Part shown: piece after piece, positions 1 through 12,443 of the stretch
How positions within the stretch are numbered: position 1 is the first letter of the stretch
Layout: each line of letters begins with the position of its first letter
IMG/VR virus record: IMGVR_UViG_3300030339_000025
Reading direction: 5' to 3' (one strand)
DNA: 12,443 nt
Origin: a virus
The notes under the pieces: generated by a model
Seen by the model: only the letters and a program-made list of their open reading frames with translations
Databases searched by the model: none
What the model was told of the DNA's origin: nothing
Made by a program: the position numbers and the translations under genes

Positions 1-121
1 TTAACTGGTCTTTATAAAGTTCTTCGTCAAAGAAAACAACTACATCTTTAGTGTCGTTGATGAATTTGACTTTCCGATTTCTAACCTTGGTTTTCAATAT
101 ACTCTTTAATTGTTTTTTCAC
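1..121 (-). CDS. Partial ORF running off the left edge of the window. An open frame reads ...VKKQLKSILKTKVRNRKVKFINDTKDVVVFFDEELYKDQL and continues past position 1. It overlaps the 3' end of tnpA in another frame and has no ATG, only a possible GTG at 119-121.
   Basis: Manual translation of the - strand at 1-124. The frame is closed by a TAA at 122-124 and open through position 1. The residues look protein-like (charged), but no start or homology is identifiable. Confidence 0.25.
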   Translation of the reverse strand, partial: MKKQLKSILKTKVRNRKVKFINDTKDVVVFFDEELYKDQL

Positions 122-500
122 TTACATTTCCGATTGACGACACAAAATAACCATCCGACCAAAATGTTCTTTCATTCCAAAACTGATTGCGTAAATAAAC
201 ACCATACAACTTCCATATTTCAATCGTAGACATTTGCTTTAACCTATTTACTATCTGTAGTGGTGATACGGATGGTTGGGTTGAAACTAATATATGTATG
301 TGATCCTCATCACCACATTCCATCAAATCAATATCGAAATCATACCTTTTTGATATGTTAGTCAAAATCAATTTCATATCATCACTGATTGGTGTTTTTA
401 ATAACCTTTTCCTATATTTCACCACAAATATCATATGATATTTCAATAAATACTTGGAATGATTTTTTGTCTTATAATCCTCAAAAACCATCATAACCAT
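81..500 (-). CDS. tnpA: IS200/IS605-family transposase TnpA (HuH, Y1 single-strand DNA transposase)
   Basis: 139 aa. N-terminal YHMIFVVKYRKRLL, HuH motif HIHILV, and C-terminal catalytic Tyr context SEKTIKEYIENQ are all typical of IS200-like Y1 transposases. It is divergently oriented to tnpB, as in IS605. Confidence 0.9.
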   Translation of the reverse strand: MVMMVFEDYKTKNHSKYLLKYHMIFVVKYRKRLLKTPISDDMKLILTNISKRYDFDIDLMECGDEDHIHILVSTQPSVSPLQIVNRLKQMSTIEIWKLYGVYLRNQFWNERTFWSDGYFVSSIGNVSEKTIKEYIENQG

Positions 501-584
501 AACTCTATATATAAATAATTTTTAGAAAAAAACCATATTTTTTTAATTATATATAGTTATACAAAAACATTATAATTATCATAA

Positions 585-1829
585 ATGAAAGTAATTAAAT
601 ATACATATAAATTCAGGCTTGATCCTAATCAAGAACAACAAACCTTACTAAACAAGCATTTTGGCTCTGTTAGATGGACTTATAATTACTTTCTAAACCA
701 ACGAAAAACGGAATACCTTAATAACAAAAAATCATTAAACTATTACGACCAAGCAGCAGAACTAACCCAAATCAAAAAAGTTAATGAATGGCTGAAAGAA
801 ATTAATAGTCAAACATTACAATACTCTCTGAAATGTCTTGATATGGCTTACCAAGGTTTCTTTAATAAAAGAACCAAATTTCCTAATTTTAAGTCAAAAC
901 GAAACAAAAATTCATTTACTATACCACAAAATGTTAGATATGATGGAACTAAATTAATTGTTCCAAAATTTCTTGATGGAATAGAAATGATAATGGAAAG
1001 ACAAATTAAAGGCATTATAAAACATTGTAATATATCAAAAACTCCTACTGGAAAATACTTTGTATCAATTCTAACTGAACTTGAATATCAACCTGTTAGA
1101 AAGACAAACCAATCAGTAGGAATAGATTTAGGTATAAAAGACTTTTTAGTGTTATCTAATGGAACGAAAATCAAGAACCATAGATTTCTAAAACACTACG
1201 AAAGAATTTTAGCTGAAAATCAAAAATATCTATCAAGAAAAACCAAACAATCAAATCGTTACGAAAAACAACGACTAAAACTTGCTAGAATTTATGAGAA
1301 AGTTACCAATTCTAGAATGGATTTAATTCATAAAACAACTAATAATCTAATTCATAATTTTGATATTATTTATTTAGAAGATTTAAATATTAAAGGAATG
1401 AGTAAAAGGTGTAAGCCAAAGCAAGATGAAAATGGAAAGTATTTACCTAATAATCAATCGGCAAAATCAGGATTAAATAAATCTATTTTAGATGTTGCTT
1501 GGGGAACTTTCATAGATACACTTGAATACAAAGCATTGTGGAATGACAAACAAGTTATTCATATTGATAGGTTCTTTCCATCTTCTAAAGCCTGTTCTAA
1601 ATGTGGCTGGATTAATAATAATTTAACCTTGAAAGATAGAAATTGGATTTGTCCTAAATGTGGTGAAAAGCATGATAGAGATATAAATGCCGCAATCAAT
1701 ATCCTTAATGAAGGATATCGTAAAAATATATCAGATGGAACGTCTGATTACGAGCGTGGAGCAAAAATAAGACCAATTTCGACTGGCACAAGCAACGAAA
1801 CGCTTAAAAAGAAGGAACTCGTTTCCTGA
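585..1829 (+). CDS. tnpB: IS605 OrfB / TnpB RNA-guided endonuclease-family protein. Structural relative of Cas12; in a eukaryotic virus context it would be Fanzor-like.
   Basis: 414 aa. The N-terminus YKFRLDPNQEQQTLLNKHFGSVRWTYN matches the OrfB_IS605 N-domain. RuvC-I is D in VGIDLGIKDF, RuvC-II is E in IIYLEDLNIKG. The zinc finger is CSKCGW...CPKCGEKHD, followed by RuvC-III RDINAAINI. All catalytic residues are present. Confidence 0.9.
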   Translation: MKVIKYTYKFRLDPNQEQQTLLNKHFGSVRWTYNYFLNQRKTEYLNNKKSLNYYDQAAELTQIKKVNEWLKEINSQTLQYSLKCLDMAYQGFFNKRTKFPNFKSKRNKNSFTIPQNVRYDGTKLIVPKFLDGIEMIMERQIKGIIKHCNISKTPTGKYFVSILTELEYQPVRKTNQSVGIDLGIKDFLVLSNGTKIKNHRFLKHYERILAENQKYLSRKTKQSNRYEKQRLKLARIYEKVTNSRMDLIHKTTNNLIHNFDIIYLEDLNIKGMSKRCKPKQDENGKYLPNNQSAKSGLNKSILDVAWGTFIDTLEYKALWNDKQVIHIDRFFPSSKACSKCGWINNNLTLKDRNWICPKCGEKHDRDINAAINILNEGYRKNISDGTSDYERGAKIRPISTGTSNETLKKKELVS

Positions 1830-1831
1830 AA

Positions 1832-1850
1832 CTAAAATATTTTATTTTAG
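1832..1850 (+). terminator. Perfect hairpin ctaaaata-ttt-tattttag, 2 nt after the tnpB stop codon. Either a transcript-end hairpin or the subterminal right-end hairpin of the insertion sequence.
   Basis: 8-bp perfect inverted repeat with a 3-nt loop, read directly from the sequence. Confidence 0.4.
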
Positions 1851-1931
1851 TAGTTCATTTAGCATACATTGAAATTATCAAAAGTTAATTAATTTTAATT
1901 TTTGAGTAATAAAAAATTTTATATATAGAAT

Positions 1932-3989
1932 ATGAAAATAACACAAGGAGTTTTAAAATATTGCAAAATTTATAATGTTACATTTGAAGATAAGTATTCC
2001 AATATAAAAACTATAAAATCAATTGAAAATTTCGATTCAAAATTTTCAAGTAATTCAGGTACGTCTCAAACTTCTACTGTTTTATCCAATAATAATAGTT
2101 ATTATAACGTAGTTGAAGAGAGCAATATAAATAATGGTCGAATATTATATAATTGTGATGTTGAAAATGGCAGATTTTTAAATTCTACATTCTTATCATT
2201 AAATAATGCTAATCATATTACTGATGGATATTTTAGTGGCTGCACTTTTTCTGGTTATACTATCAATGGCGGGCAATTTTTTGATTGTACAATACATTCT
2301 GGATGTACTTGGAATAATGGACAATGGAACGATGGAACTTTCAATGTTAGTTGGACTGGTGGAGTTTGGAATAAAGGAATTTTTCCATTTTTAATTTGGC
2401 CCGCTGGTATTTTTAATGGCGGTATTTTTAAATTTCCATCTGTATGGATTACAGGCGTTGCAAATGGCGGAATTTTTAGTGGAATAACTTGGAATCATGG
2501 TTTAGTTCGTAATGGAGATTTTCTTGATTGCACATTTATGAGTGGTTCTTTTAATAATGGAAATTTTAGTGATGGAACATTTATTGGTGGTATTTTTAAT
2601 AATGGAAAAATGGATAATTCAGTTATTAGCGGAGGTATTTTTAATGATGGTACAATTTCAAATTGTACAGTTAGTGGCAATACAGAAATTAATGGTGGTG
2701 ATTTTTCAGATACAATTATAAATGATGGTAAAATTGTTAATATGAATGGTACAAATTTAATTGTAAATTATGGCAAGTTCTATAATGGCACTTATGATAC
2801 TATACAATTTATAACTGGAGATATATATAATGGTTTATATTTGAATTCATCTGGTATTACATCAGGTTTAACAATACATAATGGTACATTTAAGAAGAGT
2901 GCATTTTGGCTAACTAATATACATAATGGAAATTTTACAAATTGTTATTCAGAAAATGTAAAATGGGATTATGGTATTTATACTGAAGGCTCAATGATGT
3001 TTAATCTTCCTGGGAGTTATTGGAATGATGGCTATTGGAATGATGGCATATTTACTGCGATTGATCCTATAGTTAGTATTCTTTCAAATGTGCAATCAAT
3101 TGATGCAATTACTACTACAACAACTGCTGCACCAACAACTACAACTACAACTACGATAGCACCACATTATATTGGTGAAAAAGTCAGTACAAATGGCGTG
3201 ATTTATGGCACTATTTTTTATCTATATTCTGGAGGTAAAAGCGGATTAATTTCTGCTAATGTAGATACCGCCACGATTACAGATCCAGATAGTTTTTGGG
3301 CTAGTGGCTCTGGTGGATATCAAAGCACAGGAGGACGCGGCACATCAATAGGAACTGGGCAAGCAAATAGTACTGCTATGCTAGCACAGCCTAAAACTAA
3401 TGGGCATGTAATAAAATATTGTCATGACTTATCATTAGGTGGATTCACTGATTGGTTTCTTGGTTCAAAATATGAGGTATTAGCACAATATTCAAATAGA
3501 TCACTTATTGGCGGTTTTTCTAATAACGGATATTGGTCAAGTACAGAATCTAATTATGATCATAGTATTGCTATTAACTTTGGAAATGGAGTTGCAGATA
3601 CGTGGTTAAAACATGATCATTTTTATGTTCGTGCAATTCGCTTTTTTGATGATACAATTGGAACATATACAAATGTTATAATTGATAATACTTCAAACGA
3701 TATAATAATAAACGATGTACAAATTGGCAATTCTTCTATTTTTGGTGTTATTTTTCCTATATCTACTGGTTCACATTACGTAGGAACTACTACATTAAAT
3801 TCTGAACTAACTACATTGATGATAAATTTTTCTAATATAACAGATAATAATCAAAGTATAAGTGTAAATATTAACTCTGTAAATTATTGTTATAATATGC
3901 CACATTCACCTATAATATCAATTCCTATAAATTTTATTAAAGGTCAAAATATTAATATAAGTGCTATTAATGCTAATTGTGTGTTTTAA
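1932..3989 (+). CDS. Large repeat-rich putative surface, fibre or adhesin protein. The N-terminal ~350 aa are roughly 7-residue Gly/aromatic repeats (NGGIF, NDGTF, SGxF) suggesting a beta-solenoid. Then comes an oligo-Thr linker (TTTTTAAPTTTTTTTIAP), then a DUF1566/Fib_succ_major (Lcl C-terminal)-like domain, then an Ile/Asn-rich C-terminal domain.
   Basis: 685 aa. The DUF1566-like signatures are GGFTDWFLGSKYEVLAQY (W.LP..EL..L-like) and GYWSSTE...AINFGNG......YVRAIRFF (yWSST....vRcVR-like). The Thr run is encoded by the ACN-rich tract at about 3107-3165. Confidence 0.75.
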   Translation: MKITQGVLKYCKIYNVTFEDKYSNIKTIKSIENFDSKFSSNSGTSQTSTVLSNNNSYYNVVEESNINNGRILYNCDVENGRFLNSTFLSLNNANHITDGYFSGCTFSGYTINGGQFFDCTIHSGCTWNNGQWNDGTFNVSWTGGVWNKGIFPFLIWPAGIFNGGIFKFPSVWITGVANGGIFSGITWNHGLVRNGDFLDCTFMSGSFNNGNFSDGTFIGGIFNNGKMDNSVISGGIFNDGTISNCTVSGNTEINGGDFSDTIINDGKIVNMNGTNLIVNYGKFYNGTYDTIQFITGDIYNGLYLNSSGITSGLTIHNGTFKKSAFWLTNIHNGNFTNCYSENVKWDYGIYTEGSMMFNLPGSYWNDGYWNDGIFTAIDPIVSILSNVQSIDAITTTTTAAPTTTTTTTIAPHYIGEKVSTNGVIYGTIFYLYSGGKSGLISANVDTATITDPDSFWASGSGGYQSTGGRGTSIGTGQANSTAMLAQPKTNGHVIKYCHDLSLGGFTDWFLGSKYEVLAQYSNRSLIGGFSNNGYWSSTESNYDHSIAINFGNGVADTWLKHDHFYVRAIRFFDDTIGTYTNVIIDNTSNDIIINDVQIGNSSIFGVIFPISTGSHYVGTTTLNSELTTLMINFSNITDNNQSISVNINSVNYCYNMPHSPIISIPINFIKGQNINISAINANCVF

Positions 3990-4005
3990 AAAATAAAAAT
4001 AAAAA

Positions 4006-4422
4006 ATGACAGGAGTAACAATTAAAGAAGAAATTTTATCTGATAATAGTAGATTATATACAATTGTTGATGGATCTAGCTGTAAATTTGCGTCGTTTAA
4101 TTGGTATTTATTATCTGGTACAACAGTTACATTAGTAAGTACTGATAGTACGTACCTTCTTAAAGCAGTTGATGTTTCAGCACATATAGGTGATAAATTG
4201 AGAGTTATGGTAAATCAATATTCTGAAACATATTGGAATGGTGGTGAATTTTATGGCGGCAATTTCAGTGGTAATTTTGGTGGTGGGACATTTCATTATG
4301 GACAATTAAACGAATGTTTTTATATTAAACAAGAAATTAAACCAAAGCCATTTATTGAATATATTAATAAACCAACTGGACCCCAGAGTATAAAATCAGT
4401 AAATACTTCTAGTTTACTCTAA
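4006..4422 (+). CDS. Hypothetical protein carrying the same Gly/aromatic repeat type (YWNGGEFYGGNFSGNFGGGTFHYGQL) as the upstream large protein. Paralogous repeat module.
   Basis: 138 aa. The shared repeat consensus with 1932-3989 is visible by eye. The start lies 16 nt after the upstream stop. Confidence 0.6.
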   Translation: MTGVTIKEEILSDNSRLYTIVDGSSCKFASFNWYLLSGTTVTLVSTDSTYLLKAVDVSAHIGDKLRVMVNQYSETYWNGGEFYGGNFSGNFGGGTFHYGQLNECFYIKQEIKPKPFIEYINKPTGPQSIKSVNTSSLL

Positions 4423-4474
4423 TTAATTATTAAACTTATTTGTCATTATTTCATATAAATAAGAAAAAAATCTT

Positions 4475-5284
4475 ATGAAAAATATAGTTACGTTTATTAA
4501 AAAGTATTATGTCTTTTTATTATTTATTTTAGTGATTGCTTTATCTGTATTTTTATTCAGAACATTATCAACACTTAAGCAAGAACGTGCAGATAGAAAA
4601 TTTGAGCAAAAAATTGAAGCTCAAAATTTAAGTGCATTAAAAGATAGTATTACAACAGAATATGATAAAAAATTAAAAGCATATGTTTCTACTAGTGACA
4701 ATTTTGTTGTTAATAAATTATCAGATTTGGAGAAATATAATAAATCTTTAACTGATGAATTAAAAAAGATGAAGGGTGATATTTTATCAGTTATTGAATC
4801 CAAAATTCAAGCTGATCTTGGTGGAATTACAACTAAAAATGATTCTATTGTAGTATTAGATGAAAAAACAAATCATTATGGATTAAAATTTAATAGTCCA
4901 TATTCAGATGCTGGATTTCAACAAAAATTGATAGGTATGAGTAAATTTTATGTTATTCCAAATGAGACAACAAAAAAATGGACTATAACACCTGATGCAA
5001 CTATTTTTAGTACAAATTTAACTTCAATTGCTATAACTTATGGATTTGAAGACTTAAAAGATAAATATAAAGTCTTTGCTTATACAAAATCTGATAAAAT
5101 TAAAATAACTGATATAACTGGCGGATATTTTATTGATAAGCAAATAGTTAAACCAATAAAGAATAAAAAATGGGGAATTGGTCCTCAAATTGGATATGGT
5201 ATGAGCACTAATTCTAACTTAACTAATCCATCATTTGGATGGAATATTGGCATCGGTGTTCATTATGATATATTAAAATGGTAA
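4475..5284 (+). CDS. Signal-peptide or signal-anchor protein with a coiled-coil region and a Gly/aromatic C-terminus ending in W. Possible envelope or outer-membrane-associated protein.
   Basis: 269 aa. Hydrophobic N-terminus FIKKYYVFLLFILVIALSVFLF. KQERADRKFEQKIEAQNLSALKD heptad-like segment. C-terminus WGIGPQIGYGMS...FGWNIGIGVHYDILKW with an alternating hydrophobic pattern and a terminal aromatic residue. Confidence 0.65.
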   Translation: MKNIVTFIKKYYVFLLFILVIALSVFLFRTLSTLKQERADRKFEQKIEAQNLSALKDSITTEYDKKLKAYVSTSDNFVVNKLSDLEKYNKSLTDELKKMKGDILSVIESKIQADLGGITTKNDSIVVLDEKTNHYGLKFNSPYSDAGFQQKLIGMSKFYVIPNETTKKWTITPDATIFSTNLTSIAITYGFEDLKDKYKVFAYTKSDKIKITDITGGYFIDKQIVKPIKNKKWGIGPQIGYGMSTNSNLTNPSFGWNIGIGVHYDILKW

Positions 5285-5299
5285 AATAAAATAAAAAAT

Positions 5300-5506
5300 A
5301 TGATTAAAATTAACATTAGTTATTGGCTAGGTAGTTCACAATTTAAAAATTTGAAGTATAAACATGATGATGAGATTAAATATACTTTAGATAAGCAAAC
5401 AGAAATTATTAATGAATTGATTAATAAAGGGCTTAATGTTATGATTAGACCGTTTCCACATCATTTGATGATTTATATTGATGATAAAGGATTTCAAAAA
5501 AGGTAA
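5300..5506 (+). CDS. Small hypothetical protein (68 aa)
   Basis: The ORF follows the upstream stop after a 15-nt AT-only spacer, with an A-rich start context aaaaaatATG. Confidence 0.45.
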   Translation: MIKINISYWLGSSQFKNLKYKHDDEIKYTLDKQTEIINELINKGLNVMIRPFPHHLMIYIDDKGFQKR

Positions 5507-5530
5507 AAAAATTAAAAAAATTAAAATATT

Positions 5531-5797
5531 ATGAGTGATAGTGGTAGATATTATGTTACTGATATTGAATCAGGTAGGAAATTTTGTGTAGAGCCAATAG
5601 GTGTTAGCCATCCTGAATGGGGTGATGTTGATCCTGTAACTAAAAAAATGACTGGTTCTTATGGCGAAAAACATAAAGGATGCATTGATGAAAGTGAATC
5701 TATTATTACTGAAGAAAATGGATTTAAAAACATTGTTACATTACCTGCAGGTGAATCACCTGATAGTTATATTAATAATTTGTTAAAAAGAAAATAA
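5531..5797 (+). CDS. Small hypothetical protein (88 aa), Gly/Glu-rich
   Basis: ORF preceded by a 24-nt AT-only spacer. No recognisable motif. Confidence 0.5.
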   Translation: MSDSGRYYVTDIESGRKFCVEPIGVSHPEWGDVDPVTKKMTGSYGEKHKGCIDESESIITEENGFKNIVTLPAGESPDSYINNLLKRK

Positions 5798-5802
5798 AAA
5801 TT

Positions 5803-6273
5803 ATGTCAGAAGAAGTTAATTGGAATATAATGGGTGATAATAGAGAAATAAGAGTATTTACAATACCTGTTGGTAATTTAGATCGTAAAGAATCTGAAAA
5901 ACTAATTCAAGAAATAATGAACAAATATAAAGAATATTCATATGGTGATTATTGGCCTTCAATTAAAGAAGAAAATATTGTAGACAATCATTTTGGAAAT
6001 GATGGAAAAGATTTGGATGCAGATTATCATTATATAACTAAAGAAGAAATTTGGAATGAATTAACTGATGGCGAAAAAAAAGAAAGACAATTATCTAAAG
6101 AAGAGCAAGATGAAATTTTCAAAAAAACTGGATTTGTTGATTGGAATCAATATGATTTAGATTATCTTGTTGAATATTTAGAAAATAAATGGAAATATAA
6201 TAGTTCTGGTGAGGCTCTTGCAATATTCAAATTGATTGATTTTTATAAAACACATATAGAAAAATATAAATGA
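5803..6273 (+). CDS. Strongly acidic hypothetical protein (156 aa, many Asp/Glu plus aromatic residues)
   Basis: The start is 5 nt after the upstream stop. The composition is rich in E, D, Y and W: EEQDEIF, DLDADYHY, DWNQYDLDYLVEYLE. Confidence 0.55.
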   Translation: MSEEVNWNIMGDNREIRVFTIPVGNLDRKESEKLIQEIMNKYKEYSYGDYWPSIKEENIVDNHFGNDGKDLDADYHYITKEEIWNELTDGEKKERQLSKEEQDEIFKKTGFVDWNQYDLDYLVEYLENKWKYNSSGEALAIFKLIDFYKTHIEKYK

Positions 6274-6294
6274 AAAGTTGAGAAAGTATAATAT

Positions 6295-6324
6295 ATGAAA
6301 ATTCTATAATTTTTAAATTTTCAT
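6295..6324. terminator. Hairpin in the convergent intergenic spacer: atgaaaatt - 12-nt loop - aattttcat. Candidate bidirectional transcript-end hairpin.
   Basis: 9-bp perfect inverted repeat read from the sequence, located between the + block ending at 6273 and the - block ending at 6369. Confidence 0.4.
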
Positions 6325-6368
6325 TAATTAAAAAGATTAGGAAAGAAAAACTTGAAAAAATAAACAAA

Positions 6369-6659
6369 TTAGTGAATTAATTTTTCTAATTTTATCTTTC
6401 TTATAAATCTAATTCTTTTTTCTTTATCATATGCTATTTCTTGCAGCATTGATGATGTCATATCTGGTATTGTGCATTTTCTTTTATATTTACCACGATT
6501 TATTCTTTCAATAAATTCACAATTTATTAACATATTAATATAATTATCTATTGTTGACCCTCCTTTATCAATAATTTTCCTTTCAATTATTTCATTAGAA
6601 TTTATATAATTTCTAATTATTTCCCATTTGCTTATATTTTCAGGATAATTTATTTTCAT
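6369..6659 (-). CDS. 96-aa ORF in the same frame as the upstream homing-endonuclease fragment and separated from it by a single TAG codon. Either a C-extein remnant, a C-terminal extension of the homing endonuclease, or an independent small basic protein.
   Basis: 7139 and 6659 are in the same frame (480 nt apart). The sequence reads ...FITAN TAG ATA ATG AAA..., and the basic stretch GKYKRKCTIP follows. Confidence 0.4.
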   Translation of the reverse strand: MKINYPENISKWEIIRNYINSNEIIERKIIDKGGSTIDNYINMLINCEFIERINRGKYKRKCTIPDMTSSMLQEIAYDKEKRIRFIRKIKLEKLIH

Positions 6660-6662
6660 TAT

Positions 6663-7690
6663 CTAATTTGCAGTTATAAACATTTTTCCGTTTCTTCTAG
6701 CAATCCAAGTATTATATTTCTCCATTATTGGTGACCACATTACACCATCATAATATCCTTTTTGTATAATTGAATCTTTTGAATTTCTTAATAGTTTATG
6801 TGTTGATTCTGTTAATTGTGTATAATTAGCATAATTTTTAGAGAATATTCTATCTGCTGTATATCCAGCTAAAATACTTAATATTTGAGTTCTATCGTGA
6901 AAATCTTCATATTTTCCTCTTATAGCAAAAGATTTTGATGACCTTATACTACCATCACCATCTATAATTCCTTCTATTATTTTTTTTAATGTTTTTAAAT
7001 TTAAATTAAACATATTAAAATTAATTTTTTTATCTGGAATCAATTTTAAGAAAATATCTTTATATTTACTTCCAATTCTTATATCAATAACATCACAAAT
7101 TTGAATATCAGTATAATCATAAATATCAATTTTTTTCACAGATACTAGAGTGTCTTTATTTTTTTTTTATCACCATTATATCTATAGTATCGTTTTCTTT
7201 TACTATAAGTATATCCAATTTTTAAATTATTTAAACTATTTAAAATTTTATCAACAACATCATCATTCTTTGTATAATTTTGAGTAATTCCAATTCCATA
7301 TTTAACAATGTGACCATCTGTTATAATAATGCCTAACAAATATGCTAAATTTTCATCTATATTTTCAAAATTAGCAGTTCTTTTACAAGATGTTAAAATT
7401 TTATCATATTGTTTTAAATTTTCTGACTCACATATTTTTATTTTTCCATTATAATCTTCTATAACCATTTTATGACTTGGTGTTGAGATCATTGAAATTC
7501 TTCTACTATCAATAAATATAATAGGTCCATTATAATTATCTATTTTTATATTTTTTATTTTATCCCAAATTAAAAAATTTTCAATTATATCGTAAGATAA
7601 TACAAAATCGCCAATTATTAGTTCATTAAATTTTTTCCAACCATTTATAGTTAAACATTCAGTGTCTATATCTACGTAACTATTTTCCAC
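6663..7690 (-). pseudogene. Intein-like Hint domain with an embedded double-motif LAGLIDADG homing endonuclease. Split into two ORFs (7145-7690 and 6663-7139) in different frames. It ends with the intein-type terminal Asn immediately followed by TAG.
   Basis: Block A is CLTINGWKKFNELIIGDFVLSYD. Block B is ISTPSHKMVI (TxxH). LAGLIDADG motif 1 is LAYLLGIIITDGHI, in the first ORF. LAGLIDADG motif 2 is IIEGIIDGDGSI, in the second ORF. A block F/G-like C-terminus YYDG...NTWIARRNGKMFITAN is followed by a stop. The first ORF has no ATG (it begins with GTG), with an in-frame TGA at 7694-7696 only 11 codons upstream of the Cys. A T10 run lies at about 7158-7167, next to the frame break. Confidence 0.7.
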
Positions 7691-8510
7691 TATTCAATAA
7701 TTTTTCTTGTTTTCTTCTCTTTCGCTCTTGGTAAGTTATACCCTTGATAACATGTTTATCAATCTCTTTTTGATATTTCTCTAAATAATCATTTGAATTT
7801 TCCAATCTATTTTTAGCCATATCAAGATAATTGGCTGAAATATCAATACCGACATAATTGCAACCAAAAATTTTGCAACACACTGGAACAGTGCCTGACC
7901 CGCAATAAGGATCCAAAACAATTTTATCTTTATCATCATCAAATATAGAATATATAATTCTTGTTGGTATATCTAAAGAAAAAGGCGCTGGATGTGGATT
8001 ATTATTTTCTGGCATTATATCCCAAATAGCCATCATATTTGCATGTTTTGGAAGTAATTCCTTGCCTATTTTAGAATGATTTGGCTTATATAGCCAGTAT
8101 ATCCGTTCATCTGCTTGCCAGAACCTCCAACCTCTTAAATTACCTGTTATTTTTCTATTCCAAACAATTTCTTGTTTAATCATCCATTGTGTTTTATGAA
8201 GCCAAAGTATTGGATGAATCATATTTCCATTTACCCATCGACATTTATGATTATAAAAAAAAGATCCACCTGGTTTTATAGTTCTATATATTTCGTTTAG
8301 AACCTTTATTTGATTTTCTTGATAGATATCTTCTGGTATATTATCATCATAAGTATCATATTCAACTTTTTTAATTAGTGCGCCACTATTATTCTTCTTA
8401 TTATATACTGGACTCGTAATTCCAAGATCAAAATAATCAGAATCAATTTTTTGTAAAGTTTGTAGTGTATCACCTAATATTAATTCGTTTATTGGCCTCA
8501 TAAAATTCAT
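7680..8510 (-). CDS. DNA methyltransferase, beta-class N4-cytosine/N6-adenine type. The motif IV-like SPVY precedes motif I.
   Basis: 276 aa. DLGITSPVYN is a (D/S)PP(Y/F)-like motif IV near the N-terminus. VLDPYCGSGTVPVCCKIFGCNYVGIDIS is the FxGxG AdoMet motif I near the C-terminus. This order defines the beta permutation (PF01555-like). Confidence 0.85.
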   Translation of the reverse strand: MNFMRPINELILGDTLQTLQKIDSDYFDLGITSPVYNKKNNSGALIKKVEYDTYDDNIPEDIYQENQIKVLNEIYRTIKPGGSFFYNHKCRWVNGNMIHPILWLHKTQWMIKQEIVWNRKITGNLRGWRFWQADERIYWLYKPNHSKIGKELLPKHANMMAIWDIMPENNNPHPAPFSLDIPTRIIYSIFDDDKDKIVLDPYCGSGTVPVCCKIFGCNYVGIDISANYLDMAKNRLENSNDYLEKYQKEIDKHVIKGITYQERKRRKQEKLLNSGK

Positions 8511-8522
8511 TTATTTTTGTAA

Positions 8523-8540
8523 TTCAAAAAATATACCTGT
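8523..8540. promoter_or_regulatory. Hairpin or palindrome tatacct-gttc-aggtata in the spacer between the 94-aa ORF and the methyltransferase start. It shares the TATACC/GGTATA arms with a second palindrome at 8595-8612.
   Basis: 7-bp perfect inverted repeat. The second copy, tatacc-ttatcg-ggtata, overlaps the stop codon of ORF 8594-8878. Confidence 0.35.
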
Positions 8541-8593
8541 TCAGGTATAGTCATTTTGTTAAAGTATTAATTATTAATTATTTTTCTAAATTT

Positions 8594-8878
8594 CTATACC
8601 TTATCGGGTATAAATTCTGAAATTTTTTGTAATTTTGATTTTCTCAAATAAATATTCAATCTATAATCTAAATATTCTTTGAGCTTTGGATAGTAACTCA
8701 TATTTGAAATATTGAAACTCATACCACTTGATATACTTATCCATTTATCTCTATCTTTATAGAACGTGCCAGTACAATATTTGTCTAATTTTAATAAATG
8801 TTCTAATTCTGATTCTGTGCCGTGATTATAAAAATCTATCTCATAATACCCCCAACTATTTATTTCAAACTTTGCCAT
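8594..8878 (-). CDS. Hypothetical protein (94 aa) immediately upstream of the methyltransferase
   Basis: ORF with no recognisable motif, co-oriented with the methyltransferase, 83-nt spacer. Confidence 0.45.
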   Translation of the reverse strand: MAKFEINSWGYYEIDFYNHGTESELEHLLKLDKYCTGTFYKDRDKWISISSGMSFNISNMSYYPKLKEYLDYRLNIYLRKSKLQKISEFIPDKV

Positions 8879-8922
8879 AAATAATTTAGATAAAAATATA
8901 GATTAAGTTTAATAAAAATTAA

Positions 8923-10089
8923 TTATGGACAGCCAAAATATATAGTTGAATTTATTGTAATTATAGAAAATATATCTGGATCAGGTAAAATAAGTGATGT
9001 TCCAATAACAGTATAAAAATTATCAGAATCGTCTACTACTCTAGATGTAGTTATATATGATTGAGAACCACTAAAAGGACCAGCGCAATATGTATTATGT
9101 GTAATACAATTTTGTAATATATACCAATATAATTGTAATGTTGTAGTTGTAGTTGTAGGCACGACAGTTGTAGTTGTAGTAGGAACAATAGTTGTTGTGG
9201 TTGTTGGTGCCGCAGTTGTTGTAGTTATTGGTGTCGCAGTGGTTGTAGTTGTTGGTGCCGCAGTGGTTGTAGTTGTTGTAGGCGGTATAGTTGTAGTTGT
9301 AGTTGTAGTTGGAATAACTGTTGTAGTTGTAGTTGTAGTTGTTGTTCCAGTAATTAAATAAAAATCGTAAATTGTATTTTTTGTAATATCAATAGTAATA
9401 CCTGTAGGTGTATATCCATTTGCACTACAATTTACTATAAATGATCCAGGTGGAACAGCAAGTGAGTAATATCCATTTTCATTAGTATTACTATATACAC
9501 CAAGCGAATTTATAGTAATAGTTGCATTTGATATTGTTGCCCCAGTTATCGTATAAACTTCACCTTCAATAATTTCAAAAGTTCCTATATTACATTGATA
9601 ATATACTACACCATCTGAAATATCATTGAAATAATTTCCACTTCTACAGGACATTTTACTTAAATATTGATTTTTTAATAACATTCCTGGTGTAATATCA
9701 TTAAAATATCTATTTATAACTATTTCATTTCTATAATTATTTGTATATAAAATCTTATATCCAGTATAAAAATTTGAAAAAGCTATCGCAGGATTACTTA
9801 AATCAAATGTTCCAGAATTTATTATTGGTTCAGTATAAGTAATATAAACTATATCACCGATGGTGAAATTATTTTCAATTTCAGTATATAATTTTATGTA
9901 ACCTTTATAATTAGAGTATGTTTCTAAAATTTTAACAGCATTTCTAATATTTATATAACTATTGGTTTTTAAATTTATTTGACTTTGGATCAACGGCATG
10001 TTGCCACTTAATGAACTTGATACATTTGATGATTTTGCATTTGTTGCAATAGCTATAGGCTTTTTATTTTGAATAATTAAACGTGGCAT
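8923..10089 (-). CDS. Putative surface or fibre protein. The N-terminal region has a carboxypeptidase-regulatory-like (Cna-B-like) beta-sandwich segment. Then comes a long oligo-Thr linker, (T5-9 [AAP/IPP/IVP/VVP]) repeated 8 times. Then a small Cys-containing C-terminal domain.
   Basis: 388 aa. NGYYSLAVPPGSFIVNCSANGYTPTGITIDITKNTIYDFYL resembles CarboxypepD_reg. The linker is TTTTTTTTTVIPTTTTTTTIPPTTTTTTAAPTTTTTATPITTTTAAPTTTTTIVPTTTTTVVPTTTTTT. The C-terminus contains C..H..YC. Confidence 0.75.
   Translation of the reverse strand: MPRLIIQNKKPIAIATNAKSSNVSSSLSGNMPLIQSQINLKTNSYINIRNAVKILETYSNYKGYIKLYTEIENNFTIGDIVYITYTEPIINSGTFDLSNPAIAFSNFYTGYKILYTNNYRNEIVINRYFNDITPGMLLKNQYLSKMSCRSGNYFNDISDGVVYYQCNIGTFEIIEGEVYTITGATISNATITINSLGVYSNTNENGYYSLAVPPGSFIVNCSANGYTPTGITIDITKNTIYDFYLITGTTTTTTTTTVIPTTTTTTTIPPTTTTTTAAPTTTTTATPITTTTAAPTTTTTIVPTTTTTVVPTTTTTTLQLYWYILQNCITHNTYCAGPFSGSQSYITTSRVVDDSDNFYTVIGTSLILPDPDIFSIITINSTIYFGCP
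9127..9352. repeat. Tandem hexanucleotide-type coding repeat, (GTTGTA/GTTGTG)n on the + strand, encoding the oligo-Thr linker. It is similar in inverse orientation to the ACN tract at about 3107-3165.
   Basis: Visible tgtagttgtagttgtagg... periodicity in the sequence. Confidence 0.7.
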
Positions 10090-10090
10090 G

Positions 10091-10127
10091 AATAAAATTT
10101 ATATTTTTCTTATATATAAATTTTATT
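10091..10127. terminator. Perfect 14-bp AT palindrome aataaaatttatat - 9-nt loop - atataaattttatt. It lies between the stop of the ParB-like gene and the start of the Thr-linker gene.
   Basis: Read directly from the sequence. The position fits a transcript-end hairpin for 10137-10694 and/or a regulatory site for 8923-10089. Confidence 0.45.
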
Positions 10128-10136
10128 GTTTTCAAT

Positions 10137-10694
10137 TTAATATCTATTTGGATATTTAAGATATGATTGTAATTCTCGCCAATCTAAATTTGTAATACCA
10201 TTATATCCTTTATCTATATAAAATTGAAAAAGTTTTTCTTGGGAAAGATTTTTTATTTTTTCAACTTCATTATTAATATAGTTTTTTGATACATTTATTG
10301 TTCTTTTTATAACTGGCATAAGATTTACGTTTAATTTTATCATCGCCATTGCTCTGTGCCTACCTTCTTGACCAGAGTTATTTACAGTATAAAATACTAC
10401 TGGAAATTTATCTCCATTTTTCATATTTTCTACATATTTATCTACTAATTTATCATTAATTGGAATTAAAGCGTCTTCATATGATAAATTCCCAAAATTT
10501 CTAGCAACAGTATAAATGTATTGTGTAGGACTGATATAAGTTAATTCTTCAATTGTTCTTTTCCAAAGTAATGAATATATGGGATTTTCATATGCTGAAT
10601 ACATATTTTTAATATTTTTCATATCAAAATACTTACAGCCATCACATATTTGTATATTTTCATTTAAAAAATCTTTTAATGCTAAAATTTTCAT
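10137..10694 (-). CDS. ParB/sulfiredoxin-fold (ParB-like nuclease domain) protein
   Basis: 185 aa. FPVVFYTVNNSGQEGRHRAMAMIKLNVNLMPV matches the ParBc core pattern (..G.HR..A....g...vPv). The rest has no recognisable motifs. Confidence 0.5.
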   Translation of the reverse strand: MKILALKDFLNENIQICDGCKYFDMKNIKNMYSAYENPIYSLLWKRTIEELTYISPTQYIYTVARNFGNLSYEDALIPINDKLVDKYVENMKNGDKFPVVFYTVNNSGQEGRHRAMAMIKLNVNLMPVIKRTINVSKNYINNEVEKIKNLSQEKLFQFYIDKGYNGITNLDWRELQSYLKYPNRY

Positions 10695-10726
10695 AAATTA
10701 TATATAAATTCTAAAAAATATAATTT

Positions 10727-11686
10727 TTAATCTTTATATCTTTCAAAAAATAAATTTGGATGTTTATATGTAATTTTTAACCGTTCCGCAAATGTTTTAT
10801 CTGATGTTGCGTCACCAACCATAATACAAGATTTTAAATCTAATTTATGTTTATGCATCATTAATATTCCAGTACCAGATTGAGGTTTTCTACAATAACA
10901 TACATCTTTTGGTGGTAGATGTGGACAAAAATTATAATCATCTATCACATAATCTAGTAATTCATTAGTTTTCTCAATAAGTTCTTTAACTCTTGAAATA
11001 GTTAATGTTTTTCTAGCCACACCAGATTGGTTAGTAACTGCAATTATTTTATAACCTTCTGCCTTATATTTTTTTAGAATTTCTTTACTATTTCTTAAAA
11101 TTTCAATATCTTTTACTTCCGTTGGATATGCTTCTACTCCATTACTTTTTCTAACTGTGCCATCTAGGTCAACAAATATTGCTTTATTAGTATATCCAAA
11201 ATTATCTTCTCTTACAAATTTTGTAGTTTCAATAGCATCAAAACCTTCTGAAATATTTAATTTTTCAATATTTTTTGCCATTGTAAAAATTGGAGTTATG
11301 ACAAATAAATTTGAAGTTTTATGTTTTGCCGGAACATCAGAAACATGCATATAAATTTCACCATATTGACTATACATACGATGTAATGAATTTATTAAGC
11401 AATCATCTTTTGATGTGTTAATATAATGACAACCAATTGTTAAGTTGTTGGTTTTTGCACAATCAATAAATTTTTTACGAGTAATTAATGTTGTATTTGT
11501 ATTGTCAATAATAACTTTATTACCTTTTTCAATCTCACGATTTAAGGCTGCTGTTTCAGTAGCAGAAGACATTGTTTTTTTATCTAAACTAAGAACTATA
11601 TAACCTAATTCTTCATATTTTTTTGTTATTGAACTTTTTCCTGATGCAGGTAAACCCATCATTACTACTATATCTGTTTTTAACAT
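10727..11686 (-). CDS. pnkp: Bifunctional polynucleotide 5'-kinase / 3'-phosphatase, with the T4 Pnkp-type domain order (kinase N-terminal, HAD phosphatase C-terminal)
   Basis: 319 aa. The P-loop is GLPASGKSS at residues 11-19, with LSLDKK and IIDNTN kinase motifs. HAD motif I is FVDLDGTV, motif II is VTNQSG, motif III is CRKPQSG, and motif IV is MVGDATSD (HAD-IIIA, PNKP/GmhB type). Confidence 0.85.
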   Translation of the reverse strand: MLKTDIVVMMGLPASGKSSITKKYEELGYIVLSLDKKTMSSATETAALNREIEKGNKVIIDNTNTTLITRKKFIDCAKTNNLTIGCHYINTSKDDCLINSLHRMYSQYGEIYMHVSDVPAKHKTSNLFVITPIFTMAKNIEKLNISEGFDAIETTKFVREDNFGYTNKAIFVDLDGTVRKSNGVEAYPTEVKDIEILRNSKEILKKYKAEGYKIIAVTNQSGVARKTLTISRVKELIEKTNELLDYVIDDYNFCPHLPPKDVCYCRKPQSGTGILMMHKHKLDLKSCIMVGDATSDKTFAERLKITYKHPNLFFERYKD

Positions 11687-11758
11687 TTTAAATTATTTAT
11701 TGTTTTTATTTCTTGATATTCTATAACTTTGTGACAATAACAAATTGGCGGCTTTTAT

Positions 11759-12382
11759 TTAACTTTTTAATCTTTCAGGAATATCTATTCCATTTGATAT
11801 ACAGTAATCTTTTACTGCTGTTTTTAATTTAGGACCAATTTTAATAGGTAATATGATTGATGGAGTTCTTGTCCAACCTAAAATACGAACCCAGCCTTTA
11901 TCTTGTAGTACACAGTATGGATATGTGTTATGATATGATGTCTCATAAGATTCTTTATCATTATCAAATAACCATTCAGAAGCAAAATTGTTGTGTTGTG
12001 CAATACCTACAACATATGATTTGCCAAAAGGATCAATCCACATAGAATCATATTGTCGTTTTAATTCTTGTTTTGCCTCAGTACTTTTTTTTGCTTTAAT
12101 TTTTTGAATTTTATCACCTTTGAAAACTAAACTTCCAGTAAGAGTTTTTTTGATTTCAACAGGTTTAATATCTTCATCAGTTTCTTCAAAATTAATAACG
12201 ACCCATTCAAATACTAATTCAAAATCAAATTTATCACAAAATTTTGAAATTTTTGAATCAACCCATTCTCTTGCATCATATGTTGATTCAAATGGATTTC
12301 CATCTAAAACAGTTTCAAAAATTACTTTTTCAAAACCGCCATATTGACAATGTGTACAAAAAAATGTTAATTTAGTTTTCAT
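11759..12382 (-). CDS. Hypothetical protein (207 aa) co-oriented with pnkp
   Basis: An ORF with a CTHC pair near the N-terminus and a conserved-looking C-terminus (GIAQHNNFASEWLF, SYHNTYPYCVLQDKGWVRILGW). No family recognised. Confidence 0.55.
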   Translation of the reverse strand: MKTKLTFFCTHCQYGGFEKVIFETVLDGNPFESTYDAREWVDSKISKFCDKFDFELVFEWVVINFEETDEDIKPVEIKKTLTGSLVFKGDKIQKIKAKKSTEAKQELKRQYDSMWIDPFGKSYVVGIAQHNNFASEWLFDNDKESYETSYHNTYPYCVLQDKGWVRILGWTRTPSIILPIKIGPKLKTAVKDYCISNGIDIPERLKS

Positions 12383-12443
12383 TTATTCAAAACTTTTTGT
12401 TTTTATTGATACAAAGATATAATAATTTTTGATATTGATCAAG

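Follow-up and report, generated by a model that had tools for sequence, protein, structure and literature searches.

Genes of the element

The window, by which the whole analysed stretch of 12,443 nucleotides is meant, opens with two divergently oriented genes. The first, tnpA, was located at 81..500 on the minus strand and encodes a Y1 (HUH) transposase of 139 aa. The protein matched PF01797 with an E value of 6e-35 and the NCBIfam model transpos_IS200 with 129 bits (cut-off 55), and it was homologous to the TnpA structures of ISHp608 and ISDra2. Its catalytic set was present, with the HUH motif H67-I-H69, Tyr134 and Gln138. Fourteen contigs, representing at least three left contexts, encoded an identical TnpA protein, and tnpA was 96-100% identical across at least five distinct left flanks and at least four distinct right flanks.

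The second gene, tnpB, occupies 585..1829 on the plus strand and codes for a predicted RNA-guided endonuclease of 414 aa. Three Pfam domains were detected, HTH_OrfB_IS605, OrfB_IS605 and Cas12f1-like TNB, and the NCBIfam model guided_TnpB was matched with 331 bits (cut-off 100). The narrower IS200_TnpB 'exception' model gave 382 bits, which is under its cut-off of 425, and the IS607_TnpB model gave 171 bits at a cut-off of 350. The RuvC residues D181, E265 and D366 were in place, as were the zinc-finger cysteines C337, C340, C356 and C359, which form the CxxC pairs 337-340 and 356-359. TnpB was homologous over its full length to the bacterial ISDra2 TnpB (E 1.5e-65, 225 bits). The mimivirus protein L79 matched with an E value of 1e-10 and 44 bits over residues 152-379 only, and none of the other Fanzor structures matched at E <= 1e-3. 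Within the lineage, tnpB showed dN/dS values of ~0.16-0.17, indicating purifying selection.

The two genes are separated by a divergent intergenic region at 501..584. In copies lacking tnpA, homology resumed at 506-538, and these copies retained the region from ~506 upstream of tnpB. The tnpB promoter is therefore presumed to lie in this retained part. Both the Y1 TnpA and the split-RuvC, zinc-finger TnpB that characterise the IS200/IS605 family were found. TnpA is a Y1 HUH enzyme and not the serine recombinase that defines IS607 elements. An initial reading of the sequence alone had described an intact IS200/IS605 element with a Y1 TnpA and a TnpB retaining all catalytic residues, and this description was borne out by the profile matches and residue checks.

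Boundaries and insertion site

Positions 16-1858 of the window very probably constitute an IS200/IS605-family insertion sequence of 1,843 bp with an IS605-type layout, residing in the genome of a huge bacteriophage. The sequence-only reading had given the span as 60-1931, and neither boundary held. Aligning other copies, as had been proposed there, located the hairpins of the left end (LE) and right end (RE) and the TTTAT target. Homology among copies began at window position 11 in seven independent contigs with different flanks, and the left boundary falls at 15/16. The pentanucleotide TTTAT at 11..15 (plus strand) lies in the flank, outside the element, and adjoins the left end. More than 30 copies with otherwise unrelated upstream flanks all have it directly 5' of their left ends. 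TTTAT is the target pentanucleotide and also the predicted TAM of TnpB, based on its position and on ISGst2 TnpB2. The left end was assigned to 16..80 (plus strand) from the copy alignment and the DNA fold. It holds a subterminal imperfect hairpin at 26-70 with an outer stem (26-31/65-70), an inner stem (37-45/51-59, with a T41-C55 mismatch) and a loop at 46-50, a motif kept in ~30 copies.

At the right end, copy alignment and DNA folding placed a hairpin of variant type, CTAAAATA-TTT-TATTTTAG, at 1832..1850 on the plus strand. This 8-bp hairpin had already been recognised in the first reading and proved real, with a DNA fold of -6.2 kcal/mol and a z score of -5.05. The final bases of the element are TTCAT (1854..1858, plus strand), the right-end cleavage motif, which was identified from the copy alignment and the junction of a nested insertion. 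All 48 of the 48 aligned copies terminated in GTAGTTCAT and were unrelated beyond it, which places the right boundary at 1858. Consequently, 1859-1931 is flank, composed of the predicted guide-encoding bases and the leader of the next gene. The predicted guide-encoding flank TTAGCATACATTGAAATTAT at 1859..1878 (plus strand) was delimited by its position 3' of the right end, with a guide length of ~16-20 nt that is an assumption taken from known TnpB systems; the 5' end of the omega-RNA is likewise assumed. The sequence following TTCAT was not conserved among copies and equalled the local flank. The GC content of the element was 0.25-0.30, in line with the earlier observation that its composition resembles that of its surroundings.

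Insertion was resolved to the base by comparing an empty site (L051) with its filled counterpart (L078), a nested insertion. The element had inserted exactly after TTTAT and without target duplication, as is characteristic of the IS200/IS605 family. This specificity was established for relatives in the lineage, from which it is extended to the site in the window. The predicted IS-less joint of the window site, TTTAT joined to TTAGCATACATTG, and the right flank alone had no exact match in IMG/VR, which means that IMG/VR lacks the virus of the window in this form. When the joined flanks of every complete copy were compared with all loci, the only empty site recovered was that of the L078 nested insertion. 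DUF723 genes, present left of the element in one context and right of it in another, were considered as halves of a gene split by the insertion sequence, but all cross-joins of the flanks gave no open frame and the idea was rejected.

The omega-RNA

The omega-RNA scaffold was predicted at 1705..1858 on the plus strand from covariation, a covariance model and third-position conservation. Six helices on this strand were assigned by fold and conservation: H1 (1730-1737/1741-1748), H2 (1752-1757/1800-1805), H3 (1771-1777/1782-1787), H4 (1814-1816/1824-1826), H5 (1828-1831/1851-1856) and H6 (1832-1839/1843-1850). Covariation was strong across 44 copies, and RNAalifold returned 32 pairs, 18 of them with compensatory changes. 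The partners were paired in 98.8% of cases, compared with 26-41% when the positions were slid, and none of 500 shuffles attained the observed values. Third-codon-position identity was 0.81-0.86 within the omega-RNA region, compared with 0.56-0.70 elsewhere. These covariation and pairing statistics uphold the earlier placement of an omega-RNA at the 3' end of tnpB and in its tail, and the covariance-model search that had been suggested gave a single match in the window, at 170 bits. The arrangement expected of an IS200/IS605 omega-RNA, extending over the 3' end of tnpB and the right end with a guide read from the flank, was thus recognisable from the sequence.

Scanned in full against Rfam at E <= 1, the window gave no match, so the omega-RNA is, as judged from its sequence, a divergent version outside Rfam 15. 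When the 3' end of tnpB together with the right end was compared with phages by blastn, matches were confined to the zinc-finger/RuvC coding part and did not include the omega-RNA.

By analogy with IS200/IS605 biology, TnpA would excise and insert one DNA strand, recognising both end hairpins. As expected from TnpB biology, the tnpB transcript would be processed to the omega-RNA, with a 3' end reading into the flank at 1859-~1878. TnpB with its omega-RNA may then cut TTTAT followed by the flank sequence, which corresponds to the IS-less allele. Recombinational repair from the IS-carrying copy would restore or spread the element and, in a phage, could include co-infecting genomes.

A probable mosaic copy with mismatched ends

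Two segments of different affiliation were distinguished in the window copy. The first, 16..1341 (plus strand), was assigned to an autonomous lineage. It was 100% identical to the copies L023 and L033, which carry the canonical right end, and this identity spans 11-1341 and thereby includes TTTAT. The second, 1342..1858 (plus strand), was assigned by identity comparison to a lineage without a left end and with a variant right end. It was 72-85% identical to L023 and L033 and, around 1611-1810, 90-98% identical to L032, L047 and L040. In ~17 other LE-bearing copies, the LE and RE tips share the sequence CTACA-TCTTTAG-TGTAG; in the window, the LE tip has this sequence and the RE tip is unrelated to it. 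The window type was the only copy joining a left end to a variant right end, in an LE/RE association that is uncorrected for shared ancestry.

On this sequence evidence, the window copy is a recombinant. The autonomous lineage supplied its left end and tnpA together with ~750 nt at the start of tnpB; the remaining 3' third of tnpB derives, along with the omega-RNA and right end, from a resident lineage without a left end. TnpA-driven excision and mobility of the window copy are doubtful because its RE hairpin has drifted from the sequence that TnpA presumably recognises. The TnpB/omega-RNA function of the copy is likely intact. The element had been called probably active in the first reading. 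This stands for the lineage, given near-identical tnpA at no fewer than five insertion sites and the nested insertion, but is doubtful for the window copy, a mosaic with mismatched end hairpins.

The lineage comprised more than 120 protein clusters, all of them metagenomic. Close relatives of its TnpB were absent from 185,579 prokaryotic species genomes, and megablast found no match for the window in a set of 50,697 phage records. The census of copies was typical of the family, with few copies carrying tnpA, deletion remnants and many copies with tnpB only. Approximately 16 copies without a left end retained full-length tnpB with a dN/dS of 0.17, the same as in LE-bearing copies. Their RE hairpin still pairs but has drifted via compensatory changes. 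Having lost the left end, these copies would not be movable by TnpA.

Such copies raise the possibility that the element is domesticated or a fossil, the phage keeping tnpB and the omega-RNA for a role other than transposition, for example cutting competing phages, with TnpA irrelevant. The selected tnpB and the still-pairing hairpin of the LE-less copies agree with this explanation, as does the affiliation of the 3' part of the window copy with their lineage. However, the guide region is unconserved and equals the local flank, as in mobile elements, whereas a dedicated role would be expected to fix the guide, and the window copy has an intact tnpA and left end. Domestication is rather unlikely on this balance. 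A further, tentative proposal is that the TnpB/omega-RNA lineage occurs only in huge phages with Bacteroidota-like hosts, where the LE-less copies might act as transposition-independent RNA-guided homing endonucleases ('non-restorative homing', converting IS-less alleles in co-infecting phages) or as weapons against rivals. The window would then hold a resident copy that had recombined with an autonomous one and so regained LE and tnpA.

The linkage of the left end and tnpA to this right end and right flank could also be an assembly artefact of collapsed near-identical copies, the true locus beside the 685-aa gene being tnpB-only. Nearly all contigs of the window's genome break inside the element, and the 100% identical stretch 11-1341 exceeds short-read k-mers. 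The window shows 10 bases of left flank, and in contig L016 a different left flank precedes this element and its right flank, so that recombination among copies or a repeat assembly join affects at least one of the contigs. Yet the window, L016 and L112, three assemblies that originate from different samples, all join tnpA to the same tnpB and 685-aa gene, the breakpoint at 1341 was spanned in six assemblies and the tnpB reading frame was intact across this junction. An artefact is unlikely on these grounds, and the recombinant origin of the window copy is retained.

Replicon and host

The replicon is a huge bacteriophage, as judged from its replication, modification and homing genes and from best matches to huge-phage genomes. 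The window's own genome and related loci held genes for a UvsX-like recombinase, a DnaB helicase, a clamp loader, Tad3 (anti-Thoeris), a phage Dam and many homing endonucleases, and neighbouring genes also included PhageMetallopep and a bacterial IF3. The best matches of the PNKP and the helicase of the window's genome were 'uncultured phage' genomes of 462-735 kb. Bacteroidetes are the reported hosts of the huge-phage clade to which these genomes, by their size, putatively correspond (PMC7162821). The sequence-only reading had also suggested that the genome does not use Shine-Dalgarno sequences. This was confirmed, with SD-like motifs in none of 17 genes at a background of 4.8%, and would be explained by a Bacteroidota-type host. 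The putative clade affiliation and the missing SD motifs together indicate that the host of the phage probably belongs to the Bacteroidota.

It is very unlikely that the element is an ordinary chromosomal insertion sequence of an AT-rich bacterium, on a contig that is bacterial or a prophage region rather than a free phage. In keeping with a chromosomal origin, the ~40 kb of readable sequence from the window's own genome showed no capsid, portal or terminase gene, the left-flank contig L018 carries a gene for a SusC-like TonB-dependent receptor and sugar-modification genes were present. Against this, close TnpB relatives were missing from the 185,579 species-representative genomes, whereas 13 IMG/VR viral contigs carry TnpB. 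Moreover, the surroundings are dense in homing endonucleases and small ORFs without known function, the best matches are the phage genomes of 462-735 kb, and an NCBI assembly holding two copies encodes a phage metallopeptidase and a DNA polymerase B. The first reading had envisaged that the locus would be commonplace if TnpB grouped with the usual IS605 OrfB proteins of bacteria and the replicon were clearly bacterial; the element is indeed of an ordinary bacterial type, but it resides in a phage.

Also considered in that reading was a giant eukaryotic virus carrying a Fanzor-like nuclease together with a Y1 transposase. This is extremely improbable: the high AT content (~25% GC), the missing Shine-Dalgarno motifs, the occurrence of related copies on viral contigs as long as 501 kb and the lack of close prokaryotic relatives would agree with it, but TnpB is far nearer to ISDra2 TnpB than to L79 and scores higher with the IS200_TnpB than with the IS607-type model, the neighbours are of phage or bacterial type, genes run on the same strand with 4-nt overlaps, PNKP and helicase match huge-phage genomes best and none of the neighbourhood families listed was a giant-virus hallmark. 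The genome is thus neither eukaryotic nor that of a eukaryotic virus, and the protein is not closer to Fanzor than to prokaryotic TnpB.

The main value of these results is corrective, in that the Fanzor/giant-virus interpretation is wrong and the missing SD motifs are explained by the probable Bacteroidota-type host. The lineage, with its many protein clusters and several copies in each phage genome, could also serve as a natural dataset for the spread of TnpB and omega-RNA among huge phages. The drift of the RE hairpin in LE-less copies with selected tnpB separates RNA-structural constraint from constraint by TnpA recognition, and these copies hint at a persistence of TnpB that does not depend on ends mobilisable by TnpA. 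At 414 aa, and with its defined scaffold and predicted TTTAT TAM, the compact TnpB is, like many others, a candidate for a miniature genome editor.

Comparison with known systems

The IS200/IS605 architecture, the TnpB omega-RNA, the TTTAT TAM and the presence of TnpB in phages have all been described before. The closest layout is that of IS605 of Helicobacter pylori and its group. Shared features are a Y1 HUH TnpA and a TnpB in divergent transcription, subterminal hairpins at both ends in place of terminal inverted repeats, insertion, with no target duplication, on the 3' side of a fixed AT-rich pentanucleotide and the occurrence of autonomous copies alongside more numerous tnpB-only copies. 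The window TnpA was only ~40-44% identical to the TnpA of Helicobacter phage and IS605. Unlike IS605, the window element has TTTAT as its target, a huge phage as its replicon and mismatched end hairpins in the window copy.

The TAM of ISDra2 is TTGAT, whereas TTTAT is predicted for the window element. In other respects, the TnpB-omega-RNA system of ISDra2 from Deinococcus radiodurans (PDB 8BF8, 8EXA, 8H1J) is alike, with full-length homology, RuvC and zinc-finger residues in common and an omega-RNA that overlaps both the right end and the 3' end of tnpB. The mimivirus TnpB-like protein L79 (Fanzor2, PDB 9B0L) is likewise a TnpB-family RuvC nuclease encoded on a large virus, though a distant one, but the similarity is partial and the window replicon is a bacteriophage. 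Fanzor2 is reportedly tied to IS607-type serine recombinases and G-rich TAMs, and homing into co-infecting phages has already been named as a mode in the same OMEGA review (PMC13565253). For TnpB2 of ISGst2 from Geobacillus stearothermophilus, the TAM 5'-TTTAT-3' has been verified, and the donor joint that remains once TnpA has excised the element was shown to be cleaved by TnpB, which favours retention of the transposon (Meers et al., preprint 10.1101/2023.03.14.532601). This TAM is the same as the left-flank motif of the window; ISGst2 resides on a bacterial chromosome, whereas the window element resides in a phage.

Ends, target site and proteins of the element

Two divergent ORFs lie at the left edge of the window, which has a GC content of ~25% throughout. 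The minus-strand ORF (81-500, 139 aa) was assigned to tnpA, encoding a Y1/HUH transposase, based on Pfam Y1_Tnp (E 6e-35), the NCBIfam IS200/IS605 transposase (129 bits, cut-off 55) and homology to TnpA proteins of known structure (Sulfolobus, ISHp608 and ISDra2). The residues H67-I-H69, Tyr134 and Gln138 are present. The plus-strand ORF (585-1829, 414 aa), tnpB, comprises HTH_OrfB_IS605, OrfB_IS605 and Cas12f1-like TNB domains, reached 331 bits for the NCBIfam 'RNA-guided endonuclease TnpB family' (cut-off 100) and was matched over the full length by ISDra2 TnpB (E 1.5e-65). TnpB has the RuvC residues D181, E265 and D366 as well as two CxxC motifs. Domains and catalytic residues agree with the gene description of the sequence-only reading, a Y1 TnpA with TnpB.

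Among 39 tnpB copies, a 60-nt bin at 1125-1184, encoding SVGIDLGIKDFLVLSNGTKI around the RuvC Asp181, showed an identity of 0.94, and of 0.87 when only third codon positions were counted, far above neighbouring bins and the sole such peak outside the omega-RNA region. Candidate causes are an internal promoter, an RNA element or a gene-conversion tract. Five copies (L058, L068, L049, L099 and L066) had a 3-nt deletion aligned to 1650-1661, which changes the second zinc-finger motif from CPKC to C-K-C (CxC, not CxxC) and leaves the ORF intact.

For the delimitation of the ends, 13 close copies from IMG/VR, ~65 from metagenomes and contigs encoding an identical TnpA were gathered. In seven independent contigs, the left flanks were unrelated, and identity with the window set in precisely at position 11. 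The same left layout was present in more than 30 close and distant copies: unrelated flank, invariant TTTAT, a spacer of ~10 nt and an imperfect hairpin of the conserved form GTCAAAGAAAACAACTACA-TCTTTAG-TGTAGTT.GATGAATTTGAC, located at 26-70 in the window. On the right, a hairpin was followed by (T)AGTAGTTCAT in 48 of 48 distinct copies, with nothing in common beyond. Loci L078 and L077 contain a tnpB gene into which an element with the same type of ends has inserted in opposite orientation. The empty site in uninterrupted homologues such as L051 reads ccta-TTTAT-atggattac and the filled site ccta-TTTAT-[element ...GTAGTTCAT]-atgaactac. The element thus inserted exactly 3' of TTTAT, duplicated no target sequence and has TTCAT as its last bases. 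Such junctions are hallmarks of IS200/IS605. Applied to the window, this junction rule gives an element at 16-1858 (1,843 bp) with TTTAT at 11-15. The alignment of copies, proposed earlier for locating the ends, placed both boundaries; the initial span of 60-1931 drops 44 nt of the left end and adds 73 nt of flank.

The nested element (L078:1073-2409, also in L077) follows residue ~330 of the outer tnpB, with the empty site at L051:3931-4007. Its TnpB is only ~42% identical to the window TnpB and its left and right ends are of the same type. Since it sits within tnpB, its predicted guide would match the tnpB coding sequence of sibling elements. Its right-end junction is a palindrome, GTAGTTCAT|ATGAACTAC. 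Upstream of the window element, a 69-aa ORF (1-17; whole in L018) terminates in a TAA whose T is the final base of TTTAT and whose two A's begin the element. The element thus lies at the extreme 3' end of this ORF and provides the stop; in its absence, the ORF would be 4-5 codons longer.

Omega-RNA and putative guide

An alignment (A2) was built from the terminal 160 nt of 44 distinct copies. RNAalifold yielded six helices with 32 pairs, 18 of them with compensatory double changes. With the partners in register, 98.8% of cells were paired, compared with 26-41% after sliding by 1-3 columns, and the covariation score was 0.234 versus at most 0.055 after sliding; 0 of 500 shuffles reached the observed values. 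In the part of the tnpB coding region that contains four of the helices, third-codon-position identity (39 copies) was 0.81-0.86 versus 0.56-0.70 over most of tnpB, indicating constraint on nucleotides and not on the protein alone. A search with the A2 covariance model gave a single site within the window, at 1705-1858 (170 bits, E 2e-29; next 9.7 bits), in line with the earlier proposal of an omega-RNA, the TnpB guide RNA, at the 3' end of tnpB and its tail. Weaker matches were located directly behind tnpB in two other elements, the distant nested one and a bona fide Clostridium perfringens IS. No Rfam family matched the omega-RNA. Beyond TTCAT, from 1859 onward, the sequence was different in every copy, as expected for a putative guide read from the flank.

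Mosaic structure and activity

TnpA of 96-100% identity was found in combination with at least five left flanks and at least four right flanks that differed from one another. Few copies had a complete tnpA, some were deletion remnants (L037, L038/L092, L083) and most contained only tnpB, a census like that of a living IS family. These observations and the nested insertion indicate that the lineage is, or recently was, mobile.

Judged from sequence comparison, the window copy is a mosaic. It was 100% identical to the autonomous copies L023 and L033 from 11 to ~1341, then only 72-85%, and its 3' third resembled tnpB-only copies such as L032, L047 and L040. The ~1341 breakpoint was found in six assemblies from different samples. 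Left-end and right-end hairpins of canonical copies share the tip CTACA-TCTTTAG-TGTAG, which is missing from the right-end hairpin of the window, CTAAAATA-TTT-TATTTTAG. The canonical right-end tip was present in ~17 copies with a left end, and drifted but still pairing hairpins in ~16 of 20 copies without one (Fisher p ~1e-5, ignoring shared ancestry). The window type alone combined a left end with a variant right end. The dN/dS of tnpB was 0.17 in copies without and 0.16 in copies with a left end, corresponding to purifying selection. We interpret the mosaic as a product of recombination: a tnpB/omega-RNA copy that lacked a left end and resided upstream of the 685-aa gene, to the right of the element, would have recombined with an autonomous copy. 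In the window copy, TnpB/omega-RNA function is probably intact and TnpA-mediated excision doubtful. The earlier assessment 'probably active' was supported for the lineage by varied flanks and nested insertion, but not for the window copy, a mosaic with a variant right end. A misassembly at a repeat may also have affected one of these contigs, because only 10 bases of left flank are within the window, locus L016 has the same element and right flank with a different left flank, and most contigs break inside the element.

Replicon and host

Genes flanking the element at related loci matched phage families: a UvsX-like recombinase (5e-55), a DnaB-like helicase (3e-63), a clamp loader, Tad3 (4e-23), an inhibitor of a bacterial defence system, and many homing endonucleases. 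The genome of the window itself, extended via contigs sharing its genes, encoded a phage-type Dam, NUMOD3 and HNH homing endonucleases and sugar-modification enzymes. Its helicase had its best matches in 'uncultured phage' genomes of 735, 642, 636 and 634 kb (41% identity, full length). The window PNKP, with N-terminal kinase and C-terminal phosphatase, the domain order of phage T4, best matched uncultured phage genomes of 462 kb and 595 kb. The largest 'Mahaphage' genomes are predicted to replicate in Bacteroidetes (Al-Shayeb et al. 2020; PMC7162821), and the best-matching genomes are candidate Mahaphages. As first noted from the sequence, the genome appears not to rely on Shine-Dalgarno sequences, with a Shine-Dalgarno-like motif upstream of 0 of 17 window genes versus 4.8% background; leaders were A-rich, with TATATA-like motifs ~10 nt before several start codons. 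Shine-Dalgarno-led initiation is largely absent in Bacteroidota, and a host of this type would explain the observation.

Contig L018, which supplied the left flank of the window, carries a 1091-aa SusC/TonB-dependent-receptor-like gene (L018:5989-9264; CarboxypepD_reg, Plug and outer-membrane beta-barrel). This architecture is of Bacteroidota type and unusual on a phage contig; it may be an auxiliary gene or else a hint at a cellular contig. The suggestion of a Fanzor-like protein on a eukaryotic large virus was refuted by the phage-type genes, the huge-phage best matches and the closer relationship of TnpB to bacterial TnpB (225 bits) than to the solved Fanzor-type L79 of mimivirus (44 bits). 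The window holds a real, well-formed IS605-type element on a huge phage.

Neighbouring genes

The element seems to be located in homing-endonuclease-rich regions. DUF723 genes, whose relatives are labelled homing or HNH endonucleases in PHROGs, repeatedly adjoined element copies (left in L016/L017, as a fragment right in L020/L023) and also occurred at L118:16122-17174. In a test of whether the insertion had split a DUF723 gene, the result was negative. An N6/N4 DNA methyltransferase gene (7680-8510, minus) is followed, with a 10-nt overlap, by a free-standing gene for a LAGLIDADG-like homing endonuclease (6663-7690, minus). The endonuclease gene comprises two ORFs of 181 and 158 aa in the window as well as in L105-L109, L111 and L113, and a single ORF of 341-342 aa in L016, L110, L112 and L114, so that the window allele looks disrupted. 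Long poly-threonine/proline linkers, e.g. TTTTTAAPTTTTTTT, occur in two large proteins (1932-3989, plus; 8923-10089, minus), which are candidate surface or fibre proteins. Pentapeptide-like repeats and an Lcl_C-like domain were found in one of them and a CarboxypepD_reg-like domain in the other.

Distribution

No close relative of the window TnpB was found among 185,579 prokaryotic species, one genome each (best at most 44% identity), in a scan by exact peptide words that could miss some relatives. A collection of 5.8 billion proteins contained more than 120 clusters at 74-100% identity, all metagenomic. Two or more copies were present on several contigs or assemblies. As a group, IS200/IS605 genes are frequent among deposited phages, with TnpB homologues in 452 records and TnpA homologues in 107, all below 60% identity to the lineage.

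Proposed mechanism and known systems

With the anatomy, target motif, exact insertion junctions, RNA fold and intact catalytic residues of both proteins in place, a mechanism can be proposed from the biology of IS608, ISDra2 and ISGst. TnpA would transpose the element as a single strand via the end hairpins ('peel and paste'), and the omega-RNA would be processed from the tnpB transcript. TnpB would cleave the sequence formed by TTTAT and the flank, as present at a vacated or naive site, and homologous repair from an IS-bearing genome would restore or spread the element. In a phage-infected cell, which brings together many genome copies and co-infecting relatives, this would amount to homing, a mode already listed in a review of OMEGA systems (PMC13565253). 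Overall, the ordinary IS605-type reading was confirmed with corrected coordinates, and only two features are mildly unusual: the mosaic structure and the right-end drift decoupled from tnpB conservation.

The nearest relatives from a cultured bacterium, L025 and L028 of Clostridium perfringens (WNVL01000027.1; TnpB 38%, TnpA 37%), are two copies on one contig with the weak omega-RNA match directly after tnpB. Their tnpA and tnpB are in tandem as in IS608, whereas those of the window are divergent. Solo tnpB elements of Sulfolobus, too, carry a conserved TTTAT in the left flank (PMC10640517). For ISGst2 TnpB2, TTTAT is the experimentally verified TAM, the motif beside the TnpB target, and likewise equals the left-end target (preprint 10.1101/2023.03.14.532601); it is identical to the target-side motif of the window element.

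Follow-up and report, generated by a model that had tools for sequence, protein, structure and literature searches.

A probable free-standing homing endonuclease gene, descended from a DNA-methylase intein, beside a complete methylase gene in a phage genome

Transitions are thought to occur among inteins, intron-encoded endonucleases and free-standing endonucleases, and clear intermediates are rare. The free-standing phage homing endonucleases cited here mainly belong to the GIY-YIG and HNH families or are plain LAGLIDADG enzymes that lack a Hint domain. In the searchable literature, extein-less endonucleases derived from inteins are described only for yeast, as the HO and WHO ('weird HO') elements (Coughlan et al. 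2020, eLife, PMC7282813; Osborne et al. 2026, bioRxiv 10.64898/2026.08.13.744650). A canonical LAGLIDADG intein in a DNA methylase is known from an actinophage (PMC9957025), and nuclease genes have been found at recombination boundaries (PMC10448857). As cited in PMC3229294, a cyanophage endonuclease targets the insertion site of the psbA intron (Zeng, Bonocora and Shub 2009, ref. 14 therein), and fractured genes combine split inteins with a free-standing endonuclease between the two halves (Dassa et al. 2009, ref. 13 therein).

Here we describe a locus in a 12,443-nt stretch of viral DNA (IMG/VR record IMGVR_UViG_3300030339_000025, hereafter the window) that probably represents a free-standing LAGLIDADG homing endonuclease descended from a DNA-methylase intein, no longer splicing and no longer hosted by another gene. 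Three minus-strand ORFs lie at 7690–7145 (181 aa), 7139–6663 (158 aa) and 6659–6369 (96 aa); the first two together form the element (Table 1). A TGA in frame with the first ORF is present at 7696–7694, and the 3′ end of the methylase gene overlaps the endonuclease start by 11 nt. Two observations of an earlier, sequence-only reading held up at this level: the first ORF starts with GTG (7690–7688), and the codon after the terminal Asn (AAT, 6668–6666) is TAG (6665–6663), which is followed in the same frame by ATA and the ATG of the 96-aa ORF. Taken as a whole, that reading was confirmed in part, as its sequence features are real while its placement of Cys1 and its fixed frame break are not. 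No Shine-Dalgarno sequence was seen upstream of the endonuclease GTG on direct reading, and a scan for promoters and terminators returned no terminators and 35 promoter-like sites where 24.4 ± 4.5 were expected, an uninformative outcome in DNA of 26% GC. An alternative genetic code with TGA or TAG as a sense codon was rejected, given that table 11 leaves the long ORFs uninterrupted and the methylase gene ends in TAG.

Table 1. Features of the locus, in window coordinates
Feature	Position	Strand	Remark
Putative extein-less intein-derived LAGLIDADG homing endonuclease gene	6663..7690	−	A10 allele here, split into 7690–7145 and 7139–6663
β-class N6/N4 DNA methyltransferase gene, complete, 276 aa	7680..8510	−	Pfam PF01555, PHROG 67
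96-aa gene (ORF3), independent, conserved	6369..6659	−	Homologs next to methylase without the element
Polymorphic A-run (T10 on + strand)	7159..7168	−	A10 here, causing a frameshift
Intein block A (YVDIDTECLTINGWKK)	7631..7678	−	Position 1 Tyr (TAC 7678–7676); Cys in relatives
Intein block B (S-T-P-S-H)	7472..7486	−	Thr and His kept
First LAGLIDADG motif (LAYLLGIIITDG)	7313..7348	−	Catalytic Asp kept; Pfam LAGLIDADG_3
Second LAGLIDADG motif (LKKIIEGIIDGDG)	6951..6989	−	Catalytic Asp kept
Intein block F (GVMWSP)	6729..6746	−	Ser instead of the family's near-invariant Cys in W-C-P
Intein block G (ARRNGKMFITAN)	6666..6701	−	Terminal Asn kept; penultimate Ala replaces Gly
5′ junction copy (methylase end/ORF3 start)	7676..7706	−	Alignment of window, L007, L011 and L015
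3′ junction copy (GCAAATTAGATAATGAAAATAAATTAT)	6645..6671	−	Overlaps terminal Asn codon; holds TAG, ORF3 ATG and MKINY
HPAPFS codons of methylase	7977..7994	−	HPA↓P boundary 7986/7985, equivalent of the canonical HPA↓S/T-FPE insertion site
Hypervariable methylase patch just after motif I	7833..7904	−	Also the L022 recombination boundary

In the element protein, Hint blocks A, B, F and G enclose a two-motif LAGLIDADG domain, which is the full architecture of an intein. This canonical order of blocks had been proposed from the letters, and it was borne out by homology, AF2 and Foldseek. The AF2 model (pLDDT 88.8, pTM 0.85) returned LAGLIDADG inteins as its top Foldseek matches (E = 1e-15 to 1e-9), the best in the PDB being the TliVMA, PI-PfuI and PI-SceI inteins (matched entries 7qsu, with E = 1.4e-15, 1dq3 and 1vde), and its nuclease core also matches I-DmoI and I-SceI. 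A phmmer search with the element protein gave 2434 hits, with alignments spanning query residue 5/6 to 341, and chance cannot account for this homology. Its closest relatives, at 48–51% identity, are genuine inteins at the HPA↓S/T-FPE site of N6/N4 DNA methylases (arrows mark intein boundaries). The best of them is embedded in the methylase P0007 (E = 5.8e-90, 51% identity), and the embedded inteins of P0002, P0003 and P0004 follow with E = 3.6e-80, 1.8e-76 and 1.2e-34 and 32–48% identity; all four methylases show the arrangement HPA↓CVD...ITGN↓S/T-FPE. An intact, 341-aa allele of the element itself (P0001) is 99% identical. The sequence-only reading had proposed an HMM search for both domains, and here Pfam alone is weak: LAGLIDADG_3 was detected over residues 113–173, at 24.2 bits barely above its 22.5-bit cut-off, whereas Intein_splicing reached 15 bits, under its cut-off of 35.8 bits.

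Wider searches yielded little. Neither the endonuclease nor ORF3 matched an NCBIfam family, and megablast of the whole window against phages gave zero matches. A tblastn search against phages gave four weak matches, to a DNA polymerase, a portal protein and a hypothetical protein in two Synechococcus phages; this last ORF, noted as T4-like gp55 and long (~504 aa), is read as an embedded intein. A scan of IMG/VR produced no further relatives of the element, a metagenome scan produced L008 as the only close one, and the GTDB genomes searched held distant archaeal inteins only.

We then audited the splicing and nuclease motifs residue by residue. Because the inteins of the relatives begin with C-V-D-x-x-T-E-C-L-T immediately after the extein motif HPA, intein position 1 corresponds to ORF residue Tyr5 of the element. 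The Cys of CLTINGW, previously taken for Cys1, was misplaced, as position 1 of the family lies 7 residues upstream and is Tyr here; the Cys of CLT lies inside block A, at a position that is C in 70/143 relatives and A, I or V in most others. The in-frame TGA that had been noted upstream is real, but the leader that precedes position 1 measures 4 codons rather than 11. With this leader and a stop directly after the terminal Asn, the element has no exteins. Position 1 is C in all 106 aligned relatives and, by the offset method, in 167 of 170 N-termini, where the sole other Tyr belongs to P0011 (= L007). Near-invariance extends to the other columns: block B has T in 137/143 and H in 143/143 relatives, block F has W in 140/140 and C in 139/140, and block G, along which ARRNGKMFITAN aligns fully with the relatives, has the penultimate G in 135/135 and the terminal N in 133/133. 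The residue after this Asn is T, S or C in 144/146 relatives, none of which ends at Asn, compared with TAG in the element. Thus, three near-invariant splicing-block positions have been lost (C1 to Y, block-F C to S and penultimate G to A), and T70, H73, D125, D245, W318 and N341 have been retained. The motif cores of the nuclease read LLGIIITDG and IIDGDG; the catalytic column of the first motif is E or D in 136/142 relatives, the G-D-G columns of the second are conserved in 133–137 of 139–140, and LKKIIEGIIDGDG aligns with FLEGYFIGDGDV of PI-PkoII. Judged by these residues, the element is predicted to be splicing-dead, as it has no exteins, no Cys or Ser at position 1 and no +1 nucleophile.

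The two ORFs of the element meet at a run of A residues, and one A added to the run in the window fuses them into a 342-aa protein. The sequence-only reading had placed a frame break at a T10/A10 tract at 7158–7167; the tract exists, one position further on, but it is an allele rather than a fixed feature. Among near-identical assemblies, an intact ORF of 341 aa with A8 occurs in six (L001, L002/L018, L003, L020, L023 and L024), the split A10 form in seven (the window, L008, L016, L017, L021, L022 and L025) and an intact A11 form of 342 aa in one (L019), and these run lengths were found across JGI, ENA and Logan assemblies. A homopolymer sequencing or assembly error, with intact A8 as the true sequence of the window, would account for the frame change, as homopolymers are error-prone and the A-run is the sole difference of the window from L001 and L003 across the element. 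However, A10 recurs in six other independent assemblies and A8 in six, both lengths occur within JGI and within Logan, A11 was seen once, and a 2-nt error reproduced across assemblers and samples is unlikely. We therefore regard an artefact as distinctly improbable, and take the gene to be off in this window through a +2 slip of the A8 run to A10. Natural populations also contain the intact A8 and A11 alleles, so that the locus is either in the decay stage of a homing cycle or switching back and forth at a hypermutable tract. Even from A10, a little full-length protein could arise through slippage in transcription or −1 slippage of the ribosome.

How the locus is organized in related phages bears on whether a host gene was lost. 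The sequence-only reading had considered a decaying intein deprived of its host extein, and had asked whether related genomes hold an uninterrupted host gene at this position. The slot is indeed empty in L015, where the methylase gene and the 96-aa ORF overlap directly by 20 nt, but no host gene is interrupted: the methylase is complete, the downstream ORF is independent, and the element sits between two genes that otherwise overlap, so a lost host extein is not supported in that form. In L011, a GIY-YIG endonuclease gene occupies the same slot between the methylase gene and the 96-aa ORF. The element is present in 14/14 assemblies of the window lineage, and the contrast between presence and absence rests on relatives diverged by 15–18%. 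L015 also has a LAGLIDADG gene upstream of its methylase gene.

A second lineage, L007, at 80% nucleotide identity, has the same extein-less layout; its gene begins with ATG, has Tyr at position 1 and carries an in-frame TAA nonsense codon at about codon 90. Its layout is known without the C-terminal junction, since a search with its C-terminal part returned P0001 only. Between the window lineage and L007, dN/dS is 0.29 over 308 codons (0.29 for the Hint part and 0.31 for the LAGLIDADG part) at dS = 0.53, which supports purifying selection on the element as a stand-alone ORF. If the protein no longer splices, there is no obvious reason for selection to preserve its Hint part equally well.

These data also bear on two other readings. 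The element could be a non-functional remnant, an inactive intein-derived pseudogene lingering between two genes, with A10 and the L007 nonsense codon as ordinary decay; the frameshift in 7/14 assemblies, the in-frame TAA, the lost splicing-block residues and the Intein_splicing score below cut-off are all in line with this. Against it stand the dN/dS value at this dS, an ORF that runs uninterrupted for 341 or 342 aa in 7 assemblies despite 22% GC, where stops arise easily, the retention of both catalytic Asp and of the fold-defining residues, the A11 allele that restores the frame, and disabling mutations that are single and recent, and we consider a remnant unlikely. Decay is nonetheless visible in some alleles, namely the A10 frameshift of the window and the TAA of L007, and with the frameshift in half of the assemblies and this TAA, the gene may be heading toward a pseudogene. 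Domestication would instead make the Hint-LAGLIDADG protein a recruit for a phage function that is no longer mobile, such as DNA binding or regulation, a nuclease against host DNA or competitor phages, or a partner of the methylase. Purifying selection over the whole protein, the Hint half included, would fit such a role, as would the fixation of the element in all window-lineage assemblies, always beside the methylase, and HO and WhiA are precedents (PMC7282813). But a useful gene should be neither broken in half of the assemblies nor interrupted by a nonsense codon in a second lineage, and the slot, with nothing in it in L015 and an unrelated GIY-YIG gene in L011, bears the usual signature of a selfish endonuclease, which makes domestication very unlikely in our view.

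The ends of the insert are explained by a duplication of 21–25 bp from the start region of the 96-aa ORF, which flanks it on both sides. The upstream copy supplies the start codon and leader of the endonuclease, and holds the methylase stop (TAG, 7682–7680), the endonuclease GTG, the leader V-E-N-S and the TAC of the Tyr; the downstream copy supplies the TAG and keeps the 96-aa gene whole. The sequence AAATTAGATAATGAAAATAAATTAT is found upstream of and within ORF3 in L011, where the element is absent, and in a single copy in L015. ORF3 homologs of 81% and 72% identity adjoin the methylase gene in genomes without the element. ORF3 has only sub-threshold winged-helix matches, from which it may be a winged-helix protein, and its AF2 model (pLDDT 55.8) is too poor for a fold search.

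The 96-aa ORF was also considered as a degenerate C-extein of a methylase, prompted by a likeness seen by eye (YPENISKWEII with FPESLAEDHIL, and a collinear NYI..IN.E[FY]). This was rejected, as the ORF has no PF01555 match and stand-alone homologs exist; BLASTP gave nothing significant (E = 0.12 against the C-extein of P0002 and E = 9.1 against the window methylase). The complementary idea, the methylase as an N-extein joined by frameshift, was likewise rejected, given that the methylase is complete and overlaps ORF3 in the empty site. An earlier suggestion of a mini-extein gene of 11 + 96 aa falls with Tyr at position 1, the stop at +1, and the own ATG of the 96-aa ORF, which stands alone in L015 and L011. 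It did touch something real, since the short leader consists of the duplicated first codons of the 96-aa ORF. More broadly, the locus might act at the protein level, as a splicing or cleaving mini-extein precursor or as an HO-like fusion to a C-terminal DNA-binding domain made by read-through of the TAG. That the endonuclease and the 96-aa ORF share a frame with only TAG-ATA between them, that the leader copies the N-terminus of the 96-aa ORF, and that this ORF has a faint winged-helix similarity would all suit such a product. Nevertheless, read-through would place Ile-Met rather than a nucleophile after the Asn, with Tyr still at position 1; TAG is an ordinary stop here, ending the methylase gene and absent in frame from the long ORFs; and the 96-aa ORF does without the element elsewhere, starting from its own ATG. 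We judge a protein-level element extremely improbable.

The methylase is a single ORF that matches Pfam PF01555 (E = 9.3e-26, profile positions 2–220 of 221) and PHROG 67 (E = 8e-35), and belongs to the same gene family that hosts the closest relatives of the element as inteins. In an alignment with the exteins of P0002 and P0004 after splicing, its HPA coincides with the point of intein insertion. In the window this HPA↓P site is uninterrupted and the +1 residue is Pro; the site reads HPAPFP in L011 and L015, which lack the endonuclease gene, and in the mosaic L022. Just after motif I, nucleotide identity between lineages falls to 53–65% in the patch, compared with 78–97% in most other stretches, and pN is 0.15–0.45 versus 0.06–0.11 in the stretch upstream. 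Positive selection is not demonstrated in this patch, as pN is raised but dN/dS is 0.3–0.5 and dS is saturated, and the patch is only a lead as a candidate cleavage or arms-race region. L022 shows 47 differences between 8021 and 7833 and none from 7832 on, with its mosaic boundary 143 bp before the start of the endonuclease gene. This boundary excludes the canonical HPA site and thus argues against simple co-conversion from a cut there. FS in place of FP in the methylase might conceivably be a self-immunity mutation; L022 carries the element alongside FP, but its copy is the broken A10 allele.

The free-standing, HO-like endonuclease derived from an intein, one of the options raised by the sequence-only reading, is the one that gained support, through the missing exteins, the own start codon, the empty or alternatively filled slot and the purifying selection. 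On this model, the endonuclease would be translated alone, probably coupled to the end of methylase translation, and would fold like PI-SceI or HO, with the Hint domain serving structure or DNA binding only. During co-infection it would cut the DNA of phages without the element, at a site within the methylase gene or close to it, and double-strand-break repair would then copy the element with flanking sequence into the cut genome. We infer such homing without splicing, as in T4 seg/mob and yeast WHO, from anatomy and analogy. Candidate cleavage targets are the HPA↓P site at 7986/7985, the patch at 7904–7833 and the empty methylase/ORF3 junction. A bolder version, which we hold only tentatively and rather doubt, would make the element a phage counterpart of WHO, a third homing class that is neither intron nor intein, combining WHO-like homing with an on/off switch at the A-run. 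The enzyme would then cut the methylase gene of competing phages, either in the patch or at HPA↓xFP, the ancestral site. Repair of the cut would bring in the endonuclease gene along with the 3′ end of the methylase gene, and self-damage would be kept in check by the coding A-run, acting as a reversible switch (A8 to A10 to A11).

The locus captures the transition from intein to free-standing gene in a phage with unusual clarity, as the closest relatives are still inteins in the gene family next door, and related phages offer both the slot without an insert and the slot with a different gene in it. From the junction duplication one can read where the start and stop codons came from, and near-invariant positions of the splicing blocks have drifted while the nuclease residues held. 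It therefore offers a natural test of the role of a Hint domain once splicing is dead, an example of on/off polymorphism at a homopolymer in a selfish phage gene, and possibly a compact new LAGLIDADG specificity.

Among known systems, the element belongs to the same family as the LAGLIDADG inteins of DNA methylases (P0002–P0005, P0007 and P0090), with 32–51% identity over the full length, and shares block order, predicted fold and LAGLIDADG catalytic residues with these as well as with PI-SceI, PI-PfuI and TliVMA. In contrast to the element, canonical inteins are embedded in a host protein and have Cys1, a +1 nucleophile, the block-F Cys and the penultimate Gly; the element is changed at all of these, and has its own start codon, derived from the neighbouring gene. 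Like the free-standing endonuclease genes of phages (T4 seg/mob), it is an own ORF wedged between conserved genes, with patchy presence, other endonuclease families in the same slot and a recombination boundary nearby, but it differs in carrying a complete intein scaffold that is predicted to be splicing-dead. With fractured genes it shares an endonuclease gene that is tied to an intein-bearing locus yet expressed separately. There, however, the host gene is split and its halves trans-splice, whereas here the methylase is whole and both Hint halves are fused to the endonuclease.

The resemblance to HO and WHO lies in an intein-derived Hint and LAGLIDADG protein without exteins, predicted not to splice and to be expressed independently. 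As with WHO, the gene directly follows a conserved host gene instead of interrupting it, copies broken by frameshifts are common, and the chimeric evolution of the host gene may have a parallel in the L022 mosaic and the hypervariable patch in the 3′ part of the methylase gene. The differences are equally specific. The element lacks the C-terminal zinc-finger domain, ending at the intein Asn without CxxC repeats, and keeps motif G, which is absent in HO and WHO. Unlike WHO, it has no duplicated methylase 3′ fragment downstream, where the ORF is unrelated to the methylase, and its targets are only candidate sites. It resides in a phage rather than in yeast, so that any homing would take place in co-infection rather than meiosis, and its origin is independent, its nearest relatives being methylase inteins and not VMA1. 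If the WHO-like reading is true, the step from intein to free-standing endonuclease was also taken independently in viruses of prokaryotes.

The two ORFs of the element, a putative extein-less endonuclease gene of intein descent, lie in a phage-like genome with a GC content of 26%. With the methylase on one side and ORF3 on the other, they make up a series of four successive minus-strand reading frames. A run of ten A's (T10 on the + strand) breaks the frame between the two ORFs, and one additional A fuses them into a 342-aa reading frame. The sequence-only reading had recognized the ORFs and the frame split but placed the T10 run at 7158-7167, which is corrected in the table. Its observation that TAG directly follows the terminal Asn, with the 96-aa ORF3 in the same frame, agrees with the sequence, in which TAG, ATA, and the start codon (ATG) of ORF3 come after the Asn codon in a single frame. 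Elsewhere in the window, a 156-aa ORF shows a weak match to the T4 portal protein gp20 over residues 15-45 only (Pfam and PHROGs) and is much too short for a portal protein. Two large proteins carry long poly-Thr/Pro linker runs; linker length varies, the 388-aa protein of the pair being 386 aa in another assembly. L002, an assembly of the same phage, differs from the window by SNPs and indels packed densely into ~540-710, a stretch that spans the TnpA/TnpB intergenic region and the 5' end of TnpB; the remainder is nearly identical.

Features of the window and sites in and around the element
Feature	Position	Strand
IS200/IS605 TnpA (Y1 transposase)	81-500	-
IS200/IS605 TnpB	585-1829	+
Protein with poly-Thr/Pro linker	1932-3989	+
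156-aa ORF	5803-6273	+
ORF3, 96 aa	6659-6369	-
Downstream junction copy	6671-6645	
Terminal Asn codon	6668-6666	-
ORF2, 158 aa	7139-6663	-
A10 run (T10 on + strand)	7159-7168	
ORF1, 181 aa, GTG start	7690-7145	-
Intein position 1, Tyr (TAC)	7678-7676	-
N6/N4 DNA methylase, 276 aa	8510-7680	-
Hypervariable methylase patch, 16 codons	7833-7904	
Methylase HPAPFS	7977-7994	
Methylase HPA/P	7986/7985	
Protein with poly-Thr/Pro linker	8923-10089	-
Polynucleotide kinase/phosphatase	within window	
Short T4-portal-like match (in the 156-aa ORF)	within window	

The Pfam evidence alone is weak for the element: LAGLIDADG_3 scored 24.2 bits, above its cut-off of 22.5, and Intein_splicing scored 15 bits, below its cut-off of 35.8. 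Database searches were decisive. Homologous segments are carried, between the motifs HPA and S/T-FPE, by the N6/N4 methylases P0002, P0003, and P0004 (32-48% identity to the element, E = 3.6e-80 to 1.2e-34) and P0007 (51%, E = 5.8e-90). A phmmer search of 1.8 billion representatives returned 2434 relatives, and the full-length alignments among the best 150 run from query residue 5 or 6 to residue 341, within much longer proteins. An AlphaFold model built from a six-sequence alignment (pLDDT 88.8, pTM 0.85) has the LAGLIDADG inteins TliVMA (E = 1.4e-15), PI-PfuI, and PI-SceI as its top PDB matches, and Hint-only (hedgehog, BIL) and LAGLIDADG-only (I-DmoI, I-SceI) structures match the two halves separately. 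In both ancestry and predicted fold, the element is an intein. The same intein family was also found in P0006 (542 aa, 28% identity), whose host is a papain-like peptidase (PF00112) and not a methylase, indicating that the family occupies several host genes.

In the relatives, the intein starts with C-V-D-x-x-T-E-C-L-T immediately after the extein motif HPA, which fits the canonical block-A pattern. Because the corresponding reading in the window is S-Y-V-D-I-D-T-E-C-L-T, position 1 of the element is Tyr, preceded only by V-E-N-S; the Cys of CLTINGW, previously taken as Cys1, lies downstream of the true start. A column-by-column audit of ~140 embedded relatives revealed substitutions at three positions: Tyr replaces the Cys at position 1 (106/106 relatives), Ser the Cys of the block-F W-C-P (139/140), and Ala the penultimate Gly (135/135). 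The block-B Thr (137/143) and His (143/143), the block-F Trp (140/140), and the terminal Asn (133/133) are kept, as are the acidic residues of the first (E/D in 136/142, Asp in the window) and second (Asp in 137/139) LAGLIDADG motifs. At +1, 144 of 146 relatives have Thr, Ser, or Cys, and no relative terminates at the Asn. By these residues, the element has lost the nucleophile and two near-invariant splicing-block positions while retaining the nuclease and fold positions.

The neighboring genes bear on the proposal that a host extein has been lost. The methylase is complete, spanning positions 2-220 of the 221 in the Pfam profile, with motif I (DPYCGSGT), motif IV (SPVY), and HPAPFS all present. 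Aligned with the spliced exteins of P0002/P0004, it shows an identity of only 21-38%, has its own HPA/P exactly at their insertion point, and carries Pro as the +1 residue. On the other side, BLASTP found no significant similarity of ORF3 to the C-exteins or to the methylase, Pfam found no methylase domain in it, and its homologs (81% and 72% identity) occur in element-free contexts, which together rule out ORF3 as a C-extein. In L015, an element-free relative, the ORF3 homolog comes straight after a 275-aa methylase, with a 20-nt overlap and nothing in between. The element has no host protein around it, and the lost-extein proposal is not supported in that form. ORF3 is kept beside the methylase in three lineages. 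Its similarity to winged-helix proteins is sub-threshold only (Pfam WH_DRP, E = 0.024; NCBIfam MecI, E = 0.06), and its low-confidence model shows a helix-helix-hairpin-helix pattern. In L011, also element-free, the methylase/ORF3 slot is filled by an oppositely oriented 392-aa gene (1726-2904, -) encoding a GIY-YIG protein (24.5 bits, cut-off 22.6 bits), and L015 has a 280-aa plain LAGLIDADG gene (110-952, +) immediately upstream of the methylase. The methylase is thus ringed by free-standing endonuclease genes that differ from one relative to another, the element among them. By eye, the GIY-YIG protein contains several similar ~45-aa segments, and the junction is duplicated there too.

The empty site of L015, CAAGAAAAATTAAAAAATGAAAATAAATTATCCTGA, is the methylase end with the ATG of ORF3 inside. 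In the window, AAATTA...ATGA...AAAT..TAT flanks the insert on both sides, and the upstream copy is also present in L007, a second lineage. This copy runs the methylase to its stop and holds the start codon and leader of the element (M-I-K-N-D-S-Y in L007, V-E-N-S-Y in the window; compare M-K-I-N-Y of ORF3). The downstream copy, GCAAATTAGATAATGAAAATAAATTAT, overlaps the Asn codon, provides the TAG, and preserves the ORF3 start. Since L011, which lacks the element, has AAATTAGATAATG upstream of ORF3, the TAG belongs to the flank and did not arise by mutation of a +1 codon. Given the overlap of the methylase and ORF3, both genes stay intact only if an insertion duplicates the shared stretch, and we infer that the insert arose by illegitimate, microhomology-assisted recombination. 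For the Tyr at position 1 there are two possible sources, a G-to-A change of TGT and the fifth codon of ORF3. The 5' junction, immediately before TAT/CCTGAA(G), resembles the TTT CCT GAA(G) that L005 carries 3 nt past the canonical insertion point. This likeness raises the possibility that the insertion was a mis-homing event, an unproven lead.

Among 14 assemblies of essentially one phage (JGI, ENA, Logan), the A-run is the sole difference inside the element. Six assemblies (L001, L002/L018, L003, L020, L023, L024) have A8 and an intact frame of 341 aa, seven (the window, L008, L016, L017, L021, L022, L025) have A10 and a split frame of 181 + 158 aa, and L019 has A11 and an intact frame of 342 aa. 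A pipeline artefact is unlikely, since A8 and A10 were each found within JGI and within Logan. The frame break noticed earlier is most probably a natural polymorphism among assemblies rather than a fixed state. Slippage is known for A-runs of nine or longer, and the A10 allele could give some full-length protein through transcriptional slippage or a -1 ribosomal shift on A-AAA-AAA. L007 lacks the run, reading S-D-V-K-N-K there; the run is an accidental slippery tract rather than an ancient programmed site.

L007, recovered from another sample, shares 80% nucleotide identity with the window. It has the same layout, with an ATG start overlapped by the methylase end and Tyr at position 1, and is collinear with the element across 309 residues (74% amino-acid identity) with one in-frame TAA. 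Between the two lineages, dN/dS is 0.29 over 308 codons (dS 0.53, Nei-Gojobori), with similar values for the Hint (0.29) and LAGLIDADG (0.31) parts, indicating that the stand-alone protein was selected for most of that time. The disabling mutations, the A10 frameshift and the L007 TAA, are each single and recent, as would be expected in a late phase of the homing cycle (PMC3229294).

The element encodes a Hint-LAGLIDADG protein that has no exteins, is predicted not to splice, and keeps its nuclease core intact; it would be expressed from its own start codon, which overlaps the methylase stop. Its proposed homing would need no splicing. When phages co-infect, the enzyme would cleave element-free genomes within or close to their methylase gene, and recombinational repair would copy the element across, with the methylase and ORF3 as homology arms. 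There are three candidate targets. The first is the ancestral HPA/xFP site, 296 bp upstream of the element start codon. The window has HPAPFS where L011, L015, and the mosaic assembly L022 have HPAPFP, owing to a single C-to-T substitution 7 nt past the canonical insertion point; this substitution could confer resistance or be neutral. The second is the hypervariable methylase patch just after motif I, where nucleotide identity between lineages is 53-65%, compared with 78-97% in most other stretches, and pN is 0.15-0.45, ~2-7 times the 0.06-0.11 of the upstream stretch. The third is the empty methylase/ORF3 junction. L022 differs from the window at 47 sites in 8021-7833, whereas from 7832 to the end of the element the two are identical. 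Its recombination boundary abuts the hypervariable patch. This mosaic fits co-conversion from a nearby break and also ordinary phage mosaicism.

Inteins in phage methylases are already known (PMC9957025), as are free-standing phage endonuclease genes (cited as refs 13 and 14 in PMC3229294), which have been tied to recombination boundaries (PMC10448857). The searchable literature yielded no phage or bacterial example of an intein-derived endonuclease that lacks exteins. Among the best 150 of the 2434 representatives, only the L007 fragment has this form, and other cases may exist. Among these 150, P0111 and P0141, from other metagenomes, have only very short extein remnants: P0111 (376 aa) retains 28 aa of the methylase N-terminus and 17 aa beyond Asn, and in P0141 (380 aa) the terminal Asn is gone. 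These two related inteins may mark separate, independent stages in the decay of a host gene. Overall, the element is quite probably a free-standing phage homing endonuclease of intein origin, caught with both its on and off alleles. Its closest functional analogues are the yeast HO and WHO elements, intein-like endonucleases that likewise lack exteins; WHO genes are located downstream of FBA1, their target, home by replacing its 3' end, and commonly occur as frameshifted copies (PMC7282813; bioRxiv 10.64898/2026.08.13.744650). Unlike HO and WHO, the element has no zinc finger and retains motif G, and unlike WHO it has no duplicated host-gene fragment downstream. Its origin from methylase inteins is independent of theirs.

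Follow-up and report, generated by a model that had tools for sequence, protein, structure and literature searches.

An intein-derived LAGLIDADG endonuclease gene beside an orphan phage methyltransferase gene: a probable free-standing homing element

Why should a gene for a LAGLIDADG nuclease overlap the end of a viral DNA methyltransferase gene? Homing endonucleases are thought to shuttle among three lifestyles, free-standing, intron-borne and intein-borne; to our knowledge, few transitions between these lifestyles are documented, and the best-known exit from an intein is that of the yeast HO/WHO lineage. The gene pair analysed here lies in a 12,443-nucleotide stretch of viral DNA (IMG/VR record IMGVR_UViG_3300030339_000025), the whole of which is called the window. 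The original prediction was that the methyltransferase and the nuclease form a restriction-modification-like or addiction unit, with an orphan methyltransferase and an endonuclease homing beside it as the fallback. The features of the locus are listed below; a slash within a protein motif marks an intein junction.

7680-8510, minus strand: intact beta-class PF01555 DNA methyltransferase gene (276 aa, TAG stop, E=9e-26)
7977-7994, minus strand: HPAPFS codons (CAT CCA GCG CCT TTT TCT), matching the intein site HPA/xFP in uninterrupted form
7145-7690, minus strand: N-terminal half of the ex-intein endonuclease (181 aa, GTG start at 7690)
7676-7678, minus strand: Tyr replacing intein Cys1, in the N-terminal endonuclease half
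7472-7483, minus strand: block B, TPSH, in the N-terminal endonuclease half
7310-7348, minus strand: LAGLIDADG motif 1, in the N-terminal endonuclease half
7159-7168: homopolymer, A10 on the coding strand, breaking the endonuclease ORF; A8 in sister contigs, where the ORF is restored
6663-7139, minus strand: C-terminal half of the endonuclease (158 aa; 100% identical to P0001 residues 175-341)
6948-6980, minus strand: LAGLIDADG motif 2, in the C-terminal endonuclease half
6729-6743, minus strand: block F, WSP, its Cys gone, in the C-terminal endonuclease half
6663-6683, minus strand: block G, MFITAN, then a TAG stop, in the C-terminal endonuclease half
6369-6659, minus strand: ORF96, a small winged-helix-like phage gene (96 aa; weak winged-helix/AbiEi matches)

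The methyltransferase matches the Pfam family N6_N4_Mtase (PF01555) at 91.6 bits against a cut-off of 26.7. Its motif IV, SPVY (8403-8414, residues 33-36), lies N-terminal of motif I, DPYCGSGT (7890-7913, residues 200-207), the order that defines the beta class. The intact beta-class gene of the original prediction is confirmed by its coordinates, Pfam match and motif order. More than 2000 homologs were found, with identities up to 85% and lengths of about 270 aa; the best solved relative is the N4-cytosine methyltransferase 8s9m/8s9n (E=7e-38), while database names on the homologs read 'adenine-specific' or 'modification methylase'. Inactivation of the enzyme, once read from SPVY together with HPAPFS, was dropped as an idea: SPVY occurs in 6 of 120 homologs and SPVY or SPIY in 11 of them, a recurrence that leaves no evidence of decay. 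As had been predicted, Pfam and PADLOC detected no restriction-endonuclease-like protein in any ORF of the window. We infer that the methyltransferase is an orphan, independent of the nuclease, and that it would serve the nuclease as target and landmark rather than as a protective partner.

The nuclease ORF is read from the same strand in the +1 frame relative to the methyltransferase, and the overlap between the two is exactly the 11 nt that had been noted (GTGGAAAATAG). The same frame has a TGA two codons before the GTG, which rules out a longer nuclease ORF. When repaired, the ORF matches Pfam LAGLIDADG_3 (E=4e-5; 24.2 bits against a cut-off of 22.5), in agreement with its earlier description as homing-endonuclease-like, and its LAGLIDADG motifs, LAYLLGIIITDG and IIEGIIDGDG, keep the acidic residue in all six aligned relatives. 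In the window the ORF is frameshifted at the A10 run. Five of seven near-identical contigs carry A10 (the window, L001, L003, L004 and L005, the window and L001 being the same sequence and both counted), and A8 in L002 and L006 gives an uninterrupted ORF of 341 aa (P0001). Over 7.2 kb, L002 and the window differ by one mismatch and the A-tract indel, so that among otherwise near-identical genomes it is the length of the tract that sets the ORF intact or broken. In an AF2 model the tract encodes a Lys-rich, low-confidence linker joining the two LAGLIDADG half-domains. The frequency of the frameshifted allele suggests that the nuclease gene may be disappearing.

In both sequence and predicted fold, the 341-aa protein has all the parts of an intein-type module, comprising a Hint splicing fold and a two-motif LAGLIDADG nuclease, a character that had escaped the original prediction. 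Its nearest relatives, P0002, P0003 and P0127 (48-51% identity over the full length), are inteins inside PF01555 methyltransferases, in the context HPA/CVD..TECLT...ITGN/SFPE; these three and the inteins P0004 and L019 are all inserted exactly after HPA, in the motif HPA/xFP. Exteins and Cys1 are also features of about 80 further relatives, both being present in all 70 further loci with a readable position 1, and those read to the C-terminus nearly all end in Asn (two in Gln) followed by Ser, Thr or Cys. The proteins that host these intein relatives include methyltransferases, DNA polymerases, ribonucleotide reductases, integrases and others. Blocks A, B, F and G of the window nuclease align with those of true inteins, and the alignment shows that block B and both LAGLIDADG acidic residues (the catalytic Asp) are kept. 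At position 1, by comparison, the window nuclease has Tyr, its block F reads WSP for WCP (Ser for Cys), and its C-terminus, ITAN, retains the Asn and is followed by the TAG stop with no Ser, Thr or Cys at +1. Exteins are absent, the ORF being bounded by the upstream TGA and by the TAG after the last Asn. By these sequence features the nuclease is a former intein, unable to splice and with no need to, and its present appearance is that of a free-standing, selfish homing gene. At only about 50% identity to the methyltransferase inteins, it may have drifted in specificity.

The predicted structure (pLDDT 87, pTM 0.84) agrees with this ancestry. A direct sequence search of the PDB with the nuclease gave no match, and matches came only from the fold search, the best being the homing-endonuclease inteins TliVMA, PI-PfuI and PI-SceI (E=1e-15 to 1e-10). 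The nuclease part is predicted to adopt a pseudo-dimeric alpha-beta-beta-alpha-beta-beta-alpha fold, matching PI-PfuI, PI-SceI, the TliVMA intein and I-DmoI, and the Hint part matches full inteins, Hedgehog/Hint and BIL domains. Among GenBank phages the only match was a remote one, to a DNA polymerase intein. Viral contigs scanned with either protein singly, methyltransferase or nuclease, or with a degenerate DNA pattern for SYVDI(D/E)TECLT, gave no match.

How the gene came to overlap the methyltransferase is suggested by its absence elsewhere. Seven lineages with methyltransferases 76-85% identical to that of the window (L007, L009/L010, L011, L016, L055, L056/L057 and L058) are free of the nuclease. 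Homologs of ORF96 (about 43% identity) stand directly 3' of the methyltransferase, with no nuclease between, in L011, L012, L016, L055 and L058, and the two genes overlap directly in L011, L016 and L058; in L011 this overlap is 11 nt, equal to that between methyltransferase and nuclease in the window. This gene order indicates that the nuclease is an insertion of about 1.03 kb between two conserved genes, carried only by the window phage and by L017. The first four nuclease codons resemble the start of the ORF96 homologs in nuclease-free phages. As judged from these comparisons, ORF96 originally stood directly downstream of the methyltransferase, until the insertion displaced it and provided it with a new N-terminus; the nuclease, correspondingly, uses the overlapping start position of the gene that normally follows the methyltransferase, and its overlap with the methyltransferase stop is inherited from that displaced gene. 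ORF96 had also been considered as a decayed methyltransferase C-extein ('NYPENIS..IIDKGGST' compared with 'SFPESL..DPMVGSGTT'), which was rejected: Smith-Waterman scores do not exceed those of shuffles (z<1.3), and clear ORF96 homologs lie directly after the methyltransferase in nuclease-free phages.

In L017, a second copy of the nuclease (P0131), 73% identical and beginning MIKNDSYVDIETECLT, occupies the same spot in another phage lineage, and both free-standing copies have Tyr at position 1. This second carrier lineage is known from 68-91 codons only, and a search with its fragment returned P0131 itself and nothing else. Over 62 codons, dN/dS between the two copies is about 0.34. Synonymous divergence (pS) between the carriers is 0.34+/-0.08 in the nuclease and 0.61+/-0.04 in the adjacent methyltransferase, indicating that the nuclease moved between lineages after their methyltransferases had diverged. 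Co-conversion of the 3' third of the methyltransferase along with the nuclease was not detected, pS there being 0.61, like that of the 5' part, with identity also equal on the two sides of the HPA site; this counts against the homing model, because a recent homing event started by a cut at a distance of 300 bp would be expected to leave such a signal.

At the position of the methyltransferase that corresponds to HPA/xFP, HPAPFP or HPCAFP is present in 116 of 120 homologs and HPAPFS in the remaining 4, which are polyphyletic and form no clade. A nuclease-free allele of the L009 or L011 type reads CAT CCA GCA CCA TTT CCA. Both carrier genomes have GCG and TCN (HPAPFS) at this ancestral intein site in their own methyltransferase. 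GCG makes up 8% of Ala codons in the window, and the methyltransferase gene of each carrier uses it once only, for the Ala at the insertion point. The association of HPAPFS with the nuclease, two carrier lineages only, has a Fisher p of about 8e-4 in a hand calculation that takes the other homologs to be nuclease-free; the HPAPFS alleles of L016 and L055 occur without the nuclease. The rare allele in both carriers suggests, from sequence, homing by cutting of the ancestral intein site.

The reading we favour, and consider probable, is that the locus holds a selfish, free-standing, intein-derived LAGLIDADG homing-endonuclease gene inserted beside an independent orphan phage methyltransferase gene. 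During co-infection the enzyme would cut nuclease-free relatives, and recombinational repair would copy the gene in, a process termed 'intronless homing'. Its likeliest target would be the ancestral intein homing site, the DNA for HPA/PFP about 300 bp upstream in the methyltransferase gene next to it, and carriers would be immune through two substitutions at this site, GCA to GCG and CCA to TCN. The location of the nuclease's ancestors inside methyltransferase genes supplies a historical, target-site reason for the adjacency.

The unit of the original prediction would have the methyltransferase shield its own DNA while the LAGLIDADG nuclease attacks unmethylated competitor or host DNA. Tight coupling on one strand through the 11-nt overlap would suit such a unit, as would the recurrence of the pairing in L017 and the lack of any alternative nuclease partner for the methyltransferase in the window. 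The overlap, however, is inherited from the displaced gene, as the equal 11-nt overlap with the ORF96 homolog in L011 indicates, and methyltransferases of this family occur widely with no such nuclease, the seven close lineages included, while relatives of the nuclease are found as inteins in many unrelated host proteins. The prediction had proposed a check on co-movement in related genomes and had named independent occurrence beforehand as evidence against the unit; the two genes are not co-inherited. In most contigs, moreover, the nuclease is frameshifted and the methyltransferase unchanged, and LAGLIDADG enzymes generally read long sites, of about 20 bp, whereas methyltransferase sites are short. 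We regard the protective unit as improbable, and the fallback of an orphan methyltransferase with an endonuclease homing beside it gains support from the nuclease-free relatives and from the insertion between conserved genes. Still more improbable, to the point of being negligible, is a functional intein in which methyltransferase, nuclease and ORF96 form one gene through frameshifting or stop-codon recoding and the insert is spliced out. With A10 in place, the methyltransferase and ORF96 do lie in one frame with the C-terminal nuclease half, and only TAG ATA separates nuclease from ORF96. This shared frame is lost in the intact A8 allele and was set aside as coincidence, and recoding of TAG was rejected since other ordinary genes in the window end with TAG as a normal stop. 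Tyr at position 1 and Ser in block F, moreover, leave no nucleophile of class 1 or of class 3, the final Asn is followed by a stop and not by Ser, Thr or Cys, nuclease-free relatives have methyltransferase and ORF96 as separate overlapping genes, and ORF96 lacks similarity to methyltransferase C-exteins.

A more serious alternative, though still an unlikely one, is that the gene is a dead relic, an inactive ex-intein pseudogene in decay whose deletion has merely not yet happened. The loss of every splicing nucleophile and the A10 frameshift in the window, L001, L003, L004 and L005 point this way, as does the presence of the family members P0231, P0005 and P0261 in visibly decaying host genes. 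Against it stand the A8 allele, an unbroken frame of 341 codons in DNA of about 21% GC, the conservation of both catalytic Asp residues and of block B, the high-confidence predicted fold, and the dN/dS of about 0.34 relative to the 73%-identical second copy. Strains differ by tract length with no other substitutions, and since A-runs of such length slip during transcription, A10 may still give some full-length protein.

The free-standing homing gene that we favour has its closest analog in the WHO/HO elements of yeast. WHO genes descend from inteins and sit immediately 3' of FBA1, the gene that they target, and the alleles of their carriers resist cleavage (PMC7282813, PMC7282806; Coughlan et al. 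2020, eLife 9:e55336). Like WHO/HO, the window element is a Hint and LAGLIDADG intein derivative that has lost splicing and become a free-standing gene; as with WHO, it lies immediately 3' of a gene that contains its ancestral homing motif and bears a rare allele there, the target itself being only predicted. Unlike WHO/HO, its protein has no zinc-finger domain and ends at intein block G, and its host is a bacteriophage and not a yeast nucleus. It also differs from WHO in that the host enzymes of its ancestral inteins belonged to another subfamily within the enzyme superfamily of the methyltransferase (P0004, an intein host, has spliced exteins only 21% identical to the window methyltransferase), and no relic 3' fragments of the neighbouring gene lie downstream, ORF96 being unrelated to the methyltransferase C-terminus. 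A full phage counterpart of WHO, in which an ex-intein without splicing spreads by cutting rivals' methyltransferase genes at HPA/PFP, is protected by a two-base immune allele (GCG...TCN) and has its expression toggled by A8/A10, is a possibility that we put forward tentatively. If true, it would capture in a virus, as a natural snapshot, the transition from intein to free-standing gene. Should the predicted target be right, an intein can outlive the loss of splicing by moving beside a gene with its homing motif, the methyltransferase adjacency is explained, and a new LAGLIDADG scaffold with a defined site is gained; should it be wrong, the locus is one more selfish phage nuclease gene. Sequences are available for the intact and frameshifted alleles, for sister genomes free of the nuclease and for true intein relatives, making this a concrete, testable case.

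LAGLIDADG inteins in PF01555 DNA methylases have been reported in actinobacteriophages (bioRxiv 10.1101/2025.01.02.630785). The window element shares with such methylase inteins (P0002, P0003, P0004, P0127, L019) full-length homology at 32-51% identity, blocks A, B, F and G, the nuclease motifs and the predicted fold; it differs in not being embedded in a host protein and in lacking Cys1, the block-F Cys and the +1 nucleophile. The searchable literature, in which inteins in phage methylases are reported, yielded no free-standing, non-splicing derivative of a whole intein in a phage. Free-standing endonucleases of phage T4 cut a neighbouring gene at a distance, the 'intronless homing' of the seg and mob genes (PMC2988022). 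The window gene resembles these in its sporadic distribution and its insertion between genes conserved in related phages and, by analogy, would be expressed from its neighbours' signals, cut the neighbour gene in endonuclease-free phages and be copied by repair. The T4 enzymes are GIY-YIG or HNH nucleases, whereas that of the window is a LAGLIDADG enzyme with a complete, useless splicing domain.

A search for direct repeats on the flanks of the insert gave one of 15 nt, matching at 14/15 positions, and one of 41 nt with 73% identity, both within the level estimated for chance in such AT-rich DNA. A short duplication of ENS/ENIS codons is present at the insert junctions.

The window has a GC content of 25% and is identical in sequence to part of a JGI metagenome contig (L001). 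Genes for gp32, RNA ligase, polynucleotide kinase and a T4-portal-like protein on its relatives identify it as DNA of an uncultured phage, to which no close relative was found among the GenBank phages searched. Three elements follow one another on the minus strand:

7680-8510, minus strand: methyltransferase, 276 aa (PF01555, E=9e-26), ending in TAG
7145-7690, minus strand: nuclease N-terminal ORF, 181 aa, with a GTG start
6663-7139, minus strand: nuclease C-terminal ORF, 158 aa

In the methyltransferase, motif IV (SPVY) lies ahead of motif I (DPYCGSGT), the order of the beta class. The nuclease GTG lies in the +1 frame relative to this gene, with an 11-nt overlap between the two, and a TGA stands two codons upstream in its own frame; the 181- and 158-aa ORFs are halves of a single gene that a frameshift within an A10 run (7159-7168) has split. 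ORF coordinates, overlap and A10-split halves thus confirm the originally predicted pairing of a methyltransferase with an overlapping nuclease gene. The nuclease itself is very probably a former intein that now stands free, and not a restriction-modification partner.

An identical methyltransferase occurs on at least 11 metagenome contigs, six of which (L001-L006), all near-identical to the window, were examined. The tract is A10 in the window, L001, L003, L004 and L005, and A8 in L002 and L006, where the nuclease is an uninterrupted ORF of 341 aa (P0001). L002 differs from the window over 7.2 kb by one mismatch and the A-tract indel. The frameshift is a polymorphism in which homopolymer length turns the nuclease ORF on or off. 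The tract encodes a Lys-rich linker, of low confidence in the predicted model, between the two LAGLIDADG half-domains. The A10 split falls exactly in this linker, and a separate GTG for the C-terminal half-ORF lies 5 nt past the stop of the N-terminal half (7139-7150); this allele may yield a two-piece enzyme through re-initiation, or full-length protein through transcriptional slippage. All 29 differences between the L003/L004 strain and the window/L001 strain fall at 5489-6109, outside the locus. This 620-bp stretch, 4.7% divergent with the remaining ~6.3 kb identical, is a recombination patch starting ~260 bp past ORF96, near the endonuclease locus.

The intact nuclease matches LAGLIDADG_3 (E=4e-5) and, weakly, Intein_splicing. 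Its closest relatives (P0002, 48% identity; P0003, 49%; P0127, 641 aa, 51%) and more distant ones (P0004, P0005 and L019, about 32-33%) all lie inside PF01555-type methyltransferases at a single site, with junctions of the form HPA↓CVDxxTECLTxxGWKK ... FITGN↓(S/T/C)FPE (arrows, splice junctions), so that a canonical HPAxFP motif is regained once the intein is spliced out. The C-terminal junction of P0003 falls outside the recorded ORF, and in P0005 the Asn is followed by Pro and non-methyltransferase sequence. The same intein family was found at about 70 further loci in metagenome and viral collections, in methyltransferases (at several sites), family-A DNA polymerases, anaerobic ribonucleotide reductases, integrases, phosphoesterases and a papain-like peptidase. 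Cys1 and exteins are present in 70/70 loci with a readable position 1, and those read to the C-terminus end in Asn (Gln in two) followed by Ser, Thr or Cys. HMMER, run in full against 1.8 billion representatives, gave 2434 relatives, and nearly all of the best 150 are embedded in longer proteins. The best PDB matches of the AlphaFold model of P0001 (pLDDT 87, pTM 0.84) are the homing-endonuclease inteins TliVMA, PI-PfuI, PhoVMA and PI-SceI (E=1e-15 to 1e-10), and Hint-only and LAGLIDADG-only PDB proteins each match their own half of the model. The family also occurs in visibly decaying hosts, namely P0231 (a methyltransferase-type context reduced to 27 + 17 extein residues), P0005 (Pro at +1 and a non-methyltransferase tail) and P0261 (ending GS↓E), which look like possible intermediates toward a free-standing state.

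Aligned with these relatives, the window copy has Tyr for Cys at position 1, WSP for the conserved WCP in block F, and a C-terminal ITAN (ITGN in relatives) followed immediately by TAG; just four residues (V-E-N-S) precede position 1. It is therefore unable to splice and has nothing to splice from. The copy does retain block B (TxxH), the terminal Asn and, in each LAGLIDADG motif, the acidic residue (TDG, GDG), and the nuclease centre looks intact from its sequence. A second copy lies on contig L017 (MIKNDSYVDIETECLTIIGWKK...), at the same position after a methyltransferase whose stop its ATG start overlaps. It too has Tyr at position 1, showing that the non-splicing form is no one-off accident; over 64 residues it and the window copy share 73% identity, and P0131 lengthens it to 91 residues. 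Over 62 codons, dN/dS between the copies is about 0.34, which suggests some purifying selection on the free-standing nuclease. At synonymous sites the two copies differ about half as much (pS 0.34+/-0.08) as the adjacent methyltransferases do (0.61+/-0.04, evenly along the gene); the nuclease seems to have crossed between phage lineages after their methyltransferases had diverged.

The methyltransferase family is large and well conserved, with >2000 homologs (best 85% identical), nearly all of about 270 aa. Its context was read in nine lineages, and in seven besides L017 the nuclease is absent.

Gene following the methyltransferase in lineages other than the window; identity is to the window methyltransferase unless stated
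L011/L012, 83%: ~100-aa ORF96 homolog with the same 11-nt stop overlap (ATGATAAATAA)
L016, 76%: ORF96 homolog directly next
L058, 94% to the L016 enzyme: ORF96 homolog directly next
L055, 79%: ORF96 homolog directly next
L056/L057, 78%: split ORF96 homolog (39 + 61 aa; L056 3812-4116)
L007, 83%: unrelated small ORF
L009/L010, 85%: unrelated small ORF
L017, 79%: second nuclease copy

The element is thus an intein-derived LAGLIDADG gene that stands free and no longer splices; in a sporadic pattern among related phages, it separates an orphan methyltransferase from the gene normally next to it. ORF96 of the window (6369-6659, minus strand) is about 43% identical to its homologs and has a new N-terminus (MKINYPENIS-KWE...), and the nuclease start, GTG GAA AAT AGT, resembles that of a native homolog (L016: ATG GAA CTA AGT AAA TGG). 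These features indicate insertion of the cassette a few codons past the start of ORF96, whose overlapping start the nuclease now uses; this explains the 11-nt coupling without a functional link to the methyltransferase. The ORF96 product is small and winged-helix-like, matching AbiEi and WH_DRP weakly; conserved directly after the methyltransferase in several related phages, with stop and start overlapping, the gene may encode a regulator paired with that enzyme. An unusual N-terminal extension of 15 residues on the L055 homolog (MINNLINKKTNWTKK-MNKWEIIK; 1036-1104) may be what a lost nuclease left behind.

Three findings contradict the headline of the original prediction, that methyltransferase and nuclease form a restriction-modification or addiction unit: the two genes are distributed independently, the nuclease has intein ancestry and the overlap is inherited. 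Methylation may still affect cleavage. The fallback of that prediction, in which the methyltransferase is an orphan and the endonuclease simply homes beside it, is supported and can be made more precise, as an ex-intein placed sporadically between methyltransferase and ORF96. A still-splicing intein or a recoded gene is excluded by the missing nucleophiles, the stop right after Asn, the normal use of TAG and the gene order in relatives. That the nuclease is a dead relic is plausible for the A10 allele, but the A8 allele is intact, the catalytic residues are conserved, the fold is predicted confidently and dN/dS is <1, all of which argue against it.

The ex-intein would be a selfish homing gene spreading in mixed infections, its enzyme cutting nuclease-free genomes and the gene being copied in during repair, as described for the T4 seg and mob genes. 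Its likeliest target would be the HPA↓PFP-coding motif in the adjacent methyltransferase, inherited from intein ancestors, a specific assignment to which we give somewhat less than an even chance. The related inteins sit in a methyltransferase of a different PF01555 subfamily, as judged from P0004 exteins (21% identity to the window enzyme, E=3e-10), and such a target, if true, would account for the presence of an ex-methyltransferase intein next to the window's enzyme gene. The ancestral site is uninterrupted in the window (7977-7994), and its allele there is unusual: 116/120 homologs read HPAPFP or HPCAFP and 4/120 HPAPFS. These four, which include both nuclease carriers (window and L017), are not a clade, each having HPAPFP relatives at 85-94% identity. 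The carriers read CCA GCG CCT TTT TC(T/A), and six nuclease-free genes GC(A/T) CCN TT(T/C) (C/T)CN. GCG is rare (9/110 Ala codons), and the single GCG in each carrier's methyltransferase is the codon at the site. If the other homologs lack the nuclease, HPAPFS is associated with it at a hand-computed Fisher p of about 8e-4. Target-site immunity at an ancestral LAGLIDADG homing site would be expected to look like this pair of changes, a synonymous one to a rare codon at -1 and another at +7, though the case is circumstantial. Against this target, there are only two carriers, and two 'immune' alleles occur without the nuclease (L055, with GCG and TCA as in the carriers, and L016, with TCA and GCA). 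Had a cut 300 bp away from the insert driven a recent transfer, co-conversion would be expected, and the absence of its signature from the methyltransferase's 3' 100 codons, by identity and pS between the two carriers, also counts against it.

By analogy, the closest counterpart is the yeast WHO/HO family, non-splicing intein-like proteins with genes just 3' of FBA1, which cleave sensitive FBA1 alleles and replace their 3' end with a resistant one (PMC7282813, PMC7282806). Unlike WHO, the phage-borne element has neither a zinc finger nor relic gene fragments. T4 seg and mob endonucleases cut a neighboring gene at some distance from their own insertion site (PMC2988022); the lifestyle is common to both, but the fold differs (LAGLIDADG plus Hint here, GIY-YIG or HNH in T4). 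Inteins in PF01555 methylases are already known from actinobacteriophages (bioRxiv 10.1101/2025.01.02.630785); a free-standing whole-intein derivative in a phage was not described in the literature searched, an absence there that is not proof.

A second kind of mobile element, an IS200/IS605-type pair, lies within the same 12 kb at the contig edge, and two large proteins carry long poly-threonine linkers:

81-500, minus strand: Y1 transposase TnpA (PF01797, E=6e-35)
585-1829, plus strand: TnpB/OrfB (OrfB_IS605 and Cas12f-like TNB domain)
1932-3989, plus strand: poly-threonine-linker protein
8923-10089, minus strand: poly-threonine-linker protein

Weak domain matches of the latter two (pentapeptide-like, Lcl C-terminal, CarboxypepD_reg-like) suggest fiber or receptor-binding proteins. 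Beyond the window, L001 carries (2032-2565 and 5142-5633) an opposite-strand NUMOD3-domain ORF, probably another free-standing homing endonuclease, and a second, Dam-like methyltransferase (PF05869).

What the first reader, a model, noticed from the sequence alone, without database searches (positions are those of the whole stretch)
10137..12382. Co-oriented cassette: T4-type Pnkp (end-healing kinase/phosphatase), a ParB-like nuclease and an unknown 207-aa protein. Candidate nucleic-acid repair or counter-defence module.
T4 Pnkp, with exactly this kinase-N/phosphatase-C order, heals tRNA ends cut by host anticodon nucleases (PrrC) and works with an RNA ligase. Here no ligase is recognisable. 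The adjacent 207-aa protein (11759-12382) is unclassified and could be the missing sealing, 2H-phosphoesterase or end-modifying partner. The ParB-fold protein could supply nuclease or NTPase activity. The spacers are short (32 and 72 nt), which suggests co-expression.
Basis: partly seen in the sequence, partly recalled or inferred. Interest (0 to 1): 0.6.

Follow-up and report, generated by a model that had tools for sequence, protein, structure and literature searches.

The report
Phage RNA-repair island missing its ligase
The three genes are real, but they are what is left of a variable RNA-repair island of a large phage: the end-healing enzyme (Pnkp) is intact, the RNA ligase that sits beside it in related phages is absent here, the unknown 207-aa protein is not a ligase but recurs just upstream of RNA ligases in unrelated phages, and the ParB-like gene looks like an unrelated passenger.

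Summary
Observation confirmed. Three co-oriented minus-strand ORFs lie at the stated coordinates, with 72- and 32-nt spacers.

The 319-aa protein is a kinase-N/HAD-phosphatase-C Pnkp with every catalytic motif intact.

The 185-aa protein carries the ParB/Srx signature ([D/E]GxHRxxA, invariant in its family). Its best fold matches are ParB/Srx proteins, but none is significant.

The 207-aa protein (p207) has two small domains joined by a Lys-rich disordered linker. It has no KxDG motif, no pair of HxT/S motifs and no ligase, 2H or Tpt1 fold match.

Interpretation partly supported. In the closest relatives, an Rnl2-type RNA ligase (PF09414) plus an HNH protein sit exactly between p207 and pnkp. 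The window's Pnkp is nested inside that ligase-bearing clade, so the ligase was most likely deleted here.

The ParB-like gene is absent from several relatives. Outside close relatives it never neighbours repair genes (0 of 75 loci).

New lead: in phage contigs that share nothing else with the window, p207 homologues again lie directly upstream of repair genes. One arrangement is HNH::Rnl followed by an HD-Pnk healing enzyme. The other has an RtcB ligase about 0.9 kb downstream. In about 1.9 Mb of control viral DNA these enzymes were found 0 times. p207 may therefore be an undescribed non-catalytic accessory of phage RNA repair. This rests on gene neighbourhood only.

The parts
11759..12382 (-). 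p207: 207-aa protein of unknown function. N-domain covers aa 1-88 (nt 12119-12382). A Lys-rich disordered linker covers aa 89-107 (nt 12062-12118). C-domain covers aa 108-207 (nt 11762-12061) and carries the motifs SxWIDPxG...H...A...GWxRILGW...YC.
   Evidence: ORF. AF2 model with mean pLDDT 83.5, two domains and a linker with pLDDT below 50. Family alignments A1 and A4. 157 representatives in the profile search. C-domain belongs to PHROG 31560, function unknown. No Pfam, NCBIfam, PADLOC or PDB sequence match.
11687..11758 (-). 72-nt spacer between p207 and pnkp. This is the position where close relatives carry an Rnl2-type RNA ligase and an HNH gene, with or without extra homing-endonuclease genes. 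It is the inferred deletion junction.
   Evidence: Gene orders in L007/L089, L005, L099, L095 and L172. Junction alignment A3. No ligase hit in the window or in L001.
10727..11686 (-). Pnkp: bifunctional polynucleotide 5'-kinase / 3'-phosphatase of the P-loop kinase + HAD-IIIA type. The kinase domain is about aa 1-160 (nt 11207-11686) and the phosphatase about aa 166-319 (nt 10730-11191). Motifs: GLPASGKS at residue 11, Asp35, DNTN at 61, DLDGT at 173, TNQSG at 218, CPHx6CxCRKP at 254, GDATSD at 291.
   Evidence: Pfam AAA_33 + PNK3P. NCBIfam HAD-SF-IIIA and Histidinol-ppas domain above cut-off, PNK-3'Pase in two stretches. PDB matches: both domains of mammalian PNKP, Pnkp1, T4 Pnk. Motif conservation in 9 relatives.
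10137..10694 (-). 185-aa ParB/Srx-superfamily protein. The signature E110-G-R-H-R-A-M-A117 lies at nt 10344-10367. Its activity is unknown.
   Evidence: Invariant QEGRHRA in 36 homologues. PHROG 1033 'ParB-like', E=0.004. AF2 pLDDT 92.3. Foldseek top PDB hits are pNOB8 ParB-N, sulfiredoxin, PadC, ParB and Noc, with best E=0.033. No Pfam or NCBIfam hit.

Best explanation
The region is a partly dismantled copy of a hypervariable RNA-repair island in a large, probably huge, low-GC phage.

(1) Pnkp. The 319-aa protein is an intact end-healing enzyme. Its P-loop kinase phosphorylates 5'-OH ends. Its HAD-IIIA phosphatase removes 3'-phosphate, and probably 2',3'-cyclic phosphate, from broken RNA such as tRNA cut by host anticodon nucleases. 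The architecture and motifs are shown. The substrate is inferred from the family and from linkage to an RNA ligase in relatives.

(2) The ligase. The sealing partner in this lineage is an approximately 208-aa Rnl2-type ligase (PF09414) paired with an HNH protein. In relatives the pair lies exactly between p207 and pnkp. In this genome it was most likely deleted, leaving a 72-nt spacer. Sealing must then depend on a ligase elsewhere in the genome or in the host, or the pathway is incomplete. This is inferred from phylogenetic nesting.

(3) p207. It is not an enzyme of the ligase, 2H or Tpt1 kinds. It has two small alpha+beta domains joined by a Lys-rich flexible tether. It recurs directly upstream of RNA ligases and healing enzymes of different families in non-syntenic phages. 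It is most likely a non-catalytic accessory, for example a substrate-binding, protein-binding or targeting factor, of phage RNA repair. The association is shown. The role is inferred.

(4) The ParB/Srx-like protein is a passenger of the same variable island and has no specific tie to RNA repair.
For: Pnkp:
- Pfam, NCBIfam and PDB matches.
- All catalytic motifs are conserved in 9 relatives.
- The protein is 100% identical on the four retrieved contigs, which come from four samples.

Ligase in relatives:
- L007/L089: p207 - Rnl - LAGLIDADG - HNH - Pnkp.
- L005: truncated p207 - Rnl - 136 aa - HNH - Pnkp.
- L099 and L172: p207 - Rnl - HNH - Pnkp.
- L095: p207 remnant - Rnl - HNH - Pnkp.
- L010: Rnl - HNH - Pnkp - ParB-like.
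- In the NJ tree the window's Pnkp is sister to L005+L007, with L010 and L090 (both ligase-bearing) outside.
- There is no ligase hit in the window or within 10 kb beyond p207.
- None of the 120 best ligase homologues lies on a 75-76 kb contig like the window's.

p207 association:
- L154=L165 (425 kb) and L117 carry p207 - HNH::Rnl - HD+AAA_33 (HD-Pnk type), followed by PTH2 in L154.
- L097 carries p207 - 3 small ORFs - RtcB, with tRNA-Glu downstream.
- These loci share no other gene with the window's 20-kb neighbourhood, apart from one NUMOD3-type homing-endonuclease match in L154/L165.
- Controls: 0 Rnl, RtcB or Pnkp in 128 unrelated viral loci (1.35 Mb) and 0 in 65 more loci (0.56 Mb).

The ParB-like gene as a passenger:
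- It is absent downstream of Pnkp in L005, L007 and L009.
- It is present without Pnkp in L015, L174 and L175.
- 0 of 75 more distant ParB-like loci have Rnl, Pnkp or RtcB within 6 kb.
- Distant relatives sit beside portal-like and terminase-like genes, as judged by eye from their sequences.

Literature: kinase-HAD (PKN-HAD), HD-type healing enzymes and HNH-fused Rnl2 are described components of jumbo-phage RNA repair (PMC7824862).
Against: - The p207-repair link rests on only 2-3 independent lineages. At least four other lineages have p207 with no repair gene nearby: DnaJ in L108, PolB in L111, a 5'-3' exonuclease in L098, L152 and L169, and a split p207 gene in L123 and L151.
- L171 has p207 followed, after one small opposite-strand ORF, by the fibre-like gene, with no island at all.
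- p207 is truncated or degraded in two ligase-bearing relatives (L005, L095). This argues against an obligatory partnership.
- Only 20.6 kb of the 75-kb contig could be read, so a ligase elsewhere in the genome is not excluded.
- The direction of the event (loss here versus gains elsewhere) is a parsimony argument on a small NJ tree.
- The phosphatase domain scores higher against GmhB and HisB-N models than against DNA-3'-phosphatase models, and it has their CxHx6CxC zinc loop. A non-polynucleotide substrate is therefore not excluded.
- No activity was tested.
Confidence: 0.55

Rival explanations
1. The three genes form one functional cassette in which p207 supplies the missing sealing, 2H-phosphoesterase or Tpt1-like activity, and the ParB-like protein supplies nuclease or NTPase activity.
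For: The genes are co-oriented with short spacers and no predicted terminators between them. No ligase is present locally. p207 is linked to repair genes elsewhere.
Confidence: 0.04
2. Pure juxtaposition. p207 is a backbone gene that happens to border an insertion hot spot. Its adjacency to repair genes reflects where mobile, HNH-associated cassettes land, not a shared function.
For: The segment between p207 and the fibre-like gene differs in nearly every relative, and in L171 it is reduced to a single small opposite-strand ORF. Homing endonucleases and an intein populate it. p207 is degraded in L005 and L095. Several lineages lack any repair neighbour.
Against: Adjacency recurs in L117/L154 and L097, which share no backbone genes with the window. 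It involves two unrelated ligase folds (Rnl and RtcB) and two unrelated healing enzymes (HAD-Pnkp and HD-Pnk). The background frequency of these enzymes was 0 in about 1.9 Mb of viral loci.
Confidence: 0.3
3. The kinase-phosphatase heals DNA ends rather than RNA ends, as mammalian PNKP does. It would restore 5'-P/3'-OH at DNA breaks for a DNA ligase, which would explain why it persists without an RNA ligase.
For: The best PDB matches for both domains are mammalian PNKP (E=4e-14). The gene is intact and identical in four samples despite the absence of a local ligase. T4 Pnkp itself acts on DNA and RNA (established knowledge).
Against: In several relatives the gene is linked to an Rnl2-type RNA ligase, not a DNA ligase. 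In L154 and L117 the corresponding position is held by an HD-Pnk, with PTH2 beside it in L154, which is a translation-related context.
Confidence: 0.12
4. The protein is not a polynucleotide enzyme. It is a small-molecule kinase fused to a GmhB- or HisB-like sugar or histidinol phosphatase, possibly tied to the sugar-nucleotide genes about 5 kb upstream.
For: The highest NCBIfam scores are to GmhB (E=7e-26) and the histidinol-phosphatase domain. The GmhB-type CPHx6CxCRKP zinc loop is conserved. DegT and epimerase genes lie upstream in L001.
Against: The GmhB equivalog score (90.8 bits) is far below its cut-off (178). PF08645 PNK3P passes its gathering score. The kinase domain matches the PNKP kinase. 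The gene is linked to an RNA ligase in relatives.
Confidence: 0.05

Closest known systems
Phage T4 Pnkp (PseT) with Rnl1/Rnl2: the tRNA anticodon-break repair pathway that counters PrrC
   Same: One polypeptide with an N-terminal P-loop 5'-kinase and a C-terminal DxDxT HAD phosphatase. The Walker A motif, Asp35 and DLDGT are present. In relatives the gene sits with an ATP-dependent RNA ligase of the Rnl2 family (PF09414).
   Different: Sequence similarity to T4 Pnkp is marginal (E=0.0027 over 56 aa). The phosphatase has a GmhB/HisB-type zinc loop. The relatives' ligase is an approximately 208-aa protein consisting essentially of the nucleotidyltransferase domain, paired with an HNH protein. 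In this window the ligase is absent.
'PKN-HAD' kinase-phosphatase and HNH-fused Rnl2 RNA-repair genes of jumbo phages (Iyer et al. 2021, PMC7824862)
   Same: The same components and logic: an ATP-grasp-type RNA ligase plus a kinase fused to a HAD phosphatase, with HD-type healing enzymes as alternatives and HNH associated with Rnl2. The nearest GenBank phage matches are 462- and 595-kb 'huge phage' assemblies.
   Different: No protein corresponding to p207 appears in the passages of that paper that were retrieved. Here the island has lost Rnl and HNH.
Runella slithyformis HD-Pnk (HD phosphoesterase + P-loop kinase) RNA-repair cluster
   Same: The L154 and L117 relatives of p207 sit upstream of an HD + AAA_33 protein with this architecture, next to an RNA ligase.
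   Different: That enzyme is not in the window. It is relevant only as evidence that p207 accompanies end-healing enzymes of different folds.
ParB/sulfiredoxin superfamily (ParB N-domain, Srx, PadC, Noc; phage 'ParB-like nuclease domain' proteins)
   Same: The [D/E]GxHRxxA signature is present, and ParB/Srx structures are the top fold matches.
   Different: No Pfam ParBc hit, and no Foldseek match with E at or below 0.001. The protein has extra N- and C-terminal helices and no HTH or dimerisation domain. No nuclease, CTPase or kinase activity can be assigned.
Repeat domains of unknown function in phage and plasmid 'polyvalent proteins' (Iyer et al. 2017, PMC5512222)
   Same: The p207 C-domain also occurs as 2-6 matched stretches in proteins of about 400-2650 aa, and in one case next to a topoisomerase IB core.
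   Different: No Pfam model, LPD models included, matches it. Whether those large proteins are polyvalent proteins in the published sense was not tested.

Membership tests
T4-type bifunctional Pnkp (P-loop kinase + HAD phosphatase; 'PKN-HAD') | N-terminal P-loop kinase with a Walker A motif GxxxxGK[ST] | tested here: met
   GLPASGKS at residues 11-18, conserved in 9 relatives. Pfam AAA_33, 43.2 bits against a cut-off of 27.
T4-type bifunctional Pnkp (P-loop kinase + HAD phosphatase; 'PKN-HAD') | Kinase general-base Asp about 20 residues after the P-loop, and the DNTN-type substrate-binding segment | tested here: met
   Asp35 in LSLDK, and DNTN at residue 61. The segment aligns with the mouse PNKP kinase domain. 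The equivalence to T4 Asp35 is from memory of the T4 literature.
T4-type bifunctional Pnkp (P-loop kinase + HAD phosphatase; 'PKN-HAD') | C-terminal HAD phosphatase with the DxDxT nucleophile motif and HAD motifs II-IV | tested here: met
   DLDGT at 173, TNQSG at 218, CRKP at 264-267, GDATSD at 291. Pfam PNK3P, 50.2 bits against a cut-off of 22. TIGR01662 HAD-SF-IIIA, 78.3 bits against 44.6.
T4-type bifunctional Pnkp (P-loop kinase + HAD phosphatase; 'PKN-HAD') | Domain order kinase-N / phosphatase-C | tested here: met
   AAA_33 at residues 7-98 and PNK3P at residues 170-314.
T4-type bifunctional Pnkp (P-loop kinase + HAD phosphatase; 'PKN-HAD') | Detectable sequence homology to T4 Pnkp itself | tested here: inconclusive
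   PDB 1ltq matches at E=0.0027 over residues 168-223 only. No T4-like phage is among the tblastn hits at E<=1e-5.
T4-type bifunctional Pnkp (P-loop kinase + HAD phosphatase; 'PKN-HAD') | 5'-kinase and 3'-phosphatase activity on polynucleotide ends | not testable with these tools
   Needs biochemistry.
Phage RNA repair module (healing enzyme + RNA ligase) | An RNA ligase encoded with the healing enzyme | tested here: not met
   No Rnl or RtcB hit in the window or in the 20.6-kb locus L001. The feature is met in relatives L005, L007, L010, L090, L095, L099 and L172. The rest of the 75-kb contig could not be read.
ParB/Srx superfamily (for the 185-aa protein) | [D/E]GxHRxxA phosphate-binding signature | tested here: met
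   E110-G-R-H-R-A-M-A117. E110, G111, H113, R114 and A117 are invariant in 36 homologues. The consensus form of the motif is from memory.
ParB/Srx superfamily (for the 185-aa protein) | ParB/Srx fold | tested here: inconclusive
   Most of the best-ranked Foldseek PDB hits are ParB-N, Srx, PadC, ParB or Noc. The best E-value is 0.033 and TM-scores are at most 0.31 when normalised to the query length. The AF2 model is confident, pLDDT 92.
ParB/Srx superfamily (for the 185-aa protein) | Match to the curated ParBc model, or nuclease activity | tested here: not met
   No Pfam or NCBIfam family at E<=0.1 or E<=0.01 respectively. Only PHROG 1033 at E=0.004. Nuclease activity is not testable here.
ATP-dependent RNA/DNA ligase (nucleotidyltransferase) - considered for p207 | Motif I KxDG with the lysine nucleophile, and a nucleotidyltransferase fold of about 180 aa or more | tested here: not met
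2H phosphoesterase (LigT/ThpR) - considered for p207 | Two HxT/S motifs in a duplicated beta-alpha fold | tested here: not met
Tpt1/KptA 2'-phosphotransferase - considered for p207 | Tpt1 fold and the conserved R-H-R-R tetrad | tested here: not met

The most novel reading that the evidence does not exclude
p207 defines a new non-catalytic component of phage RNA-repair systems. It would be a two-domain adaptor with a flexible Lys-rich tether that serves ligases of unrelated folds (minimal Rnl2-type enzymes and RtcB) and healing enzymes of unrelated folds (HAD-Pnkp and HD-Pnk). It might do so by recruiting damaged tRNA, or by supplying in trans the substrate-binding domain that these minimal ligases lack. 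Its C-domain would be a widespread interaction module that is also used in tandem arrays in giant phage proteins.
Probability: 0.3. Interest if true: 0.65.

Novelty: new variant of a known kind. Interest (0 to 1): 0.45.

Why it matters
Phage RNA repair (Pnkp plus an RNA ligase) is the classical counter to host anticodon nucleases, and its enzymes are well catalogued. Two points here go beyond the catalogue.

1. A natural lineage keeps an intact Pnkp after losing the adjacent ligase-HNH pair. This raises the question of what a healing enzyme does alone: use of another ligase, DNA-end repair, or a pathway in decay.

2. An uncharacterised protein family recurs directly upstream of RNA ligases and end-healing enzymes of different folds. 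The family has no Pfam model, no solved relative and no significant fold match.

If p207 is a real accessory factor, it would add a substrate-targeting or scaffolding layer to RNA repair. It would also give a handle on a domain that is repeated in giant phage proteins. If it is not, the region is an ordinary mosaic island in a large phage.

Tried and rejected
- p207 as a ligase, 2H or Tpt1 enzyme: rejected on motifs, domain size and fold searches.
- Sequence and profile searches of p207 against PDB with profiles A1, A4 and A5 found nothing below E=0.09.
- Pfam scans of the large multi-repeat relatives and of 62 C-domain proteins gave no family for the domain. PHROGs gave only phrog_31560, function unknown.
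- PADLOC: no hits for any of the three proteins.
- Foldseek against AFDB50 was unavailable.
- The search for related loci with the broad p207 alignment failed for lack of a conserved stretch.
- A degenerate DNA pattern for GWxRILGW retrieved seven further viral loci with p207 homologues, three full-length, two at contig ends and two split, plus one GTDB contig that is the same 425-kb contig as L154. The GWxRVLGW variant retrieved none.
- Looking for a ligase elsewhere in the window's phage: only 20.6 kb of the 75-kb contig is reachable, because look-ups are restricted to window proteins. None of the 120 best Rnl homologues lies on a 75-76 kb contig. This is not conclusive.
- The ParB-like protein as a Pnkp partner: rejected by context statistics (0 of 75 loci).
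- The ParB-like protein as part of the nearby methyltransferase: not supported, because it has no hit to phrog_67.
- tRNA genes and Rfam RNAs in the window: none.
- The key review of RNA-repair contexts (Burroughs & Aravind 2016) is not held in the library.
Full report
**1. Observation**

The window (about 25% GC) has three consecutive minus-strand ORFs at exactly the reported coordinates:
- 11759-12382, 207 aa, called p207 here.
- 10727-11686, 319 aa.
- 10137-10694, 185 aa.

The spacers are 72 and 32 nt. The three ORFs are the upstream end of a longer co-directional block that runs down to 6369. A simple scan found no terminator-like site between them. The sequence occurs on 23 or more contigs. 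The four retrieved, from four samples, give 100% identity for p207 and Pnkp and 99-100% for the ParB-like protein. These are real genes and not chance ORFs.

**2. The 319-aa protein**

Family matches:
- Pfam places AAA_33 at residues 7-98 and PNK3P at 170-314, both above gathering score.
- NCBIfam places the C-terminal half in HAD-IIIA. TIGR01662 and TIGR01656 score above their cut-offs. PNK-3'Pase (TIGR01663) matches in two stretches.
- In PDB, both domains match mammalian PNKP best (E=4e-14), but in swapped order. Weaker matches are Capnocytophaga Pnkp1 and T4 Pnk (E=0.0027, residues 168-223 only).

All catalytic motifs are present and conserved in nine relatives: GLPASGKS (11), Asp35, DNTN (61), DLDGT (173), TNQSG (218), CRKP, and GDATSD (291). 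The phosphatase also carries a CPHx6CxC loop of the GmhB/HisB-N kind (the comparison to GmhB is from memory).

The enzyme is therefore a kinase-N/HAD-phosphatase-C Pnkp. It shares its architecture with T4 Pnkp, but it is only distantly related to it in sequence. It corresponds to what a jumbo-phage survey calls 'PKN-HAD' (PMC7824862).

**3. The 185-aa protein**

- No Pfam or NCBIfam hit. PHROG 1033 'ParB-like partition protein' matches at E=0.004.
- More than 66 homologues exist. An alignment of 36 shows an invariant QEGRHRA, which fits the ParB/Srx signature [D/E]GxHRxxA.
- The AF2 model is confident, pLDDT 92.3.
- Its best Foldseek hits in PDB are pNOB8 ParB-N, sulfiredoxin, PadC, ParB and Noc. 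None reaches E<=0.001; the best is 0.033.

I accept membership of the ParB/Srx superfamily as likely. 'Nuclease' is unsupported.

**4. p207**

- No hit in Pfam, NCBIfam, PADLOC or PDB sequences.
- The AF2 model, built with 15 homologues, has mean pLDDT 83.5. It shows an N-domain (beta-hairpin, two helices, beta-hairpin; aa 1-88), a disordered linker rich in Lys (aa 89-107, pLDDT below 50) and a C-domain (aa 108-207).
- BFVD gives a best E of 0.024, to an uncharacterised protein.
- There is no KxDG motif. The single HxT lies in a variable stretch of the family alignment.
- An exhaustive profile search found 157 representatives. About 45 are full length.
- N-domain-only and C-domain-only proteins of roughly 45-160 aa also exist. 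The C-domain is also matched 2-6 times in proteins of about 400-2650 aa, and once beside a topoisomerase IB core.
- The C-domain corresponds to PHROG 31560, of unknown function.
- Invariant positions in 45 full-length members are F7, S113, W115, G120, H130, A134, L159, G169, W170, Y193 and C194. Across the wider C-domain family only the Trp and His remain invariant. This looks more like a binding module than an active site. That reading is an inference.

**5. Neighbourhoods in relatives**

| Locus | Gene order |
|---|---|
| Window and L001-L004 | p207 - Pnkp - ParB-like - fibre-like 388 aa |
| L007/L089 | p207 - Rnl (209 aa, PF09414, E=1e-26) - LAGLIDADG - HNH - Pnkp - 106 aa - fibre |
| L005 | p207 truncated to the N-domain - Rnl - 136 aa - HNH - Pnkp - fibre |
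| L099, L172 | p207 - Rnl - HNH - Pnkp |
| L095 | p207 remnant - Rnl - HNH - Pnkp |
| L010 | Dam - Rnl - two ORFs - HNH - Pnkp - ParB-like |
| L090 | Pnkp ... Rnl |
| L091, L092 | Pnkp with none of these neighbours |
| L015, L174, L175 | Rnl ... ParB-like, without Pnkp |
| L171 | p207, then one small opposite-strand ORF, then the fibre-like gene |

The stretch between p207 and the fibre-like gene is therefore a hypervariable island. Pnkp is usually accompanied there by an Rnl2-type ligase and an HNH protein.

In an NJ tree of Pnkp, the window is sister to L005+L007. L010 and L090 lie outside, and all four of these carry a ligase. One loss of Rnl and HNH in the window's lineage is the most parsimonious history.

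The window and the 10 kb beyond p207 contain no ligase. None of the 120 best Rnl homologues lies on a contig of the window's size. The other 54 kb of the contig could not be read.

**6. p207 beyond the close relatives**

In three groups of loci p207 is essentially the only gene shared with the window's 20-kb neighbourhood. The one exception is a NUMOD3-type homing-endonuclease match in L154/L165.
- L154 is a 425-kb contig. The same contig appears as L165, deposited as a 'Pacearchaeota' MAG. Together with L117 it has p207 - HNH::Rnl - an HD + AAA_33 protein (HD-Pnk architecture). In L117 the ligase is interrupted by an intein. In L154 a PTH2 gene follows.
- L097 has p207 - three small ORFs - RtcB, with tRNA-Glu downstream.
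- Other lineages have unrelated neighbours: DnaJ (L108), PolB (L111), a 5'-3' exonuclease (L098, L152, L169, L170), or a split p207 gene (L123, L151).

As a control, no Rnl, RtcB or Pnkp was detected in 128 unrelated viral loci (1.35 Mb). None was detected in 65 further loci (0.56 Mb).

The association of p207 with RNA ligases and healing enzymes of different folds is therefore unlikely to be chance. It still rests on only two or three independent lineages. It is also weakened by the degraded p207 copies in L005 and L095.

**7. The ParB-like protein beyond the close relatives**

Of 75 viral loci with more distant ParB-like relatives, none has Rnl, Pnkp or RtcB within 6 kb. The most common neighbours of the distant relatives look like portal and terminase genes, as judged by eye from their sequences. 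Adjacency to Pnkp is limited to the window and L010.

**8. Synthesis**

The proposed three-gene module does not hold.
- The true sealing partner is an Rnl2-type ligase. It is present in relatives and missing here.
- p207 is not an enzyme of the proposed kinds. It is, unexpectedly, a recurrent upstream neighbour of RNA-repair enzymes.
- The ParB-like gene is a passenger.

Mechanistically, Pnkp is expected to convert 5'-OH and 3'-P (or 2',3'-cyclic-P) ends into 5'-P and 3'-OH ends (family knowledge). Ligation in this phage needs a ligase that was not found locally. p207 is proposed to be a non-catalytic adaptor (inference).

The components and the logic are known for jumbo phages (PMC7824862). 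The nearest GenBank phage matches to the Pnkp are 462-kb and 595-kb uncultured phages.

**9. Verdict**

This is an ordinary phage RNA-repair context in a decayed state, plus one genuinely uncharacterised family with a suggestive association. Interest is moderate (0.45). Novelty: a new variant of a known kind.

Noticed in passing
window 6369-8510 (- strand): A complete N6_N4 DNA methyltransferase (7680-8510) is followed, with small overlaps or gaps, by three more ORFs. The first two carry intein/Hint and LAGLIDADG features: 7145-7690 starts '...DTECLTINGW', and 6663-7139 ends '...FITAN'. The third is a 96-aa winged-helix-like ORF (6369-6659). This looks like an intein-derived homing endonuclease broken across frames. 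The same ORF layout is called in contigs L001-L004.
   Followed up: no
window 81-500 (-) and 585-1829 (+): A divergent pair of ORFs at the left end of the window, which corresponds to the end of the 75-kb contig. They resemble IS200/IS605 tnpA (139 aa) and tnpB (414 aa), judged by eye from the translations only. The related contigs differ in the gene that runs over this end.
   Followed up: no
L154 (IMG/VR UViG_3300035208_004923) and L165 (GenBank JBBACR010000001.1): One 425,361-bp contig carrying p207, HNH::Rnl, HD-Pnk and PTH2 is listed both as a viral genome in IMG/VR and as a 'Candidatus Pacearchaeota archaeon' MAG contig. It is probably a huge phage binned as a DPANN archaeon. A ParB-like homologue (P0026) is similarly labelled Lokiarchaeota.
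   Followed up: partly
L117 5080-7723; L154 11699-12889; L007 2634-2939: The HNH protein travels with the Rnl2-type ligase. It is fused to the ligase N-terminus in L154 and L117, and it is a separate ORF downstream of Rnl in the window's relatives. In L117 the ligase is also interrupted by an intein that carries a DUF7487/Vsr-like endonuclease.
   Followed up: partly
proteins P0138, P0145, P0148, P0209, P0215: The p207 C-domain (SxWIxPxG...H...GWxR) is matched 2-6 times in proteins of about 400-2650 aa that have almost no Pfam annotation. P0215 combines two copies with a eukaryotic-type topoisomerase IB core.
   Followed up: partly
window 8923-10089 (-) and 1932-3989 (+): Two large proteins have long poly-Thr linkers (TTTTTT...). 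One has a CarboxypepD_reg-like domain and the other has Gly/Asn-rich repeats. They are probably fibre or adhesin proteins. The 388-aa one marks the downstream border of the variable island in all relatives.
   Followed up: partly
L015 5532-5954: In the 501-kb and 308-kb relatives, a 140-aa ORF with a Nudix-box-like sequence (judged by eye), preceded by a 66-aa ORF, lies between Rnl and the ParB-like gene in place of Pnkp. This is another swap within the same island.
   Followed up: no
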